Source: Pseudomonadota bacterium (GTDB lineage: Bacteria > Pseudomonadota > Alphaproteobacteria > RF32 > CAG-239). Taken from it: DNA of 64,000 nucleotides. Below the pieces are notes generated by a model that was not told where the DNA came from, ran no database searches, and saw nothing but the letters and a program-made list of their open reading frames with translations. Below are positions 1 to 64,000 of this stretch, piece by piece; the stretch's first letter is position 1, and every line of letters starts with the position of its first letter. The translations under genes were made by a program, and so were the position numbers. The stretch spans positions 32,001 to 96,000 of the forward strand of contig CAKJXZ020000030.1 of the NCBI GenBank assembly GCA_918234285.1, written 5' to 3'.

Positions 1-1702
1 TGACGAGTTTACCGGTCGTATTATGGAAGGTCGCCGCTTTAGTGATGGTTTACACCAAGCTCTGGAAGCTAAAGAAGGTGTGGAAATTCAATCAGAAAAC
101 CAAACACTGGCTTCCATTACTTTCCAAAATTACTTCCGTTTATACGCCAAACTCGCCGGTATGACCGGTACGGCTATGACCGAAGAAAACGAGTTTTATG
201 ATATTTATAACCTGACCTGTGTCGAAATTCCGACCAACAAGCCGGTAATTCGCGAAGATTTGCAAGACGAAATTTATCGCCTGGCCGACGAAAAATACCG
301 CGCCATAATCAACACCATTATTGACAGCCATCGCCGCGGTCAACCGGTACTGGTTGGTACCACCTCGGTCGAAAAGTCCGAAATTGTAGCCGATTTATTG
401 CATAAAGCGGCACCGGAAATAAAATTTGAAGTTTTAAATGCCCGCCATCACGAACGCGAAGCGGCCATCGTGGCTCAAGCCGGTGTTTCGGGTGCCATTA
501 CGATTGCCACCAATATGGCCGGCCGCGGTACGGATATTCAGCTCGGCGGCAACCCTGATATGAAACTCAAAGAAAGACTTACCGGTGAAGAAACGCCGGA
601 GCAAATTGCCGCCATTAAAAAAGAAATTGAAGCCGAAGTTGCTGCCGATAAAGAAAAAGTAATTAAGGCCGGCGGTTTATATATTGTCGGTACCGAGCGC
701 CACGAAAGCCGTCGTATTGATAACCAGCTGCGCGGACGTTCCGGTCGTCAGGGCGATCCGGGAACTTCTAAATTCTTCCTTTCCATGGAAGATGATTTGA
801 TGCGCATCTTCGGCTCGGAAAAAATTTCCACCGTTTTGCAGCGTCTCGGCTTGCCTGAAGGCGAAGCACTCGTTCACCCATGGATAAGCAAAGCGCTGGA
901 AAAAGCCCAGAAAAAGGTGGAGGAACGCAACTTTGATATCCGTAAAGATTTGCTTAAATATGATAACGTTATGAACGAGCAACGCAAGATTATTTACGGT
1001 GAGCGCCGTGAAATTATGGAACAGGAAGATGTTTCGGATATCATTAAAGAAATGCGCGATGAATACTTGAGCGATATTATTCGTGCCCATGTTCCTTACG
1101 GTACTTCGGTGCAAGAATGGAATGTTGACGGCCTGAAACAAGACATTCAATCGGCAACCGGTTTCAGTATGCCGATAGCCAACTGGTGCAACAACCCGGA
1201 TATTGACAGTGACAAGATGCAAGAACTCATATTGGCTGAAGTTGATAATCGTTTGGCCGAACGTGAATCCGCTCTGCCGGAAAATATCGTTAAAATGGTA
1301 CAAAAGAGTATCTTGTTACAGGTGTTGGATCAATTGTGGAAAGATCATATTGCCGCACTTGATTTGATGCGCCATACCATCGTGTTGCGGGCTTATGGCC
1401 AAAAGGACCCGCTGAACGAATACAAAAAAGAAGCCTTTAATATGTTCTCCGATTTGCTGAATGTATTAAAAGAGCGTGTTACCGTCGTTATCTGCCATAC
1501 GGTTATTCAAACCGAAACCGAACAGCAAATGCAACGTGCCATGGATAAGGAACAGAACCGCAAAATGTCGGCTTTCCATGACGGCGCCGTAACCACCGAT
1601 GAAGAAACGAACAAAAACATTTTTGCCGATGTCGGTCGCAATGATCCTTGCCCGTGCGGCAGCGGTAAAAAATTTAAACATTGTCACGGCCGCTTAATCT
1701 GA
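1..1702 (+). CDS. secA: Preprotein translocase ATPase SecA (5' truncated by window edge)
   Basis: GRRFSDGLHQALEAKE, TNMAGRGTDI and RRIDNQLRGRSGRQGDPG motifs; C-terminal SEC-C GRNDPCPCGSGKKFKHCHG. Confidence 0.98.
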   Translation, partial: DEFTGRIMEGRRFSDGLHQALEAKEGVEIQSENQTLASITFQNYFRLYAKLAGMTGTAMTEENEFYDIYNLTCVEIPTNKPVIREDLQDEIYRLADEKYRAIINTIIDSHRRGQPVLVGTTSVEKSEIVADLLHKAAPEIKFEVLNARHHEREAAIVAQAGVSGAITIATNMAGRGTDIQLGGNPDMKLKERLTGEETPEQIAAIKKEIEAEVAADKEKVIKAGGLYIVGTERHESRRIDNQLRGRSGRQGDPGTSKFFLSMEDDLMRIFGSEKISTVLQRLGLPEGEALVHPWISKALEKAQKKVEERNFDIRKDLLKYDNVMNEQRKIIYGERREIMEQEDVSDIIKEMRDEYLSDIIRAHVPYGTSVQEWNVDGLKQDIQSATGFSMPIANWCNNPDIDSDKMQELILAEVDNRLAERESALPENIVKMVQKSILLQVLDQLWKDHIAALDLMRHTIVLRAYGQKDPLNEYKKEAFNMFSDLLNVLKERVTVVICHTVIQTETEQQMQRAMDKEQNRKMSAFHDGAVTTDEETNKNIFADVGRNDPCPCGSGKKFKHCHGRLI

Positions 1703-1716
1703 ACGGAGTAACCAAC

Positions 1717-2469
1717 ATGATGCGAATACACGAACCGGAAAGCAATATAGAAAGAATCTTTGATTTCTGTGAGCGCAACTACAAAAAGCTCAAACGGATT
1801 TTCATTATCACTTTTTCCTGCATATTCCTGTTACTGTTTTCGCGTCTGACTATTTGGGCCGTAAATCGCTACACCTTTAACCGCGATTTGAATCGCACGG
1901 TTAACCAAATTTCACAACTGATTGACAATGTGCGTACCACTTATGCCGTAAATACCTCCACCAAAACCGATATAATGCGCTTGATGGCACAGTCGAATAC
2001 CATGCCGGGGTTTTTGGTGCAGGATGGTAAACTGGTTAACATATACGGCGGCGGTATTGCCGTTTCTTCGGCTAATCCTGTCATCCGCGACGATAAATCA
2101 CTTCCTACCTTCAAAATCGCCTACCAAGGTCTGAAAAAAGATGTTTGTATGGCCCTGTCTTATCTTGATTGGGGCGGCAAGGAAAGCGGATTGATTTCGG
2201 TAGCTCTCGGCTCCATCGACAGCGAGGGTGTAGACACCGCATTACGCGATATTGAAGAAGATGTTGAGGATGAACAAGTAGAAATCACCATTCCGGGCGG
2301 TCGCAAAAAATGGGTGAAACTACCGCGAAAAATTATGGCCAATATTGCCAAACCGGATGACGTTTCCAACCCTACTCCGTTTACCGAAGATTTAGCCGAT
2401 GAAGGTTGTAACTGCGGTTCGCAGCGCTCTTGTTCGTTTGCGTTGCGTTATTATACATATCTGCGTTGA
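1717..2469 (+). CDS. Type IV pilin-like (PilS/type IVb-like) membrane-anchored protein
   Basis: N-terminal hydrophobic helix, NIYGGGIAV and FKIAYQGLKKDVC segments, C-terminal Cys cluster; GGAG before ATG 1717; no clear prepilin cleavage site. Confidence 0.55.
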   Translation: MMRIHEPESNIERIFDFCERNYKKLKRIFIITFSCIFLLLFSRLTIWAVNRYTFNRDLNRTVNQISQLIDNVRTTYAVNTSTKTDIMRLMAQSNTMPGFLVQDGKLVNIYGGGIAVSSANPVIRDDKSLPTFKIAYQGLKKDVCMALSYLDWGGKESGLISVALGSIDSEGVDTALRDIEEDVEDEQVEITIPGGRKKWVKLPRKIMANIAKPDDVSNPTPFTEDLADEGCNCGSQRSCSFALRYYTYLR

Positions 2470-2473
2470 TTGG

Positions 2474-3040
2474 TCACAACTTAAGCAAATTTTCGGAAAT
2501 ATCACGCGTCATTTGATGTACGGTTTCGGCCTGTGCCTCAACCAGCGCTTGCATTCCGGATTTTTTCACCGGTGCCGTATACGTTTGCTGCTCGCGCTTC
2601 AAAATCTTGCCGTTACTATCGCAAATACTCCACCAGGACGACAGGATAACCTTATCATCAGTATAAGCCTTCAAATCGTTAATTTCAACATTGATATTGT
2701 ATTGCATCGACTTATTATCGTAACTCGCCCGTTTAACGTACGCATTCGGCATATACACAATCAAATCGTTGATAACCGTTGTCTGGATAATATCCGGTAA
2801 CACTTCCGCCCAACGATGGAACTCTAAAATTTGTACTTCGGCCGAGTCTTTGTCATAAGTTACCATTTGCGATTTATCCAGCATTTCCGGCACTTTAACC
2901 TGATTAACCGCCACACTTACCGCCTTATCGGAAAGCGAATTAATGCCGGAACTGTTCATAACGTAAAATTGCGACTGCGGAGAGCGAAAACTGCATGCAT
3001 TCAACAAGATGACCATACAAATCAAAATTATTTTTTTCAT
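2474..3040 (-). CDS. PqiC-like ABC transport auxiliary lipoprotein
   Basis: Lipobox LNAC, RWAE motif; last gene of the MlaE/F/D operon. Confidence 0.85.
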   Translation of the reverse strand: MKKIILICMVILLNACSFRSPQSQFYVMNSSGINSLSDKAVSVAVNQVKVPEMLDKSQMVTYDKDSAEVQILEFHRWAEVLPDIIQTTVINDLIVYMPNAYVKRASYDNKSMQYNINVEINDLKAYTDDKVILSSWWSICDSNGKILKREQQTYTAPVKKSGMQALVEAQAETVHQMTRDISENLLKL

Positions 3041-3041
3041 T

Positions 3042-3917
3042 TTATTTCTCCTTTCCCTGAACAATGGCTTCCGGATGGCGCTCCAGATAATCGGTCAAAT
3101 TCTTGAGCGAACGGCTGGCCTTAGAAATATCTTCCATGGTTTTATTCATATTTTCCATTGTCTTTCCGGCACTTCCGGTCTTCTCATCCATAACCGCGCC
3201 CAATCTCTTTGACACGGTGTTGAGGTTTTGCAAAAGCGGCGGAATATTTTTATTCAGACTCTCCGCCAAATCGTTCAAGTTTTTCATGGTATTCGGCGTT
3301 GTTTCTCTGATACTGGCCATCGTTTGTGAAATATTTTCCAAAATGAGCGGCAGACTTTCATCAATATTATCAATCAGATTGCCGACGCGAACGATGGTAT
3401 CTTGCAACGGAATATCCTCCAAATCCTTAGAAAGCTGCGCAAAAGAAGAATATACGGTCGGTATTTCCGGATATTTACCGGTGCCGCGATAAATCGCTTT
3501 GTCACTCGGCACCATCACCAGTTCAATCATCAACTGCCCGGTTAAAAAGTTAGATGTAATCAGGCGTGCTCTCAATCCTTTTTTGACCAATTCTTTCAAG
3601 AGGACTTCATATTCTTCTCTGCTTCGTTCCGGAGTGGAACCATCGTCGTTAAAAACCATATAAACCGGGGTTTTGAATGTTCCTTTTTCCAAATTCGTCA
3701 TTAAGCGGATTTTAGCCACCTTTCCGACTTCCACCCCTTGTAATACCACCGGTGAGCCGACGCTTAAACCGCGAACCGATTCATCAAAATACATGATAAG
3801 CATATCTTCATCTTTTGCCGACGCATATTTTTGTTTCACATAATAACCGACAATGACGGCAAAGCAGATTATGCCGATTAAAACAAAAAGTCCGGTAAGT
3901 CTGTATGTTTTATTCAT
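3042..3917 (-). CDS. mlaD: MCE/MlaD family protein
   Basis: N-terminal TM; GLSVGSPVVLQGVEVGKV MCE signature; C-terminal DYLERHPEA. Confidence 0.88.
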   Translation of the reverse strand: MNKTYRLTGLFVLIGIICFAVIVGYYVKQKYASAKDEDMLIMYFDESVRGLSVGSPVVLQGVEVGKVAKIRLMTNLEKGTFKTPVYMVFNDDGSTPERSREEYEVLLKELVKKGLRARLITSNFLTGQLMIELVMVPSDKAIYRGTGKYPEIPTVYSSFAQLSKDLEDIPLQDTIVRVGNLIDNIDESLPLILENISQTMASIRETTPNTMKNLNDLAESLNKNIPPLLQNLNTVSKRLGAVMDEKTGSAGKTMENMNKTMEDISKASRSLKNLTDYLERHPEAIVQGKEK

Positions 3918-4672
3918 TTTTTCTTCTCTCCTCGCGTTAAGAACTGATATACTGCCTCATTTGGCGGATTTTTCAATAATTCTCTCGGGTTACCTTTGGC
4001 CGTAATGGTTTTAGTGGCCGCATCCAAAAAGATGGAATTGGTCCCGATGGCAAAAATCGAGGCCAGCTCGTGAGTTACCACCACGATGGTCGTGCCCAAA
4101 CTGCGACTGATTTCAATAATCAAATCGTCCAAATTATGCGAACTTATCGGGTCCAATCCGGCCGATGGTTCATCAAAATACACAATATCCGGATCGAGCG
4201 CCAGAGCTCTGGCCAAACCGGCACGTTTCTTCATACCGCCGCTGATTTCGGAAGGATAAAAATCATCAAAACCGGTCAACCCGACCAAAGCCAGCTTTAA
4301 ATGCGCCAGTTCGCGCATGGCCGATGGCGAATAATCGGTGTATTGTTGCATCGGCAACATAATATTTTCAGCCAGAGTCATTGAACTGAACAGGGCTCCG
4401 CTCTGATATAGAATTCCGGATTTTGCGCGAATTTTCTGTACTTCCGCAGCCGGTGCTTTGACAATATCAACCCCGTTAATCACTACTGTTCCTTTAAGCG
4501 GCGGGATAAGTCCGGTCAGCACGCGTAACATACTGCTTTTACCGCAGCCGCTGCCCCCCATAATGATGAAAACGTCGCCTTTATTCACTTGATAATCGGC
4601 ATCATGAAGCAACACATAATCGCCGTAACCGACACTTAATCCCTTAACATCTATGGCAACCGGTTTACTCAT
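3914..4672 (-). CDS. mlaF: MlaF-type ABC transporter ATPase
   Basis: Walker A GGSGCGKS, signature ISGGMKKRAGLARAL, FDEPSAGLDP. Confidence 0.92.
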   Translation of the reverse strand: MSKPVAIDVKGLSVGYGDYVLLHDADYQVNKGDVFIIMGGSGCGKSSMLRVLTGLIPPLKGTVVINGVDIVKAPAAEVQKIRAKSGILYQSGALFSSMTLAENIMLPMQQYTDYSPSAMRELAHLKLALVGLTGFDDFYPSEISGGMKKRAGLARALALDPDIVYFDEPSAGLDPISSHNLDDLIIEISRSLGTTIVVVTHELASIFAIGTNSIFLDAATKTITAKGNPRELLKNPPNEAVYQFLTRGEKKK

Positions 4673-5799
4673 AGCCCCAACTCCATGCAAATAACCGTGA
4701 TAATACCGGTAGCGACAATCATCCAGACAATAGCTCTAACCACCGATTGCGTGGTAGCAACACCCACACTGTCGGCATTACGTCCGCAATTAAGGCCGCA
4801 ATAGCATCCGCAAACCGCGATAATGATACCGAAACAAAAACCATGAAAAACACCCACCAAAAAATTCTTCAGATTAAAGGCGTTAAAGGCGTACTTCCAA
4901 TATTCCTGATACGGCAAATCCATCATAAACACGCCGACAAAAGCCCCGCCGAGCATTCCCATAAAATCAGCCAGCATAGTTAACAGCGGCATGGCAATCA
5001 GCAGCGCCAACAGCCGCGGCAACACCAAAAAATCTACTTTGGAAAAGCCCATAGTCTGCAACGCATCCAGTTCCTCATTTACCTGCATGGTGCCGATGGT
5101 GGCGGCATAAGACGAACCGGTGCGACCGGCCATAATGATTCCAACCATAATTGCTCCCATAATGCGACACATACCGATAGTAACCAGGCTGGCCACATAA
5201 ATCTGCGCGCCGAAGGTTTCCAACTGGATGGCGCCCACAAAGGCCAGAATTAAACCGACTAAAAAGCTTATCAGTGAGACAATTCCCAATGCTTTGGGGC
5301 CGCAATCTTCCAACGCCGCCCAAAAGTCAACCCGTCGCATGATTGAGCGAAAACTCATCCATCTGCCGACAGATGAACACAGCTGCCCCAAAAAATCCAT
5401 AACATTCGATGTTTTTTGCAAAATATCCAGTGTTGCCTTGCCTAAATTTTCAAGAAATGGCATTTTGGCCGAACCACCATGCGTCGGCTTGCGATCATCG
5501 GCAAATGCCAGACGCATTAAATCCCGCAGATTCTGAGGCAACTCGGATAATTCGCAATCAATTCCCGCTTCCTTAGTCGCTCTGACGCTTTCATACAGAA
5601 CAACCAACAACGATGAATCCCACTCCCGCAAACCATCGGCATTCAGTATCAACCGTTTCGGCTTTGCGGCAATTTGCCGCTTCAGTTCGGCAAAAAATTC
5701 CGGATTATCATAATTCACCACGTCGCCGGATACGGACAAGCGTAAAGCATTATCCTCCGTACGTTTGAATTCGATATTATTTTCCGTCTTTTTCCGCAT
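4669..5799 (-). CDS. mlaE: MlaE permease with N-terminal STAS-like domain
   Basis: AGRTGSSYAATIGTMQVNEELDAL motif, multiple TM helices, WDSS in the N-domain. Confidence 0.92.
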   Translation of the reverse strand: MRKKTENNIEFKRTEDNALRLSVSGDVVNYDNPEFFAELKRQIAAKPKRLILNADGLREWDSSLLVVLYESVRATKEAGIDCELSELPQNLRDLMRLAFADDRKPTHGGSAKMPFLENLGKATLDILQKTSNVMDFLGQLCSSVGRWMSFRSIMRRVDFWAALEDCGPKALGIVSLISFLVGLILAFVGAIQLETFGAQIYVASLVTIGMCRIMGAIMVGIIMAGRTGSSYAATIGTMQVNEELDALQTMGFSKVDFLVLPRLLALLIAMPLLTMLADFMGMLGGAFVGVFMMDLPYQEYWKYAFNAFNLKNFLVGVFHGFCFGIIIAVCGCYCGLNCGRNADSVGVATTQSVVRAIVWMIVATGIITVICMELGL

Positions 5800-5989
5800 T
5801 CTCCAAAGCCTCGGCCAATTCTTCGGTTTCCAATTCGTCTAAATCCTCGGATGCCACGGCGTAACTGCCGTTAAACCAGTGGTTTAAGTCAACATCCGCA
5901 CAACGTTTTGAGCAAAACGGCATATATTCCTCTCCGGCAAATAACTTGCCGCAAATCGGACATTTATGCGTTTTTATAACATCACTCAC
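5777..5989 (-). CDS. yacG: DNA gyrase inhibitor YacG
   Basis: CPICGK...PFCSKRCADVDLNHW. Confidence 0.93.
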   Translation of the reverse strand: MSDVIKTHKCPICGKLFAGEEYMPFCSKRCADVDLNHWFNGSYAVASEDLDELETEELAEALENAEKDGK

Positions 5990-7149
5990 GGCTCAACTCT
6001 TCCCGTACCCTGACAAGTCGGGCACTCAACCGTATACAAATCGCGCAAACTCGGACGGCGACGTTGCCGCAAAATTTCGATATTACCGGCACGGCTCAAG
6101 CCCAATACACGGCTATGGCAAGCATCATCAGCCAATTCTTCTTCCAAGCAATCAATAATACTCTTCATAAAGCGATATTCCGACGAACCGGCAAAGTCTA
6201 TAATAATTTTGCCGGAAAGATTGCGCAAACGAATCTGCCGGGCGATTTCTTTGGCCGCCTCAATATTTAAGGCATCAATATCGCCCACGTTGCGTACCCC
6301 GCCGCTGTCGACATCTATGGCAACGCAAGCGCGCGTTTCTTCAATTTGCAGACTTCCGCCGCTTTTTAACTTAACCGTGCGTTCCAACGCATCGATAATC
6401 GCATCATCAACGCCGTATTCTTCAAAACCGTTTTTCTGCAAAGTTACTTTACCGCCGAACACAGCCGCTACAGCCTGTTCCAAATTAGGTGTATCGACCA
6501 CAACCTCTTTCAAACTGTCGCGATAACGGCGAATGTACTCAAACAACGGATTTTCCTTGGCATACAATAATGCCGGCGCTGTCAATGTTCTGGCTTTTTT
6601 GCGAATATCTTCGTAAACGGCACGTAATTCATCCATTTCGGCAACAATCTGCTGTTCGCTGCCTTCAACTGACATAGTGCGCAAAATCCAACCTTCTTGT
6701 CCGTTGCACTTTTCGCGAACAACTTTAGCATATTGTTCGGCTTTTTGCGTATCTTCGATTTTACGTGAATATTCAACATCATATTTGAACGGGCAATAAA
6801 CCAGATAAGAGCCCACCAACTGAATATTGCGCACCACTTTAGCTCCTTTTTCGGCGTGTTTTTCCTGCAAAACCTGCACCACCACGCTCTGACCTTCGCT
6901 CATATTAGCTTCTTTCAAGGCCGGTTCGTAAGCATTTAAGAATGCCTCATGACCATCGCCTATATCAACAATAAAACCGTATCTGTCATTGGCTAAATTA
7001 ATCTTCTTGACAATTCTGCCGAGATAAACGTTACCCTCAATGGCACGACTGTCGTTATAGATATCGATTTCCATCAAACCGGTATCGTCGAAAACGGCAA
7101 TACCGAAAGCTTCTTCGTTTCTGTCATAAATTATTTTCTGAGCATTCAT
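5986..7149 (-). CDS. rng: Ribonuclease E/G family (short, RNase G-like)
   Basis: GNVYLGR S1 start, AIDVDSG, RQIRLRNLSGKIIIDF, Zn-link CPTCQGTG; between maf and yacG. Confidence 0.88.
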   Translation of the reverse strand: MNAQKIIYDRNEEAFGIAVFDDTGLMEIDIYNDSRAIEGNVYLGRIVKKINLANDRYGFIVDIGDGHEAFLNAYEPALKEANMSEGQSVVVQVLQEKHAEKGAKVVRNIQLVGSYLVYCPFKYDVEYSRKIEDTQKAEQYAKVVREKCNGQEGWILRTMSVEGSEQQIVAEMDELRAVYEDIRKKARTLTAPALLYAKENPLFEYIRRYRDSLKEVVVDTPNLEQAVAAVFGGKVTLQKNGFEEYGVDDAIIDALERTVKLKSGGSLQIEETRACVAIDVDSGGVRNVGDIDALNIEAAKEIARQIRLRNLSGKIIIDFAGSSEYRFMKSIIDCLEEELADDACHSRVLGLSRAGNIEILRQRRRPSLRDLYTVECPTCQGTGRVEP

Positions 7150-7730
7150 TTTACCCCTACTCCTTTTAACAAATTCAATGTTTCATATAGCGGCAACCCG
7201 ACCACACCGGAATAAGAACCCACCATTTTGGTTACATATCCGGCCAGCCGTCCTTCAATTTTATAACCGCAAACACCTTTCCATTCTCCGCATTCGATAT
7301 ATGCGTTCAAATCCTCATCCGACAATACTTTCATCATTATTTTGGTTGTGACGGTGCGTTGAGAAATCTTTCCTTTTTTATTGATTAAGCACACCGAACT
7401 GATGACGCGATGCGTGCGTCCCGACAAGAGTTTCATATACATAAGCTGTTCGGCGGCATCTTTAGCCTTGTGTAAAATTCTTTGCCCCACGGTCACAACG
7501 GTATCACATGCCAAAACGTTTTCGTCAGGGCACAAAGCGGCAACATGTTTAGCTTTCTCCAGCGCCATTCTCCGCACATAAGGTAACGGCTTTTCATGAG
7601 GCAAACAATTTTCATCAATATCGGCCGGTTGAATTTTTTTAGGCTCATAAGCCACCTGCCGCAACAAGGCAATTCGCTGCGGCGAACCGGATGCCAGTAT
7701 AAAATCTTTTACCTCGATTGAATCTTGCAT
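7146..7730 (-). CDS. maf: Maf-family nucleotide pyrophosphatase
   Basis: ILASGSPQR, ACDTVV, LSGRTH, VVGLPL. Confidence 0.93.
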   Translation of the reverse strand: MQDSIEVKDFILASGSPQRIALLRQVAYEPKKIQPADIDENCLPHEKPLPYVRRMALEKAKHVAALCPDENVLACDTVVTVGQRILHKAKDAAEQLMYMKLLSGRTHRVISSVCLINKKGKISQRTVTTKIMMKVLSDEDLNAYIECGEWKGVCGYKIEGRLAGYVTKMVGSYSGVVGLPLYETLNLLKGVGVK

Positions 7731-7733
7731 AAA

Positions 7734-8162
7734 TTAAGCGCCGTTATCATCATCAAAAGTTTTTTCCATACGCTCGTGACGCTCCTGCGCTTCAATCGAC
7801 AGGGTTGCCACCGGACGAGCTTCCAAACGATTTATCCCTATCGGTTCGCCGGTTTCTTCACAATAACCGTATGTTCCTTCTTCGATTCTATCCAACGCTT
7901 CGTCAATTTTCGTTATCAACTTACGAATTCTGTCTTTGGTACGCAAATCCAATGACTTATCGGTTTCCAAAGAAGCGCGGTCAATTTCATCAGGCTGATT
8001 CAGCCCCCCCTGACGTAAATCGTCCAATGTATCGGCCGATTGAGAAACAAGGGATTTCTTCCAATTTTCCAGCTTCTGACGAAAATACTCAAGTTGCATC
8101 TCGTTCATATATTCTTCGTCGGCTGACGGTTTATAATCCGGTGGTAATACAATAGACGTCAT
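7734..8162 (-). CDS. dksA: RNA polymerase-binding protein DksA
   Basis: YMNEMQLEYF, PDEIDRAS, GTYGYCEETGEPIGINRLEARP; AGGAG RBS favours ATG at 8162. Confidence 0.95.
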   Translation of the reverse strand: MTSIVLPPDYKPSADEEYMNEMQLEYFRQKLENWKKSLVSQSADTLDDLRQGGLNQPDEIDRASLETDKSLDLRTKDRIRKLITKIDEALDRIEEGTYGYCEETGEPIGINRLEARPVATLSIEAQERHERMEKTFDDDNGA

Positions 8163-8255
8163 TTTACATCTCCTTTTATCTGATATAGTTTTACAATAAT
8201 TAACAATAAACCGACACAACTTCAAGACTTATTCTGACTTAATAACATAAAGTTG

Positions 8256-8945
8256 TCAGTTAAATATCCACGTTACCTCATTGTCCCGATCATCGTTGCA
8301 CTGCGCATTGCTATCGCCTTTATTTTTACCGGTCAGCATAACCCGGCTTACCGGCAAAGCGCAAACAGAGTTGCTGCTACCGGTACAATTACCGCTGGTA
8401 GCACCGACAGTACTACCGTTCTCACCGCCATAGGCCGGCCAATACCAAGCCTTTGTTTTGTTGACAATCACGGCATATAAGTCAGCATATTGATTTCTAC
8501 GCCAATCCTTCAAGGCCAGTTCAACACATTGTTTTTTGGAAAGGTTTTTAAATGTTACAAAAAACTTTTCCGGATCGTTATTATAAATATTAACGTCAAC
8601 CTTACCGCCGAATGCGTGGTAAATTGAGACCTTATTGCTTCCCGGCACTACCCGATACGTATTCGGAACAATGGTCTTTGCGCATTCCACCGTGACAGTC
8701 GTACTGTCTTTTTCGCACTTTCCGTTTACTTTATCTACCACCTCAGTATAATCAACATCAATTGCCGAAGAACGCACCATCGCTCCTACCAACTCCGTAA
8801 GTTGCAGAGATGCCGTGCTGTATTTATGATTATCAAACGCACTGCTGACAATCTTTCCTATGGCAATAATCACACCCATAACCACCATAAGGTAGCCCAT
8901 CATTTCAATCATTGACCTGCCGGCCTGTGTTTTCTTTATATTCAT
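8256..8945 (-). CDS. Type IV pilin-like protein
   Basis: Class III signal QAG|RSMIEMM followed by a hydrophobic helix; HAFGGKV; several Cys. Confidence 0.8.
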   Translation of the reverse strand: MNIKKTQAGRSMIEMMGYLMVVMGVIIAIGKIVSSAFDNHKYSTASLQLTELVGAMVRSSAIDVDYTEVVDKVNGKCEKDSTTVTVECAKTIVPNTYRVVPGSNKVSIYHAFGGKVDVNIYNNDPEKFFVTFKNLSKKQCVELALKDWRRNQYADLYAVIVNKTKAWYWPAYGGENGSTVGATSGNCTGSSNSVCALPVSRVMLTGKNKGDSNAQCNDDRDNEVTWIFN

Positions 8946-9071
8946 GTTTTTACCCCTGTATGCCTCAGAATACCACAAAAAAACTTCATTAACAATAACT
9001 TTTATAAAATACTTTATTTTTTTTATAAGGCGATTATAATAAAGTTATTAAATATGATTAAGGAATAATAA

Positions 9072-9620
9072 ATGAAAAAGATTACAATTCTTTTAACAAC
9101 CGCACTTTTTACGGCCGTAAGCGGTTTTTCGGCACACGCCGACAGCTATAACTACGTTCCGTATATCGGGGTTGATTATGTGTTCAGCCGCGCTAATGCG
9201 TTCGGCACACATCCCGCGCACCACGGCGGAGCTCTGCGCCTGGGCTCGGAATACAGCAAATATTTTTCAACCGAAGTATTCGTCACCCAAAGCACTCAAG
9301 ATAAAAACAATGTCGGGGCAGACAGTTTAAAAACCTCTTATTTTGCTTACGGCTTGGATATTTTGGCTTATTCTCCGGAGCTTGCCGGGGTTGCTCTCTT
9401 GGCCACCGCTGGTATCGGCGAATATAATTACAAGACCAAATTCAGCCCGACCGATCGTCACCATGAACACGGATACGGCTATCGATTCGGCGGCGGTTTA
9501 AAATATGCTTTTGATGAACATTGGCAAACCCGTTTCATCTGCCGCTACGTAAATTTTGATAAACTGGACGGATATGACCACAGTATGGAATATTCATTCG
9601 GTGTTGAATATCACTTTTAA
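9072..9620 (+). CDS. Outer-membrane beta-barrel protein (OmpA/OmpW-like)
   Basis: Signal peptide AHA|D, amphipathic strands, C-terminal GVEYHF. Confidence 0.8.
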   Translation: MKKITILLTTALFTAVSGFSAHADSYNYVPYIGVDYVFSRANAFGTHPAHHGGALRLGSEYSKYFSTEVFVTQSTQDKNNVGADSLKTSYFAYGLDILAYSPELAGVALLATAGIGEYNYKTKFSPTDRHHEHGYGYRFGGGLKYAFDEHWQTRFICRYVNFDKLDGYDHSMEYSFGVEYHF

Positions 9621-9635
9621 TAAAGGAATAAAACA

Positions 9636-10133
9636 ATGGGGAAAAAACTTTTTGTTATAATCGTAATGCTGTTTTTGTTCGGCTGGAGTTTGACGTTGCT
9701 CCAAAAAAATAAGCCGGAGCCGGTAACCGCTCAAACAGAGGATTCACCGGTGGTGCAAGCTGAAGAAGTTTTGCCGGAAACGGTCTATTCTTTCAACGCA
9801 CAAGAACTTACCGAAGAATGTTCGGAAGATGTCAACGGTATGCTGTGTGCGGTTGAAAAAGCCGTTAAATGTACCTTGAAACCGGAAATGGAAATGTGCG
9901 CCAAATTAAATCTCCCGCCGTTTATTTTCATGAAAGACCCGACTGTAGAGCGCCCGACGGAAATGAATTATAAATTCATCAATAAAATCGTGTTACCGAA
10001 CGGTACCACCGAAATTCATACCGAAAGCTCGTGCAACGGCGGCTGGTTCGGTTTGTGCCAGGGAACAATCATTTACGTTCTCGGTCAAAGCGGCGGCAAA
10101 TGGAACGTTCGTGACATTTATGCCATCGAATAA
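9636..10133 (+). CDS. Hypothetical membrane-anchored Cys-rich protein
   Basis: N-terminal TM, six Cys, AAGGA RBS. Confidence 0.7.
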   Translation: MGKKLFVIIVMLFLFGWSLTLLQKNKPEPVTAQTEDSPVVQAEEVLPETVYSFNAQELTEECSEDVNGMLCAVEKAVKCTLKPEMEMCAKLNLPPFIFMKDPTVERPTEMNYKFINKIVLPNGTTEIHTESSCNGGWFGLCQGTIIYVLGQSGGKWNVRDIYAIE

Positions 10134-10154
10134 GCGGCAACAAGCTTAAATAAC

Positions 10155-10183
10155 AAAACGGCGTCTTATGCGGTCGCCGTTTT
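10155..10183. terminator. Probable bidirectional intrinsic terminator
   Basis: AAAACGGCG...CGCCGTTTT between convergent genes. Confidence 0.6.
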
Positions 10184-10201
10184 ATTTTATCTTCAAAAAC
10201 A

Positions 10202-10369
10202 TCAAAACTCAGAAACATTGCCGACACATTTGTCCGGATTTGCCGTGCAATAATTCTGATTCTGGCCGTAACTGCTCATTGATTTTCTTTCTCCGCTTAA
10301 ATGGTCCGCTACAAATGCCGAACACGCCGAAATCAATAAAATTGCCGTAAACATCAATAGTTTTTTCAT
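10202..10369 (-). CDS. Small 55-aa lipoprotein (absent from the ORF track)
   Basis: MKKLLMFTAILLISA|CSAFVADHLSGERKSMSSYGQNQNYCTANPDKCVGNVSEF; GGAG RBS; lipobox ISAC. Confidence 0.7.
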   Translation of the reverse strand: MKKLLMFTAILLISACSAFVADHLSGERKSMSSYGQNQNYCTANPDKCVGNVSEF

Positions 10370-10395
10370 AATTATCTCCGCATATCGTCAACAAA

Positions 10396-12111
10396 TTAAA
10401 ACGATGACACAATATCAATATACGGTCTAATTCCTAAACTTTGTTTAAATTCGGAAATATATTTCAGCATATCGCCCCATTCGGTCCACTTATCCACGAA
10501 TTTCTTAGCAAATTCCGGCGATTTTGAAAGTTGTACTTCTATAACCTTTTCCAGCAAACTGCGCGAACCCGACTGCATTTTGGCGAAATCTACGTGCAAT
10601 TTTTTATCGTCGTCAAACCAAAACGCACCATAATCATGCAAATAGTTATATTCAATCAAATCGGCCATACGATGCGCTTCCCTGTCTTGCGGATAAGCCT
10701 TCATAAAATGATGTTTGACAATCCAGGTAACGTAAATTGCCTTCAGCTCCTCCTCGCTGATTATTCCGGCCTTAACGTATTCCGGCATCATCGCCGCCGA
10801 GACCATATCGGCTTTGTGCTCTTCAATTATATGATGATAAACACCGAGTGCGGTCTGATAGGTGCTGTCCGGTCCTAACGAATGCCCGTTTTCGTGCCCG
10901 ATGGTAAACAGATGGTCGTATTCGTTGTCATAATACTTATGCAACTCCGGAATTACCAGTTTTTTAAGTATTTCTTGTATTTTCTCGGATTCTCCGCTGC
11001 GCCGCACCTGACGATGATATACATTACGCCGCCCGCCGCCGTGAGCCAAACTCGGCTTATCGTTATTCGGCAGATTCTGCGCCAGAGTGATACCGCCGCG
11101 ACACAAAGCGTAGTCGCCGGTCAATGCTGCAATATCCGCATCAACCATAGTCTGTTTCAGCCCGTTTTTACCACCGACATTCTGCTCATATTTATCGCTG
11201 TACGGCATTAAGGTCGCCAACTTGGTCATTTCGTTTTTAAACTTCAGCAAAAGCTCGGTACCTTCTTTATTGACAATGCCGACTCTGATACCCAGCATAT
11301 CTTTCGGCACCGGATTAATATGCAAAGCCTCCAGACGCGCACACAAAGCTTTATCGGAAAACAGTTGTGAAGTCAGTTTATCGTCATAATTTTCGCGACT
11401 GAGGGTAAATTCCAGCGGTGTATCCTGCATTTTTGCCCAATGTTTATCGGCCAAAATATCCATTTCCTCATTGTTTTGCAACAGCGCCTGCGCTTGCCAG
11501 CCGAGATAATCCTTAAATAACTCGTCAGTAGTAAAATGCGCCGCACATTCCAACTCATTGGCAATTTCCGAAAATTCATCGGCAAAATACTCGGTATAGT
11601 CTATCGCCTTCAAATATTTACCGTCGCGCCGCACCATGGTACGCGCACTCAAAATCTTACGCACTTCGTCGTTTTTGCCTTCATCGAGCATCTTATTTAT
11701 AATCCGGCTCAATTCTTTGGCATCCAAATCGGTCGGATAAAAATTGCAACCGGCATACTGATGAATTCCTTCAAAAATTTCCACCGGCTCCTTATCGATT
11801 CCGTTGGAACCGGCAACCCCGTTCAGCGAATTAAACAGTTTCAACGTATTTGCGGCATACGGGCTCTTTCCGGCAGCAACCTCCAGTGCCTGTTTTTGCA
11901 CCAAATTCATCGGATGATCCATTTCGAGGGCCACATCATTGATAATACGTGCGGCATTAACCAGGTATTTCAATGCCTTTTTGTCACCCTCCGAAAGTTT
12001 TTTATACGATTCGTTTTCCTCGTCAATCAGCACCACCTGCCGCATTTGTTTATTAACTCTGTTTTTTATGTCTGCGGCCGAATACTTAATTTTAAAACCG
12101 TTAATTTTCAT
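10396..12111 (-). CDS. Peptidase M49 / dipeptidyl-peptidase III-like zinc peptidase
   Basis: HENGHSLG (HEXXH) with downstream EEHKAD; NFYPTD and AQNLPND motifs. Confidence 0.82.
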   Translation of the reverse strand: MKINGFKIKYSAADIKNRVNKQMRQVVLIDEENESYKKLSEGDKKALKYLVNAARIINDVALEMDHPMNLVQKQALEVAAGKSPYAANTLKLFNSLNGVAGSNGIDKEPVEIFEGIHQYAGCNFYPTDLDAKELSRIINKMLDEGKNDEVRKILSARTMVRRDGKYLKAIDYTEYFADEFSEIANELECAAHFTTDELFKDYLGWQAQALLQNNEEMDILADKHWAKMQDTPLEFTLSRENYDDKLTSQLFSDKALCARLEALHINPVPKDMLGIRVGIVNKEGTELLLKFKNEMTKLATLMPYSDKYEQNVGGKNGLKQTMVDADIAALTGDYALCRGGITLAQNLPNNDKPSLAHGGGRRNVYHRQVRRSGESEKIQEILKKLVIPELHKYYDNEYDHLFTIGHENGHSLGPDSTYQTALGVYHHIIEEHKADMVSAAMMPEYVKAGIISEEELKAIYVTWIVKHHFMKAYPQDREAHRMADLIEYNYLHDYGAFWFDDDKKLHVDFAKMQSGSRSLLEKVIEVQLSKSPEFAKKFVDKWTEWGDMLKYISEFKQSLGIRPYIDIVSSF

Positions 12112-13351
12112 GTTCTATCTCCACTGTTTTGAAGCGATAAAATTCCATCTGTGCACCGTCAACCTCATCCGGAATTTTAATGCGGTTGCGTATGGCTGTC
12201 ATAAGCGCCGCTTCTCCATCCGGACGTTCATCTGCAGCCATCAGAGCGCTGCGTCCTTTGTATTGTACATATACACCGTCATCGGTTTCCAAATAATTAA
12301 TCAACGGCAAATTTATATCCTTTTCTATTTTTTCCAACTCGGTCAGCAGATAAATTTTGTAAGCGGTAATCGGCTGTATTTTCTTGGCGACGGCCTTACG
12401 CGCCAACTCGACGATTGCTACTATAATCCCTTTATTTTTGCCGATTTTAGCTCGCGAAAAGACTTCTTTGTTGGCGGCTCCGAAAAAACGGATATACACC
12501 GTACCGCGATCAAACAATCGATAGGTTTCCGGCGTTTTATCAGGCCATATGGCATCATTTCCGTCAACCAATTCCAGATTCATCGTAAAATACTGTATAA
12601 TATCGCGGCCGTAGTGATTTATATATTCCTGCAGATTTTTCTTTTGCCGCTGTAACTCATTAACTTCGTTGCCGTTTTCAAACCACGACGCATAATTATC
12701 TTCAAGTGCCTGTGCCAACTGCGTATCGATTTCATCAAATATGCGGACTTTATAGGTGTGTTTCTGCGCCAAATAAACCGCTTCATTAATCAAAGAGTTA
12801 TCCTTATCATCGCCGTAGAAATCGGCGCCGAATACCACCAAATTGCCTTCTTTTTGCAAAAACTCATCGATTTCCTGCTCCGGAAAAATATCTTTATCGG
12901 GGAGTTTTGGCAAACGCACCTTTGCGCCGAAATTATGTTCGAGCAAATGTTTGTGCGCCTCGGGATTCCCGATAAATATTATTGACTTAAAAGTCGCCGA
13001 TTGTTTTATATCATGATATAGTTTAAGGATTTCCATAAGATTGCTTCCGGTAACCGTTTTCGGCACAATCAGTATTTTCGGATTTTTCAGATTATTTGTC
13101 TTCCACCGACTCAAGTAACCGGACAACGTTTTGCTCTTTGTTTGTTCGGTTTGATAGAATACCGCGGCGATAACCGGCCGGATTATTTCTTTATCTTCGC
13201 GCACCCGCCCATAATCCACCGCCTTTTCATAATTGGCAAAATTGTTATGATAAAAACGATTGTAATTAACCCAAACCACCAACGCCGCAACTATCAACCA
13301 AAAAAAGCGTATTCCCCATTTTTTAAGTTTTCGACGCGTTGTTTGCAACAT
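12101..13351 (-). CDS. Membrane-anchored protein, degenerate Memo/AMMECR1-like
   Basis: TM helix; IRPVIAAVFY resembles Memo N-terminus; C-terminal half resembles AMMECR1 (DGVYVQYKGRSAL). Confidence 0.45.
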   Translation of the reverse strand: MLQTTRRKLKKWGIRFFWLIVAALVVWVNYNRFYHNNFANYEKAVDYGRVREDKEIIRPVIAAVFYQTEQTKSKTLSGYLSRWKTNNLKNPKILIVPKTVTGSNLMEILKLYHDIKQSATFKSIIFIGNPEAHKHLLEHNFGAKVRLPKLPDKDIFPEQEIDEFLQKEGNLVVFGADFYGDDKDNSLINEAVYLAQKHTYKVRIFDEIDTQLAQALEDNYASWFENGNEVNELQRQKKNLQEYINHYGRDIIQYFTMNLELVDGNDAIWPDKTPETYRLFDRGTVYIRFFGAANKEVFSRAKIGKNKGIIVAIVELARKAVAKKIQPITAYKIYLLTELEKIEKDINLPLINYLETDDGVYVQYKGRSALMAADERPDGEAALMTAIRNRIKIPDEVDGAQMEFYRFKTVEIEHEN

Positions 13352-13375
13352 GATTTTCCACCCGAAAAAATTATG

Positions 13376-14002
13376 CTAAACCGCTATGCCGCACTTTTTG
13401 AGATTATTCAGCGACAATTCTATCACGGCATCTTCCAATTTTTCGATAATCGGCTCGTCCAAAACCGCCACCACCTGCTTTTTCTCGGTGTTGATGGTCA
13501 GATATTGTGCACCGTCCTCACACTCAAGCCAATAGCGCACATCGCCGTTTTTATGCTGATTTGCTTGCAAATTGGCATCAACTTTGTCGAGCGCGGTAAC
13601 CAGGCGCGATTCCGGTGTTTTTTTATCTTCGTATTCGCGCCACAAATCATAGATTCGCGCCCCGAGTTCAGCCGGCAAAATATCTCTATATTTCTGCATT
13701 GCCGCCAATTCACGTGCATCTTTGAGTTTTTTGGCTTCCGGATTTGCTCGCTGCACCGCCTTCGGACAATCGCCGATTTCGGCTTCGGCAATATCATGCA
13801 CCAGTGCCAATTCCAAGAGCCGTGTAAAATTATATTCATGTTTCAGATACGGATACACCATCATCAGCAGCCATGCCAATTTAAAGCTGTGCGAAGAATC
13901 GGTTTCGCTGCTGCCGTCAGAAAGCAAGGTTGCCCGTTTCACCAGGCAAACCTTGTCCAGAATCTTCATAAATTCGAGTATTTGCGCAATTTTATTTTGC
14001 AT
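13376..14002 (-). CDS. HD-domain phosphohydrolase (HD_3 / 5'-deoxynucleotidase-like)
   Basis: ETDSSHS, ALVHDIAEAEIGD, LWREYE, DKVD. Confidence 0.88.
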   Translation of the reverse strand: MQNKIAQILEFMKILDKVCLVKRATLLSDGSSETDSSHSFKLAWLLMMVYPYLKHEYNFTRLLELALVHDIAEAEIGDCPKAVQRANPEAKKLKDARELAAMQKYRDILPAELGARIYDLWREYEDKKTPESRLVTALDKVDANLQANQHKNGDVRYWLECEDGAQYLTINTEKKQVVAVLDEPIIEKLEDAVIELSLNNLKKCGIAV

Positions 14003-15272
14003 TTTTACCTATAAACTTTTTGCCGCCCAAATACGGTTGCAATTTTACCGGAATCCGCACCGTACCGTCGGCTTGTTGATGATTTTCGATAAACGGCACC
14101 AACGCACGCGGCGTAGCGATACCGGTGTTATTCAGCGTGTGACAAAAACGCACTTTGCCGTCGTTGCCGCGATAGCGCAAATTGGTACGCCGCGCCTGCC
14201 ATTCCGTAATATTAGAGCAGGAGTGAGTCTCGCGATAGCAATTCTGCGACGGCACCCAAGCCTCCAAGTCATATTGCCGATATTTCGGTGCGCCCATATC
14301 GCCGGTGCAAACTTCCAGCACCTGATACGGCAATTCCAAATCCTGTAGAACTTCTTCGGAAATCTGCAACAAAGTTTTGTGCCATTTTTCACTTTCCGCC
14401 ATATCATTTTTGCAAATAACAAACTGTTCGGTTTTGAAGAACTGATGCACTCTGACCAAACCGCGCGTATCCTTACCGGCTGCACCGGCTTCGCGGCGGA
14501 AACACGGCGAAAATCCGGCATACAGCACCGGCAAATCGGCCTCAGTCAGCATTTCATCGGCGCGAAGTGAGTTCAAAATCAATTCGGCCGTACCCGAAAG
14601 ATAAATATCGTCGGCCGGCATATAATAAATCTCATCGCGAGCAAACGGCAGATAACCCTGATTGTACAGCGGCTTTTCCTTAGAAAGTGCCGGCACCGTA
14701 ATCAGCGTAAAGCCATGTTCGCGCAGTTTATCCATCACCAACATGTGGATTGCCAACTCGAGTTGCGCCAAATCATTCTTAATGGCATAAGTGCGCGAAC
14801 CGGAAACTTTGGCGATTCGCTCCATTTCGCTCCAATCATTGATTTCCATCAACTCAATATGATCTTTCGGCTGAAAATCAAAATGCGGAATTTCGCCGAC
14901 TTTGCGACGCACCACATTAGCCGAATCATCAGGACCGTCCGGACTTTCCTCACTCGGATAGTTCGGCATTCTGAGCATCATGTCATTGAATTTTTCTTCC
15001 AGAGCGAGCAGTTGCTCCTGTTCTTTTTTGAATTCTTCGCCCACCGCCTTACTTTTGGCGATAATGGCCGGTCTTTCTTCGTTTGATGCGGACTTAATCG
15101 AATTGCTGAGCTTATTTTTTTCTTCTGCCAATGCCTGCGACGACGTTTTAAGTTTATTCATTTCATAAAATGCCGCCAACAGTTCATCAACCTTCTCTGC
15201 CGGAAAGCCTTTGCGCCCCAGGCTCTTCTTCACCCAATCGGTGTTATCTGCAATAAATTTAATATCCAACAT
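13992..15272 (-). CDS. serS: Serine--tRNA ligase
   Basis: MLDIKFI, GTAE, CFRREAGAAGKDTRGLVRVHQF, HTLNNT. Confidence 0.98.
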   Translation of the reverse strand: MLDIKFIADNTDWVKKSLGRKGFPAEKVDELLAAFYEMNKLKTSSQALAEEKNKLSNSIKSASNEERPAIIAKSKAVGEEFKKEQEQLLALEEKFNDMMLRMPNYPSEESPDGPDDSANVVRRKVGEIPHFDFQPKDHIELMEINDWSEMERIAKVSGSRTYAIKNDLAQLELAIHMLVMDKLREHGFTLITVPALSKEKPLYNQGYLPFARDEIYYMPADDIYLSGTAELILNSLRADEMLTEADLPVLYAGFSPCFRREAGAAGKDTRGLVRVHQFFKTEQFVICKNDMAESEKWHKTLLQISEEVLQDLELPYQVLEVCTGDMGAPKYRQYDLEAWVPSQNCYRETHSCSNITEWQARRTNLRYRGNDGKVRFCHTLNNTGIATPRALVPFIENHQQADGTVRIPVKLQPYLGGKKFIGKNAK

Positions 15273-15409
15273 CTTTTTTGCCTTAAAAAATTATAGTTAA
15301 ACCTTGGCAGATTATACGTTGTTTCTCCGAGATTACAACACAAATTTTCATGTTGTGACCGTTTTTCGCACGCAAAAATATTTTTTAGACAAAATATGCT
15401 GTTTTTTGC

Positions 15410-15438
15410 TTGATTTTTTGCAAAAAACCGGTTATACT
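15410..15438 (+). promoter_or_regulatory. Sigma70-type promoter divergent from serS
   Basis: TTGATT-17 bp-TATACT. Confidence 0.65.
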
Positions 15439-15444
15439 GAAGCT

Positions 15445-15979
15445 GTTAAACCTAGGGATTATGTTTGAGATGTATATATAAATTATTGTACTTCTTGTTA
15501 AAGACATAGACCAACTTGTATGACGCTATAATGTTTGAACGTTGTTTCTTTAAGTTAAATAAGCGGCTTAAATTGAGACATACTGGATACGTTTGGTGCG
15601 GTTGGATTTCTTTTTGAGATTCATTTATATGCGAGCCCTAGGTTTTTAATTAGAAGTTGAATTAGATTAAATCGTTATGAAGTGCTTTGTTTTGTGCTTT
15701 TTGCGAATTTAAGATTCTGAGTTATTTGTACTTTATGCCCAAATCTATCATATACCACTCGTAAAATAAGTTTCCGAACCTCGAGCATAAGCGTTGGAGA
15801 ACGTGGGGGTCTGACTGGCGATAGCTTGATCAGTGGAAGGGTATGATAAGTTTGCAATTAGAGAGTATACAGATAATTTTCAAATTTTAAGTTCCGAAAA
15901 TGTCACATTAAATCAGAATTGCTTCGGCAGTTTTGATGCTTTGTGCGGATTAACGAGGAGGTCAAAAATTTATAGAACT
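15445..15979 (+). ncRNA. Candidate long structured 5' leader or ncRNA
   Basis: 10-bp helix AAACCTAGGG (15448)/CCCTAGGTTT (15636); TATCATA..CCACT/AGTGG..TATGATA helix; 11-bp C(UUCG)G hairpin at ~15912-15937. Confidence 0.45.
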
Positions 15980-16474
15980 ATGAAGAAGTTTTTCGTTATA
16001 GCTCTTTTAATGGTTTGTGTGAATACAGTTATGGGACAGATATTTATTCGCAACAATGGAGAGACTTCCACTCTGTCTTTCGGCGGAGTGTACGTCGATG
16101 TTCCGTCAAGCAGTGTGCCCTTTGTAAACTTCTTACGTCCCAACGAGCCGCTGATCCCCGAGGTCGCAATCGTTGCTAGAGAGAAGACCGCAGAGTGGAT
16201 GCACGACTACGGTGCATTAGAGACCGCAATGCGCGTCGGACAAGAGACAAGGAAGCTTACTCCGCTGTTGAGGAGCCTCAAGGCTAGGAAGAGCGGTGCC
16301 GCAAGCAACGACTCTAACTATGAGGCAAGGAAGAAAGCTGATGCTCATAAGGCAGCTCAGGAGTACGCTGCAAAGCGCAACTCTTCGAAGCCGGTTGAGT
16401 TCAAGATTTCTACCAAGGCTGATAGCTCACACACAACCACTACTACTACCGGAAGTTTTTCTTCAGGTATGTAA
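15980..16474 (+). CDS. Orphan secreted protein with atypical codon usage
   Basis: Signal peptide MKKFFVIALLMVCVNTVMG|Q; Lys 12 AAG:1 AAA and Glu 10 GAG:0 GAA (hand count). Confidence 0.75.
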   Translation: MKKFFVIALLMVCVNTVMGQIFIRNNGETSTLSFGGVYVDVPSSSVPFVNFLRPNEPLIPEVAIVAREKTAEWMHDYGALETAMRVGQETRKLTPLLRSLKARKSGAASNDSNYEARKKADAHKAAQEYAAKRNSSKPVEFKISTKADSSHTTTTTTGSFSSGM

Positions 16475-16479
16475 AAAAA

Positions 16480-16522
16480 GAAAACTCCCTGATACCGAAA
16501 GGTTCGGGGAGTTTTCCGTTTT
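16480..16522 (+). terminator. Intrinsic terminator
   Basis: GAAAACTCCC-TGATACC-GAAA-GGTTCGG-GGAGTTTTC followed by a T-run. Confidence 0.7.
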
Positions 16523-16629
16523 TAAAAGCCAAACTTTCTCCATAAATTGTAACAAAATTTTCATACAAAAGTAAAAAATACTGTGTTATAAATAAGTTAT
16601 AAGACGTATTTTGAACAAGGAGAATAACC

Positions 16630-18543
16630 ATGGTCGGAGATTTTGACGACGTAAACAGCCCGGAATTCCAAGAAGCTCTTAACAAAGCAAAAAGAGAGGC
16701 CCAAAAAAGAGAGCAGGCAAAGGAATATCAGCCGACTGCCAAGGAAAAAGAACTTATGCTCAAATTGGCAAAAACTTCGCCTAAAATGTATCGTGATGCC
16801 AAAGCGGGCGCAACTTTGTTGGTGCAAACAGGTAACGCGCAACAAAAAGATGCCGCGCAAAAATATCTTGACGTCATGAAACAGATAGAAAGAGAAAATC
16901 CGGCGTTGAAAAAAACTCTGGACAATCCGCCGAAATTATCGGAAGCGCAGCAAAAAAAGCAAGATATGGAGTTTTTAAATTACTATGCCAAGGAATTCCC
17001 GAACGAATTTAAAGACATGATTAAGTTTGTGGATTTCTACAAATCATCTCCGATTGCTCAATATTATGTCGGCTTAATGAAGGAAGTGCAACAAAATATG
17101 GCGGCACCGCGCGAGCAGGAACATCAGGATAATTCTTCCAACGATGCTCCCAAACCGGAAAAAACCGATAAAGACAATAAACCGGCACAACCTTCCGGTC
17201 GTGATGATGACGGCAATAAAGGATTTATGTATCTTTCCGATAATATGGAACATGCCCTTAAAATGGGGCCTACGGTCTTGAAAGAATATATGGAACAAGA
17301 ACTCGGTGTCGAATTTCCGCGCGATATTATTCGCCACAACAAAGACGGCGGAGAATATATTCCGACCAGATTGTTGCGCAAATGGTTTGAAGAAAATCGT
17401 CTGACCGACGAACAAATGGATAAGATAAATGCCCTGGTCGATGACCGCTCATCTTTTAATGCCAAGGTGCGTGAAATCAACGAGCGCGATAATTATATTG
17501 CACCGACGCCGCAAAACGAACAATCTGAGCAACATGCTGCGGAAAACGGTGAAAACGGAAAATCTGAGGCCGCCCAAAAAGAATGTTCACTTAAAACGGA
17601 GAATAACGGAACCGCTATCTGGACCGTCAGCGGTTTAGATGAAAACGCCGATAACCCTCTCAAAAACGGCACATATACATTCTACAAAAACGAAAACGGT
17701 ATGTACATTCAATATCTCAGCCCGAACGCATCCGAATCCCCGAAATACGGTCCGATGACAGCGGAAGAAATGGCTAATCACCAGATTGTTAAGGCCTTGG
17801 AAAAGGAAGTTGATGCCGAAGCAAACAAACAATATCAGTTTAATTGTTGGCAACCGATGACTGAAGAAGAAAAGCGGGCGCACGACGCCGAAAAAGCAGA
17901 CAAAGAATATGCGGCACATATTGCAGCCATGAAACCGGAAGAAATGGAGAAAGAAAAAGCCGAACTTACGCAAAAAGCAAAGCAGGGAGATAAAAGTGCC
18001 GAGCACAAACTAACCATGCTGGAACAAGAGCAGCAGCAGCGTAAAAAGGCTCAGGAAGCCCAAAAGAAGCAGGAAGATATCGAAAAAATGCGCGAACTTT
18101 TGCGCAACAATCCGAAGAAATTCGAAGATGTCAAAAATGCTTATAAAGCCGCAATGAAAGATGATGTTGTGAAAGAACAGGCCGCTTATTATCTGGGTAT
18201 AATCGACGAAGTGGAAAAAGATGAAGCCACCAAAGAAAAAGTACGCCAGGAAAAAGAACGCTCTCTTAAAAAACTCGAAAAAGAGATCAAGCGTCTCGAA
18301 AAGCAGGCTAAGAAGATGAAAGAAAAAGGCGAAAAAGCCAAGGCCGAACAACTGGAAGCTCAGGCTAAGGAAAAACGCGCCACTTTAGAGCAAATGCGCA
18401 ACGATCGCGCCAAAGCACGGGCAACCGACGGCACGAAAGCCGAAACAACTCCGCAGGCGGATAAAACAGCTACCGACAAAACCCAAAACGTTGAGCGGCA
18501 AATACGGATTATCCGCAGGAGAAATGACAATTCCATGGCTTAA
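16630..18543 (+). CDS. Orphan 637-aa charged/coiled-coil protein with internal helical repeats
   Basis: Long ORF, AAGGAG RBS, K/E-rich, basic C-terminus. Confidence 0.8.
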   Translation: MVGDFDDVNSPEFQEALNKAKREAQKREQAKEYQPTAKEKELMLKLAKTSPKMYRDAKAGATLLVQTGNAQQKDAAQKYLDVMKQIERENPALKKTLDNPPKLSEAQQKKQDMEFLNYYAKEFPNEFKDMIKFVDFYKSSPIAQYYVGLMKEVQQNMAAPREQEHQDNSSNDAPKPEKTDKDNKPAQPSGRDDDGNKGFMYLSDNMEHALKMGPTVLKEYMEQELGVEFPRDIIRHNKDGGEYIPTRLLRKWFEENRLTDEQMDKINALVDDRSSFNAKVREINERDNYIAPTPQNEQSEQHAAENGENGKSEAAQKECSLKTENNGTAIWTVSGLDENADNPLKNGTYTFYKNENGMYIQYLSPNASESPKYGPMTAEEMANHQIVKALEKEVDAEANKQYQFNCWQPMTEEEKRAHDAEKADKEYAAHIAAMKPEEMEKEKAELTQKAKQGDKSAEHKLTMLEQEQQQRKKAQEAQKKQEDIEKMRELLRNNPKKFEDVKNAYKAAMKDDVVKEQAAYYLGIIDEVEKDEATKEKVRQEKERSLKKLEKEIKRLEKQAKKMKEKGEKAKAEQLEAQAKEKRATLEQMRNDRAKARATDGTKAETTPQADKTATDKTQNVERQIRIIRRRNDNSMA

Positions 18544-18549
18544 ACCGAT

Positions 18550-18584
18550 AGCGGCAACTTCGTATTTCACAAGTTGCCGCTTTT
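18550..18584 (+). terminator. Intrinsic terminator
   Basis: AGCGGCAACTT...AAGTTGCCGCTTTT. Confidence 0.7.
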
Positions 18585-18614
18585 CTTAAGTTTGTAAAGT
18601 CAGTCTAAATAATC

Positions 18615-19178
18615 TTAAGATAAGGATAATCCGTGCAAGATTGCCTCAAAGTCGTCGTGTTGCGGTGAGCATATATATGCGCCGATTTTCATCTCATCAT
18701 TATCGTTAAGCAAATAAAACTTGCGTAATTGCACATAATTTTGCCCGTCCAGCGAATAGCTGGCGATATAGCACCCTTTTTTCTTTTTTAAGCGATACCA
18801 TACGTGCTTAACCCCTTGCGGCAACGGTATTGTCGCCAAATCGGAAAAACCGGCGTTGGTCAGTGAAGTCGCCAACAGCGGCGTATTTTCGTCTTCATAC
18901 ATAACCGCCGCCTTAAACCAATTATTGACATCCGTACGCACCATCACGCCGCATTGGTCAAACACTCCGAAATTTTCGCAACTCCAATCCAAATCACAGC
19001 AAAAATCGCCCAAGACATAACTGAAGAAAAAATGCCCGTCATCTTTTTGAAAACCGTAACGTTCGCAACACCAAAAGTCGGTGCGATACTTTGCCACAAC
19101 GTGCATCCCGTCTTCATCAAAACGCACGCGTTGCGGTTCGTTCATCCAATCAAATTCTTTCAGTGTTTCCAACAGCAT
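18615..19178 (-). CDS. DUF1349 (concanavalin-like) protein
   Basis: WMNEP, TDFW, FDQCGVMV, GAYICSP. Confidence 0.85.
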   Translation of the reverse strand: MLLETLKEFDWMNEPQRVRFDEDGMHVVAKYRTDFWCCERYGFQKDDGHFFFSYVLGDFCCDLDWSCENFGVFDQCGVMVRTDVNNWFKAAVMYEDENTPLLATSLTNAGFSDLATIPLPQGVKHVWYRLKKKKGCYIASYSLDGQNYVQLRKFYLLNDNDEMKIGAYICSPQHDDFEAILHGLSLS

Positions 19179-20107
19179 TAAAAACTCCTCACGGCATAAT
19201 TGGTAACTTTATCAAGTGCCTCCGCCAACTCATTATTTTTCGCATGCGGTAACATAATCTGCAGCGTTATAATCTCATCGCCCTGCCCGTTTTTGGCCTT
19301 AATTCCCTGCCCCTTCAGGCGCAGTTTATCGCCGCTTGATGACATCGGCGGCACCGTAACCATAACTTTTCCGTTAACCGTCGGCACCGTAATTTTGGCA
19401 CCTTGTACCGCTTCCACCACCGAAATCGGCAAATCGAGCAAAATATTCAGACCGTCGGTCTTAAAATACGGATGTTCACCCACATTAAGCGTAATCAGAA
19501 CATCGCCGTTGGCACCGCCGTTAATGCCGGGATTTCCCAGCCCTTTCAGCCGCAAAGTCTGGCCGTTTTGCGTACCGGCCGGAATTTTGACATTAACGCT
19601 TTTACCGCCCAAATTAACCTGTTTTTCAATACCTCTGGCGGCATCCAAAAAGTCAATATTCATATTGTACGATACATTCTGACCTTTACGCGAAGTAGCG
19701 CGTCCACCCCGCGAACCTCCGGTAAACTGCGAAAAAATATCTTCACCGAAAATCGAAGAAAAATCGAATCCCTGTGCTCCGTCGAAACCGCCGGACCCGC
19801 GTTTAAACCCGCCAAACGGATTACCGCCGCCAAAATCATATCCTCCGGCATCTCCGCCGAAACCCGCGCCGAAACCGGTCGGTTTACCGTCGGCATCTAT
19901 TTCGTTATTGTCATATTTTTTGCGTTTTTCCGCATTACCGATGATATCGTAAGCATTCGAAATTTCCTTAAATTTCTCCGCCGCATTCTTATCATCTTTA
20001 TTCAAATCCGGATGATATTTGCGCGCAAGCTTACGATATGCCGATTTAATCTCGGCATCCGTTGCAGTTTTACTGACTCCCAAAATTTGATATAAGTCCT
20101 TTGCCAT
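19178..20107 (-). CDS. DnaJ class B (CbpA-like) co-chaperone
   Basis: J domain with HPD, G/F-rich linker, C-terminal domain, no Zn finger. Confidence 0.92.
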
Positions 20108-20146
20108 AACCGTTTTCTCCCTATTAAGAATTATATAGGGATATTT

Positions 20147-20530
20147 TTAACGGGTTGCAAGGTCAACACAGTCAAACGTTGCGCGTCTTTTATGATTTTT
20201 TTGCAGATATATATCGCGTAAATATGCGCTTTTTCCCGGGTTTGTTTCGTAGCAATACTGCGCTGCCAACGTAGCAACCTTATCAACCCGAACATCGGCA
20301 TATTCATAAATCACATAGTCATCGCCCATGGTTTTAACCACAATATTGCTGCGATAAAAATCGGCATCCGAAACGGCAACAGTGCCCGCCGCTGTTCCCG
20401 GCGTATAAGTGTAAACTTGCGATGTATCAATATTGGCAGGGGCCGGTTGTTGTACAACTTCAGCTTCCGGTCGAGATAAACAAGAACCGCATAATGCGGC
20501 GGCTAACGCGATTAAACCAATTTTTTTCAT
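20147..20530 (-). CDS. Hypothetical lipoprotein
   Basis: Signal peptide with CGSC lipobox-like motif. Confidence 0.65.
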   Translation of the reverse strand: MKKIGLIALAAALCGSCLSRPEAEVVQQPAPANIDTSQVYTYTPGTAAGTVAVSDADFYRSNIVVKTMGDDYVIYEYADVRVDKVATLAAQYCYETNPGKSAYLRDIYLQKNHKRRATFDCVDLATR

Positions 20531-20691
20531 AATCCCTCTCTTTATAACCTACGGGTTATCATTAAAAAGACTATAAACCACAAGGGGTTAAGGATTACTT
20601 AACAGCGTTTTGCCCAGCCTGTGACAAAAATTCTTGCCATATTTCAGAGATGGCATATATTGAAACCATAAATAAAAAAGCGGAGAGCGAA

Positions 20692-21660
20692 ATGGTAAAA
20701 ACTGTTTGGAGTTTAATGGATAATCGACGCGGCAGCGTAAATCAGGCTTTAGGTGTTCTCAAAGCCCTGAATCCTTCGCAATTTGATATTATCGAAAAAA
20801 AGATAGATTATACCAAACTTGCCGCCTTGCCGAATTGGATTCGCGGTCGCTCACTTTTGGGTATTACCGCAGCCAGCAAGCAACAAATCGTTGCGCCGTA
20901 TCCGGATTATGTGCTCTCCATCAGTCGCCGTACTGCACCGATTGCCCGTTATATCAAAAAGCAATCTCCGCGAACCAAGATTATCCAGCTTATGCACCCA
21001 GGGAATGCCGGTCTGGCCGAATTTGACCTCGTAATCGTACCGGAGCACGATAAAAACAAAAAAACCGGTGCCAATGTTCACTATATTGTCGGTTGCCCGC
21101 ACCAGATTACCCCGCAATATTTAGCCGACGCACGCGCCAAATGGACCGATAAATTTGCTCATCTGCCGAGGCCGCTCACCGCGGTTATTATCGGCGGCTC
21201 GATTAAAGGCAAACCTTTCCCGACCGAAGATGTGGAAGCACTGTGCCGCGGTATTAAAGAATTGAAGCAAAAAACCGGCGGCTCGATTTTGATTACCACC
21301 TCGCGTCGCACCGGTTCCGAACCGGAAAAAATCATTAAAGAAGCTTTGCATGATATTCCGCAATATTCGTATTATTGGGGCGCCGAGGGCGATAACCCAT
21401 ACTCCGGATTTTTGGCCTTAGCCGACAACATCGTAATTACGGCCGATTCGGTTTCGATGTGTTGCGAGGCCACCGGTGCCGGTAAGCCGCTGTATTTATT
21501 TGTCGGCGGCGATAAATGGCTTACCCCGAAACACAAGCGCTTTGCTCAATCATTACTCAAGAAAAAATGTGCGATTTTACTTGGCGATAACGCCGATATT
21601 TCGGCACCGCAACCGCTGAATGCCGCCGCCGAAGTTGCCGCTCTGATTGAAAAGCTGTAA
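20692..21660 (+). CDS. ELM1/GtrOC1 family protein
   Basis: GSVNQALG, FDLVIVPEHD, TTSRRT, NPYSGFL, TADSVSMCCEA. Confidence 0.88.
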   Translation: MVKTVWSLMDNRRGSVNQALGVLKALNPSQFDIIEKKIDYTKLAALPNWIRGRSLLGITAASKQQIVAPYPDYVLSISRRTAPIARYIKKQSPRTKIIQLMHPGNAGLAEFDLVIVPEHDKNKKTGANVHYIVGCPHQITPQYLADARAKWTDKFAHLPRPLTAVIIGGSIKGKPFPTEDVEALCRGIKELKQKTGGSILITTSRRTGSEPEKIIKEALHDIPQYSYYWGAEGDNPYSGFLALADNIVITADSVSMCCEATGAGKPLYLFVGGDKWLTPKHKRFAQSLLKKKCAILLGDNADISAPQPLNAAAEVAALIEKL

Positions 21661-21687
21661 ACCTGCACTTCAATATAAAATGACTTT

Positions 21688-22827
21688 TTAGTCTCCGGAT
21701 AAATCCGCTTCAGGTTCTCTTGCTTGCTGCGCCTGCTTTGCTTTAGCCTTCTCTCTGATTCGAGTCATCAACTCTTTTGAAACCTGTAACTTTTTAGCCA
21801 TAAAATCTTTCTTAAATTTATCACCTCTTATTCCTTCGGCTTTCTTAAGACAATCTTCCAAAGTTACATTAAGCGAGGCTTCACTTTGTTGTGCATCATC
21901 CAAGGCGCCCAAAGAACGCATAAATTCAATTAATTCTTTCGCTTGCGAACTGATGGCATAATGCAGAGGAGTATGATTATTGTTATTCACTGCATTGATA
22001 TCCGCACCGTGCGAAAGCAATAAACACATTATATCAATATTTCCTTTCTCAGACACAGAAAAAAACGGTGTTTTAATCATATATCCCGCCGCTTCGAACA
22101 TAGGTGTTACACCCTTATTATTCTTTGCATTGACATCTGCCCCGTGCTCAAGCAAAAACTTAACAATATCCCTTTGTTTATGCATTGCGGCATAATGCAA
22201 CGGTGTATCTCCGTCATTATCTTTGGCATTAATGTTTGCACCTTGCTCTGCCAACATTTTTATAGCCGGAAAATTGCTTTGCATAGACGCATACAACAAT
22301 GCTGTGGTGCCGGTGCCGCTGGCCGCGGCATTAACTCCTTCATCTTCATCTACCCATAAATGCATGGCTTCCATATCATCTATAAGATTTTCTTCAAATA
22401 CCGTTTTTTCCATGGGAGGATTATATTTCAAGATAACCGGCAAACATTTTGATTCCTTCGGGCTGCGAAGCACATGATAAAATAACGGCCCGCTGTAACC
22501 GCGCGTATTTTTCACACCGCCGATTTGTGCATATAAATCCACATCGTTATTTTGGCTGAGAATGTCGTCGATTTTCTCACAATCACCGGCCTCAACGGCT
22601 TGAAAAATATCGGCCAAAACCTTTTCTGTTTCTTTTCCTTCTTCATCGCATCGTACGGCACGACCGGTTATCTCATTGTATTTATACCCCCATATATCAG
22701 CATATTCTTCTTGTACCAAGAACTTTCCGTCGCATTTTTCTGCAGAATTCGTTACTGCCGCCACAACCGACTTTATTGTTCCCAAAAACAATGATACTAC
22801 AATTATTATAGAATACAGTTTTTTCAT
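21688..22827 (-). CDS. Exported ankyrin-repeat protein
   Basis: Signal peptide; repeated GADVNAK..G.TPLH. Confidence 0.9.
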   Translation of the reverse strand: MKKLYSIIIVVSLFLGTIKSVVAAVTNSAEKCDGKFLVQEEYADIWGYKYNEITGRAVRCDEEGKETEKVLADIFQAVEAGDCEKIDDILSQNNDVDLYAQIGGVKNTRGYSGPLFYHVLRSPKESKCLPVILKYNPPMEKTVFEENLIDDMEAMHLWVDEDEGVNAAASGTGTTALLYASMQSNFPAIKMLAEQGANINAKDNDGDTPLHYAAMHKQRDIVKFLLEHGADVNAKNNKGVTPMFEAAGYMIKTPFFSVSEKGNIDIMCLLLSHGADINAVNNNNHTPLHYAISSQAKELIEFMRSLGALDDAQQSEASLNVTLEDCLKKAEGIRGDKFKKDFMAKKLQVSKELMTRIREKAKAKQAQQAREPEADLSGD

Positions 22828-22841
22828 TTTATATTCCTTTC

Positions 22842-24311
22842 CTACTCCTTTGCCCCATATTGCTGCAGCAACTCGACGATTTTATCGTGACCCTTCTCTT
22901 TGGCAATTTTTAGCGGCGTATAGCCGAAATCATCTTTAACATTGACCTCGGCGCCGTTTTCCAGCAACAGTTTTACCAGTTTCACATAGCCGTTTTTCAT
23001 AAACATACTTTCAAAGCCCGCCGCCGCCGACAAAGCCGTTCCGCCGAACTTGTTTTTGGCATTGACATCGGCTCCGCGTTCAATCAACAATTCCGCCATA
23101 CCGATTGCGGCAAAAGGCGCTACCATCAGCGGCGTATCCCTATTGCCGTTATCTCTGGCATTAACATCGGCCCCGTGTTCCAGCAACAACTCGGCGACTT
23201 CATATTCCCCGTTTGACACCGCCGCATGCAAAGCCGTTCTGCCGGAAAAAGAGCTGTCCCTGACATTTACGTCCGCCCCCATTTCTATCAGCTGTTTTGC
23301 CATTTCTTCTTTTTTGAAAACAATCGCTTCTATCAGCGGCGACCGGCCGGTTTCCGTTGATTTTATCTGCATAATTGCTTTTTGTTTGGGGTCTTTTATT
23401 TCCGTATCATCCGGCATTTCGACTTTAGCAACGGAATTTATGTTTACTCCATGCTCTGCCAGCAATTTTACGATATTTCCCCGATTGAAGCCGACGGCAC
23501 ATTGTAGCAACGTTTCGCCGGACTTGGTGCGCGCATTCATATCAGCGCCATATTCCAACAATATCTTAAAGATATTTGCCCTGTCCCCTCTGATGGCACG
23601 TTCTGCCAAGGAATATCCGGCGCTTGAAACAGAATCCGCACTCAATCCGCGTTCTAACATCCATTCAATCATATCATCGTCATCGTAAAAAATAGCTTTA
23701 TTGACGACCAATTCCACTTCCGCATCTTTTTCGTTTATACTTGTTTTATGCGACAACATTGATTTGATAACCTCTGTTTTCCTTTTGGCATAGGCATATT
23801 CCGACGGGCTCATCCGGTTGTATTTTATTGAACCGTAATCAACTCCGGCAGCAAAAATTTCATCCATACATTCCGGAAAATTATCGATAATATAATACAA
23901 CAGCGGATACTTCTTGTTTCTCCCGCCGTTAACTTTCGCCGCCAACAACGATGTATCACTCTCCCACAACTTTGCCGCTTTTTTACAATTTGCCTCGTCC
24001 AGCGCCAGACCGATTTCTCTTAACGCATATTCTTGCGGATTTTCTTTTTTATCTCGTCTTTCCGCCGCACCGCATTTAATAATCCTGCCGGTAAGAGGAT
24101 GGTGTTGTTCCACCCAAACATCTCCGCTGCAAATACGCGTATCCAAACCAGACTCGCAATAATAGGGATAATATTTCACCGGCTTGCCGTCGACACACTT
24201 TATTTGTTCGGAATCTTCGTCCTGATACGAAGATGTATATTTGTCGTACCCCTGCCACAATGATACCAATAAAAACCCGCAAATAAATCCCCATAAAAAT
24301 TTCTTTTTCAT
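22842..24311 (-). CDS. Membrane-anchored or exported ankyrin-repeat protein
   Basis: N-terminal hydrophobic segment; about 8 ankyrin repeats. Confidence 0.9.
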   Translation of the reverse strand: MKKKFLWGFICGFLLVSLWQGYDKYTSSYQDEDSEQIKCVDGKPVKYYPYYCESGLDTRICSGDVWVEQHHPLTGRIIKCGAAERRDKKENPQEYALREIGLALDEANCKKAAKLWESDTSLLAAKVNGGRNKKYPLLYYIIDNFPECMDEIFAAGVDYGSIKYNRMSPSEYAYAKRKTEVIKSMLSHKTSINEKDAEVELVVNKAIFYDDDDMIEWMLERGLSADSVSSAGYSLAERAIRGDRANIFKILLEYGADMNARTKSGETLLQCAVGFNRGNIVKLLAEHGVNINSVAKVEMPDDTEIKDPKQKAIMQIKSTETGRSPLIEAIVFKKEEMAKQLIEMGADVNVRDSSFSGRTALHAAVSNGEYEVAELLLEHGADVNARDNGNRDTPLMVAPFAAIGMAELLIERGADVNAKNKFGGTALSAAAGFESMFMKNGYVKLVKLLLENGAEVNVKDDFGYTPLKIAKEKGHDKIVELLQQYGAKE

Positions 24312-24315
24312 CGCT

Positions 24316-24960
24316 TTATTCCTTGTTTCGCTTGTCATTGCTGTGGCAATAACCATAAATCGAGCATTTTTCGCACAGCGGTTTTTGCGCCTTGCAAATA
24401 TAGCGCCCGAACAGCACCAGCCAGTGATTGGTATTGACTATCGCCTCCGGCGGCAACACCTTAACCAAATCTTTTTCCACTTCAAGCGGCGTTTTTCCCT
24501 TGCTAAAATCCAGCCGATGCGCGATTCGCATAACGTGCGTATCCACCGCCAAAGTCGGCTGATGATACCACACATTCATTACCACATTGGCGGTTTTGCG
24601 CCCCACTCCGGCCAGCGTGGTCAGCACATCGCGGTCGGCCGGCACTTCACCGTCATAATCGGCTATAAGTTGTCGGCTCATTGCCATAATATTTTTGGCT
24701 TTGTTGTTAAACAGCCCGATGGTTTTGATATGTTCTTTGAGTTTTTCTTCGCCCAAATCCAGCATTTTTTGCGGCGAATCGGCAATTTTAAACAGTGCCT
24801 CGGTGGCGCGGTTTACCCCCTTATCGGTGCTCTGCGCCGACAACATAACCGCCACCAACAGCGTATACGGATTATGAAAATTGAGTTCGCATTGCGGATT
24901 GGGATTTTCGCGGGCAAAAATCTGCATAATCTCCGCTATTTCCGCCTTTGCGCGCGTCAT
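24316..24960 (-). CDS. nth: Endonuclease III
   Basis: LSAQSTD, HhH GVGRKTA, VDTHV, C-X6-C-X2-C-X5-C. Confidence 0.96.
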   Translation of the reverse strand: MTRAKAEIAEIMQIFARENPNPQCELNFHNPYTLLVAVMLSAQSTDKGVNRATEALFKIADSPQKMLDLGEEKLKEHIKTIGLFNNKAKNIMAMSRQLIADYDGEVPADRDVLTTLAGVGRKTANVVMNVWYHQPTLAVDTHVMRIAHRLDFSKGKTPLEVEKDLVKVLPPEAIVNTNHWLVLFGRYICKAQKPLCEKCSIYGYCHSNDKRNKE

Positions 24961-26033
24961 GCCTTAACTCCGCCCGCCCCCGGCGCTTTCGGCGCGGTTT
25001 CATCTAACGGCCAGCGCGGACGCGGCTTAAAGTCAAGCTCGTTGGTATAACCCAAGCGGAAACGCTCCAACCCGGCCCAGGCCACCATCACTCCGTTATC
25101 GGTGCAAAATCGAATCGGCGGCGCCGCAAATTCCAAATCGTTATCCGTCGCCAACTGCTTGAGCGCATTCCGTAAATAGGTGTTGGATGCTACTCCGCCG
25201 GAAACCACCAAATGCTCACCGTCCGGATATTTTTGTTTAAAATATTTGATGGCGCGCTCCAACTTGCGTATCAGGCAATCGGTCGCCGTCATCTGAAAAC
25301 AGGCGCAAATATCGGCCACATCCTGCTTTGGTAAAATCGCGTGCTCAACCACACCGTCCGGCGAATAAGATTCGATAATTTTGCGCACCGCGGTTTTCAG
25401 GCCGGAAAAAGACAAAATGCAATCGCCTGAATTCAACAGCGGACGCGGCAACGTAAAGCGCGAATCATCACCGATGGCGGCCATTTTCTCAATCATCGGC
25501 CCGCCCGGATAGCCCAAACCCAGCATTTTTGCTACCTTATCAAAGGCCTCGCCGGCGGCATCATCGATGGTTGTACCTAAACGCTCGTATTCGCCGACGT
25601 TTTTAACCACCAAAATTTGACAATGTCCCCCCGAAACCAGCAATAGCAGATAAGGAAATTCGATATCGTTGGCGATTCGCGCACACAGAGCATGGCCTTC
25701 CAAGTGATTAACCGCCACAAACGGCTTATTTAAAGCCAGAGCCAAGGCCTTAGCCGTCATGGCGCCGACCACCACGCCACCGATAAGCCCCGGTCCGCAC
25801 GAAGCCGCCACCGCATCTATATCTTTAAGCTCCAGGTGCGCCCGTTGCAAGCACAGCGCTACCATCTCGTCAACATGCTCCAAATGTGCCCGCGCAGCAA
25901 TTTCCGGCACCACACCGCCGTATTGCTTGTGTTCTTCCTGCGATTGCAAGGCCTCGCCCAAAATCTCCTTTTTATCGGTCACGATTGCCGCACCGGTATC
26001 ATCGCAACTGCTTTCTATCCCCAAAACAATCAT
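24957..26033 (-). CDS. tsaD: tRNA N6-adenosine threonylcarbamoyltransferase
   Basis: GIESSCDDT, GGVVPEIAARAH, NHLEGH, SGGH, TDNGVM. Confidence 0.97.
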   Translation of the reverse strand: MIVLGIESSCDDTGAAIVTDKKEILGEALQSQEEHKQYGGVVPEIAARAHLEHVDEMVALCLQRAHLELKDIDAVAASCGPGLIGGVVVGAMTAKALALALNKPFVAVNHLEGHALCARIANDIEFPYLLLLVSGGHCQILVVKNVGEYERLGTTIDDAAGEAFDKVAKMLGLGYPGGPMIEKMAAIGDDSRFTLPRPLLNSGDCILSFSGLKTAVRKIIESYSPDGVVEHAILPKQDVADICACFQMTATDCLIRKLERAIKYFKQKYPDGEHLVVSGGVASNTYLRNALKQLATDNDLEFAAPPIRFCTDNGVMVAWAGLERFRLGYTNELDFKPRPRWPLDETAPKAPGAGGVKA

Positions 26034-26134
26034 CGTTTTCCTTAAAAAATGATTTTTTTTATTCCCTTTAAACTATTTATGTTATAAATATATGAAATAT
26101 ATTCGGTTCAAATGTCAAGAAAAAGGATACGAAA

Positions 26135-27262
26135 ATGGCTAAAAATGATAAAAAAACCACCCCGAACCCGGACGAAGAAAAAAAGCCGGAAGTGATTTCG
26201 GCACCGGAAAAAGTTACCGATTCGCTCAAAGTCACGCAACCGAAGCCGGAACCGCATAAACCGCCGCATCCGGCCGAACCGCCGCACAAAAAAAGCAGCG
26301 GTTGGAGCAAATTCATCTTATTTATTATCCTTTTAATGGCAGGTGCCATCGCTTATTTAGCCCTGCAACTGAAGCAAACCGAAAAAATCAACGACGAAGC
26401 GCTGAACAAATTGCAATCGTCTTATGAAGAAAAACTCAATGCGGTCAACAACCGTATTAATGTGCTGGACCGTGAAGTCGTCGGCCTCAAAAATCGCCCG
26501 ATTGTCGAACACGCCGCCGGCATCAGCGAAAATCAGCTTAACCAGAAACTGGCCGCATTGCGTGCTGAATTATTGAATCGTGACGGTGCAACACCTTCTT
26601 CCGCAGAAAATACAGAAGAAAGTGCTGCTTTAGCACCGGCTCCGCAACCGATTCCGGCAACTCCGGCCGTCGCGGCTGAAAATCAGAAAATTGCCAATGA
26701 ACTCTTGCTTGCCAGCGGTGCCATCATTGTCCGCGATATGGCCGAACAGGGCGTTGCTTTTGCTTATGAAGCCGAGGTGCTGCAGATTTTGGCACAAGGC
26801 AACGATTTGGCCGCGAAAAATGTTGCTATCGTTCGCAGTTATGCCAACACCGGTGTTATCGGCAAGCAAAAATTAATCCGCAACTTTGATAAAATATTTA
26901 CCGATCTCAACACCGCCGAGCTCAAAGCCGAAGCCGCCAAATCGGAACCGACCGCCGAGACTAAAACCGAATGGTATCATAAGGTTATGAATTGGCTCAA
27001 ACAACAGGTTACCGCCAAAAAACGCACGAAAAAACCGGTATTTACTCCACAAAAAGACGAGGTTTTGGAACTGGTTAACGATGGTCGAATCAAAGACGCG
27101 CTCGACGCATTGAAACTGAGCGAAAAATATGCCAAAGTTAATTCGGAACCGCTTTCGCAGTGGGTCTCTCAGGCCGAGCGTTATCTCGAGTTTGATAATG
27201 CCATCAATGCCATCATTATGAACGCGCTGGCCAATATTCGCCTCAAAGAAATGGAACACTAA
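26135..27262 (+). CDS. COG4223 / Mic60 (mitofilin)-like membrane-anchored coiled-coil protein
   Basis: Pro-rich N-terminus, one TM, coiled coil, C-terminal W..QA..Y; divergent from tsaD as in Alphaproteobacteria. Confidence 0.6.
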   Translation: MAKNDKKTTPNPDEEKKPEVISAPEKVTDSLKVTQPKPEPHKPPHPAEPPHKKSSGWSKFILFIILLMAGAIAYLALQLKQTEKINDEALNKLQSSYEEKLNAVNNRINVLDREVVGLKNRPIVEHAAGISENQLNQKLAALRAELLNRDGATPSSAENTEESAALAPAPQPIPATPAVAAENQKIANELLLASGAIIVRDMAEQGVAFAYEAEVLQILAQGNDLAAKNVAIVRSYANTGVIGKQKLIRNFDKIFTDLNTAELKAEAAKSEPTAETKTEWYHKVMNWLKQQVTAKKRTKKPVFTPQKDEVLELVNDGRIKDALDALKLSEKYAKVNSEPLSQWVSQAERYLEFDNAINAIIMNALANIRLKEMEH

Positions 27263-27266
27263 ACGA

Positions 27267-28664
27267 ATGAGCGCCGATTTACGGGAAAACTGGCACCGAA
27301 TATATGAGATCGTGCCGGAGCAGTTGCAACGCATCACCGAAGTCGGTTGCGTCGCTTCCGCGTTTAATACCAATATTGATTCCGTTGTCAAAATCAGCGG
27401 AGATAAAATAGCCGATCTGGCATATTCGGTCGGGCTTATGCCGGAAGATTTACTTAATCCGCAAAACCGGATAACCTCACCCCAAGATGCGGTGCGCGGC
27501 ATTATCAAATGTTTCACGCAGGGTATTGCCGAAGAATGGCTGTGCTCCGACAAAAGCGCCGATGAATGGCTCGAACGGAATTTAGGACCGGCTCATCTGC
27601 AAATGGGCGGGCAAGCCGGTATAATTGCCAATGTTTTGGCCGTGCTCGGTGTGCAAAAAGTTTGCGTACATACCGCTTCGCACCCGCAAATACAGGCCGA
27701 GCGATTTTTAAACAGCGACAATTTATTGGCATTTGCTGAAGACGGCAACCTCGAAAAAGCTTATAATATCAACCGTTCCGCCGACAAACCGTTGGTTCAT
27801 CGCATTATCGAATTTGCCGCCGGCGATTCATTTGAATTTTGCGGTAGCACTTACACCTGTCCGCGCGCCAATCGTTTTATCGCCACTTATGATACTGCCA
27901 ATCTCGAGCTTAAAATCAACACCGATTTTACACAATATCTCGACCGATTCGGCTTTGATTTCCTGTTGCTTTCCGGATTTCATAACCTGACCGCTGCACA
28001 TTCCGGTTTGCAACGCATAGAGGCAGTCGTACCGATGTTGCAACACTTAAAACAGCTTAATCCGCACGGAATTATTCATCTGGAATTGGCCTCAACTCAA
28101 GACAAAGCCGTACGCACCGCTATTTTGCAAAAGCTGGCCCCGCTTGCCGATTCGCTCGGAATGAACGAGCGCGAAGCCCTGGATGCGCTGGAAATTTGCT
28201 CCCCGCAAATGTATGCCGACATACGGCGCAAACCTCTGAGCGCTCCGTTGTTACTCGAAATTTTGCAAACTCTTAAACTCAAGTTGCAAACACCGCGCAT
28301 GCAATTGCACTTTTTAGGAATGTATCTGACTTTGCAGAATAAACAATTCGTCATAACTCCCGAACAAAACCGGCGCGGAATGATGTTGGCAGCAACAATT
28401 GCCGCAGCCAAGGCCGGTTTGGGTAATATTGAAAAGCACGACAATTTATTGTGGGCGCACGGCCGATACATCGATGATAAAGCAACAGAAAATCTGGATA
28501 TGTTGGCAAAATATCTGCACAATTCCGATTTTGCATTGAACGGTCTGGCTTCTTTGGGCGATTTTGACCTGATTGCCGTACCGACGATTCTGATAGATAA
28601 ACCGCTGACTCTGGTCGGTATGGGCGATACGATTTCTTCGGTTTCGCTCGTCGGTGCACGCTAA
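27267..28664 (+). CDS. ADP-dependent glucokinase/phosphofructokinase (ribokinase superfamily)
   Basis: FNTNID, MGGQAGIIAN, HRIIEF, NRFI, HLELAS, SLGMNERE, VGMGDTISS. Confidence 0.9.
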   Translation: MSADLRENWHRIYEIVPEQLQRITEVGCVASAFNTNIDSVVKISGDKIADLAYSVGLMPEDLLNPQNRITSPQDAVRGIIKCFTQGIAEEWLCSDKSADEWLERNLGPAHLQMGGQAGIIANVLAVLGVQKVCVHTASHPQIQAERFLNSDNLLAFAEDGNLEKAYNINRSADKPLVHRIIEFAAGDSFEFCGSTYTCPRANRFIATYDTANLELKINTDFTQYLDRFGFDFLLLSGFHNLTAAHSGLQRIEAVVPMLQHLKQLNPHGIIHLELASTQDKAVRTAILQKLAPLADSLGMNEREALDALEICSPQMYADIRRKPLSAPLLLEILQTLKLKLQTPRMQLHFLGMYLTLQNKQFVITPEQNRRGMMLAATIAAAKAGLGNIEKHDNLLWAHGRYIDDKATENLDMLAKYLHNSDFALNGLASLGDFDLIAVPTILIDKPLTLVGMGDTISSVSLVGAR

Positions 28665-28766
28665 AAACAAAAGTATTGCTTCATTACATAAAAAACACTT
28701 GCTTTTTCAAAAGATTCTGTGTATAAACTTTTCACAATGAAAAAGTTTAACAATAAGGTGTAAAAA

Positions 28767-29240
28767 ATGGCTAGAGTAACAGTTGAAGATTGTATTGATA
28801 AACTTCCGAATCGTTATGAATTGGTTTTGGTTGCGGCACAACGCGCCAAAGATATTTCCGCCGGTTCCATGATAACGGTTGACCGCGATAACGATAAAAA
28901 CTCCGTGGTTGCTTTGCGTGAAATATCCGAAAACCGCGTAAGTATTGAAGATTTGCAGGAATCCTTGGTTAAAAACCAACAAAAATTGGTTGAAATTCAA
29001 GAGCCGGAAGATGAAGAAGTTGAGATTATTTCGGCAGAAAAAGAACTGGCTGCTTTGGATTCTCAATTCTCCAGCGATATGATCAGCGATGAAGATTTAA
29101 ACAATGTTATGCAAATCCATGACGGCAGCGACGATGACGATAATCTGGACCTGGATGCCGACGTTGATGATATTGATTTTGACGACGGTGCCGATTTCGG
29201 AGATGAGTCGTACGACGAAGATATGGATGATTTAGATTAA
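28767..29240 (+). CDS. rpoZ: RNA polymerase omega subunit
   Basis: MARVTVEDC, NRYELVL, VVALREI; acidic tail. Confidence 0.96.
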   Translation: MARVTVEDCIDKLPNRYELVLVAAQRAKDISAGSMITVDRDNDKNSVVALREISENRVSIEDLQESLVKNQQKLVEIQEPEDEEVEIISAEKELAALDSQFSSDMISDEDLNNVMQIHDGSDDDDNLDLDADVDDIDFDDGADFGDESYDEDMDDLD

Positions 29241-29323
29241 AAATTAGCAAATTTAACTTTTATTAAAGCAAAACATATTATATAAGTATAGTATGTTTTG
29301 CTTTTTTATTTAAGGATAACGAT

Positions 29324-31465
29324 ATGCTGCGGCAATATGAACTGGTGGATTTGGTAAAGTCTTACGATCCGTACGCGGACGAAGATGCGCTTAATCGCGC
29401 CTACGTTTTTGCCTTAAAAAAACACGGCTCGCAATTGCGTACTTCCGGCGACCCTTATTATTCGCACCCGATTGAAGTTGCCGGTATTCTGACTAAATAT
29501 AAACTGGATTCGGCTTCCATTATTGCCGCCCTTTTGCACGACACGGTAGAAGATACCGACACCACTCTCGACGAAATCAAAGAACTGTTCGGAGACCAAG
29601 TGGCTCAACTGGTTGACGGTCTGACCAAACTCGCCATGCTTGAACATAAATCCGGCTCCAGCAAACAGGCGGAAAACTTCCGCAAACTGCTACTCGCAAT
29701 GTCGGAAGATATCCGTGTGTTACTGATTAAACTGGCCGATCGTCTGCATAATATGCGCACTCTTAAGTTCTGCCCGCCGGAAAAACGTTCTCGTATTGCC
29801 CGCGAAACGCTCGATATTTATGCACCTCTGGCCGAGCGTATCGGTATGGAAGAACTTAAAGAGGAGATGGATGAAATCGCATTCGCCGAGCTCTATAAAG
29901 ATGCTCACGATTCCATCGTTACGCGTCTGAATTTCTTGCGCGAACAAGGCAACGACGTGGTGCCGAAAATCATTAAGCAACTCGAAAAAGATATGGAAGA
30001 CAACGGTGTACACTGCACCATCACCGGTCGCGAAAAAGCGCCGTATTCCATCTGGCGCAAAATGCAGCTGAAAAATGCTTCATTTGAGCAATTATCCGAC
30101 ATTATGGCGTTTCGCATCTGCGTTGATACCGTGGCCGATTGCTATCAGGCGCTCGGCATAATCCATAGCAAATACCACATGGTGCCGCGCCGCTTTAAAG
30201 ACTATATTTCCACCCCGAAACCGAACGGTTATCAATCGTTGCATACCGGCGTTATCGGGCCGTTTGACGTACGAATTGAAGTGCAAATCCGTACCTATGA
30301 AATGCACGAAGTCAACGAAAAAGGTGTGGCCGCCCACTGGGCTTATAAACAGGGACAACACACCGAGGGCAAAAACTTCCGCTGGGTACGCGAATTGTTG
30401 GAAATTCTCGATCAGGCACAAAATCCGGACGAGTTTTTGGAAAACACTAAGCTCGAAATGTATAACGACCAGGTGTTTTGCTTTACGCCGAAAGGTGATT
30501 TAATCGGCTTGCCGGTCGGCTCAACACCGGTCGATTTTGCTTATGCCATTCACTCCAATGTCGGCAACACTTGCGTCGGTGCCAAGATTAACGGCGAAAT
30601 CAAACCGTTGCGCACCATTTTGCAAAACGGTGACCAAGTCGAAGTTTTAACCGCTAAAAACCAGCACCCGTCGTTGGAATGGGATCGTTTCGTGGTTACG
30701 GGTAAAGCCAAAGCCGCCATCCGCCGCTATGTCCGCATCAATAAACGCGAACAATTTATCGCTCTCGGCAAAGAAATCGTCGATAAATTATTTAAGTCGG
30801 AAGACCAGGAATTTTCGGAAAAAGAACTGGTTAAATACCTCTCAAATTTTGAAGCGGAAACAGTTGATGACGTATATGCCAAAGTCGGCGAAGGTTTGGT
30901 TACCGGTTGGGATGTATTGCGAATTATGCACCCGGCGTATCGCCAATCCAAACTGGAAAAAGTTGTCAGTGCGATTAAACTGCCGGTATTTAACAAAAAA
31001 GAAAAGAACAAAAAAGATTCGCTTAAAATCCGCGGACTTATCGACGGTATGGCAGTGCATTTTGCCGGATGTTGCCACCCGCTGCCGGGAGACAGAATCG
31101 TCGGTATCGTAACCACCGGCAAGGGCGTTACCATCCACACCGTAGATTGTCCGTCGCTGCATAATTACGAAAACGAACCGGAACGCTGGCTCGATGTTGA
31201 TTGGGGTCCTGATGCCGAACAGGAAAAGCACGTAGCCCGTCTGAAGTTAATGCTCAGCAACGAACCGGGAGCTCTGGCCGAAGTGGCGAATATCGTAGCC
31301 AAGGCCGAAGCCAATATTATCAACTTGAATATTACATATCGCACATTAAGTTATTTTGAAATACTGCTCGATATTGAAATTAAAAACGTTGAGCAGCTCA
31401 ACAGCTTAATCTTAAGTATGCGTGCCGAAAAGCTCATCAGCTATGTCGCCCGCGCCAACAAATAG
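29324..31465 (+). CDS. spoT: Bifunctional (p)ppGpp synthetase/hydrolase
   Basis: HD LHDTVEDT, KPNGYQSLHT, TGS and ACT domains. Confidence 0.96.
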   Translation: MLRQYELVDLVKSYDPYADEDALNRAYVFALKKHGSQLRTSGDPYYSHPIEVAGILTKYKLDSASIIAALLHDTVEDTDTTLDEIKELFGDQVAQLVDGLTKLAMLEHKSGSSKQAENFRKLLLAMSEDIRVLLIKLADRLHNMRTLKFCPPEKRSRIARETLDIYAPLAERIGMEELKEEMDEIAFAELYKDAHDSIVTRLNFLREQGNDVVPKIIKQLEKDMEDNGVHCTITGREKAPYSIWRKMQLKNASFEQLSDIMAFRICVDTVADCYQALGIIHSKYHMVPRRFKDYISTPKPNGYQSLHTGVIGPFDVRIEVQIRTYEMHEVNEKGVAAHWAYKQGQHTEGKNFRWVRELLEILDQAQNPDEFLENTKLEMYNDQVFCFTPKGDLIGLPVGSTPVDFAYAIHSNVGNTCVGAKINGEIKPLRTILQNGDQVEVLTAKNQHPSLEWDRFVVTGKAKAAIRRYVRINKREQFIALGKEIVDKLFKSEDQEFSEKELVKYLSNFEAETVDDVYAKVGEGLVTGWDVLRIMHPAYRQSKLEKVVSAIKLPVFNKKEKNKKDSLKIRGLIDGMAVHFAGCCHPLPGDRIVGIVTTGKGVTIHTVDCPSLHNYENEPERWLDVDWGPDAEQEKHVARLKLMLSNEPGALAEVANIVAKAEANIINLNITYRTLSYFEILLDIEIKNVEQLNSLILSMRAEKLISYVARANK

Positions 31466-31476
31466 AGAGGTTATGT

Positions 31477-32004
31477 ATGGAAAGCGTTAAAAGTTACTTT
31501 AACCGGTTGTTCAAAAAAATATTAATCCAGCTGAAAAGACTGCAGGGTACTCCTTATTCTATTGCCGCCGGATTTGCTTGCGGCGTGGCCATATCTTTTA
31601 CGCCGTTCATCGGTTTCCACCTGATTCTGGCAGCAATCACTGCCTGGATTATCCGCGGCAACGTCGTATCTTCCGCCATCGGCACCCTCATCGGCAACCC
31701 GTGGACTTTCCCGTTTATTTGGATTGCCGTACTTTCTACCGGACGATTTTTTTTGGGTGATATCGCACCTGCTGACCATGTTAATTTCATCAGAATTTTT
31801 GAATCGGCGGGTCGTGCCCTGCTAACCTTGAATTTCAGCCACTTCGGACGCGATGTCTGGCCGATTTTCTTTCCGATGTTGATAGGTTGCATACCATATT
31901 ACATAATATCGTGGTTTGTTTCGTTTAAGGTTATAAAAGTAACCCTGGATAAAATCGCGCAAAGACGTGCACAACGCAGAGCAAAACAAGGAGAAGCAAA
32001 ATGA
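31477..32004 (+). CDS. DUF2062 membrane protein
   Basis: TPYSIAAGFACG, GNPWTFPFI; follows spoT. Confidence 0.88.
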   Translation: MESVKSYFNRLFKKILIQLKRLQGTPYSIAAGFACGVAISFTPFIGFHLILAAITAWIIRGNVVSSAIGTLIGNPWTFPFIWIAVLSTGRFFLGDIAPADHVNFIRIFESAGRALLTLNFSHFGRDVWPIFFPMLIGCIPYYIISWFVSFKVIKVTLDKIAQRRAQRRAKQGEAK

Positions 32005-32393
32005 TTGTAGGATTGGGAAACGATATCGTAAATATTGAACGTTTACAAAATTCCGACGATTATCTGCAACACTTTGCCGCCCGCATTTTAGGCAGCGACG
32101 AACAGGCAGAGATTAAAAAGAACGGCATGGCTAAAGACCCGCGCTTCCGCGAGTTGCTGGCAAAATATTATGCCGGCAAGGAGGCTTTTGCCAAAGCACT
32201 CGGCACCGGTTTTCGCGACGGTATTTTCTTCCGCGATATCCAGATTTTACACAACGAATTGGGCAAACCAATGCTCAAAATCAGCGGCACCGCTAATAAG
32301 TATTTGCAAAAATTAACCGCCAATCCACGTCTGCATATAACCTTAAGCGACGATATGCCGTTTGCCTTTGCCGTGGTGATTATCGAAGGATAA
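32001..32393 (+). CDS. acpS: Holo-ACP synthase
   Basis: GLGNDIV, KEAFAKALGTG, LGKP. Confidence 0.93.
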   Translation: MIVGLGNDIVNIERLQNSDDYLQHFAARILGSDEQAEIKKNGMAKDPRFRELLAKYYAGKEAFAKALGTGFRDGIFFRDIQILHNELGKPMLKISGTANKYLQKLTANPRLHITLSDDMPFAFAVVIIEG

Positions 32394-32489
32394 ACCCCGC
32401 ACAGCTTCACTAAAAATCCGCAGAATGTAGTAAGTACGCAATAAGCGCTGGCGCAGTGTACAAGATAGTACTCCCTTAAAAATCCGTAG

Positions 32490-32714
32490 AATGAGTCAGA
32501 TGAGTAGTACTTTTTTGACGACGTGTACACAAATAGTACACAAATAATCCGGCACTGCCTCGCCAAAACTCGGATAATGAGTCAGATGCGCCGTGCCTTT
32601 TTTGACGACGTGTACAAAAGAAGTACACAAATAATCCGGCACTGCCTCGCCAAAACTCGGATAATGAGTCAGATGCGCCGTGCTTTTTTGACGACGTGTA
32701 CACAAATAGTACAC
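32490..32714. repeat. 86/87-bp tandem repeat (about 2.6 copies, with a degenerate upstream piece from ~32410)
   Basis: AATGAGTCAGATG...TTTTTTGACGACGTGTAC...GTACAC units start at 32490, 32576 and 32663. Confidence 0.92.
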
Positions 32715-32757
32715 GAGGAAAAAAAGCACAAGCAGCTGACCATTAGACGAGTTTTAA

Positions 32758-33351
32758 TTATATTTCTTTGCGGGCGGACAAGGCAAGCTGTATAGTCCCA
32801 TCATCCATATAATCCAGCTCCCCGCCCAGAGGAAGCCCTTGGGCAAGTGTGGTAACTTTTACCGGATATTCTTTTAAGCGGGAGAGAAGGTAGTGATTGG
32901 TTATTTGGCCGTCAATGGTGGCCGGTAAGGCCAGAATAACCTCTTGAATGCGGCTGCCGTTCAGACGCAAAAACAGAGATTCAATATTCAAATCCTCGGG
33001 GGTAATACCATCCAAAGCCGAGAGAATACCGCCCAAAACATGGTATTGACCGCGATATATACCTGCACGCTCCATCGCCCATAAATCAGCCACATCCTGC
33101 ACCACACAAATTGTTTCGACATCGCGCCCCGCATCGGCACAAATCGAACACGGCTCCTCGGTGTCAAAATTCCCGCAAATCGGACATTTTTTAATGTTGT
33201 CGGCCACATTTTGCAAAGCGGTAATCAGCGGCAGCAAAGACGTGTCTTTCTTTTTGAGTAAATGCAGAACAATGCGCCGTGCCGACCTGGCGCCCAATGC
33301 CGGCAATTTAGCTATCAGTTTGGTAAGTTGTTCGATATCGTTGCCTTGCAA
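32758..33351 (-). CDS. recR: Recombination protein RecR
   Basis: HhH, C4 Zn finger, YHVLGG, Toprim, GGELDYMD. Confidence 0.96.
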   Translation of the reverse strand: MQGNDIEQLTKLIAKLPALGARSARRIVLHLLKKKDTSLLPLITALQNVADNIKKCPICGNFDTEEPCSICADAGRDVETICVVQDVADLWAMERAGIYRGQYHVLGGILSALDGITPEDLNIESLFLRLNGSRIQEVILALPATIDGQITNHYLLSRLKEYPVKVTTLAQGLPLGGELDYMDDGTIQLALSARKEI

Positions 33352-33361
33352 TTTTCAATAC

Positions 33362-33682
33362 CTAAAAAGGAAGTTTCAAACCGCCCAGACCGACACCGTT
33401 AGTGGCCTCTTTCATGCCTTCGCTCATCATTTCATCGACTTTTTGGTGTGCATCGTTATACGCCGCCAAAATAAGATCTTCCAAAACATCAACTTCTTCG
33501 GCATTAATCAATGACTTGTCAATGTTCAAACTCTTCATTTCCGATTTACCGTTCAGCACAACCTTTACCAAACCGCCGCCGGAAGTGCCTTCACGCTCTT
33601 CCTGACCGAGTTTGGCCTGTGTTTCCTGCATTTTGCGTTGCATTTGCTGTGCTTGTTTCATAATTCCCTGAATATTCAACAT
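33362..33682 (-). CDS. ybaB: YbaB/EbfC nucleoid-associated protein
   Basis: MKQAQQMQ, GTSGGGLV, LEDLILAA. Confidence 0.95.
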   Translation of the reverse strand: MLNIQGIMKQAQQMQRKMQETQAKLGQEEREGTSGGGLVKVVLNGKSEMKSLNIDKSLINAEEVDVLEDLILAAYNDAHQKVDEMMSEGMKEATNGVGLGGLKLPF

Positions 33683-33685
33683 TTT

Positions 33686-35359
33686 TTAATCCTCATAATT
33701 TTCCGTTATTGTTTCTTCCGCCACAAGTTCTGTCGGCTCCTCATCTTCTGCTTCCTCGGCTTGTCTGCGAATAATTGTTTCTATTTTAGCACCCGAAAAC
33801 TCATCAAGTATAGCCTTTACCAAAGGATATTCAGAGATATTTTTCTTATCTCGATTTAACTCCTTTGCTTCTAAAAAAGCTAATGTTTCTCCGAGCGGCT
33901 CATAATCTATATCGATTTTCCACGGCGCACCCGTTTCTTTTTCCAAAAACGTACGGAAATTGAACACCAGATTTTTATCGGCTTTTTCCGAAACGGCAAT
34001 ATGGATATGCCCGTGCTCAAACGATTTGAAAGATACATCGTTTTTAATAGCATACATTAACATCGGTACTTTTTTGGCCGTCATAAGCGTTAATAAATCT
34101 GCGGTATTTTCCAACACAATACCGCCGGCTTCCGTATCTCCGAAAGTTGTTTCATTGCCGACCGCACCGCCGTTTGCGCTATTTTTCAGTTTTGATTTTT
34201 TTTTTAATTCCTCAAGCAAGGCTGCCGGAGTAGGAAGCGAGGCCGAATAGGCAATCCGTATCAATATCATCTCCAGCGCGTCAATCTGCACCGCGGCATA
34301 TTGCAACTCGCTCAATCCCTTAATCAGCATCTGCCATATTTTGGAGAGTATAGCTATAGGCGCCGAGCTCAGTTTTTTACACATTTCACGGTCGGTTTCG
34401 CTCAAAGAAGCATCGTTGATAAACTCCGGCAAAACCTTAACTTTGGCAATTAAATGCGTAATCTCGATTAAATCCTGCAACACCAGCATCGGTGTCGCAC
34501 CGTTGGTATATAAGGTCTGCAGAGTTTGCAACACACCAGCCACATCACCGGCCAACAACTTCTCATAAAGCTCGCCGCTCTGCTGTCTGTCGGCCAAACC
34601 CAACATATTTTTCACCGTCTCGGCTAGAACTTTACCGTCACCCAACACAATTGCCTGATCCAACATGGAAAGTCCGTCACGTGCCGAACCATCGGCCGCC
34701 CGAGCCACTGTATGCAAAGCTTCTTCTTCAAATTCAACTTTTTCCGCCGTTAAAACTTTGCGAAAAAGCGTAACCAATGTTTCTATACTCAAACGTTGCA
34801 AATCAAAACGTTGACAGCGCGACAAAATAGTGACCGGAACTTTGCGAATTTCGGTGGTAGCAAAAATAAACTTAACATGCGCCGGCGGTTCTTCCAACGT
34901 CTTCAACAGCGCGTTGAACGCACTTTTGGAGAGCATGTGCACCTCGTCGATTATATAAACTTTATAACGGGCACTCACCGGCTTATAGCGTATGCCGTCC
35001 AAAATCTCACGCATATCGTCAACACCGGTTTTGGAGGCAGCATCCAATTCAATAACGTCAATATGTCTGTCGGCCGCAATGGCTTTGCAATTTTCGCATT
35101 CGCCGCACGGATGAATGGTAGGCCCGCCGTTGCCGTCCGGACCGATACAGTTTATTGCCCGGGCGATTAAGCGCGCGGTAGTGGTTTTGCCGACACCGCG
35201 GATACCGGTTAAGATATACGCATGATGCAAATGATTGTTTTTAATGGCGTTGGTTAAAGTCTGCACCAAAGCATCTTGCCCGAGCAAATCTTCAAAATTT
35301 TGCGGACGATATTTGCGTGCCAAAGCAACATACTGATTATTTTCGTTTAACTCTGCCAT
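33686..35359 (-). CDS. dnaX: DNA polymerase III gamma/tau
   Basis: ARKYRP, GIRGVGKTT, DEVHMLS, SRC. Confidence 0.97.
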   Translation of the reverse strand: MAELNENNQYVALARKYRPQNFEDLLGQDALVQTLTNAIKNNHLHHAYILTGIRGVGKTTTARLIARAINCIGPDGNGGPTIHPCGECENCKAIAADRHIDVIELDAASKTGVDDMREILDGIRYKPVSARYKVYIIDEVHMLSKSAFNALLKTLEEPPAHVKFIFATTEIRKVPVTILSRCQRFDLQRLSIETLVTLFRKVLTAEKVEFEEEALHTVARAADGSARDGLSMLDQAIVLGDGKVLAETVKNMLGLADRQQSGELYEKLLAGDVAGVLQTLQTLYTNGATPMLVLQDLIEITHLIAKVKVLPEFINDASLSETDREMCKKLSSAPIAILSKIWQMLIKGLSELQYAAVQIDALEMILIRIAYSASLPTPAALLEELKKKSKLKNSANGGAVGNETTFGDTEAGGIVLENTADLLTLMTAKKVPMLMYAIKNDVSFKSFEHGHIHIAVSEKADKNLVFNFRTFLEKETGAPWKIDIDYEPLGETLAFLEAKELNRDKKNISEYPLVKAILDEFSGAKIETIIRRQAEEAEDEEPTELVAEETITENYED

Positions 35360-35381
35360 TTTTCTTTCTTTGATTGAAGGC

Positions 35382-35467
35382 GAAGGGACTCAGACCTCAC
35401 GCTCATCGTTACGGCTGCTTCCTTCCGAACCTGACCGAGTTGGCGAAAGCGTAACCCCGAGCCCTTC
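35382..35467 (-). ncRNA. ffs: Small SRP RNA (4.5S)
   Basis: CAGGTTCGGAAGGAAGCAGC domain IV; terminal GAAGGG/CCCTTC stem; upstream of dnaX. Confidence 0.93.
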
Positions 35468-35548
35468 ATAAAACTCCTTTATATAATGCTTTAAACCGGC
35501 GTTTTTGCAAGCAAAAAAATTCACTTATCAGCCGAACCAAAGCACATT

Positions 35549-36805
35549 TTATAACCCGGACGGCGCACTGCCTACTATTCGCGGCATCATAACATAGGCA
35601 CCGTTATCGTAGCTTTCGTATGCCGTCGGATAGCCGTAAAATTGCTGCGGTGCGTATTCGGCCACATATTTACCGCCGGCCGAAACTTTTACCACATCCA
35701 AACCGTGTTCGTTTAAACCGTTGGCAAAAATTCTGAATGCGCCGCTCATACCGTTATACCCTTCCGGACGCTCGATTTGCTCGTATAAATTGCCGCCCTG
35801 ACGCGCCAACATCGAAGCCAGAGCCACCGCATCATAAGCAAAAATGCTCAATCCGCTCGGACGTTCGCCGAACAAATCATTATATTTTTGCGCAAATTTC
35901 GATTGATTTTTCAATGACATAACCGGATATGCCGCACCGTAAAGCTCTGTTTCTTTATTAAGCGAGCTGCTGTCCCAAACTGAAGTACCCATAAACAGAA
36001 CATCCGGGGCCGATACGTCATAATAACTGAACATCGAAGAAATCGCCTTCAAGCGATTACCGGTTTCCGGAATCAGCAACGCGTCAAAATCAACTCCGCC
36101 GCTTTTCATTTGCGTAACCAGGCTCGTAAATTCCATACTGTTCGGTTCATAAAACCCGACCTTTACCACACTTACGCCCTGTTTCTGCGCCGCTTTCACC
36201 AGCGAGCGATACATATTTGCCCCATTTTGATTATTCGGGAACACCGCAGCCATTCTGGACCTACCGTTATCAGCCGCGTATTTTACGATTCGGCTGACTT
36301 GATTATCCTGCAACAAACCAATGGAATAAATCCCTTCTTGCAACACGTTCGGCGAGGTAGAAAAGCTGATAACCGGCACATCTTTGGATTTGGCTTCGGC
36401 GCTTATCGCCGCTACTTCGTCACTTCTCAACGGGCCTAAAATCAGCTCGCTGTCGGCATTAAGCGCATTTTCAAGGGCAATTCGCGCCCCGCTGCCGGTA
36501 CCTTTGGTATCATAAAACTGCACCACCAGATTATTATTATTAATGTCGCCGATAGCCATCATTGCCGCATTTTTAAGACTCTTACCCATAGCCTCATCGG
36601 CGCCGCTCAAAGGCAACAACATCGCCACGCGGAAACTTCCTTCTCCGCCCAAATCAACTTGCGAATAATCTGTTGTTTCGACAATATCCATCGATTTTTG
36701 GTCCGGCAAATAGCGGTACGACGGCCGATAAAACGGCGTACGCTGCCACAGTGAGCAACTGCATACCAAAAATGCCGTAAAAAACAGACTAATTTTTTTA
36801 AACAC
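35549..36805 (-). CDS. Penicillin-binding protein activator (LpoA/LppC-like) lipoprotein
   Basis: Lipobox VCSC, VAMLLPLSG, ILGPL, AYDAVAL; divergent from rsmI. Confidence 0.85.
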   Translation of the reverse strand: MFKKISLFFTAFLVCSCSLWQRTPFYRPSYRYLPDQKSMDIVETTDYSQVDLGGEGSFRVAMLLPLSGADEAMGKSLKNAAMMAIGDINNNNLVVQFYDTKGTGSGARIALENALNADSELILGPLRSDEVAAISAEAKSKDVPVISFSTSPNVLQEGIYSIGLLQDNQVSRIVKYAADNGRSRMAAVFPNNQNGANMYRSLVKAAQKQGVSVVKVGFYEPNSMEFTSLVTQMKSGGVDFDALLIPETGNRLKAISSMFSYYDVSAPDVLFMGTSVWDSSSLNKETELYGAAYPVMSLKNQSKFAQKYNDLFGERPSGLSIFAYDAVALASMLARQGGNLYEQIERPEGYNGMSGAFRIFANGLNEHGLDVVKVSAGGKYVAEYAPQQFYGYPTAYESYDNGAYVMMPRIVGSAPSGL

Positions 36806-36885
36806 TTGCTTTTTTCCTCAAAATATCAAACAATACATATCTAATAATTCCAAATAATCTTTTTGTAAAGTCAAAGTTTAATAAA

Positions 36886-37719
36886 ATGTTAAGAAACGGA
36901 TTATATATCATCGCCACCCCCATCGGCAACCTCAAAGATATTTCGCCGCGCGCCGCGGAAATATTAAGCGAGGCCGATATTATCGCCTGTGAAGACACCC
37001 GTGTTTCCAAAAAACTTTTTTCGCTTTTGGGGATACCGCTCAACAAAAAATTCATCAAATACGAAGACCACACGGAGGCCATGCAAGCGCAGAATCTGAT
37101 TGACGCCATCAACGAAGGTGCGGCGATTGCGCTGATTTCCGATGCCGGTTCGCCGCTGATTTCCGACCCCGGCTATAAACTGGTACGCAAATGCCGCGAA
37201 CAAGATGTATATGTTACGGCCGTACCGGGAGCCTGTGCCGTAATCACGGCCTTGCAGCTTTCCGGACTGCCGACCAACCGTTTTATGTTTGCCGGTTTTA
37301 TCCCCAACAAAGACAAGGCTCGTGCCGATTTGTTCAACGAACTGAAAAACATTGATACGACTTTGGTGTTTTATGAAACCGCACCGCGACTTTTGAAAAC
37401 TTTGGAACAAGTCGCGCTGATTTTTGCCGGCCGCGAAATTTCGGTGGCGCGCGAACTGACCAAAATGTATGAAGAAGTTGTCGGCGGCGATATTGCCAAA
37501 GTAAGCGAATATTTTACGAATAACGAGCCGCGCGGCGAATTTGTGCTGATGGTAGCACCGCCGCCGGCCGTTGAACATACCGCGATTGACATCCGGCCGC
37601 TATTACAAAAACGCCTCCAAGAAACTTCGCTCAAAACCGCCGTTAAAGAAATCTGCGCACAGTACGGACTCAATAAAAACGAAGTCTACGCGCTGGCTTT
37701 GGAGCTCAAAGATGAATAA
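36886..37719 (+). CDS. rsmI: 16S rRNA C1402 2'-O-methyltransferase
   Basis: ATPIGNLKDI, CEDTR, SDAGSPLISDPG, RELTK. Confidence 0.96.
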   Translation: MLRNGLYIIATPIGNLKDISPRAAEILSEADIIACEDTRVSKKLFSLLGIPLNKKFIKYEDHTEAMQAQNLIDAINEGAAIALISDAGSPLISDPGYKLVRKCREQDVYVTAVPGACAVITALQLSGLPTNRFMFAGFIPNKDKARADLFNELKNIDTTLVFYETAPRLLKTLEQVALIFAGREISVARELTKMYEEVVGGDIAKVSEYFTNNEPRGEFVLMVAPPPAVEHTAIDIRPLLQKRLQETSLKTAVKEICAQYGLNKNEVYALALELKDE

Positions 37720-38068
37720 CTACCTCCGCGGGAAATATGCCGAGTTCCTGGCACGTTGCTATATGCGCCTGCACGGCTTTTCCGTTGTGGCAAAAAATTA
37801 TGTATCGGGACGCGGCACCACCGCCGGCGAAATAGATTTTATCGCCAAACGCGGCAAATTAATCGTTTTTGCCGAGGTCAAACAACGCTCAAGTTTAGAC
37901 AATGCCGCCTATGCCATCAGTTCAAAACAGCAACAGCGCCTGATTCGCGGCGCCAAAAATTTTATCAAAAATCATCCGCAATACAACGGCTGCGATTTGC
38001 GATTCGATGCAATATTGGTGGCACTTCCGCTCTCGATTCGCCATATTGAAAATGCCTGGTGCGAATAA
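37712..38068 (+). CDS. yraN: YraN (UPF0102) nuclease-like protein
   Basis: GEIDFIA, FAEVK, RFD; overlaps the rsmI stop. Confidence 0.92.
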   Translation: MNNYLRGKYAEFLARCYMRLHGFSVVAKNYVSGRGTTAGEIDFIAKRGKLIVFAEVKQRSSLDNAAYAISSKQQQRLIRGAKNFIKNHPQYNGCDLRFDAILVALPLSIRHIENAWCE

Positions 38069-38156
38069 ATCGTTATAAAATGCATATTTTTACTTGCAAT
38101 CCGTGCTCTGCCGTGGTATTCGTAAAAGTGTGGATTTATTTTTTGGGAGCAGAAAA

Positions 38157-38498
38157 ATGATTGAAATGCCGCAAAATCTGGTTGAAATGGCGCTCAAAAC
38201 CATGGGCGACCGTTGGAAAGTTATGATTATACAAGAACTGATGGACGGCACCAAACGCTTTGGCGAAATCAAAAAAGAGCTTGGCGATATTACGCAAAAG
38301 GTCCTTACTGCTAACCTGCGCGCGCTGGAAGAAAAGGGCATCCTGATTCGTACGGTGTACGCGCAAATTCCGCCAAAAGTCGAATATACGCTGACCAATC
38401 TGGGCTATAACTTGAAGCCGGTTCTCGATTCGATGCGTCAATGGGCGGAAGAATACTATAATCAAAACGTTAAAAACCTGATGCCTAATTTGGCTTAA
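38157..38498 (+). CDS. HxlR-family winged-helix regulator
   Basis: GDRWK, RFGEI, ITQKVLT, PPKVEYTLT. Confidence 0.92.
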   Translation: MIEMPQNLVEMALKTMGDRWKVMIIQELMDGTKRFGEIKKELGDITQKVLTANLRALEEKGILIRTVYAQIPPKVEYTLTNLGYNLKPVLDSMRQWAEEYYNQNVKNLMPNLA

Positions 38499-38522
38499 AA
38501 AAATACAGAATTTAAAATAGCG

Positions 38523-38553
38523 AATCCCGCGCTTTGTTTAGAAGCGCGGGATT
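38523..38553. terminator. Hairpin/terminator between convergent genes
   Basis: AATCCCGCGCTT...AAGCGCGGGATT. Confidence 0.65.
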
Positions 38554-38595
38554 AACTTTGAACCCTCAGACACCGCTGTGTCCTCGGTACACTGA

Positions 38596-39141
38596 TTACA
38601 AATTCACACCCACAATCTTGTTCTCCTCATCAAGAATGATGATGGGAGCCGATGGAGACGGGCTCACGGGAACCTCGTTGGTCAGGGCCACCTCACGATC
38701 TACGGTGTGAGGTTTACGGATGATGCCCTTGGTCTCTCCGTCGACTATTGAATAGCCAACGTGCTGACCTGGCTGAACAGTACCCCAGTCCTGGTTGGAC
38801 GAAGTATAATTCAACCCTGATGCCAATTTCAGTAGCCACTTGCCGTTGGCTGTAGGTTCAACAGAGAGCACCTCGCTAATCACATACTGGCACGCGGACT
38901 TGCGTGCAATAGTGATGGCTGCAGCTTTTTCACCGGTATAGATTACCAGGAAGAAAGCTTGGGGCCGAGCGGAAATCGCCTGATAATCAAACTTGTTGAC
39001 CTTCAGCTTCTGCGCACCGGCAGAAACTTCAAAATCCATTCCGTTCGGGAGAGCCTGTACACTTGTAATCTCATAGAATTTTTGAGCCGAAAGGCTCAAA
39101 GCGCACATAATGGCGCAAATAGAAAGCACGATTCTCTTCAT
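38596..39141 (-). CDS. Orphan secreted protein with atypical codon usage
   Basis: Signal peptide MKRIVLSICAIMCALSLSA|Q; AAG/GAG-biased. Confidence 0.75.
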   Translation of the reverse strand: MKRIVLSICAIMCALSLSAQKFYEITSVQALPNGMDFEVSAGAQKLKVNKFDYQAISARPQAFFLVIYTGEKAAAITIARKSACQYVISEVLSVEPTANGKWLLKLASGLNYTSSNQDWGTVQPGQHVGYSIVDGETKGIIRKPHTVDREVALTNEVPVSPSPSAPIIILDEENKIVGVNL

Positions 39142-39426
39142 ATCTATAACTTTTTTGCGTAACACTTAGCACTATTCCTTATCACACACCGCCACAACGC
39201 ATCTTTCGACTTATATACCGAGCTACTACACCTTTGGACATCTCGTCTTAGGCCGATCGGATACAATTCGTGATTACGTTATTTATGCATGCAACAGACT
39301 AATCTTGCCAGTATATTACTGAGTTCAACAATATTTTCTTTGGAGAAAAAATTGTGGAGGTATGAAGAAATTCTGTTTTCTGCTGACAATAATTCCTATA
39401 ATAACCTCCACAATGCATATTTTTGT
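39142..39426 (-). ncRNA. Candidate structured 5' leader or ncRNA
   Basis: 11-bp helix ATTGTGGAGGT (39351)/ACCTCCACAAT (39404); motif shared with the 15773-15850 leader. Confidence 0.4.
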
Positions 39427-39432
39427 AGAAGT

Positions 39433-39461
39433 ATTGTAACACAAACTTTTGCGGTTTGCAA
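39433..39461 (-). promoter_or_regulatory. Sigma70-type promoter
   Basis: TTGCAA-17 bp-TACAAT with extended TG. Confidence 0.65.
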
Positions 39462-39491
39462 TATCTTTTTTTGTCAACGATGAAAAAATAT

Positions 39492-41618
39492 TTAATAATC
39501 GTAACCCTTGCCGCCGCGCTTGCCAAACTTTTGTTTGCGACTGAATTTGCCCTTCGGCTTGTTGGCTTTCATTTCCTGATATTCTTCGTAGCTCATTTCC
39601 TCAGTTTTGCCGCGGGAATCCCTAAATTTGGACTGTTCGCGGAATCTGATGACCGCGTTGGACATGGAACCGCCCTCGTCTTCAATCAGCTTCTCGGCTT
39701 TGGCAATCATTCTGTCGGTGGCAAAATCCTGCTCCAAGCGATTATTGCGCTTGGAAGATTGGACATTAATGACCGTAAATAAATGCTCTTTTTGCATCAG
39801 ATTATGGTCGCACAAATCAAACACAAACAGATTGTTACTGCCCGAACCGGCAATACACATGGCCTGTACACACAGCCATTCCTGCTGTTCAAACGAAATT
39901 CCTTTTTCTTTGCAAACACCGTTCGGCGTAAATGCCAACACATCGGAGTTGAAGCACAGCATCGGCTTGCCTTTGTATTGATGCAAAACTTTCAAAGTCG
40001 CTGCCAACTGTTCCGGATCGCCGTGCACCGCCACGTTATATATCGGCATGGTGCCGTCGGCTATTTCTTTGTGGTTTTTGCAATTTTCAACGGTAATTTG
40101 ATTGAATTCGCGCGTTTCCTGCAAAGTTGCGTGTCCGGTGCGCTGATATTTTTCATCTATACCGTCGCCGTTCATAACCACGGTCGAGCCCAAACTCTGC
40201 AATTTGGCAACAACGGCGCGGTGTTGCGGTCCGTTAATCGATTCAATCGGACGTTGCCGCAACAAAAACAGCGTTTTATCATCGGCCGTAAACAACGGGT
40301 GCCCGGTCATGCCCTTGCCCTTGACTTTGCCGTCCTTATCCGCCGTAACTTTATTTTGTTCGCTTATCATTACCAACGTCGACACGCGCCCGTCTTTATT
40401 TTCGGCAAAAGCGCCGCTGATAATCATATAGCGCTGCTCTCGCGGATATTTATGTAAATATTTTTCAATATCGGTATGTTCCAAATCGTGCGCATTATAG
40501 ATAACCTTTTCCAAGTCCACCGTTTCGCCGGACGGAAGCCGCATCAATTCGGTTACGGCATCGGCTTCTTTTTGCACGCTGGCAATCAGCAATTTTTCAT
40601 TTGATATAACCTTACGGACTCTGGCATTACCCTCTGCTGCCTTACCGTCCTGCTGATTAAGAATTTCCTGTTTGATTTGTTCTACCTTGTCTTTAACCCA
40701 TTTTTCTTTGTTGCGGGTAATCGCCAGTAAATCTTTTACTGCCTGCCGCAATCCGCGACTGCCGATTAATACCGTACGACCGGTTTCGGCCGCGGCTTTT
40801 ATATCAATGGCCAAATTCTGCACGCTGCGGGCAATTACCGGCGAAAAAATCTGCATATCGGCATATTTCTGCACTTCACGCAACGTATTTTCATACGACT
40901 TATTAAAGTCCGGAATTTCTCTTTCGCCCTTCTCGTCAAACATTTCCGTGGCCGAAGACGTCGAATCCTGCATAACCGCGTTGACGAACTTATCTTTCAT
41001 AAATTCTTTGTGTTCGTCTTTATCGTATCCGGCACCGAACGGTACTTTATCCAAGTGATAATCACCGGAGAACATACCGCCGAGCAAATCTTTACCATCA
41101 TAGGTCGTACTTACGTGAAAACCCAAAGGAGAAGCCGTCGAATGCGACATATTAAGCGGCGATACTTTCATATCGTCGCCGATTTTCACACTTTCACCCT
41201 GCCGAATAATCTCAATATGCGGGACATATTCCTCCGGCACGCTGTTATTCTTCATCTGCGTTTTGATGACATTGGCCGTATATTCACTGGTATAAATGGT
41301 CGGAAGCTTGAATTTTGCCGCCGCCAAAAACGTCAGCGCGCCGATATGGTCTTCGTGGCAGTGAGTAATAAATACGGCATCAATTGGTTTTTCGGCCTGG
41401 CTGTACGGGTTTTCAAAATACGGGCGCATATCCGGAATCGCCGAGTTATAACTTATCCAATCCGGCGGAAACATCGCGCCGTCATCAATCAAAATTCGCG
41501 CCGTCGGCTTATTCGGCTCGTTATGCTCAATCAAAATCGCACTGGCTCCGATTCGATATTCGTTATTGCCGCCTAAAAATTGAACTTTCGTCCCGATATT
41601 TTGCTTTGCGCGCGCCAT
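39492..41618 (-). CDS. Divergent RNase J-like metallo-beta-CASP nuclease
   Basis: FLGG, THCHEDHIGA, SHS, SGDY, DST, TGHA, VHGD; large helical insertion and basic tail. Confidence 0.8.
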   Translation of the reverse strand: MARAKQNIGTKVQFLGGNNEYRIGASAILIEHNEPNKPTARILIDDGAMFPPDWISYNSAIPDMRPYFENPYSQAEKPIDAVFITHCHEDHIGALTFLAAAKFKLPTIYTSEYTANVIKTQMKNNSVPEEYVPHIEIIRQGESVKIGDDMKVSPLNMSHSTASPLGFHVSTTYDGKDLLGGMFSGDYHLDKVPFGAGYDKDEHKEFMKDKFVNAVMQDSTSSATEMFDEKGEREIPDFNKSYENTLREVQKYADMQIFSPVIARSVQNLAIDIKAAAETGRTVLIGSRGLRQAVKDLLAITRNKEKWVKDKVEQIKQEILNQQDGKAAEGNARVRKVISNEKLLIASVQKEADAVTELMRLPSGETVDLEKVIYNAHDLEHTDIEKYLHKYPREQRYMIISGAFAENKDGRVSTLVMISEQNKVTADKDGKVKGKGMTGHPLFTADDKTLFLLRQRPIESINGPQHRAVVAKLQSLGSTVVMNGDGIDEKYQRTGHATLQETREFNQITVENCKNHKEIADGTMPIYNVAVHGDPEQLAATLKVLHQYKGKPMLCFNSDVLAFTPNGVCKEKGISFEQQEWLCVQAMCIAGSGSNNLFVFDLCDHNLMQKEHLFTVINVQSSKRNNRLEQDFATDRMIAKAEKLIEDEGGSMSNAVIRFREQSKFRDSRGKTEEMSYEEYQEMKANKPKGKFSRKQKFGKRGGKGYDY

Positions 41619-41740
41619 ATTCTTTCTCCCGAATTGAAATTTGCTTTAATCATACACTATTTTTGACAAAAATCAATCATTTTTTAAGCGAATCACAACA
41701 AAAAAATACCGCCGAGGTTTTCAACCCCGACGGTATTCTT

Positions 41741-42424
41741 TTACTTTCCGGAAATCATTTGCAAACATTTTTCAAATGCCTCCGGCTTCGGCACCGCAAA
41801 CTTATTATCGATTGCGCAGAAGCAATCATATAACGAACTTGCATGCAACACCGGCCTTACTTTTCCAATCTTGTCCTTATACGGCGGCAGATAGCGCTTG
41901 CCATCAAACTTGGTAACCAGAGGAATTGGAACATTCTTCTGATTAATCCAGTAACGGCTGCAACCGAAGTCCTTCACGTTGACGCCCTGATAAGTCAAGA
42001 GAGTAAAGGTATCTTCCACCGCTTCGTTATTGCGCTTGAACAGCGTAAAATTGTTGTAGGTCGGCAACTCCAATCGGCGTTTTTCGCTACCCGCTCTGCC
42101 AAACAGATACTCGGTCTGTTCTTGCAAATGATCAGCGATATCTCTGTCGGTATAAACGCGCACTTCCTCATAAGAGAGGCTGAAGTATACGCCGCACACC
42201 TCGATACCCCATATTTTATCGGAATACTCCGGAATCAGAAAGGGCATCACCACCATCGAAACGGTGTTCTTGTGGCGATAAACCAGACGGCACGGCGGCT
42301 CAAGCGGAATCCAGCCCATCTTGCGACGTTCCAGATAAAACTTGTAACCTTCATTCAACATAGGCAGTTGCTCAACCTTGACTTGCATTCTCTGCAGGTC
42401 CTCATAGATTTTTAATATATCCAT
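41741..42424 (-). CDS. Orphan hypothetical protein
   Basis: 227-aa ORF with consensus promoter upstream and hairpin at ~41707-41738 downstream; no SD. Confidence 0.7.
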   Translation of the reverse strand: MDILKIYEDLQRMQVKVEQLPMLNEGYKFYLERRKMGWIPLEPPCRLVYRHKNTVSMVVMPFLIPEYSDKIWGIEVCGVYFSLSYEEVRVYTDRDIADHLQEQTEYLFGRAGSEKRRLELPTYNNFTLFKRNNEAVEDTFTLLTYQGVNVKDFGCSRYWINQKNVPIPLVTKFDGKRYLPPYKDKIGKVRPVLHASSLYDCFCAIDNKFAVPKPEAFEKCLQMISGK

Positions 42425-42465
42425 AAAAATTGCATTTAAAATTAATAATACAGGAAACAGCGCTC

Positions 42466-42493
42466 ATTATAAAACGTTTTGCCGATTTGTCAA
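42466..42493 (-). promoter_or_regulatory. Consensus sigma70 promoter
   Basis: TTGACA-16 bp-TATAAT. Confidence 0.7.
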
Positions 42494-42669
42494 CCCGCAT
42501 ATAAGAAAAACGGCGACGTGCCGGCTATGACTGGGGATTTGCCGTCGTTTGCACCGGATATTAGCAGAGTCAGATTTTTTTATGTTTTTTTACCGCTTTT
42601 CCGTCTGCCTCAGCCTTCCGGTCGTCTTGCTTAAATTTACTTTTATTATTTTTTCGGCAGAAAATTTAT

Positions 42670-42863
42670 GCTTCGGTCACTTGGTTGCGATTTGTTCGCT
42701 TCACGGCGTTTACACTTGCTTGCTCACAGGCAACCTGCGCCTGTCGTCAATAAACAACATTTTAAGGTTGTTTATTTTCCTCCAGCCTGTTCTCTAGGGT
42801 TCAAATCCCTTTCACCGCTTTTCAATAACAAAAAAGCGCCGCATGGGCGCTCTTTCGTTATTG
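42670..42863. repeat. tRNA-linked palindromic trailer containing an inverted copy of the tRNA-Ser 3' end
   Basis: CTAGGGTTCAAATCCCTTTCACCGC (42794-42818) vs tRNA CTAGGGTTCGAATCCCTATCTCACCGC; hairpins at 42726-42744, 42749-42776 and 42823-42863. Confidence 0.7.
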
Positions 42864-42878
42864 GCGGTGAGATAGGGA
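42862..42878. repeat. att direct repeat (distal copy)
   Basis: TGGCGGTGAGATAGGGA identical to 50486-50502 (tRNA 3' end). Confidence 0.93.
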
Positions 42879-43338
42879 AACACACTTCACAATGTTTAGA
42901 ACATTTTGTTTTATCAAAACAATTTTTTTGACATTTTTAAACCATTTACTCGCAATTTTTGCAGCGTATTGCAGCGAATGCCAAGGATTATTTTTAACTT
43001 TACCCGAACTTTTTTTTGTTAAAATGATTTTTGCGAGTCGTTTTGAATAAATATTTTTGTAATGAATATATTTTGAATTTAAAAAACTTTATGATTTGAA
43101 AACTCTATTATCCGAATCCCTACGATAAAAACTTTATTATCCCGTATTATTATGTTTTGTGATTGGTGATAACAGAGAGATACTATCACCAATCGTATCT
43201 CTCAACAGCGCTGTTATGCTTATGATGTAGTTGCGGTGATTCCCCTACGGATTAAGCATTAAAGCAACAGACATAACTAAATAAGCAACACAAGCAGAAA
43301 ACTCTGCTATTCTTAACTATTAACCAAAGGATTTATAA

Positions 43339-43833
43339 ATGAAGATATTTTTAACATTTAACCCACATTTAGAAAACTATTCTAAAAGTAAGTTATTAGA
43401 AAACTTTAAGTATGCTTTACAAAAATATTACAGAAAAGAATTAGGAAGAAGATATTACAAGCATATTGATAACCAGTATGATATAGCAATCTTTGAAGAA
43501 ATTGGTAAGAAGTTTTTTGAAAAATTAGATTCAGCAACACATCTAATTCAATATATTGAGAAAGATGTTGAGTTTAAGAAAGAACCTCACTTACATATAA
43601 TTGCTGATGTTCCAACACATACTGAAAAAGATTTTTTCAATTCCTTGAAAGATACTATGGAAAGCATTTATCCATCATTATCATCAGATTTTCAGTTAAT
43701 TGGTAATGAAGTAGATGAAAGAAACACTTGGAACTATTGTTCCAAAGAAAATGGAAACATCTTTACCAAGAAAGATTTATGCGAAAAAAGTGCTATCAAC
43801 ATTCCTGCTGATAGCACTTTTTCACCCAAATAA
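43339..43833 (+). CDS. Small HUH endonuclease, rolling-circle Rep-like
   Basis: Motif I-like IFLTFN, motif II EPHLHII, motif III NYCSKE; AAGGA RBS. Confidence 0.65.
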   Translation: MKIFLTFNPHLENYSKSKLLENFKYALQKYYRKELGRRYYKHIDNQYDIAIFEEIGKKFFEKLDSATHLIQYIEKDVEFKKEPHLHIIADVPTHTEKDFFNSLKDTMESIYPSLSSDFQLIGNEVDERNTWNYCSKENGNIFTKKDLCEKSAINIPADSTFSPK

Positions 43834-44113
43834 GTTGGACTACTTCTCATACTGATTCATAGTTTGTAGTTGTCATCTCAACGGGAGCATCATTATCCGC
43901 AATTGTCAATTATTTTTATTACAGCATCGGGATAACAAAAGAAGTTCCACCAATTAACTGATGGAACTTCCTTGTCCTAATAAGATGGACTACCGCACTA
44001 TTACCTTGGATAGTTGCTAACATCGTCACGGGAGCATCATTATCACCGATTGTCAATTCATTTATCCCGAACCTCTGGATAAAAAATGCTACCGATATTA
44101 CTACCGATAGCAT
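43784..44113 (-). ncRNA. Tandem ~135-nt structured RNA-like cassettes (2 units plus a third terminator)
   Basis: Shared TTGACAAT..GATAATGATGCTCCCGT..ACTA(C/T)-variable loop-GTAGTCCA(A/T)CTTATT, each followed by a terminator hairpin. Confidence 0.5.
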
Positions 44114-44195
44114 ACGAGATTAAATTATTCGTATCATTATTTATCAACAAAACAAGATAAATACTTATGATACTAATTTTTATGGAGATTAAATT

Positions 44196-44624
44196 ATGAT
44201 AAAGAAGAAAACTACTTCCAGAAACACACGCAAGATAGATGAATTAAACACAGCAATAGCAATTAACGATATAAACACTATTCACGAACTATTATCTAAC
44301 AATGTTGATGTTAATGCGCCTGATTCACACGGAGTATTCCCTGTGATGTATGCCGTAGAATACGGCAATGCCAATGCTTTAATCAGTCTCATAAGGCACA
44401 ATGCAATTGTTAATGTTATTTACAAGCAAAACGGATACTCACTCTTGATGAAAGCGTTGTCCCCAAAGGTTATCCCGAATCGTTATTTAATAGTTGCGTT
44501 ATTGTTGAAAAATGGTGCTGATGTAAATATTATCAGTAATGATAGCAAAACAGCGTTATATATGGCGCGTAAGTATCATCCACGATACATCAACCTTTTA
44601 AAACGCTTTGGAGCAACATACTGA
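44196..44624 (+). CDS. Small ankyrin-repeat protein
   Basis: VDVNAPDSHG, GYSLLMKA, GADVNI..TAL; GGAG RBS. Confidence 0.85.
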   Translation: MIKKKTTSRNTRKIDELNTAIAINDINTIHELLSNNVDVNAPDSHGVFPVMYAVEYGNANALISLIRHNAIVNVIYKQNGYSLLMKALSPKVIPNRYLIVALLLKNGADVNIISNDSKTALYMARKYHPRYINLLKRFGATY

Positions 44625-44716
44625 AAGAATTGGAGCAATCAAGAGTTTCATTACACAACCCTTATTATTAATATTCCTGTTGATTGCTCCGAACCATTAT
44701 AACAAAGGATTTAACA

Positions 44717-44902
44717 ATGAATAACAATGACAACACTATTGAAGAACAATTACAAAAGATTGCAGAGACTATTTTACGATTACACGATAAATTAATGAGT
44801 ATGCCTTATTCCTTTAAGGAAAACAAAGAGCAAGGCAAACGGATTCTTAATGCCGCAGGAAGATTATACGAGGCGTATGTTGCGTTAAAAGGGAAGAAGT
44901 GA
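44717..44902 (+). CDS. Small helical hypothetical protein
   Basis: AAAGGA RBS; 61 aa; the upstream CAAAGGATTTA context matches that of the rep gene. Confidence 0.55.
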   Translation: MNNNDNTIEEQLQKIAETILRLHDKLMSMPYSFKENKEQGKRILNAAGRLYEAYVALKGKK

Positions 44903-45038
44903 TAATCCTTTGCTACGTTACTTTATCCAATATTAAATTACTCTGAATTATTTTATGATTGATGGATAGATACTTGCATATTAATAACCAACATACTAAA
45001 TAATAAAACGAAAACAAAAAAATGACGGACTTACTGAT

Positions 45039-45737
45039 ATGAGCGAAATTACTGAAAATCACACTATCACAAATGTTGGAAAAGGGATGGTAAAGGCAAT
45101 TATGCAAAGCAATCCAATAACAAATTTTGTGCATACCATATATGACGAATATGCTTCTCGTCAATGGCAACAACGCCGCGAGAAATGGGAAGAAGTTTTT
45201 GAGGAAAAACTTAAAAATATAAAAGATGATATTAACCTCAATAAAATTAACAAGATTGACAACTTTGCTCAAATTTTATCACAAGCAGTACAAGGAGCAA
45301 TGTCTGATATAGATGAGAATAAAGTTGATTTATACGCCAATACAGTCATCAATGCTATTAAATATGAGGACACAAACAATATAAAAAAACATATATTTCT
45401 AAATATGTTAAGAGATTTTTCTTTACTACATATAAAACTTCTGAAATGCTTTTCAAAGAGTCTAAATAGTGGGGATTTTAATGGCGGTTTTCAAACAAGA
45501 ATTAGAGACAAATCACCAAACGTAATGGATATTATACTTGAACAAAATCCAGATATAAAGGAACATAAAGAGTTGCTGCATATTATTACGCACGACCTAT
45601 ATAATAGGCGTTTATTAGAAAATGAATATCCATTACAAATGTTATTATCATTTGGAGAGATTGATAAGCAAACAACAGCATTAGGTGATGAATTTCTTGC
45701 TTTTATATTAGAGCATGAGAAAAATAAAATTAAGTGA
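45039..45737 (+). CDS. Hypothetical protein, DUF4393/Abi-alpha-like
   Basis: Helical N-terminus, FLNMLRDFSLLHIKLL, C-terminal TALGDEFLAFI wHTH-like end. Confidence 0.45.
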   Translation: MSEITENHTITNVGKGMVKAIMQSNPITNFVHTIYDEYASRQWQQRREKWEEVFEEKLKNIKDDINLNKINKIDNFAQILSQAVQGAMSDIDENKVDLYANTVINAIKYEDTNNIKKHIFLNMLRDFSLLHIKLLKCFSKSLNSGDFNGGFQTRIRDKSPNVMDIILEQNPDIKEHKELLHIITHDLYNRRLLENEYPLQMLLSFGEIDKQTTALGDEFLAFILEHEKNKIK

Positions 45738-45811
45738 GAAAAAACGCCTAACAATTGACATCTAAACATTATGGTTATATCGTATTACCTGTATTCAATG
45801 ATAGAAGGAGT

Positions 45812-47542
45812 ATGATGATGTCATTAGTGAAATGTCCTGAATGTGGTAAAGAAGTCAGTAGTTCTGCAAAAACTTGTCCTCATTGTGGTTATAAACTCGG
45901 AAAGAAACATTCCTTTTTAGCATTTTTAATTATCCTTATTTTAGGCATCATAGGTATTTCTTCTATATTTGACAATAAGGATACAAATACTTCCGAGGTC
46001 AAGAAGACAATTAAGCGAGAATCCGTAAATATTGATATACAAGATTTACCTAATTTGGAACAAAACTTCATATCTATCATAAAAAATTATAGTGATTTTG
46101 CCCGTAATGTAGATAATCCTGCTCAATATTATACATTGCTCAATCAAAGAACCAATCTTATTAAAGACTTATTGCCAAGCAAAGAAGTAAATGAATGGGG
46201 AGGAAAAGTAATATCTATTGATATAGGTAAAGTACAGTATATATGGGGAACGGAAGTAGATGGTATAATTTTAGGCGTACAGATATCTTCATCTCCACAA
46301 ATTAGGTTAGCATTTATGCTAGATGCAAGAGATGTTTTATCAGAACAAATTGCTTTACTTAAAATTGGCGATATAGTGACAATTTCCGGTAAATTCTATG
46401 AATTAGAAGGGCATAAATATGAAAATAAGGTAGATATGCTGACAAAACCTGTTTTTGAGATGTCTCTTTATGGTGTTAAAAGAGGATATAAGGAATATTA
46501 CTCATATTACGAAAATGGTCCACTACAATCAGAGTGTAATCATAATATGGACTGCAAATACTATTATTGGAATGGAAATTTGCAATTTGAATGCAATATG
46601 AAAGAGGGCAAGAAAAATGGGTATTGTAAAGCATATTATGAAAATGGCAACGTTCAAAATGAGTGTAATTTCAGTGATGATAAATGCAATGGCATTTATA
46701 AAGAATACTATGAAAATGGTTGGTTAAAGGTAGAAGGTGAAGTCAAAGATGGTAATAGTCATGGCACTTATAAAGAATATTATGAAGATGGGTCATTGCA
46801 ATTAGAGTGCAATATGAATGAGGGAAAACAAACAGGATACAGCAAATGGTACTATGAAAATGGTAACGTTAAAAAAGAAGGACTTTTCAGAGATAATAAG
46901 AAAGTTGGAACTTATAAAGAATACAATGAAGACGGTATTTTAGTTCTTGATAGTAACTTTGCAAACGATCAGATGAACGGTATTACCAAAACATATGACA
47001 ATAATGGCAAATTAGAACACGAAAGCAGTATGGTAAATGGAAAATTAAATGGACCTACAAAATCATACTATGAAAATGGAAATATCAAGATGGAATATAA
47101 TTTCAAAGAAGGAATAGCAGATGGAATCCAAAAAGAATATTATGAAGATGGAAATTTACATAGCGAAGGTAATATGGTGAATGGTAAATTAAATGGTATT
47201 AAAAAACGATACTACGATGATGGAAGTTTGCAAGCAGAACTCTCTTTTCAAAATGGTAAATGGCAAAAGACAGTATATTATGGAAAGAATGGAGAAAAAC
47301 TTGGTCCAGATGGTTTGGTTATATTTTATTATAACAATGGAAATATTGAGTCTGAACGTATGCTAAAAAATGGTAAGGTTGAGGGAGAGTTAAAATTATA
47401 TAGTATAGATGGCAAATTAAAAAAGACTATGACGTATAAAAACGGAAAACTAAATGGTAAAATGGTTTCATATAGTTCAAACGGAGAAGTTACAGAAACA
47501 GTTATATACAAAGATGGTGAAATCCAGAGAGATAAACAATAA
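45812..47542 (+). CDS. Zn-ribbon + TM + MORN-variant (YwqK-like) repeat protein
   Basis: CPECG..CPHCG, one TM, ~14 repeats of YYENG(N)L..E..(K)GK..G; AGGAG RBS. Confidence 0.88.
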   Translation: MMMSLVKCPECGKEVSSSAKTCPHCGYKLGKKHSFLAFLIILILGIIGISSIFDNKDTNTSEVKKTIKRESVNIDIQDLPNLEQNFISIIKNYSDFARNVDNPAQYYTLLNQRTNLIKDLLPSKEVNEWGGKVISIDIGKVQYIWGTEVDGIILGVQISSSPQIRLAFMLDARDVLSEQIALLKIGDIVTISGKFYELEGHKYENKVDMLTKPVFEMSLYGVKRGYKEYYSYYENGPLQSECNHNMDCKYYYWNGNLQFECNMKEGKKNGYCKAYYENGNVQNECNFSDDKCNGIYKEYYENGWLKVEGEVKDGNSHGTYKEYYEDGSLQLECNMNEGKQTGYSKWYYENGNVKKEGLFRDNKKVGTYKEYNEDGILVLDSNFANDQMNGITKTYDNNGKLEHESSMVNGKLNGPTKSYYENGNIKMEYNFKEGIADGIQKEYYEDGNLHSEGNMVNGKLNGIKKRYYDDGSLQAELSFQNGKWQKTVYYGKNGEKLGPDGLVIFYYNNGNIESERMLKNGKVEGELKLYSIDGKLKKTMTYKNGKLNGKMVSYSSNGEVTETVIYKDGEIQRDKQ

Positions 47543-47551
47543 CAATATGCT

Positions 47552-48166
47552 CTACATATTCAATGTTTCCAAAGCGTTTTGAATATTCTTAGGATTAGAA
47601 CGATAGTAGATGCTAAGGGTTTGAATAGATGAATGACCGCTTATCTGTTGTATCAACGGCAACGGATAGTTAGCATCCATAAGTTTAGTTAAACAACTTG
47701 CTCTTAAACTATGAACTCTGTATTGCTTATCTAAACCGACACCATCATATACTTGCCGAAAGATATGGATTATCTGTTGCTTTGAGAGATGCGAACCTTT
47801 GTTGGATTTGAACAGATAATCATTCGGTTTTGGCGTATAATAAGGATTTGAAAGCAAATATTTGGCATACTTCTTCAATTCTTGTTTCATAGTGTCGTTA
47901 AAATAAACTTGTAGTGCCTTTTTACCACCTTTATTCTGTTCAGGTTGTAATAAGAATGAATCAACAGGGTTGAAGTTATCATCATATACTTGCCCGATAG
48001 TGAGTTTTTGAACTGAATGAATACGAAGTGCTGTCATTAACATCATCATAAACATCAATCTCGTTCTTTCACTATGTGAAGGCATATCGTTGATGAACCG
48101 CAAGCAATTTTTGATGTCGGTATCCGTCAATAACTTTGATTTTCCTTTCTTCATTTTACTCTCCAT
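47552..48166 (-). CDS. Small catalytic-domain-only tyrosine recombinase
   Basis: ALRI, K, HSLR, SGHSS, TLSIY. Confidence 0.9.
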   Translation of the reverse strand: MESKMKKGKSKLLTDTDIKNCLRFINDMPSHSERTRLMFMMMLMTALRIHSVQKLTIGQVYDDNFNPVDSFLLQPEQNKGGKKALQVYFNDTMKQELKKYAKYLLSNPYYTPKPNDYLFKSNKGSHLSKQQIIHIFRQVYDGVGLDKQYRVHSLRASCLTKLMDANYPLPLIQQISGHSSIQTLSIYYRSNPKNIQNALETLNM

Positions 48167-48329
48167 ATAATATTCATTAAAGTATATAAAATATATATAA
48201 ATGAAAATAAATAAAATGTCAAGAAAAATCCTGAAATCAAAGAGTTAGGTGAAATAAGGGTTTGCTCAAAAAATCTTCAAAAATGTATATTTGTGAAGAT
48301 TTAGTTGAATCTTTGTTTTGATGTTGAAA

Positions 48330-50411
48330 TTATCTCTTTATCTTGGAACGATGATATTCTCGTTTCTTCGGCATATCGGTCGGGCGGACTTTGAGTTTCT
48401 CCCAGTCAATCATCGGGAACTCCAACTTATCAAGTGCATACTTCAACCGCTCCAATGGTATCATTCCGTTGTTGTATGACGAATACGCACGCCTATCATT
48501 TTTGCTCCAACCACCAATCTCTATGGCATAAGAATCAACGAACCCGAGCATCTTCATATTTTGTGCCAAGTTATGACGGAACGAGTGAAAGACTTTTGTA
48601 GCACTACGAATCTTCAACTTGTTCAAATACTTTGCAAACCATCCGCCAACATACTTGCCGTATCTATCATTTGAATTATACGCCAACTCAAACAATTTTT
48701 TGTGCAGATGTTTTTTTCTCTCGCCCACATAGTCCAAGAATCCCAAATCCAGTATCTTTTGCGGAATTGGAACAATACGAATGTTTTGAGTCTTGGTGCG
48801 TTTCACTTCCTTTTTCTTTGAGGCAGTTTCTCGGTCATCTGGTGAGATATGCAGACAATAGATTCCGCTGTGCTTTTGAATATCAGCAACATCAAGTTGG
48901 CATAACTCATTTAAGCGACAACCAAGGAATAGTGCCAATAAAGGAATCCAAAACAATTCGGGATGTAAGGCAGGAGTATCTTTAACTATGCATTGGGGAT
49001 ATGTTCGGTAATCAAATATTTTCGCCAACTCATCATCCGTAAAATGTTCGTAGGACTGCTTTTTCCCTTTGGCATACTTAATCTTGTATCTGCTAAACGG
49101 ATTGGAATAAATGATTTCCTCTTGCAACAAGAAGTTCGCAAATGTGTTGAACAACTTGATGTGTCCTCTTATCGTTGGGTCGCTTATTTTTGGAACACTT
49201 ATTTTATCGGCACATTCCTTAAGCACTTCAAAAACATCTCTATCCTTAAACTTTTGTTGGAAGTTAGCAGGCAAGAGTTTCAAGTTCTTTTCAAGTTCCT
49301 CAATGTCTTGCTTACAGATTTTATCAACGCCTTTATACTTCACCAATTCAAACATACGGAGCAACATATTCTTGTGTGAAGATATTGTTTTTGCCGACAC
49401 ACCCTGCAATTTCTGCTCTTTCTCCCACATCTGCAAATACTTCTTGTAGTCAAATACTGGTGATTTAACAGCAATTTGCTCCAAATGATTCTTATTCAAA
49501 CTCTTTGCAGTATCAAGTATTGTGGTAAAATATATAGAGATTGGATATTCTTTTCCCGTTTTGATAGATTCCAAATAGTTGAGCAATAGTTCTTCCGATT
49601 CACGCATTTTATCAGCAAGTTCTGCCAAAGAAAACATCATATCACCGATATCGTAGTCCTCATCACCTTTATGTCGTTCCAAAACATCTTGCAAATCTTC
49701 ATTATTGTTGCCAACAATCTCATAATCATTCTTATCAAAGGCATAAATGATTGCATTGGGATTGTCCTGCAAAATATCCACCAACTCTCTATCAACATTA
49801 CGATTCACAATATCCTTATTTAATACTTTGAGTATGTAATCGTATAGTTGGTTATACTTCACACTTTCTGACGGATTGGCGATTCGTTCTTCTTCAATGG
49901 TTCTTACCTTGTATCCGTCATAAACATCTTGCTTTATAAGCGTTTCAAAAATTGTTTCACCATCAGGTGTTTCGTATTCAACATCTGCGAGTCGCTCCAT
50001 ATCTGTCAAGTGAATTGGGCGATAGAAGCAGAAGTCCTTAAATGTTTTCTTGCCCGACTTAATGTCGCTCTCGTATCGTTCAACTTTCTTCAACACATCC
50101 AACCACCACTGCACGAAGATATGCTTAACCTCAGTATAAGTCAGACATAACCTTATTTCCTTGGTGTGTTTGTGTCGCAGTTTCAACATCTCTTGATACT
50201 TCCTCTCATAGGATTGTATGAGCAAATCTGTTTTGTAGGCATATTCCTTAACTTTATGGAGTGCTTGGTAATAATCCTTTGTGAATAAAGAATAGAAGAA
50301 GTTTTTGCGTTTGGCAATCTCCACCAGATGTTTAGGCACAACGAATCGTGCATAATAGGTATGATTCCTTATTGTCAGATGTGGATATAAAGAAAGCATT
50401 TGTTGTATCAC
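48330..50411 (-). CDS. Large tyrosine integrase with N-terminal DUF6538-like domain
   Basis: HLTIRNHTYYARFVVPKHL; GCRLNE, KT, FHSFRH, GGWS, Y; next to the att site. Confidence 0.92.
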   Translation of the reverse strand: MIQQMLSLYPHLTIRNHTYYARFVVPKHLVEIAKRKNFFYSLFTKDYYQALHKVKEYAYKTDLLIQSYERKYQEMLKLRHKHTKEIRLCLTYTEVKHIFVQWWLDVLKKVERYESDIKSGKKTFKDFCFYRPIHLTDMERLADVEYETPDGETIFETLIKQDVYDGYKVRTIEEERIANPSESVKYNQLYDYILKVLNKDIVNRNVDRELVDILQDNPNAIIYAFDKNDYEIVGNNNEDLQDVLERHKGDEDYDIGDMMFSLAELADKMRESEELLLNYLESIKTGKEYPISIYFTTILDTAKSLNKNHLEQIAVKSPVFDYKKYLQMWEKEQKLQGVSAKTISSHKNMLLRMFELVKYKGVDKICKQDIEELEKNLKLLPANFQQKFKDRDVFEVLKECADKISVPKISDPTIRGHIKLFNTFANFLLQEEIIYSNPFSRYKIKYAKGKKQSYEHFTDDELAKIFDYRTYPQCIVKDTPALHPELFWIPLLALFLGCRLNELCQLDVADIQKHSGIYCLHISPDDRETASKKKEVKRTKTQNIRIVPIPQKILDLGFLDYVGERKKHLHKKLFELAYNSNDRYGKYVGGWFAKYLNKLKIRSATKVFHSFRHNLAQNMKMLGFVDSYAIEIGGWSKNDRRAYSSYNNGMIPLERLKYALDKLEFPMIDWEKLKVRPTDMPKKREYHRSKIKR

Positions 50412-50485
50412 CCCTTTGCATCACCTTTTTTAAAGGTATTTTTCAGCAAAAATTATTGTGATAAAACAAATGCTTATAAATAAAG

Positions 50486-50577
50486 TGGCGGTGAGATAGG
50501 GATTCGAACCCTAGGTACGCGGTAAAACGTACAATTGATTTCGAGTCAACCGCATTCGACCACTCTGCCATCTCACC
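50486..50577 (-). tRNA. tRNA-Ser (anticodon CGA)
   Basis: GGTGAGA/TCTCACC acceptor stem, GTTGA-CTCGAAA-TCAAT anticodon arm, long variable arm, GGTTCGAATCC, encoded CCA. Confidence 0.97.
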
Positions 50578-50736
50578 TTAAAACGTATCCTTATTATTCT
50601 ATTTTACTTCAAATTGCAACAGTTTAATTTGCTAAAAACACATTTTTTTTAAAGCTTTTACTTTTTATGTAAAAAATACTGGACAAGTCCGGCGAAAAAT
50701 GCTAAATTGACAAAAAATCGAAAAAGGAATAAATCT

Positions 50737-51417
50737 ATGACTCGTAAAAAACAATTTGTCTTAACACCGGAAACAATTGACAAATGGCAACGCACCAAAA
50801 AACTTGAGAATGTCGAATACCGCGTTGTCTGCGCCAAAGATATCATTAATGGCAAAGAATGTATTCATATCGCACCCAGCAAAAATACTTTGCATGAGGA
50901 TATTATGTTCGAAATTATGCGGCGCAATCCGTCGGCACGCGATATGGCCGGCCGCGTTTTGCTCTACGATATGGGTGAAGGCAAAGAGCCTTTAGTTAAA
51001 TTCGATACTCTCGAATTTCCCTCCATGCTTACTCAATATTGGGATTGGGACGAGCGAGTTATACCGCATTTGGAACCTTTAATAAAGCAAAGATTTCAAC
51101 AAATGCGTGCCGAAGGTAAAAAGGCCACATTACATATTGATCATTCCAAAGATTTTGCCAGTGATGACTATTGGGATAGAGTATTTGCCCAACATGAAGA
51201 ACTTAACAAAAAATTTGCCGGTCGCAATTTGATGAGTAAAATTGAGGACTTTGCCCCCAAAAATCCACAAGAAGAACAAATTAAAGAACAGTCGTTGCGC
51301 CGCATAAAACGCGAACATGATGTAGAACAGGCAGAAGCAGTCAGGGCTCATCAGGATTCGCAACACAATCGAATCAGCGTTCTTTTGTGGAAACAGGCTA
51401 AAAATCGGGGAGATTAA
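50737..51417 (+). CDS. Unknown-family paralogue 1
   Basis: YRVVC..IHIAP..LH..I..G.V.LYDMGEG..P.NPQEEQ. Confidence 0.8.
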   Translation: MTRKKQFVLTPETIDKWQRTKKLENVEYRVVCAKDIINGKECIHIAPSKNTLHEDIMFEIMRRNPSARDMAGRVLLYDMGEGKEPLVKFDTLEFPSMLTQYWDWDERVIPHLEPLIKQRFQQMRAEGKKATLHIDHSKDFASDDYWDRVFAQHEELNKKFAGRNLMSKIEDFAPKNPQEEQIKEQSLRRIKREHDVEQAEAVRAHQDSQHNRISVLLWKQAKNRGD

Positions 51418-52005
51418 ATGCGTTGTATCGGTAAAGAATATCGCGTTGTTTGCTCACAAACTCCGGACAAGCACACTTTTATTGACATTGCTCCCGCCGA
51501 CAATGCCTTGCATCAGCTTATTCTCAAAGAACGGGCGCAACGCAACAATGCAGCCGAAGTTATTGCCGGATCGATAAAGCTTTATGATATGGGCGAAGGA
51601 AACCGTCCGGAAATTATATTTTTGCCGCCGGAAAACGGTGGTCTGCCGGAAGTTGAACTTTCTACGGCCGAAGAAAACCTTTTGCGCCGCAAAATCACTC
51701 TGCGTTTTGAGGAAATGATGGCGCAAAATCAGCAAAGCACCATCACGGTAAGACCGGAAATCCATCACGAATACGTCAACAGCATTGTTGACGGAATGAA
51801 AAACGCGTTGGAAGCATCTTTGCAAGCCGCCAAAGCACCGCAATCACCGGCGGAAGAACAAAACAAAATCCTCGCCGAGCGCCGCAACCGCGCCGACCGC
51901 AACCGTGCACAAACTGCGGAATATTTACGTCGCCGCGATGAAAAATACACAAAATATAACTTGACATCTTTGCAAATTAAGCAATTATTGCACCGTGATT
52001 ATTGA
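51418..52005 (+). CDS. Unknown-family paralogue 2
   Basis: YRVVC..IDIAP..LH..I..GSIKLYDMGEG..PQSPAEEQ; abuts the previous stop. Confidence 0.8.
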   Translation: MRCIGKEYRVVCSQTPDKHTFIDIAPADNALHQLILKERAQRNNAAEVIAGSIKLYDMGEGNRPEIIFLPPENGGLPEVELSTAEENLLRRKITLRFEEMMAQNQQSTITVRPEIHHEYVNSIVDGMKNALEASLQAAKAPQSPAEEQNKILAERRNRADRNRAQTAEYLRRRDEKYTKYNLTSLQIKQLLHRDY

Positions 52006-52015
52006 AAGAAGAAAA

Positions 52016-52663
52016 ATGGAAATAAAAAAGTACAAAGTCGTATGCTCGCAGCCTAAATTCTCGGACGATATATATATTGACATCGCGCCGAGCGATGGCA
52101 TTATTCACGACCAAATTTATTTCAGCCGGATTATGCTGCATCGGCAAATCAGCAACCAGCCGCTGTCGCGCCTGTACGGCTCCATCTATTTGCAAGACGA
52201 TAACGGCGATGTCGCGGTAGAATTTCCCAAACCGCAGGCCCCGAAAAATTCGCCGATGTATAAGGGAATTATGAATCAATATTCTTTTTTGGAAGCGCAA
52301 ATCAAAGAAAGCTACCGCAAAATGCGGCAAACCGGCGGCGAATCCACTCTCAAAGTGTGTAGCGTCAACCAGATGTTTGAACTCTCCGAGCGGAAAAATG
52401 CCGAAGCCGCCGCCTTTGAAAAAAGACGTCGCGAAAGAATGCAAATGATTGCGGAAAAGACCGCCAAAACGGCAGATTACAAACAAAAGCACGCCGCACA
52501 AATCGCGCCGCATTTCCCGCAGACGCCGCAAGAAGAACAACGCCTGCAACAAGAACGGCAAATCGCTTCGGCGCGCCAACTTCGCACGATTGTCGAACAA
52601 AAGCGTGCTACGGAAACGACTCCGGCATGGTTGCGCTTTCAAAAAGAATACAGCGGCGATTAA
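52016..52663 (+). CDS. Unknown-family paralogue 3
   Basis: YKVVC..IDIAP..IH..I..GSIYLQD..PQTPQEEQ. Confidence 0.8.
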   Translation: MEIKKYKVVCSQPKFSDDIYIDIAPSDGIIHDQIYFSRIMLHRQISNQPLSRLYGSIYLQDDNGDVAVEFPKPQAPKNSPMYKGIMNQYSFLEAQIKESYRKMRQTGGESTLKVCSVNQMFELSERKNAEAAAFEKRRRERMQMIAEKTAKTADYKQKHAAQIAPHFPQTPQEEQRLQQERQIASARQLRTIVEQKRATETTPAWLRFQKEYSGD

Positions 52664-52755
52664 TTTATTTCATAAAAACATTGCATTTTTCCGGCGGATA
52701 TGTTAGCGTATCCGCCGGAATTAGTATTATTTACAAACATTTAAACACTATAATT

Positions 52756-53730
52756 ATGGATAAAAACAGAGTATTGCATGAAATGCAAATGTGGCAGCAA
52801 GACGACTGCAGCAAGTTCGGAGAATACGACACCCTGTGGGAAATGTTCCGCACGGTTGTGACTTCAAGCAGCTGGGGCAGTGCCGAATTCGGCGGCCCGG
52901 TGTGGCTGATGGATTTTTCGTTGGCCAATCTGCAAAGACTTTTTCCCGAAAATCCGTGGCTTGAAGCGATGGAAAAAGAGTGGGAAAAAGGCAAGTGGGA
53001 TCACAGCGGACAGGCTAAATCCGACGTGCTTAACCGATTTTCCGAGTGGTTTCAATTCCGCGCCGAACATTTGGTAAATACGCTCGGCTTAGGTAACGTT
53101 ATCATCAAGCAGGAAAGCTCGCATGACGGCAACATTTCGCTCTACGGCTGGTGCCTTTTCTTGGATGTTGTACAAGAATTGGTCGGCGGCATAGTCGAAC
53201 GAACGCATCATCAAACGATGTTGAAATTCGATTTTTCGTATGCCGAGGTTGATGCGGTTATTCGCGGCAACTTCTTTACCCGTCTGAAAAGCGACACCAT
53301 GGTCAGCAGATTTCCGGGTGGTTACGGTGCCGGTTTTCACTACTGCAAGCACAGCGATGTTTACGGCAACTGCTATCTTCTGGAACACTTCAGCGAAACT
53401 AAGGGCTATGTGATTCCGGAAACCGCTCCGGAAAAATTCCTGATGCTGATTGTAAATGACCTGATGGAATGCAAGGCACAAGGTTACGGCAACAAGTCGG
53501 ACAAAGACGGACGTGTTGTTCCCTACCCGCAGATGAAGTTTGAACAATATCTCGACATTCACCGCGGCATGGGCTGTCATTTCCGCCCGACAAGCGATGT
53601 CTTTCAATGGTGGAACAAACACGGTTTGGTTCAGGAAATCAAAATCGAATTGCCGCAGATTGACGCCAAGTACGGTGAGTTTTGGCATCGCCAATTCCCA
53701 CCCAAACAAAACTGGCGTACCATAAAGTAA
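52756..53730 (+). CDS. Orphan aromatic-rich hypothetical protein
   Basis: 324-aa ORF, AT-rich upstream region with no SD, terminator after. Confidence 0.72.
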   Translation: MDKNRVLHEMQMWQQDDCSKFGEYDTLWEMFRTVVTSSSWGSAEFGGPVWLMDFSLANLQRLFPENPWLEAMEKEWEKGKWDHSGQAKSDVLNRFSEWFQFRAEHLVNTLGLGNVIIKQESSHDGNISLYGWCLFLDVVQELVGGIVERTHHQTMLKFDFSYAEVDAVIRGNFFTRLKSDTMVSRFPGGYGAGFHYCKHSDVYGNCYLLEHFSETKGYVIPETAPEKFLMLIVNDLMECKAQGYGNKSDKDGRVVPYPQMKFEQYLDIHRGMGCHFRPTSDVFQWWNKHGLVQEIKIELPQIDAKYGEFWHRQFPPKQNWRTIK

Positions 53731-53738
53731 GTACAAAG

Positions 53739-53772
53739 AAAAATCGTCCGACTAACCTCGGACGATTTTTTT
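53739..53772. terminator. Bidirectional intrinsic terminator
   Basis: AAAAATCGTCCGA...TCGGACGATTTTTT. Confidence 0.78.
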
Positions 53773-54538
53773 ACACCTTGTGCGGTAAAAGCGCATATAT
53801 CCAATCAGTCAGTCGATTCGGCAAAATCGACAAGAACCACGTTGCCAGACGCATCGGCCACGGAAACGCTATCAACCCCACATTATCTTCGAGCCGCGCC
53901 ACAATGATTTCAGCCGCCTTTTCCGCACTCATAAAAAACGGCATCGGGCAGGTATTTTTATCGGTAATTCTCGACTTCACAAACCCCGGACAAATTACAC
54001 ACACGTCAATATTATCCGCTTTCAGACTGCCGCGCAACGCCTCGCCGTAAGCCTTAACGCAAGCTTTGGTCGCGCTGTATGACGGGCAACTCGGCAAACC
54101 GTGATAGCCGGCAATTGACGCGGTAATCGCGATGGTTTTCGCCGCTTTTTTATCCTCCCGCGCCGCAAAAATTTCGGCCGCCGGCGTTACCGTATTCAGC
54201 ACCCCGAACACATTGGTATTAAAGGTATTATACACATTTTCCGCGGTTTCTTCGCCGGTGGAAACTCCGGCATTGGCAAACACCAAATCCAACTCCGCCG
54301 TTTGGTTGCAAGCCTTAATCCATGCTGCCATCGCCTCTTTATCGCACACGCTGATAATTTGCGGATAAACCGTTGCTCCTAAAGCCCGACAACGTGCCGC
54401 AACATCATTGAGCCGCTCGGCATTGCGCCCGCTTAAAAACAAATTTTTGGCACCGATAAGTGCAAAACGCAGCGCCACCGCTTCTCCGATACCCGACGAT
54501 GCGCCGGTAATCAGAACATTATTAAATTTCTTTTGCAT
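53771..54538 (-). CDS. Short-chain dehydrogenase/reductase
   Basis: TGASSGIG, NAG, YSATK, PGFV. Confidence 0.93.
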   Translation of the reverse strand: MQKKFNNVLITGASSGIGEAVALRFALIGAKNLFLSGRNAERLNDVAARCRALGATVYPQIISVCDKEAMAAWIKACNQTAELDLVFANAGVSTGEETAENVYNTFNTNVFGVLNTVTPAAEIFAAREDKKAAKTIAITASIAGYHGLPSCPSYSATKACVKAYGEALRGSLKADNIDVCVICPGFVKSRITDKNTCPMPFFMSAEKAAEIIVARLEDNVGLIAFPWPMRLATWFLSILPNRLTDWIYALLPHKV

Positions 54539-54628
54539 ATTCGTAATATCCTTCTGGAAATTTACCGATTATTATAATATAAGTGAGTAAAGTCTACAAT
54601 GTATGCTTTTATTTTGCAAGAGGAAGAT

Positions 54629-55291
54629 ATGGCCGAAATTTTAAATCGCTTAAACGAAGTCCGCCGCGGTGTTATGTTTATTATCGAAGCACCGTCCGGC
54701 ACCGGTAAAACCACCGTTGTAAAAAAACTTTTGGAACAGGATAAAAAACTGAACTGGTCGGTTTCGGTAACCACCCGTGCTCCGCGCGCCGGCGAACAAA
54801 ACGGCGTCGACTACTACTTTATCAGCGATGAAGAATACGATAAATTATTGCAAGAAGATGCTTTTTACGAACACGTGGATTCGCAATACGGCAGCCGCTA
54901 CGGTACTCTGCGCTCCGAGGTCGATGAATTTTTAAATATCGGACAAGACGTGTTGTTTGATATGGATTGGGAAGGTATGCGCCAAATGAAGGCCAAAGCT
55001 CCCGATGACGTGGTTTCGGTTTATTTATTGCCGCCGTCAATCAAAGAACTGCGCCGCCGTTTGGAGGGACGCAGTACCGACAGCAAAGAAATCATTGAAA
55101 AACGCATGGGGTTGGTGCTCGAAAAATTGCAGCATTGGACCGAATACGACTATGTGGTTATTTGCGGCGATTTAGACCAAACCGTCGATACGATTCGCCA
55201 GATTTTTTCAGCCGAAAGAATGAAACGCAAACGCCAAATCGGCCTGATTGAATTTACGCAAAAACTGATTGATGAGGTAAAAAATGGATAA
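54629..55291 (+). CDS. gmk: Guanylate kinase
   Basis: APSGTGKTT, SVTTRAPR, GVDYYF, YGT. Confidence 0.95.
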   Translation: MAEILNRLNEVRRGVMFIIEAPSGTGKTTVVKKLLEQDKKLNWSVSVTTRAPRAGEQNGVDYYFISDEEYDKLLQEDAFYEHVDSQYGSRYGTLRSEVDEFLNIGQDVLFDMDWEGMRQMKAKAPDDVVSVYLLPPSIKELRRRLEGRSTDSKEIIEKRMGLVLEKLQHWTEYDYVVICGDLDQTVDTIRQIFSAERMKRKRQIGLIEFTQKLIDEVKNG

Positions 55292-55697
55292 GTTGCCGTT
55301 TATCAACAAATACGGACGAATTACCTACTGCATCGACGCGCTGACTTTTGTGCGGCAAAGAAATTATATTATCATCAAAAAAGACTCCTCTTTGTTATGC
55401 GGTTATAATGCCGACGATGAGCTTTATTCGTTACCATCCGATAACGATGTCGAAATAGTTGCCGAACCGACGTTGGCATTTACGGTTCTGTCTTATGTGT
55501 ATGAAAACAAGCACCCCATAAAAGAAACTCAAACTTATCGCTTTTATGACGTTAAAGATGTCGACTTGGCCGATACCCCTTTACAATGGTGTACCATCCG
55601 GGATATTGCCCTCAAAAAAGTTATGTTTAATGCTACGCAGATGATTGGGATTAAAAATTTATTGGTAAGGATAAATAAAAATGAAGAAAATTTATGA
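55284..55697 (+). CDS. Hypothetical protein (possibly degenerate Nudix fold)
   Basis: Overlaps gmk and cysK; no Nudix box. Confidence 0.55.
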   Translation: MDKLPFINKYGRITYCIDALTFVRQRNYIIIKKDSSLLCGYNADDELYSLPSDNDVEIVAEPTLAFTVLSYVYENKHPIKETQTYRFYDVKDVDLADTPLQWCTIRDIALKKVMFNATQMIGIKNLLVRINKNEENL

Positions 55698-56628
55698 TTC
55701 CATCGAGGATATGGTCGGTCATACCCCGCTGTTGCGCCTGAATAAGCTGAAAAAACTGCTTGGTCTGAATGCGGATATTCTGGCAAAATGCGAGTTTTAT
55801 AATCCGATTTTTTCAATCAAAGACCGCGTGGCGCTGAATATGATAAACAAAGCGCCATTTTCCAAAATTAATAAAGACACTCTTTTCATTGAAGCAACTT
55901 CCGGCAATACCGGTGCGGCCCTGGCAGCTTTTTGTGCCGCCCGCGGCTATAAGTTGATTATCGTTATGCCGGAAAATATGACCGAAGAAAAAATCGCATT
56001 AATTCGCCAATTCGGCGCCGAAGTTATGCTGACTCCGGCGGCCGAAGGCATGTCCGGCGCCATCAAAAAAGTTGCAATCTTAAAGGAGCGTTCTGCCAAT
56101 ATCATTGAATTTAAGCAGTTTGAAAATCCGGCTAACGTAGAAGCCCATAAACTTACTACCGGAGCAGAAATTTTAGAAGACACTGACGGCGCGGTTGATG
56201 CGATTGTTTGTGGTGTCGGCACTTCCGGAACCTTGACCGGTGTTGCTTCTACTTTGCGAACGGTTAATCCCGATTTATATGTGATGGCGGTTGAGCCGGC
56301 AGAAAGTCCTGTATTGTCCGGCGGTAAAGCCGGTCCGCATCAAATCGGCGGCATCGGCGCCGGTTTTGTTCCGCCGCTTTATAACTCCGCTCTGGTTAAC
56401 GAAGTATTCCCGGTAGCCTCAAAAGCAGCTCTGGAAATGACTAAAACCGTGGCTCACTCCGAAGGATTGCCGATAGGTGTTTCGGCAGCCGCTGCGGTTT
56501 GCGGTGCCGTCAACCTAGCACAGCGTCCGGAAATGAGCGGTAAAAATATTGTCGTCATTTTGCCGGACAGCGTTGAGCGTTACCTATCAAATCCTTTCTA
56601 CAAGCATAAGGAGCCGATGGAAGAATAA
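55681..56628 (+). CDS. cysK: Cysteine synthase A
   Basis: SIKDR (PLP Lys), ATSGNTG, GVGTSGT, PDSVERYLS. Confidence 0.93.
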   Translation: MKKIYDSIEDMVGHTPLLRLNKLKKLLGLNADILAKCEFYNPIFSIKDRVALNMINKAPFSKINKDTLFIEATSGNTGAALAAFCAARGYKLIIVMPENMTEEKIALIRQFGAEVMLTPAAEGMSGAIKKVAILKERSANIIEFKQFENPANVEAHKLTTGAEILEDTDGAVDAIVCGVGTSGTLTGVASTLRTVNPDLYVMAVEPAESPVLSGGKAGPHQIGGIGAGFVPPLYNSALVNEVFPVASKAALEMTKTVAHSEGLPIGVSAAAAVCGAVNLAQRPEMSGKNIVVILPDSVERYLSNPFYKHKEPMEE

Positions 56629-57737
56629 TGAACCTTTTTGCAATTTTGAGCCGCTATATTACCCGCCAGCTGATTGTAAACTTCTTCCTGGTTTTGTTTA
56701 CAATCCTCGGCATTATTTTGATGTTTGACACCATTGAAGCACTGCGTCGCGTTTCCGGTCGCGAAGATATTTCTTTCTGGTTTACGGTGCAATATGCCGT
56801 TACCCGCATTACCAAAACCGTGGAGATTGTATTCCCGTTTGTGTTGATGGTGGCAGCAATGATAACTTTTTGGCGTCTGAGCAAAAACAACGAATTTGTG
56901 ATTATTCGTTCTACGGGTGTTTCCATTTTCGGCTTTTTAAAACCGTTGATGGTGGCAACTTTCATTTTGGGTATGGCCAACGTTTTATTATTCAATCCGG
57001 TGGCGGCCAAAATGTTCGAATGGCACGAAGTTCTGTCTTATCGTCTGCAATCGCACAACCCGAATGCCGTTTTGTTTTCAAGCAAAGGTTTGTGGATTCG
57101 CGAAACCGATGAAGCGGGGCGAATTTTGCTGATTCAGGCAAAGAGTTTACGTCAGGATGATGATAAGTCGGTTTGGATGCGTGATGTAACCATTACCGAA
57201 TTGGATGAAAATTCGCAAATCAAGAAAAGTTATAATGCTTCGTTTGCCACGCTGGATGGCAATACTTTCCACCTGAAAGACGTTAAAATCATGATAAACG
57301 GCGAGCCGGTACAAACACAATCTGACTATGCCTACGAAACCACCATCGACGTCCAAAGAATTAAGGATAATTTTATTGATCCGGAAGCAATTTCCTTCTG
57401 GCGCCTGCCCGATACCATCAATTTTTATGAAAAATCCGGCTTTTCGGCGCGATTGCATCGCATGCGGTTTCTTAATCTGCTGATATCACCGTTTTTGTTG
57501 GTCGGAATGTTAATGTTGGCAGCGGTATTTATGTTGCAAAATACTCTGCGCGGTTCGGCAATTATGTGGCGCGTGGTCATCAGCATTGTTACCGGGTTTT
57601 CTTTTTATTTTCTGTCGCAGGTGGTCTACGCTTTTGGCGTAAACGGCTATATTCCGGTCTGGCTGTCGGTAGCGGCGCCGACCTTGATTATCTGGCTTAT
57701 CAGCACCTCGTTACTCATTCAATCCGACGAAGTTTAG
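56628..57737 (+). CDS. lptG: LPS export permease (LptF/LptG family)
   Basis: LSRYI, LSKNNEFVIIRSTGVS, GLWIRE, 6-TM pattern. Confidence 0.85.
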   Translation: MNLFAILSRYITRQLIVNFFLVLFTILGIILMFDTIEALRRVSGREDISFWFTVQYAVTRITKTVEIVFPFVLMVAAMITFWRLSKNNEFVIIRSTGVSIFGFLKPLMVATFILGMANVLLFNPVAAKMFEWHEVLSYRLQSHNPNAVLFSSKGLWIRETDEAGRILLIQAKSLRQDDDKSVWMRDVTITELDENSQIKKSYNASFATLDGNTFHLKDVKIMINGEPVQTQSDYAYETTIDVQRIKDNFIDPEAISFWRLPDTINFYEKSGFSARLHRMRFLNLLISPFLLVGMLMLAAVFMLQNTLRGSAIMWRVVISIVTGFSFYFLSQVVYAFGVNGYIPVWLSVAAPTLIIWLISTSLLIQSDEV

Positions 57738-57943
57738 TGATATATTTAATCAGACACTTACAATCTGAGGCCAATTTAAAGCGTATTTGGGGCGGAGATT
57801 ACCTATTGACGAGCAAGGGAATCAGAGATGTCGAATTAATCAAAAACCAAATATAAAAGCTGTTGCCGAACGGAAGCGTTTTAAGCATATATCCCGCCGG
57901 GACAATGGAAATCACTTATAACAAGCAAAAGATTACTATCTGA
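57737..57943 (+). pseudogene. Histidine phosphatase (phosphoglycerate mutase family) remnant
   Basis: MIYLIRHLQSEAN...DYLLTSKGIRD, stop after 39 aa, then an in-frame LPNGSV C-terminal-like piece. Confidence 0.55.
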
Positions 57944-57959
57944 AGATTTATACCAAATT

Positions 57960-57993
57960 AAAAAACCCGCCGAATTAACGACGGGTTTTCTTT
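57960..57993. terminator. Bidirectional terminator
   Basis: AAAACCCGCCG...CGACGGGTTTT. Confidence 0.65.
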
Positions 57994-58006
57994 AGCGCTT
58001 GAAAAA

Positions 58007-59197
58007 TTATTTTTTCTTGGCCGGCTTTTTGGCAGTTGCTTTTTTAGCCGGAGCTTTTTTGGTTGCGGCTTTCTTGGACGGAGCCTTCTTAGTAACCGTT
58101 TTCTTAGCTGCTGCAGCTTTTTTCGGAGCCGCTTTTTTAGCCGTAGGTTTCTTCGATGCTGCCTTTTTAGCTGCCGGCTTCTTGGCGGCTACGGTTTTCT
58201 TAGTCGCAACCTTTTTAGCCGGGGCCTTTTTGGTTGCGGCCTTTTTAGCTACCGGCTTCTTAGCTGCCGCAGCCTTTTTCGGAGCTGCTTTTTTTGCTGT
58301 TGTTTTTTTAGTTGTCGTCTTCTTTGCTACCGTCTTTTTAGCGGCTGCGGTTTTCTTTGCGGCTGCCTTTTTAGCGGTTGTTTTTTTGGCGGCGGTTGTC
58401 TTTTTAGCTGTCGTCTTCTTGGCTACCGGCTTTTTAGCGGCTGCCTTTTTAGCGGTTGCTTTCTTAGCTGTAGCTTTTTTGGCAGTCGCTTTTTTAGTTG
58501 CAGTCTTCTTGACGGTTGCCTTCTTTTTAGCCGCGGTCTTCTTCACCGCTGTCTTTTTGGAAGCTGTCTTTTTAGCCGCGGCGGTCTTCTTCGCAGTTGT
58601 CTTCTTAGCGACCTTTTTAGCCGTCTTCTTCTTGGCGGCCTTTTTCTTGGTAGCTTTCTTGGCGCTCGTCTTTTTCTGCGAAGCCAAACGTGCTTCTTCT
58701 AATTCTTTTTCGCTGAAAAATCCGAGATGAATTGCATTCTTCGGCTTCAAATCGGCAAATGCCGGATCCTTACTTTCTACACCAAAACGAATCTTTTTAA
58801 TGGTGGTATCGGTTGTTTGCAATAAGCGACGGATTTCCTTGTCCGCAACTTCCGGATAATTGACCATAACCCACAAAATTGCCGCTTGCTTTTCGCTACG
58901 CTGTGTCGGCGACAAAACCTTTTTAGCCTTAGCATTATGTTCACGCACATCGTTTTCCAGCTTGTTTGGCACCAAATCTGCGGCCGCATCAGCTTCGCAA
59001 CGATGAATTTCTTCCCATGAAAGCTGGCCGTTGTTTATCGGGCTCAAACCCTGAATATTCGAGGCAATATCGCCGTCGGCAATCGCCTGAATTTCCAATT
59101 CGTGAATTTCACAAAAATTTGCAATCTGACGGAAAGTCAGAGTTGTATTTTCAACCAGCCATACTGCCGTGGCTTTCGGCATTAAAGGAGCTGCCAT
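58007..59197 (-). CDS. DUF1013 (TrcR-like) protein fused to a ~225-aa histone H1/HC2-like Lys/Ala tail
   Basis: [24 protein letters not shown]; tail of KKxAA/KKTA/PAKK repeats. Confidence 0.9.
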
Positions 59198-59333
59198 ATT
59201 TTTATCCTTTCATAAAAAACTTCTACTGTATCTACAATAGACATGCAAATTATAATATACAAACATTTTTTTTATTTTATAAACGCAAAAAGCCCGCAAA
59301 ATTGCAGGCTCAAGCTTTTGTTTCAAACCGAGA

Positions 59334-59561
59334 TTAGTTTGATTTCAAACCGAAAGCGGCAAACTTGCTGTTGAATTTGCCGACCTGACCGCCGTTATCA
59401 ACAATACGGCGAACACCGGTCCACGCCGGATGCGACTTTGGGTCGATTTCCAGCTTCATGGTATCGCCGGCCTTACCCCAAGTCGATTTGGTCTTAACTT
59501 CCGTTCCGTCTGTCATCACATAAGTAATCTCGTGATAATCCGGATGAATTCCCTTTTTCAT
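59334..59561 (-). CDS. rpmE: 50S ribosomal protein L31 (Zn-free type)
   Basis: [23 protein letters not shown]. Confidence 0.96.
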
Positions 59562-59660
59562 TTTTCTCTCCACTTCAAATGCTTTACATAAGTTTTTACG
59601 CCTTTATACATTAAGCGATTTCAATATGCAAGCATTATTTTCACGATTTTTTAATTTTTT

Positions 59661-60449
59661 TCAGTTTTTCGCGATTGCCTCGGCAATTTTTTGCTTTAAG
59701 GCCTCATTGGTGGCAAAAATACTGCCGCCGAACAACGCCTTTTGCAGGTTTTCCGAGCGGGTATCGGTTTCACCCGCGGCAAAAATGTAACCGCCCGCCT
59801 CTTTAACCAACAAAGCGCCCGCGCTCAATGTGCAAAAATCGCTTTTTACCGCAATCGCCGCATCGGTTTTACCGGCCGCGACATAAGCCAAATCCAGCAC
59901 CGTTGTTCCGCTGATTCGCGGATTCGCGCTGACGGCCAATGCGCTTTTGACCGCGCGCTCATCAGCATTGGCCGCAACCAATGCCTTATCGGAATTTTTA
60001 GCGGCTGCCACACGCAAACGCTCGTGATTGCGAAAACCCTCTTTGAAGGCACCGCTGCCTTTTTCGGCGAAAAACAGCTCGTCGTTAATCGGGCTGTAAA
60101 CCACCGATGCCACGGCATTATTATCTTCAATCAGTGCCGCCGCCAAAGCAAACGCCGCGTTGCCGTGCGCAAAATTGGCAAAGCCGTCAATCGGGCACAC
60201 CGCAAAAAACTTACCGCTCGCCGGCAAGGCATCCTGCGCCGCAAAAACCACCGGATATCCGGCTTTCACTTTACTCAATTCTTCACGCAGGATCTTCTGC
60301 ACTTTTTCGTACGAGCGTTGCGCGAACGAATTGTCGGCATGCACCGAATTTTGCAAATGCTCCAATTCGTTAAAATCACGTCCCAAAGCCGCTGCCGCTT
60401 TTTTCACGGCACCAATCATCAGGTTCAATGTTGGGGAAATATAAGCCAT
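59661..60449 (-). CDS. suhB: Inositol monophosphatase family (SuhB-like), degenerate metal motifs
   Basis: RDFNELEHLQ, CPIDGFANFAHG, LDLAYVAAG; follows efp. Confidence 0.85.
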   Translation of the reverse strand: MAYISPTLNLMIGAVKKAAAALGRDFNELEHLQNSVHADNSFAQRSYEKVQKILREELSKVKAGYPVVFAAQDALPASGKFFAVCPIDGFANFAHGNAAFALAAALIEDNNAVASVVYSPINDELFFAEKGSGAFKEGFRNHERLRVAAAKNSDKALVAANADERAVKSALAVSANPRISGTTVLDLAYVAAGKTDAAIAVKSDFCTLSAGALLVKEAGGYIFAAGETDTRSENLQKALFGGSIFATNEALKQKIAEAIAKN

Positions 60450-61012
60450 TATTTTGCTCTTTCCACATAATTGGCTTCGGATGTGCCGACCACGATTTTA
60501 TCTCCCACGTTAATAAACGGCGGAACACCGATGCGAACACCGTTATCCAAAATTGCCGGTTTATATGACGAAGAAACAGTCTGACCTTTCAGCGCCGGTT
60601 CGGTTTCTACCACGGTGCAAACAACCTGCAACGGCAAATCAACCGAAATCGGACGACCGTCAATATAAGAAACGCGAACTTGCATACCGTCGGTCAAGAA
60701 CGGACGGGCATCGCCCAAAATATCGGCCGGCATCGAGAATTGCTCGAATGTATCGTTTTCCATAAAAGTCAAACCGGCAGAATCTTCAAACAAGAATTGG
60801 CAATCGCGGTCTTCAACCATCAGCTTTTCCACCGTATCTTCGGTACGGAAACGCTCGTTGGTTTTGGTGCCGGCTTCAACTTCTTTCATTTCTACCTGCA
60901 TAAACGCGCCGCCCTTACCCGGTTTAATGTGTACGGCCTTGGTAATGGTCCACGGTTTGCCCTTATATTCGATAACCCAGCCGATTCTGATGGCTCCTGC
61001 AAGTTGTTTCAT
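60449..61012 (-). CDS. efp: Elongation factor P
   Basis: KPGKGGAF, VPPFINVGD. Confidence 0.97.
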   Translation of the reverse strand: MKQLAGAIRIGWVIEYKGKPWTITKAVHIKPGKGGAFMQVEMKEVEAGTKTNERFRTEDTVEKLMVEDRDCQFLFEDSAGLTFMENDTFEQFSMPADILGDARPFLTDGMQVRVSYIDGRPISVDLPLQVVCTVVETEPALKGQTVSSSYKPAILDNGVRIGVPPFINVGDKIVVGTSEANYVERAK

Positions 61013-61105
61013 ATTAGTATCTCCTATTCACAATTTTAAAAATGATTGATTTATTTCAAGCGTTAAACGATTCGCTTTGATGAGCGCAACATAAAATATT
61101 TTTTT

Positions 61106-61630
61106 TTATTTGGCAAGCAGAATCGTATACTTCACGTCATCTAAAATAATAAAGTCGGCGTTGAGGGCGGAGAAGTCGCAATCATCTTCAATTTGCGCCG
61201 CGTTCTGAATCAAAAACAATTCGCCGTACCAATCGAGCAATTCCTTATTGGATTCGAAACCGTCTTTCCAAAACTTAAAAATCACAAAATCCGGCTCGCA
61301 TTCGCTGACAAGCATTGCTTCGTGACGCCGGTTGCGCGTCACTACCCCGAGCACCGCTTTTTGGGCTTTTTTCTGCACTTCTTTGATTGCTTTGGCCGGA
61401 TTCGCCTCTTTTGCGGTATTTAAAATCAGCCCGTCGGGATTATATTGCAAATAAAAATCGAGCGCTTTTTCGCCCTCGGCCAACACCAATTTGCCAGCTG
61501 CCTGTGCCCGTTTGATAAACTCTGCCGCAAACTCCGGCGAAGTTGTATCCGGCAAAATAAAACAGCCGATTTCGGCCCGATTTAACAGCTTAAAATTTTC
61601 TTGCGTAATTCTGACGATAAAGTTTTGCAT
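61106..61630 (-). CDS. ThiE-like TIM-barrel protein
   Basis: RRHEAM..E..PDFV.F, W..LF; upstream of efp as in Alphaproteobacteria. Confidence 0.6.
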   Translation of the reverse strand: MQNFIVRITQENFKLLNRAEIGCFILPDTTSPEFAAEFIKRAQAAGKLVLAEGEKALDFYLQYNPDGLILNTAKEANPAKAIKEVQKKAQKAVLGVVTRNRRHEAMLVSECEPDFVIFKFWKDGFESNKELLDWYGELFLIQNAAQIEDDCDFSALNADFIILDDVKYTILLAK

Positions 61631-61708
61631 TTTAAAAATCTTTGTGTTACCAATGTTAATATATGGTTAAATATACAACAATTTTGCAGAAAGGAAAGTG
61701 TTTTTATT

Positions 61709-62368
61709 ATGGTTATGGAAAATATGGAACAGAGCCGCAATTCTCTCATTCGTTTAAATAATATCATTGATGAACTGGCCGCAGCCGTCGCTCAGCAAAA
61801 GCAGCGCTATGCCCAAATGCTGGCAGAACAGAAAAATCAAAAAGATGCGGCCGAAGCCAGAGTTGCCGTTTTAGAAACACAAACCCAAGCTCTTGCCGAC
61901 GAAAAGGAAAAATTGCACGTTGAATTAATCGCGCTGCAAAACAACACCGAAGCCGCCGACAAGGTTAAAGAATTGCAAGCCGAGGCCGAAGCCCGCAACA
62001 ATAAAATGAACGGCTTACAAACCGAAATCCAGAATTTGAACACTGCTTTGAACAATCGCAAAACGCAAATTGAAGAATTGACCGCCCAAAATAACGAATT
62101 AAAACAGCAGTTTGCCGCCGCGCAAGGCCGTATTGCCGAACTGGAGAATGCCGCCGCTGCCGCAAACAATGCCGATGCACAAATTCAGGCGCGTTTAGAT
62201 GAAGCGTTAAAGCAGAAAGACGAATTAACGCAGAATTATCAACAGGCTGAACAAAAAATTGCCGAAATGCAACAAACCATAACTCAAACCACCGAAAACA
62301 TCGATGATGTTGTCGCCAGATTAGAAAAGGTATTGGAAGACCATGGGACAAGTGACAATAACAATTGA
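61709..62368 (+). CDS. Long coiled-coil protein upstream of zapA (ZapB/ZauP-like)
   Basis: Heptad A/E/Q/L pattern; overlaps the zapA start. Confidence 0.65.
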   Translation: MVMENMEQSRNSLIRLNNIIDELAAAVAQQKQRYAQMLAEQKNQKDAAEARVAVLETQTQALADEKEKLHVELIALQNNTEAADKVKELQAEAEARNNKMNGLQTEIQNLNTALNNRKTQIEELTAQNNELKQQFAAAQGRIAELENAAAAANNADAQIQARLDEALKQKDELTQNYQQAEQKIAEMQQTITQTTENIDDVVARLEKVLEDHGTSDNNN

Positions 62369-62660
62369 TAAGCGCGAATATGTGATTGCCTGCGGAGACG
62401 GTCAGGAAGCACATATTATGAAACTGTCGCGCATTTTGGATGAGAAAGCCAAGCAGCTCTCCGCCAATTCCGCCACCATTAACGAGAATATGAAACTGGC
62501 GATGGTCGGTTTGTTGTTAGCCGATGAACTCTCCGATATTACCGCCGGCAAAGCAGTCGAATTTGATTCCCCGGATAAAATTCGCCACGCCGATGCCGAG
62601 GCCGCTCAAGTCATCGATTCGCAAACGGCTAAAATTGCGCAAATTCTGCAAAATATCTGA
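62343..62660 (+). CDS. zapA: Cell division protein ZapA
   Basis: QVTITID.REY.IAC.DGQE, M.GLLLADEL. Confidence 0.9.
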   Translation: MGQVTITIDKREYVIACGDGQEAHIMKLSRILDEKAKQLSANSATINENMKLAMVGLLLADELSDITAGKAVEFDSPDKIRHADAEAAQVIDSQTAKIAQILQNI

Positions 62661-62740
62661 TTTGCGTCGTTTCGGCCACTTTTGTCCGTTTTTTTTGCTT
62701 GTAAAATCAAATGATTTATGTTACAGTAAAATCATAAATA

Positions 62741-62896
62741 GGAAGACTGTCTGACGCGTATTAACCGCATGTCTCTCGAGCCAACATTATCAATTCGGGA
62801 ACTGTCTCTGTCCGGATCGTGGTCCGGTTATATGGTGCCCACCTAGTAACAAGCGGTTCGGTCTGAATGTAAGAGCATACGGTCAGACGGTTTTCT
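62741..62896 (+). ncRNA. ssrS: 6S RNA
   Basis: Closing stem GAAGACTGTCTGAC/GTCAGACGGTTTTC; GGGAACTGT and ATGGTGCCCACCT blocks; directly after zapA. Confidence 0.85.
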
Positions 62897-62907
62897 CTTT
62901 TTAAATT

Positions 62908-63999
62908 CTACCCTTGTGCGCTCTCAAAATTAATCCGCGGATCAACCAGCGAATAAGTCAAATCGCTGATTAGTTTCAAAATCAATCCCAATAGTCCGAA
63001 AATATATAGCGTACCGAACACCACCGGATAGTCGCGGGTGGTAATGGCTTCATAACCGAGTAAACCCAAACCGTTGAGCGAGAAAATCACCTCAATCAAC
63101 AACGAGCCGGTAAACAGCATTTTAATCAAAAGCGACGGAAATCCGGCAATGATAATCAACATGGCGTTGCGGAAAACGTGGCCGTACAAAATCTTATTTT
63201 CCGGCACCCCTTTAGCCCGCGCCGTCAGCACATATTGCTTATTTATTTCATCCAAAAACGAGTTCTTGGTCAACATGGTCAAACCGGCAAAACCGCCGAT
63301 GACAATCGTCAGCACCGGCAACGTAATATGCCGAAAATAATCCAAAATTTTTGCGCCCAGGCTCAAGCTGTCCCAATTATCCGACACCAACCCGCGCAGC
63401 GGAAACCATTGCCAATAAACCCCGCCGGCGAAAAACACAATAAAAAACACCGCCAGCAAAAATACCGGCATTGCCGAGCCCACCACAATCATAAACGAGG
63501 TAATCATATCAAATTTGGATCCGTCCTTTTGTGCCTTGCGGATTCCCAGCGGAATGGCAATCAGATAAATAATCAGCGTTGACCACAACCCGAGCGAAAT
63601 TGATACCGGCAAACGTTCCTTAATCAGCTCGGTAATGGTTTTATCACGATAATAACTTTTGCCGAAATCAAAACACAGATAATCTTTAATCATCTTACCG
63701 TAACGATAATACCACGGCTTATCAAATCCGAACTGCTTCTCCAAAGCCTTAATCAAATCTTCCGGCACCCCTTGCGCCCCCACATATTTTGAAGATGAGG
63801 ATTCGGTCGAAGCACTGCTATTTACTTCCGCCGTGCCGGTAATCTGCGACTTTGCATCGGTATTCATCCCGCGATATTGCGCCAATACATAATCCACCGG
63901 GCCTCCCGGTGCCAGCTGGATAATGGCAAAGTTTACGGTAATAATGCCTAACAAAGTAAACGGAATCAGTAACAATCGTTTTAATATATAGCGGCGCAT
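62908..63999 (-). CDS. yejB: Microcin C/peptide ABC transporter permease
   Basis: [38 protein letters not shown]. Confidence 0.92.
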
Positions 64000-64000
64000 C

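What the first reader, a model, noticed from the sequence alone, without database searches (positions are those of the whole stretch)
15410..16522. Stand-alone cassette: proteobacterial promoter, ~530-nt structured leader, Bacteroidota-style secreted protein
Seen: TTGATT-17-TATACT promoter, then a leader with a 10-bp closing helix (15448/15636), a second long-range helix (~15746/15848) and a C(UUCG)G hairpin. The ORF uses Lys AAG 12:1 and Glu GAG 10:0 (hand count), unlike the AAA/GAA preference of neighbouring host genes. The start context is A-rich (AAAAATTTATAGAACTATG); a GAGGAGG lies ~18 nt upstream, beyond normal SD spacing. The signal peptide ends G|Q and a terminator follows. Established: Gln at +1 (Q-rule) and SD-less A-rich starts typify Bacteroidota, whose promoters (TAnnTTTG) differ from the one here. 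Inference: either a domesticated Bacteroidota gene, or an mRNA made by this cell but tuned for translation in another (Bacteroidota) cell, as might suit an epibiont or parasite. The second reading is speculative.
Basis: partly seen in the sequence, partly recalled or inferred. Interest (0 to 1): 0.75.

Follow-up and report, generated by a model that had tools for sequence, protein, structure and literature searches.

The report
Conserved RNA leader, hypervariable secreted protein
A rumen alphaproteobacterium carries one copy of a genus-specific gene cassette in which a conserved promoter and a long folded RNA leader precede a fast-evolving secreted protein whose signal peptide, start site and codons look like those of Bacteroidota; the leader appears to be a new RNA family, and nothing supports the idea that the mRNA is made for another cell.

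Summary
The ORF (15980-16474) has AAG 12/13 and GAG 10/10, the highest AAG+GAG share of 1662 crude ORFs in the genome.

It is not a stand-alone cassette. The promoter and the 5' leader recur 1-3 times per genome in 17 of 50 genomes of one genus, and I did not find them outside that genus. The ~200-nt 5' domain has 59 pairs, 15 of them with compensatory changes against 5.8 expected, and matches no Rfam family. A second helix also covaries.

In every complete copy a small ORF lies 320-530 nt downstream. In 15 of 30 it belongs to a secreted family with Gln at +1. That family gives 48 clusters among 1.84 billion proteins, occurs in 17 of 50 genus genomes and in 0 of 300 others of the class. Cassette ORFs lack SD (4/30 have one) and use AAG 69% and GAG 59%, against 29% and 29% in flanking genes.

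Rumen metatranscriptome contigs join leader and ORF. Against the closest relative the leader is 91-98% identical but the ORF body only 43-64%.

Best reading: a host-expressed cassette with a new cis-acting structured leader. Bacteroidota ancestry of the ORF is possible but unproven. "mRNA for another cell" is unsupported.

The parts
15383..15409 (+). Conserved promoter-upstream stretch (TTTTAGACAAAA, then a T-tract)
   Evidence: Alignment of 31 distinct copies. The T-tract before the -35 is kept in most copies. A TTTTGnCAAA-like word is kept in about half of them.
15410..15438 (+). Sigma-70-type promoter TTGATT-17-TATACT; inferred transcript start near 15444-15446
   Evidence: 9/12 match. TTG of the -35 and TAnnnT of the -10 are conserved at a fixed distance from the 5' motif in 31 copies. 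The transcript start was not mapped.
15445..15647 (+). Module A: about 200-nt structured 5' domain. P1 is 15448-15457 with 15636-15645. The invariant 5' word is UAGGGAUUAUGUU (15453-15465). The U-run is 15643-15647.
   Evidence: Fold z = -3.44. Consensus of 11 long-form copies: 59 pairs, 96.7% of cells paired, 15 pairs with changes on both sides against 5.8 +/- 1.6 in shuffles (0/500) and at most 5 when partners are slid. No Rfam match.
15648..15745 (+). Linker with conserved words (GAAGUGyuUUGUUUUG..GCGAAUU..UGAGUUAUUUGUACUUUA)
   Evidence: Shared with L002, own contig C11, L062, L032 and L064.
15746..15848 (+). Module B: second closed domain (outer helix 15746-15756 with 15839-15848)
   Evidence: 91% identical to the second copy in the same genome. 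Outer helix has 10 pairs, 6 with changes on both sides, in 7 sequences. The single-sequence fold is not significant (z = -0.96).
15849..15979 (+). Module C and translation start region: UUCG-capped hairpin 15912-15937, GAGGAGG 15955-15961, A-rich unpaired stretch 15962-15979
   Evidence: Across the family the start profile has A at 0.5-0.8 from -16 to -5, A at -3 in 22/30, T at -1 in 25/30, and no G peak at -12 to -7, unlike host genes.
15980..16474 (+). ORF of 164 aa: signal peptide (15980-16036), Gln codon at +1 (16037-16039), mature secreted protein of a fast-evolving family
   Evidence: AlphaFold2 model: mean pLDDT 66; residues 20-104 score above 80 and form three strands plus three helices.
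16481..16523 (+). Intrinsic terminator (9-bp stem, structured loop, T-run)
   Evidence: Conserved with changed stem letters in L002 and L003.

Best explanation
Window 15383-16523 is one copy of a modular expression cassette that I found only in one genus of rumen Alphaproteobacteria. A conserved sigma-70 promoter starts a transcript whose first ~200 nt fold into a closed multi-helix domain (module A). Further structured modules follow. After about 530 nt comes an SD-less, A-rich start and a small secreted protein with Gln at +1, then a terminator. The leader is transcribed with the ORF and acts in cis.

Inferred, not shown: the invariant 5' word always forms the 5' strand of a helix that is usually followed by a U-run. 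The leader therefore probably works as a conditional attenuator and 5' stabiliser. Whatever occupies the 5' word (a protein, an RNA or a ribosome) would prevent the helix from forming and allow read-through.

The conserved leader and terminator also flank an ORF that is exchanged or diversified very fast. Modules are found in different combinations, which points to recombination between cassettes.

The Bacteroidota-like traits of the ORF (Gln+1, no SD, AAG/GAG codons) are family traits. They are shared with a wider class of about 30 accessory genes in this genome. They suggest foreign ancestry, but the genes are now inherited and expressed by this lineage.
For: - Multi-copy and restricted to the genus. 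A DNA search hit 21 of 61 genomes, 20 of them (G000 included) in the genus, with up to 5 places per genome. The exact 13-mer occurs in 17 of 50 genus genomes at 34 places. The covariance model found 0 of 138 genomes in 22 other genera of the family.
- Structure. for module A; for module B.
- ORF downstream. All 30 copies with enough sequence have an ORF 323-529 nt after the motif. Fifteen belong to the Gln+1 family. The rest are 1 other signal-peptide protein, 3 with a lipobox Cys, 9 small membrane proteins and 2 without a signal peptide.
- Leader and protein occur together. The protein family is in 17 of 50 genus genomes, one copy each, and 15 of these also have the exact motif. Both metagenome relatives (2 of 2) have the promoter and motif upstream.
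- Co-transcription. In rumen metatranscriptome contigs from 4 runs of one study, records 15592-15790 and 15572-15794 bridge the U-run, and record 15783-16216 bridges module B into the ORF. An 842-nt contig from a paralogue also runs on past its U-run.
- Selection on the leader. Against L002 the leader is 91-98% identical and serS 91-98%, but the ORF body 43-64%.
- Mosaic modules. L062 has the module A of L003 but the module B of the window.
- Family-wide codon and start traits. AAG 173/249 and GAG 120/203, against 409/1417 and 328/1150 in flanking frames. An SD 4-mer is present in 4/30.
- Wider class in the genome. ORFs with AAG+GAG share of at least 0.6 have an SD in 16% of cases, against 65% of ORFs with share below 0.3. 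They are signal-peptide-like in 52% of cases, against about 21%.
Against: - No transcript start, end or termination event was measured. Contigs cannot show a single transcript or its level.
- The U-run is not universal. It is present in 17 of 31 copies by a fixed-offset script and about 24 of 31 by eye.
- A terminator stem closing a ~180-nt multi-helix loop is unusual, and the core of module A varies from about 75 to 185 nt. That argues against a single conserved ligand pocket.
- No candidate binding factor was identified.
- The copies were collected partly with the 13-mer itself, so the invariance of that word is partly circular.
- The sequences are close kin, so shuffle controls overstate significance. 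The slid-partner control does not have this problem.
- Foreign ancestry rests on resemblance only. No donor homologue was found.
Confidence: 0.6

Rival explanations
1. Module A is an independent, multi-copy small RNA gene with its own promoter, 5'/3' closing helix and U-run terminator. It acts in trans. Read-through into the ORF is incidental, or the RNA has two functions.
For: Promoter, closed structure and a U-run in most copies. There are several copies per genome. The 5' word is invariant, as a seed or protein-binding site would be.
Against: A same-strand ORF always follows at 323-529 nt, with further conserved structured modules in between and no separately conserved promoter. RNA contigs bridge the U-run in the window copy and in a paralogue. 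Seven of 31 copies lack a run of at least 4 U.
Confidence: 0.15
2. The ORF, together with the wider SD-less, AAG/GAG-rich, signal-peptide-rich gene class, descends from genes taken up from Bacteroidota. It was later given host promoters and leaders. It concerns origin only and is compatible with the best explanation.
For: - Gln at +1 in about 90% of family members. The Q-rule is described as Bacteroidetes-specific in the abstract of PMC5837995 (listing).
- The SD-less, A-rich start with A at -3 matches what the abstracts of PMC6847099 and PMC3155529 (listing) describe for Bacteroidetes.
- The codon preference runs opposite to the host's highly expressed genes.
- The same three traits co-occur genome-wide.
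Against: - No homologue was found outside the genus. The word search gave 5 relatives. The profile search gave 48 clusters, all of the same build. The class search gave 0 of 300 genomes, but that covered Alphaproteobacteria only.
- Sixteen class members have no Pfam family above cut-off, so none carries a Bacteroidota-typical domain.
- The host lacks a recognisable glutaminyl cyclase.
- The bias persists in a very fast-evolving gene. That points to ongoing selection or import rather than a fading relic.
- Donor codon usage was not compared. That Prevotella prefers AAG and GAG is my recollection only.
Confidence: 0.3
3. The repeated unit is a mobile DNA element (MITE-like, with terminal inverted repeats, or integron-like cassettes) rather than an RNA element.
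For: It is multi-copy. P1 looks like a 10-bp terminal inverted repeat. The ORFs are small orphan genes with atypical codons.
Against: Internal helices covary, which DNA-level repeats do not require. The unit always sits at a fixed distance after a promoter and before an ORF. No transposase or integrase ORF lay next to the copies read. There were no matches in viral contigs. I did not search systematically for target-site duplications.
Confidence: 0.05
4. The mRNA is made here but tuned for translation in a Bacteroidota cell.
For: Only the coincidence of Bacteroidota-like codons, start context and signal peptide.
Against: The host has dedicated tRNAs for AAG and GAG. A-rich starts with A at -3 also enhance initiation in E. 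coli (abstract of PMC6847099). The cassette has a host-type promoter and terminator, is vertically syntenic and is single-copy per genome. No transfer machinery is linked to it.
Confidence: 0.01

Closest known systems
Transcription-attenuation leaders (riboswitch, T-box, RAT/BglG-type)
   Same: A long structured 5' leader after a sigma-70 promoter. A helix followed by a U-run lies upstream of the regulated ORF. A conserved 5' word is placed so that occupying it would prevent the helix from forming.
   Different: No Rfam family matches. The core between the helix strands varies from about 75 to 185 nt, so there is no single conserved pocket. The U-run is missing in about 7 of 31 copies. No antiterminator protein was identified. 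The resemblance of the 5' word to RAT sites is my recollection and covers only about 6 nt.
Multi-copy ('sibling') small RNAs of Alphaproteobacteria, recalled from the literature and not tested here
   Same: Several paralogous copies per genome, each with its own promoter and a terminator-like end.
   Different: Here each copy is the 5' part of an mRNA with 250-350 nt of further leader and an ORF.
Bacteroidetes Q-rule signal-peptidase-I substrates (PMC5837995, PMC10653852; abstracts seen in the listing)
   Same: MKK-type signal peptide ending in A|Q, so Gln is at +1 in about 90% of the family.
   Different: The carrier is an alphaproteobacterium (record titles; permuted tmRNA). No glutaminyl cyclase was found: PF05096 gave no match and PF04389 scored only below cut-off.
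Integron gene cassettes
   Same: Small, orphan, fast-changing ORFs with atypical codon usage between conserved structured repeats.
   Different: Each unit has its own promoter and terminator. The units are dispersed. No integrase or attC was seen next to the copies read. Not tested systematically.

Membership tests
Any Rfam 15 RNA family | Covariance-model match at or near the gathering score | tested here: not met
   Window 14500-17500 at E up to 1 gave only two chance mir-458 hits at 24-25 bits against a gathering score of 59. Twelve related loci at the gathering threshold gave 0 matches.
Intrinsic terminator / attenuator | Stable helix immediately followed by a U-run | tested here: inconclusive
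   P1 (10 bp) plus UUUUU is present in the window. The stem closes a ~180-nt domain. A run of at least 4 U occurs in 17/31 copies by script and about 24/31 by eye. The simple scanner does not call it.
Intrinsic terminator / attenuator | Both terminated and read-through transcripts exist | tested here: inconclusive
   Read-through is seen as contigs bridging the U-run. Contigs cannot show terminated ends.
Bacteroidetes Q-rule substrate | Sec signal peptide with Gln at +1 | tested here: met
   The window has ...VMG|Q. Across the family, 41/52 by script and about 46/51 by eye. The cleavage site is predicted by eye, not measured.
Bacteroidetes Q-rule substrate | Encoded in a Bacteroidota genome | tested here: not met
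   Related records are titled Alphaproteobacteria or proteobacterium MAGs. The tmRNA is permuted. Host genes carry SD sequences.
Bacteroidetes Q-rule substrate | Glutaminyl cyclase in the same cell and a pyroglutamate N-terminus | tested here: not met
   PF05096 gave no match in a genome rated 100% complete. PF04389 gave only 17.9 bits against a 21.3 cut-off. Pyroglutamate itself cannot be tested with these tools.
SD-led bacterial start site | SD core 4-12 nt upstream of the start codon | tested here: not met
   GAGGAGG ends 18 nt before the ATG. In the family, 4/30 have any SD 4-mer at -17 to -4, against 65% of host ORFs.
Known protein families (Pfam-A) | Match above the gathering score | tested here: not met
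   Only Pox_A12 at E = 0.055 and 14 bits against a cut-off of 25. Foldseek against PDB gave a best E of 0.15.
Integron cassette | attC site and a nearby IntI integrase | not tested
   No integrase-like ORF was seen in the flanks read. No dedicated search was made.

The most novel reading that the evidence does not exclude
The leader family is a new class of modular regulatory RNA. Factor-dependent unfolding of the helix that holds the invariant 5' word would switch on a small regulon of secreted and membrane proteins. The conserved modules would also serve as recombination arms that let the cell swap a single-copy, hypervariable secreted protein. That protein is built to Bacteroidota rules (Gln+1, SD-less start, AAG/GAG codons), perhaps because it acts on or mimics proteins of the Bacteroidota that dominate the rumen.
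Probability: 0.15. Interest if true: 0.8.

Novelty: new variant of a known kind. Interest (0 to 1): 0.6.

Why it matters
- It adds a well-supported, previously uncatalogued structured RNA: about 200 nt, 59 pairs with covariation, plus further modules. This RNA heads a small regulon in uncultured rumen Alphaproteobacteria.
- It shows that 'Bacteroidota-only' traits (Gln+1 signal peptides, SD-less starts) can be kept for a whole gene family inside a proteobacterium that otherwise uses SD sequences and has no recognisable glutaminyl cyclase. That makes two questions testable: what Gln+1 is for without a cyclase, and how SD-less mRNAs are translated beside SD-led ones in one cell.
- Gene callers place the start of this ORF wrongly, at GTG 15833 in one record and at an internal Met in a related one. 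SD-less cassettes of this kind are therefore likely to be mis-annotated elsewhere.

Tried and rejected
- RNA and protein family scans gave nothing. This covers Rfam scans, Pfam on the target and on 16 other AAG/GAG-rich ORFs, Foldseek against PDB and the ESM Atlas (only weak outer-membrane-barrel look-alikes for a different class member).
- Viral contigs: 0 motif matches and 0 protein relatives.
- An unseeded codon mixture model (K = 2-4) did not isolate the AAG/GAG class. A seeded fifth component grew to 149 mixed ORFs, including spurious frames, so I used the simple AAG+GAG share instead.
- Upstream regions of 16 other AAG/GAG-rich secreted or lipoprotein genes share no leader with the window. 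They have short A-rich leaders.
- The crude signal-peptide census missed the target itself and mixes AQA| sites with A|Q sites. I use it only for the statement that Gln+1 is rare in the host (22 of 372 signal-peptide-like ORFs).
- Mini-ORF idea: AUG-UUU lies in the 5' word and is followed by a stop in 19 of 33 copies. The copies were collected with a pattern that contains ATGTT, so the invariance is circular. The reading frame also varies from 2 to more than 35 codons.
- The RNA contigs did not cover serS (up to 15272), the first ~25 nt of the predicted transcript, or the ORF from 16630.
- The U-run count by script used fixed offsets and undercounts.
- A regex to cut out module B found nothing. 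I replaced it with anchors.
- Literature: the codon-usage search was unhelpful. The RF32/rumen search was seen as a listing only and not used. I did not compare codon usage with any Bacteroidota genome. My statement that Prevotella prefers AAG and GAG is recalled.
- I made no search of print for this leader beyond, so 'not described' rests on Rfam only.
- Supplements of papers were not opened.
Full report
WHAT IS AT THE COORDINATES. The window is contig C30:32001-96000 of a 2.0-Mb, 71-contig genome with 43% G+C.

The region lies between serS (13992-15272, minus strand) and a 637-aa Lys/Glu-rich ORF (16630-18543).
- TTGATT-17-TATACT at 15410-15438
- a 10-bp helix, 15448-15457 with 15636-15645, followed by UUUUU
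- a second helix, 15746-15756 with 15839-15848
- a UUCG-capped hairpin at 15912-15937
- GAGGAGG ending 18 nt before the ATG at 15980
- a 164-aa ORF with signal peptide MKKFFVIALLMVCVNTVMG|Q
- a terminator at 16481-16523

The promoter hexamers alone are no better than chance in this A+T-rich stretch: 3 sites found against 3.5 +/- 1.8 in shuffles.

CODON USAGE. I called 1662 non-overlapping ATG-started ORFs of at least 100 aa. This is a crude set that includes some false frames.
- The target has AAG 12/13 and GAG 10/10.
- Its AAG+GAG share of 0.957 is the highest of all ORFs. The genome mean is 0.28 with sd 0.11. The binomial tail is 1.3e-11.
- This is not the host's expression optimum. On the axis that carries EF-Tu, PPDK, S1, enolase and ribosomal proteins, those genes have low shares: EF-Tu 0.17, most r-proteins 0.15-0.4.
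- The host does have tRNA-Lys(CUU) and tRNA-Glu(CUC).

NOT STAND-ALONE: A MULTI-COPY CASSETTE FAMILY.
- The 707-nt intergenic stretch matched 21 of 61 related genomes, G000 included. All but one weak 56-nt hit were in the same genus (19 of 36 other members). There were up to 5 places per genome, and a second copy in the same genome on contig C11.
- The 13-mer UAGGGAUUAUGUU occurs exactly in 17 of 50 genus genomes, at 34 places. One-mismatch hits are no commoner than the reversed-pattern control. The recurrent ...GTC variant lies inside a membrane-protein gene and is false.
- A covariance model of the long form found nothing in 138 genomes of 22 other genera of the family, under the tool's stricter filters.
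- In 31 distinct copies the promoter is conserved at a fixed distance: invariant TTG of the -35, an A-tract spacer, TAnnnT, then 14-15 nt to the motif.

THE LEADER IS A STRUCTURED RNA.
- Eleven long-form copies give a consensus of 59 pairs in 9 helices.
- 96.7% of cells are paired. Fifteen pairs have changes on both sides, against 5.8 +/- 1.6 in shuffles (0 of 500) and at most 5 when partners are slid by 1-3 columns.
- P1 itself changes C-G to U-A in three copies. Shorter relatives use other complementary variants such as GAUUAACCUAGGG/CCCCGGGUUAAUC.
- The core between the P1 strands ranges from about 75 to about 185 nt.
- In six copies the whole 5' word instead pairs with a local CAUAAUCCCUA.
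- In all cases the invariant word is the 5' strand of a helix. In most cases a U-run follows: 17/31 by a fixed-offset script, about 24/31 by eye.
- Module B (15746-15848) is 91% identical between the two copies in this genome. Its 10-pair outer helix has 6 pairs with double changes in 7 sequences.
- Other copies carry different but equally long (130-405 nt) conserved middle sections.
- No Rfam family matches.

WHAT FOLLOWS THE LEADER. In all 30 copies with enough sequence, a same-strand ORF starts 323-529 nt after the motif. The ORFs divide as follows:
- 15 belong to the target's family: signal peptide ending A|Q, an N-terminal strand region, often Gly/Met/Tyr-rich and Thr/Gln-rich stretches, and a C-terminus often ending (S/T)G(F/L/M)
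- 1 has another signal peptide
- 3 have a lipobox Cys
- 9 are small membrane proteins
- 2 have no signal peptide

Cassette ORFs use AAG 173/249 and GAG 120/203. In 66 long flanking frames of the same loci the figures are 409/1417 and 328/1150 (Fisher p = 1.5e-33 and 1.3e-16; kin are not independent).

Only 4 of 30 have an SD 4-mer at -17 to -4. The start profile is A-rich, with A at -3 in 22/30, T at -1 in 25/30 and a second codon AAG in 24/30. Host ORFs instead show a G peak at -12 to -7.

THE PROTEIN FAMILY.
- A word-based search found five relatives at 43-45% identity.
- A profile of 19 members found 48 clusters at E up to 1e-3 among 1.84 billion representatives, all 104-277 aa and of the same build.
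- Gln is at +1 in 41 of 52 by script and about 46 of 51 full-length sequences by eye. Three have Cys there.
- The family is in 17 of 50 genus genomes, one copy each, and in 0 of 300 other genomes of the class. Fifteen of the 17 also hold the exact leader motif.
- The two named genome records are rumen MAGs titled Alphaproteobacteria bacterium and uncultured proteobacterium.
- Both metagenome relatives have the promoter and motif about 350 nt upstream.
- There is no Pfam family.
- The AlphaFold2 model has mean pLDDT 66. Residues 20-104 score above 80 and form three strands and three helices. It has no match in the PDB.

EXPRESSION. Four bovine metatranscriptome runs of one study hold 20-46% of the region's words.
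- Their contigs cover 15471-16437.
- Records 15592-15790 and 15572-15794 bridge the U-run. Record 15783-16216 bridges module B into the ORF.
- An 842-nt contig from a paralogous cassette also continues past its U-run.
- These are contigs of an RNA library. They show that leader and ORF are joined in RNA-derived assemblies. They do not show a single transcript, its ends or its level.

EVOLUTION OF THE LOCUS.
- The serS-adjacent cassette is shared by six species-level genomes (G000, G001, G007, G009, G035, G066).
- In 7 of 9 other genus loci, serS instead faces a trpS-like gene 145 nt away, with no cassette.
- Against L002, flanking genes are 82-98% identical and the leader 91-98%. The ORF body (16001-16400) is 43-64% identical. 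The start of the next ORF is also hypervariable.
- L062 combines the module A of L003 with the module B of the window. Modules are therefore reassorted.

A WIDER GENE CLASS. In this genome, ORFs with an AAG+GAG share of at least 0.6 (n = 31) differ from ORFs with a share below 0.3 (n = 1013):
- an SD 4-mer is present in 16%, against 65%
- they are signal-peptide-like in 52%, against about 21%

Many carry MKK...(S/N)AQ| or lipobox signal peptides. Sixteen that I tested have no Pfam family above cut-off. They have sigma-70-like promoters and short A-rich leaders, not the module A leader.

The genome has no Glu_cyclase_2 match and only a sub-threshold Peptidase_M28 hit.

INTERPRETATION.
- Shown: a conserved, covarying, genus-restricted leader RNA is joined to small secreted or membrane-protein ORFs that carry SD-less starts and AAG/GAG codons.
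- Inferred: the leader acts in cis, probably as an attenuator and stabiliser whose 5' word is the control point. Recombination between conserved modules drives ORF turnover.
- Bacteroidota-like traits: these match what the Q-rule and SD-less literature describes for Bacteroidetes. The sources are the abstracts of PMC5837995 and PMC10653852 (listing), PMC3155529 (listing) and PMC6847099. No donor relative was found, and I could not attach taxonomy to distant hits because searches were closed.
- 'Made for another cell': nothing supports this.

Noticed in passing
window 16630-18543 (+): A 637-aa Lys/Glu-rich ORF with a normal SD (AAGGAG) and no Pfam family. Its first ~500 nt are hypervariable against L002 (24-40% identity with many gaps at 16701-17200). 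The gene is absent at the same place in L003.
   Followed up: partly
window 38596-39141 (-) and 41741-42424 (-); other contigs listed: About 31 ORFs in this genome share a high AAG+GAG share (at least 0.6) and a near-absence of SD (16%), and about half have signal peptides. Sixteen tested have no Pfam family above cut-off. They look like a coherent foreign-like accessory class.
   Followed up: partly
window 15833-16474; L002 6001-6525: Gene callers misplace the start of this SD-less ORF. The database protein for the window (P0002) is 213 aa from GTG 15833 and reads through modules B and C. The NCBI protein for L002 (P0004) starts at an internal Met inside the signal peptide.
   Followed up: yes
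window 15311-15338 (-): The serS promoter TTGTAA-16-TATAAT (10/12) and its short leader are conserved across many genus genomes. Query positions 1-99 gave hits in at least 10 genomes.
   Followed up: no
G000:C11:24728-25206 (-), locus L025: The second cassette in the same genome precedes a 72-aa membrane protein. Its own terminator follows, then another promoter, then two further small membrane-protein ORFs (MKKKEMMLPLLFAAVAFLHC... and MKKKVFAALAVL...). The same trio recurs in L026-L029.
   Followed up: partly
G066:C16:21441-21559 (locus L077): A third copy in G066 matched only model positions 77-194 because its 5' part reads N (withheld bases). Copy counts from masked genomes are therefore lower bounds.
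   Followed up: yes
whole genome: ARAGORN finds 40 tRNAs and a permuted tmRNA. It finds tRNA-Glu(CUC) but no tRNA-Glu(UUC), although GAA is the commoner Glu codon. The gene probably lies in an unassembled rRNA or tRNA region.
   Followed up: no
family proteins P0008-P0053: Most family members end in a short conserved C-terminal word...SGF...GGF...TGL...SGM...MWMY or ...DFSN. Many also hold Gly/Met/Tyr-rich runs. I have no explanation for either.
   Followed up: no
cassette start regions, -24 to -20: A G-rich patch (GGTGAG, GGTGAT or GAGGAGG; G at 0.43-0.6) sits about 20 nt upstream of the ATG in many cassettes. That is too far for a normal SD. Its role is unknown.
   Followed up: no

Follow-up and report, generated by a model that had tools for sequence, protein, structure and literature searches.

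The 64,000-nt stretch of DNA analyzed here (the window) carries a short array of repeated, terminator-ended elements on its minus strand, and the question raised by this locus is what these elements are and on which genes, if any, they act. The array lies within a tRNA-integrated island of approximately 7.6 kb in a rumen bacterium, with copies of a 17-bp direct repeat as the island's edges (Table 1), and is placed between a gene for an HUH-like protein on one side and a divergent ankyrin-repeat gene on the other. The GC content is 30 to 37% between approximately 43 and 51 kb, compared to approximately 45% outside. A PHROGs search of the island proteins and of the proteins neighboring the leaders described below returned integrase and generic matches only; the island proteins included no Cas-like or TnpB/IscB-like gene product, and neither a YpsA-like gene nor a further leader piece was found in the island.

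Table 1. Positions in the window of the island, the array units, and the neighboring genes
Feature	Position	Strand	Basis or remarks
Left direct-repeat copy, 17 bp	42862-42878	.	Exact match to right copy
HUH-like gene, 164 aa	43339-43833	+	Convergent with unit B
Unit B, predicted sRNA of ~120-128 nt	43784-43911	-	Repeats, fold, homologues in eight other island loci
Unit B 5' block, conserved		-	TTGACAAT-N4-GATAATGATGCTCCCGT
Unit B, 3' of the 5' block		-	Hairpin ACUAC/GUAGU, loop ..AAUCAGUAUGAGAA.., then GUCC-N2-CUUAUU-UGGG, terminator B
Core of unit B	43822-43881	-	Homology, in antisense, to YpsA/SLOG leader family
Terminator B	43785-43822	-	17-bp stem, 94% complementary (I2); A run and T run at flanks
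Unit A, predicted sRNA of ~125 nt	43934-44058	-	5' block as in unit B; repeats, fold, I3
Unit A hairpin		-	ACUAU-CCAAGGUA-AUAGU, then GCGGUAGUCC, then AUCUUAUUAGGAC, terminator A
Terminator A	43938-43973 plus TTTTGTT	-	Inverted repeat I3
Core of unit A	43972-44028	-	Antisense homology to leader family, weaker than for unit B
Unit 0	44080-44128	-	Anti-ribosome-binding-site sequence, then directly terminator 0
Unit 0 anti-ribosome-binding-site sequence	Complement of 44115-44128	-	Abuts terminator 0
Terminator 0	Stem 44113-44086, T run to about 44080	-	Consensus terminator scan
Imperfect inverted repeat I1	44122-44179	.	24-nt arms, 10 nt apart, 75% complementary; spans predicted ankyrin promoter
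Predicted ankyrin promoter	44144-44171	+	TCAACA-16-TATGAT; promoter scan
Ankyrin-repeat gene, 142 aa	44196-44624	+	Pfam Ank_2, E 1.9e-13; divergent from array
Integrase genes	47552-48166 and 48330-50411
Right direct-repeat copy	50486-50502		Overlaps 3' end of tRNA gene
tRNA gene	50489-50577	-

Anatomy and spread of the array

Units A and B are each approximately 125 nt long, lie on the minus strand 147 bp apart (AATTGACA starts at 44058 and at 43911), and each carry an intrinsic terminator at their end. Both read AATTGACA, N4-GATAATGATGCTCCCGT, ..CAACTA(C/T).., a loop that differs between them, and GTAGTCCA(A/T)CTTATT, followed by a hairpin and T run. Repeat searches recovered the same layout as direct repeats D1 (73% identity over 66 nt, spacing 147) and D2 (75% identity over 36 nt, spacing 150), with inverted repeats I2 and I3 corresponding to the terminator hairpins of B and A. 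The sequence and the repeat search therefore agree with the original prediction, made from the DNA letters alone, of two minus-strand units with a conserved body, a variable loop, and terminators that differ in sequence and keep the hairpin. The 2.0-Mb genome contains exactly two copies of the 17-mer GATAATGATGCTCCCGT, and the predicted folds of unit B (z −3.76, none of 200 shuffles as stable), unit A (z −3.59, 1 of 200), and the segment 44075-44200 (z −4.50, 0 of 200) are all more stable than expected from shuffled sequence.

Including terminator 0, the array holds three hairpins with T runs, all on the minus strand, as in sRNA-type terminators, and in the alignments every one of 12 island units ends in a hairpin and T run. 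Of these hairpins, the consensus terminator scan listed only 44113-44086; its rules for stem, loop, and tail miss terminators A and B, which are plain in the folds and repeats. Terminator B is flanked by both an A run and a T run and could therefore also stop the HUH-like gene on the plus strand, although the stems of eight B-type units contain 19 G.U cells versus 3 A.C cells, which favors the minus strand. Promoters are less evident. As originally observed, TTGACA has no −10 element at 17 nt, where the sequence reads TCCCGT. The promoter scan gave a 9/12 site for unit B only (TTGTTA-18-AATAAT at 43938-43909), and the region contains 6 promoter-like sites, compared to 8.0 ± 3.2 in shuffles. 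An AT-rich, −10-like stretch lies 3 to 9 nt 5' of the conserved block in 12 of 12 units, without a consistent −35. Comparison with four RNA runs, one from a possible carrier of the region and three unrelated, gave 0 matching reads or contigs, an outcome that carries no weight as to expression.

A helix between GATAA.GATG and CAWCTTATT had also been proposed. It can be drawn on paper and shows no covariation across the 12 island units, with 82.8% of cells paired versus 82.6% in shuffles and 284 of 500 shuffles reaching the observed value. An alternative CCCG/YGGG helix likewise did not covary across island units, and RNAalifold, applied to the eight B-type units, returned another pairing, of the 5' part with the loop, without compensatory change; the island units are too similar to one another for covariation to test the units' own fold.

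Nine island loci, one of them in a second genus (L071), retain the array and the ankyrin gene with changing flanks. The exact pattern TTGACA-N6-GATAATGATGCTCCCG was found on two genome contigs, two metagenome contigs, and no viral contigs, and a search of viral contigs for leader and unit motifs found none. Likewise, neither the 50,697 phage records nor the 72,556 plasmid records searched by blastn with 43780-44200 gave a match; phage and plasmid sequences were what the original prediction had suggested searching with the loops. Rfam, also named there, did not place the units in any family: with all 4227 models of Rfam 15 at gathering thresholds, the whole window gave only 6S RNA, signal recognition particle (SRP) RNA, and tRNA, all elsewhere, and the 14 matches in 43300-44700 at E ≤ 10 were all below threshold, the best being mir-17 (32 bits versus 49.5) on terminator B. 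The third proposed search, for associated genes by BLAST and covariance models, was productive and led to homologues in eight other island loci and in the leaders of YpsA/SLOG genes. Near-matches to the 17-mer in G034, G100, and G135 were set aside as unrelated sequence, of which L004 and L005 look coding.

Unit cores are homologous, in antisense, to a leader RNA of YpsA/SLOG genes

The 55- to 60-nt cores of the units, comprising the hairpin and variable loop, are homologous in antisense to part of an approximately 300-nt leader. BLAST of the island region found leader copies in G205 (91% over 47 nt, E 2.6e-12), G206 (E 5.4e-6), and G184 (E 1.6e-4), and the leaders nearest to the units, all in other species, match at 91% over 47 nt (L018) and 84% over 43 nt (L020, of G184). 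Covariance model R1 scored the core of unit B at 77.4 bits and that of unit A at 47.2 bits (E 1.1e-7); a leader-only nhmmer profile gave E 5.9e-5 for unit B and 0.26 for unit A. Counting island and leader types together, R1 matched 24 of 50 genomes of the genus at E ≤ 0.1, and 13 of 151 genomes of the family, in 7 of 23 genera, at E ≤ 0.001.

Across the genus and the family, the leader, which is conserved and covaries strongly, stands 5' of YpsA/SLOG-family genes at many places on the chromosome. In an alignment of 28 copies, a hypervariable long-range helix covaries at 9 of 11 pairs (cells: Watson-Crick 258, G.U 2, A.C 30, other 5) and the P7 stem at 7 of 8 pairs (G.U 1, A.C 33), with A.C 14 and G.U 0 in P1 and A.C 20 and G.U 0 in P2; all of these counts were scored on the island-sense strand, where A.C corresponds to a gene-sense G.U. 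Read in the gene sense, the variable helix has a paired fraction of 0.98, versus 0.74 (maximum, 0.79) in row shuffles and 0.24 to 0.47 when slid. By reading, a gene-sense promoter (TTGnnn, spacing of approximately 17 nt, TATA(A/G/C)T) is aligned upstream in 27 of the 28 copies. On its gene-sense strand, the leader is a genuine structured RNA, previously undescribed and not in Rfam 15; a search of leader loci L018 to L020 with Rfam gave nothing relevant. We dropped the possibility that the chromosomal element is a retron, diversity-generating retroelement (DGR), integron attC site, or MITE, given its RNA-like covariation, with G.U pairs on one strand, and its conserved promoter; in addition, there is no reverse-transcriptase gene beside the leader copies whose neighbors were read.

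The products linked to the leader are putative SLOG-domain proteins of 146 to 197 aa. Among 14 leader-linked open reading frames (ORFs), 4 pass the YpsA PF06908 cutoff of 27.7 bits (28.5 to 30.6 bits), 6 fall below it, and 4 have no match; G000 C42 scored 22.0 bits and L020 25.4 bits. Overexpression of YpsA in Bacillus is reported to inhibit cell division (PMC6459960, PMC7376506).

The functional strand of the leader is the gene-sense strand and the strand of the units is set by their terminators, so that the leader homology of units A and B lies on the strand opposite the functional leader strand. By reading, the antisense strand of the chromosomal leader cassettes carries no terminator. The conserved scaffold of the original prediction stands as a conserved body and is better described as a captured antisense piece of a larger chromosomal leader than as a free-standing element. 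The variable loop also stands, insofar as the loops differ, and corresponds to one strand of the leader's hypervariable long-range helix. Each of the units A and B matches a different variable-helix class of the leader; the loop class of unit A (CCAAGG) matches the class seen in L047, L049, and L051, and its motif AAUAGUGCG is common to the divergent leaders G000 C1 and L053. Tandem leader copies in G112 are identical save in two mutually complementary variable segments, as expected if the variable helix is a specificity determinant.

Predicted pairing with leaders of the same genome differed between the units. Unit B was predicted to pair with both resident leaders, at −51.2 and −58.1 kcal/mol, more stably than with every one of 120 windows of 350 nt drawn at random from the genome (−38.8 ± 4.4, minimum −49.1 kcal/mol), and this pairing above background runs through the constant part rather than a matched loop. 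For unit A, predicted pairing with the resident leaders did not exceed background (z −0.3 to −0.7). The loops of both units match neither full leader of their own genome (C42 has AAUCGACGCGAU and C20 has AAAUAACACGAA); with C1 included, all three G000 leaders differ in the loop from both units, and a loop-matched target in the same cell was not found. A resident leader with a matching loop was not seen in G125, G200, G208, or G213 either. In searches with the complement of the 5' block, no second genome copy appeared at ≤1 mismatch, and the five matches at ≤3 mismatches comprised the two units and three sites without an obvious start site; a genome-wide 11-mer complement scan of the units gave chance-level noise only.

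Unit 0 co-varies with the ankyrin start site

The original prediction had marked a degenerate terminator copy as a third, truncated unit. The copy is there (repeat D3, terminator B versus 44081-44112, 78% identity over 32 nt), but it is not a mere remnant, as it is joined to a co-varying anti-ribosome-binding-site sequence. In the window this appears as an exact 13-nt direct repeat (D4, 44116-44128 and 44185-44197), and in five of five islands a copy of that island's own ankyrin sequence from Shine-Dalgarno to start, 11 to 14 nt long with at most one mismatch, abuts the terminator 0 hairpin. The match length was reached by 0, 2, 0, 12, and 6 of 500 shuffles in the five islands, and compared against the island gene starts, unit 0 has its 14-nt match at the ankyrin site alone. 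Co-variation of the anti-start sequence with the ankyrin start in all five islands indicates that the array uses antisense copies of 5' regions.

The ankyrin gene is the constant partner of the array, being the divergent neighbor in all six loci tested with intact ORFs (the window, L008, L009, L013, L026, and L071). Inverted repeat I1, whose core TTATTTATC..GATAAATA is retained in other islands, could act as an operator-like site or fold into a hairpin in the transcript of either strand.

Candidate base-pairing RNAs, competing explanations, and known systems

The reading we tentatively favor, while holding it short of probable, is that of an array of base-pairing antisense sRNAs, with unit 0 acting on the ankyrin mRNA and units A and B on YpsA/SLOG leaders; decoy RNAs were among the suggestions of the original prediction, and a base-pairing mode of action, antisense or decoy, is the best reading of the array. 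In this model, the minus strand carries three small-RNA genes in a row, each with its terminator, whose RNAs would regulate through base pairing; transcription of the units, transcript starts, pairing, and direction of effect are all predictions. Unit 0 would be a short RNA whose single-stranded part beside the terminator complements the Shine-Dalgarno-to-AUG region of the ankyrin mRNA and may block or tune its translation. The core of unit A or B is the reverse complement of a defined leader segment, which extends from the P3 loop over the P2 hairpin and the 3' strand of the hypervariable long-range helix as far as the beginning of P1. In sequence, the loop of the unit hairpin equals the 5' strand of the variable helix in the leader itself; a unit RNA should for that reason pair with a matching leader. 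The paired unit may displace the intramolecular helix and refold or destabilize the leader, which would change expression of the downstream YpsA-like gene, and the two loop classes of units A and B would represent two specificities.

If correct, mobile elements would make regulators by reversed copying of a 5' region plus a terminator, repeated for several targets, and the island would use RNA to tune both its own and host genes. An integrative island would be linked to the previously undescribed leader of YpsA/SLOG-family genes, and the hypervariable yet always complementary leader helix would be explained as a specificity determinant. For the poorly studied rumen Alphaproteobacteria concerned, two predicted pairs are directly testable, with the ankyrin start site as the target of unit 0 and the leader as that of unit B. 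An extension of the model, which we think unlikely, is that the island carries a small "arsenal" of interchangeable anti-leader RNAs, each loop one specificity class, with unit 0 autoregulating the ankyrin gene and an arms race between helix and loop; RNA mimicry would then silence or unleash host conflict or cell-division-inhibitor genes.

The reverse-complemented units stand upstream of the ankyrin gene in the orientation in which the leader stands upstream of a YpsA gene and could therefore be debris left by gene replacement. On this account, which we judge somewhat unlikely, an ankyrin gene replaced a YpsA-like gene, the duplicated leader pieces are nonfunctional, and the minus-strand hairpins are insulators, with no role beyond halting stray or convergent transcription in the interval from the HUH-like gene to the ankyrin gene. 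Just a 55- to 60-nt piece of the leader is present, decayed leaders occur elsewhere (e.g., L018, with a truncated SLOG gene), G145 (L014) has the ankyrin gene and terminator 0 with no unit, and the promoter scan gave no convincing sigma-70 promoter for the units. Against debris, core, 5' block, and private terminator stay together in 12 units from 9 loci of two genera with differing flanks, and the loops vary from one island to another on a constant scaffold. Selection for antisense complementarity in unit 0 also argues against it, and insulation does not readily account for three one-directional terminators in a row with a conserved restart region after each.

The HUH-like neighbor raises a second alternative, that the RNAs are purely local regulators of an HUH-like Rep (copy number) or of the ankyrin operon, with the likeness to the leader reflecting ancestry only. 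The protein has no match in Pfam or PHROG. It belongs to a family of 29 proteins, and among 21 aligned relatives the motifs TFNPH and HLHI are invariant and NYCxKE is near-invariant. With an AlphaFold2 model (pLDDT 83.9), the top rows of VIA-align include RAYT 4er8 and SIRV1 ORF119 2x3g (both Z 8.6), along with parvovirus, geminivirus, and circovirus Reps (Z 6.6 to 8.0), scores that are tied with those of unrelated ferredoxin-like folds; Foldseek returned generic folds only, with no HUH match. A protein of the broad family is convergent to the last unit in five of nine island loci, with identities of 80% in L013, 73% in L009, and 26 to 32% in L026 and L017, where HxH and Y are kept. Terminator B lies in the last ~50 nt of the HUH-like ORF, bearing out the overlap originally noted, iteron-like repeats and a winged-helix gene come after the unit in island loci lacking the HUH-like gene, and unit 0 clearly addresses the ankyrin gene. 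Against purely local control, and against the copy-number role that had been suggested, only the terminator overlaps the HUH-like gene, and four of nine loci do not have this gene. The best complementarity of the units to the HUH-like gene start is 8 to 9 nt, and that of units A and B to all island gene starts is at most 7 to 12 nt, within the chance range. Known replication countertranscripts pair with the leader of the rep mRNA, not its 3' end. We therefore regard a purely local role as quite unlikely.

Very unlikely, in our view, is that the units are structured RNAs that bind protein, as decoys or sponges for a factor recognizing leader P2/P3, or pieces of one processed precursor. In units and leaders alike, conservation is highest in the hairpin and the GUAGUCC..CUUAUU motif, complementary 9- to 10-nt motifs (UCGGGAUAA / UUAUCCCGA; I6 and I7) flank unit A like a processing stem, and TTATCCnGAnG is conserved after every terminator. 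The units lie on the strand opposite the functional leader strand, however, so that a protein site based on sequence, rather than on the helix, would not be copied, and no candidate protein is linked to them. That the repeats act as DNA, as hairpin sites (origin or nick) for an HUH-like nuclease or as mobile-element repeats, is highly improbable: HUH enzymes act on DNA hairpins and an HUH-like gene adjoins the array, but the three hairpins differ in sequence and have their T runs on one side, one strand tolerates G.U-type pairs, numerous chromosomal sites have the core with no HUH gene, and four of nine islands have no HUH-like gene. A decayed coding duplication or small peptides, anticipated from LTIxDNDAPV in frame in both units, is scarcely credible, as the frame from the TTG of TTGACA, open in all units read, closes after 14 to 47 codons at different places with no Shine-Dalgarno before it (by reading), the peptide becomes LTIRVIAAPW in L071 and LTIHGYCCLL in L010_A, the 64-aa ORF has no Pfam match, and the homologous leader segment is noncoding and covaries as RNA.

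Guide-RNA or CRISPR-like arrays, also raised originally, were rejected, as there are only two or three diverged units and no effector-like gene in the island. A type III ToxI-like array, consisting of ~36-nt identical repeats with an endoribonuclease gene, was likewise rejected: the units here are spaced at ~147 bp, 73 to 75% alike, and each have a terminator, and their neighbors are ankyrin and HUH-like genes. A closer likeness is to sibling sRNAs, such as AbcR1/AbcR2 of alphaproteobacteria, OmrA/OmrB, and PrrF1/PrrF2, which are also head-to-tail RNA genes of ~100 to 130 nt with their own Rho-independent terminators, a common scaffold, and diverged pairing regions. Unlike these, the array belongs to an integrative island and has bodies copied in antisense from a leader family; its promoters are not evident, and it has no Rfam family match.

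In the c4 RNA of P1/P7 and the CI RNA of P4, immunity RNAs, hairpin loops pair with sites in the leader transcript and paired changes set specificity. The leader here similarly holds two mutually complementary hypervariable segments, but c4 and CI are cut from the leader they control, whereas the units are separate genes, antisense to leaders encoded elsewhere; neither the Rfam C4 model (RF01695) nor any other matched the units. As with Sok and hok among type I antitoxins, units A and B would direct an antisense RNA at a long structured leader that has long-range pairings. However, the units do not overlap a toxin gene in antisense and are not opposite their target gene, and the target encodes a 146- to 197-aa SLOG-domain protein rather than a small membrane peptide.

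Plasmid countertranscripts (pMV158 RNAII, pT181 RNAI/II, and R1 CopA) resemble unit B as terminator-ended antisense RNAs by a Rep-like gene. They overlap the rep leader, whereas unit B has only its terminator at the 3' end of the HUH-like gene and a body that matches the leaders of other genes. Finally, DicF, IpeX, and AgvB/AsxR are, like the array, horizontally acquired RNAs, and they rewire host expression by pairing; these are single genes with short seeds, whereas the array consists of a long antisense leader copy in two specificities.

Setting and anatomy of the array

The array lies within a stretch of 30 to 37% GC in a host genome of 2.0 Mb and ~45% GC. This stretch amounts to a 7.6-kb integrated element: it is bordered by a 17-bp direct repeat, the right copy shares bases with a tRNA gene at the 3' end of the latter, and on that side lie two genes of the integrase family. 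Relatives of its HUH-like protein share invariant TFNPH and HLHI motifs and a near-invariant NYCxKE, and the structural model (pLDDT, 83.9) aligned with RAYT and with viral and plasmid Reps (Z, 6.6 to 8.6). As these scores were level with those of generic ferredoxin-like folds and Foldseek returned generic matches only, an HUH identity is likely rather than proven.

Features of the array, its island, related islands, and leader loci (coordinates without a locus or contig label refer to the window)
Feature	Location	Description
17-bp direct repeat	42862-42878, 50486-50502	Borders of low-GC stretch
HUH-like protein gene	43339-43833	164 aa
Unit B	43784-43911	Minus strand
Unit A	43934-44058	Minus strand
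Unit 0	44080-44128	Minus strand
Complementary motifs around unit A	43927-43935, 44062-44070, 44074-44083	9-10 nt, UCGGGAUAA / UUAUCCCGA
Ankyrin start repeat	44116-44128, 44185-44197	13 nt, exact; first copy beside unit 0 hairpin
Ankyrin-repeat protein gene		142 aa, divergent from array
Zinc-ribbon and MORN-repeat protein gene	45755-47542	595 aa
Second integrase-family gene	47552-48166	204 aa, short, beside 693-aa integrase
Family-less island ORFs		Two
6S RNA and small SRP RNA genes	62741-62897, 35376-35470	Ordinary
Iteron-like repeats	L008:3500-3900, L011 rc:330-700, L071:1600-1975	AT-rich, TTCATTTTC-type, then helix-turn-helix or winged-helix gene
Immunity-ankyrin fusion	L009:5505-7040	511 aa
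Full leaders, window's genome (G000)	C42:3250-3600, C20:77290-77640
Divergent leader, G000	C1:44560-44900	Architecture and promoter as in other leaders; downstream gene not YpsA-like
Tandem leaders, L067	G112 C12, ~98.2-98.9 kb
bAvd-like and Asn-rich ORFs	L020:1-900	3' of YpsA-like gene
Other leader loci	L019, L020, L040, L043-L052, L060-L070, L072-L076

Re-reading of the minus strand reproduced the unit layout of the original prediction almost letter for letter. Units A and B each open with AATTGACA (at 44058 and 43911, an offset of 147 bp), continue with N4-GATAATGATGCTCCCGT and a short ACUAY...GUAGU hairpin whose loop is unit-specific, and end, after the 3' part GUAGUCCA(A/U)CUUAUU, in a strong hairpin and T run. 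Repeat searches aligned the two units over 66 nt (73% identity, spacing 147) and again over 36 nt (75% identity, spacing 150), and across the 2.0-Mb genome the 17-mer core has just two copies. Folding stability exceeded that of shuffled sequences in all three stretches of the array (z, −3.6 to −4.5). Terminator B falls within the last ~50 nt of the HUH-like ORF, bearing out the antisense overlap with the rep 3' end, and TTGACA indeed lacks a −10 element at 17 nt. The third, truncated unit that had been proposed is recognizable (44081-44112 matches terminator B with 78% identity over 32 nt), but its copy of the ankyrin start makes it more than a remnant. The proposed outer helix fared less well: among 12 island units no covariation was seen, with 82.8% of cells paired versus 82.6% in shuffles, and an alternative helix likewise showed none; these units are too alike for a covariation test of their own fold. 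A TTATCCnGAnG sequence is conserved after every terminator. Processing stems or promoter elements are possible identities for the complementary motifs bracketing unit A and for a small hairpin that separates it from terminator 0.

Eight further loci with island-type units were recovered by exact-pattern scans, BLAST, or covariance-model searches (two in G125; one each in G213, G208, G200, and G067, the last from another genus; and two metagenome contigs); the feature is real and conserved. The 12 aligned units come from nine loci, L008 and L015 being one locus and L007, L009, and L016 another. Their constant partner is a divergent ankyrin gene, present in all six tested loci that have an intact ORF and accompanied by an operator-like inverted repeat and the first terminator hairpin; genome G145 retains the ankyrin gene and first terminator without a unit. 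In five of nine loci the units face a convergent gene for an HUH-like family protein, and the remainder carry iteron-like repeats and a winged-helix gene after the unit, which may form an alternative replication module. One G125 island also encodes a protein in which numerous ankyrin repeats are joined to an Imm_superinfect (superinfection-immunity) domain.

A structured leader of YpsA/SLOG-family genes

Used alone as a BLAST query, the island region also matched three GC-richer, quite different loci in genomes G205 (91% over 47 nt; E, 2.6e-12), G206, and G184. With island and chromosomal types pooled, R1, a covariance model of the unit hairpin core, found sites in 24 of 50 genus genomes (E ≤ 0.1) and in 13 of 151 sampled family genomes, spanning 7 of 23 genera (E ≤ 0.001). 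All chromosomal sites belong to a single conserved ~300-nt element directly 5' of a 146- to 197-aa YpsA/SLOG-family gene; of 14 leader-linked proteins compared with Pfam PF06908, 4 scored above the cut-off, 6 scored below it, and 4 gave no match. Since the neighbors are unrelated housekeeping genes (e.g., ClpX, DegT, RecX, AcrB, and ABC transporters), promoter, leader, and gene form a cassette scattered round chromosomes, often in multiple copies. The window's genome holds two full leaders, one at a contig end (C19), and a divergent one, behind which lies an ORF whose N terminus reads like a signal peptide; our guess is an outer-membrane protein. At L020 alone among the leader loci, an ORF weakly resembling bAvd (below the Pfam cut-off; E, 1.1e-5) is followed by an Asn-rich ORF, an arrangement that may hint at a diversity-generating retroelement.

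Helix support in a 28-copy leader alignment, scored on the island-unit strand
Helix	Covarying pairs	WC	G.U	A.C	Other
Hypervariable long-range helix (11 bp)	9/11	258	2	30	5
Adjacent 8-bp helix (UAACAAC/GUUGUUA)	5/8	167	26	11	15
5'-proximal hairpin P7	7/8	174	1	33	4
P1	3/8	209	0	14	1
P2	3/5	119	0	20	1

Non-Watson-Crick cells on the island-unit strand were almost all A.C, which is G.U on the opposite strand. For the variable helix the paired fraction was 0.98 on the gene-sense strand versus 0.88 on the other, compared with 0.74 after row shuffling (maximum, 0.79) and 0.24 to 0.47 when slid. The P7 loop pairs with a motif beside the start codon and shows a compensating change (UCGGAC/GUCCGA in L049, ACGGAC/GUCCGU in L051); apparent double loop-to-strand pairings are also present. 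At L067, two tandem leaders differ only in two mutually complementary variable segments; ahead of each stands the same piece of the YpsA-like gene's 5' end. By eye, a sigma-70-type promoter (TTGnnn, ~17 nt, TATA(A/G/C)T) aligned just 5' of the leader, gene-sense, in 27 of 28 copies and resembled those before the 6S, SRP, and tRNA genes of the window's genome. Judged from these alignments, the leader is a structured RNA of the gene-sense strand. No Rfam 15 family corresponds to it, and we regard it as a candidate cis-regulatory RNA family, previously undescribed. The host promoter form upstream of the 6S and SRP RNA genes reads TTG(C/T)AA-N17/18-TAnnnT.

Antisense relationships of the units

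Units A and B match one leader segment only. Its limits are the start of P1 and the early portion of P3, with P2 in between and the variable strand in the P2 loop; to this core each unit adds its own 5' block and terminator. Orientation was taken from the T runs and from the terminator B stem, where G.U cells outnumber A.C cells (19 versus 3); on this basis the units are the reverse complement of the strand on which the leader functions. The unit B loop is of class AAUCAGUAUGAG (nearest leaders, L018, L020, L069, and L070), and that of unit A is of class CCAAGG (L047, L049, and L051), with AAUAGUGCG common to unit A and divergent leaders. Given this orientation and loop class, the unit loop displays the sequence of the leader's own variable-helix 5' strand, and the core as a whole lies antisense to the 3' strand of that helix and the sequence around it. 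No leader matching either loop was found in the same genome or in the other island-bearing genomes examined. Pairing of unit B with the two resident leaders was predicted at −51.2 and −58.1 kcal/mol, both stronger than all of 120 random windows (mean, −38.8; standard deviation, 4.4; minimum, −49.1), and runs mainly via the constant part; predicted pairing of unit A with these leaders was no better than chance.

The ankyrin Shine-Dalgarno-to-start region recurs as a direct repeat beside the unit 0 hairpin. Five islands have both features, and in every one the hairpin adjoins an 11- to 14-nt copy (at most one mismatch) of the same island's ankyrin start; matches as long as the observed one arose in 0, 2, 0, 12, and 6 of 500 shuffles. 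Ankyrin start regions vary between islands; because copies are alike within and different between islands, a single ancestral duplication cannot explain them, and by this comparison the match is under selection. The anti-start-site sequence lies on the minus strand immediately before the terminator, and pairing sRNAs usually carry their anti-target sequence at this position. It had no match among the other island gene starts.

A serious rival is that the reverse-complement units are decayed remains of an old leader-gene cassette, since they sit upstream of the ankyrin gene, where a leader would be. Readings as a replication countertranscript, a guide array, or a ToxI array lack defining features of those systems, and no Rfam family matches the units. 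The earlier description stood and its interpretation in part. The array is best placed as mobile-element-encoded antisense sRNAs of a new variant, with the undescribed leader family as likely target and source of the units. In the proposed mechanism, 5' regions copied in reverse would give rise to antisense RNAs. Unit 0 would act on the island's ankyrin mRNA, whereas the targets of units A and B would be YpsA/SLOG leaders; by competing successfully with the intramolecular variable helix, these two units would leave the leader refolded or exposed. Overproduction of Bacillus YpsA is reported to block cell division (PMC6459960, PMC7376506), so a mobile element could gain by controlling such genes.

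The predicted RNAs of the array resemble tandem sibling sRNAs such as AbcR1/2 in layout. Loops that would pair with a leader through matched variable sites recall the P1 c4 and P4 CI immunity RNAs, but no Rfam model matches. Like type I antitoxins, the array RNAs would be directed at a long folded leader; unlike them, they are not encoded opposite their proposed target, which is not a small peptide.
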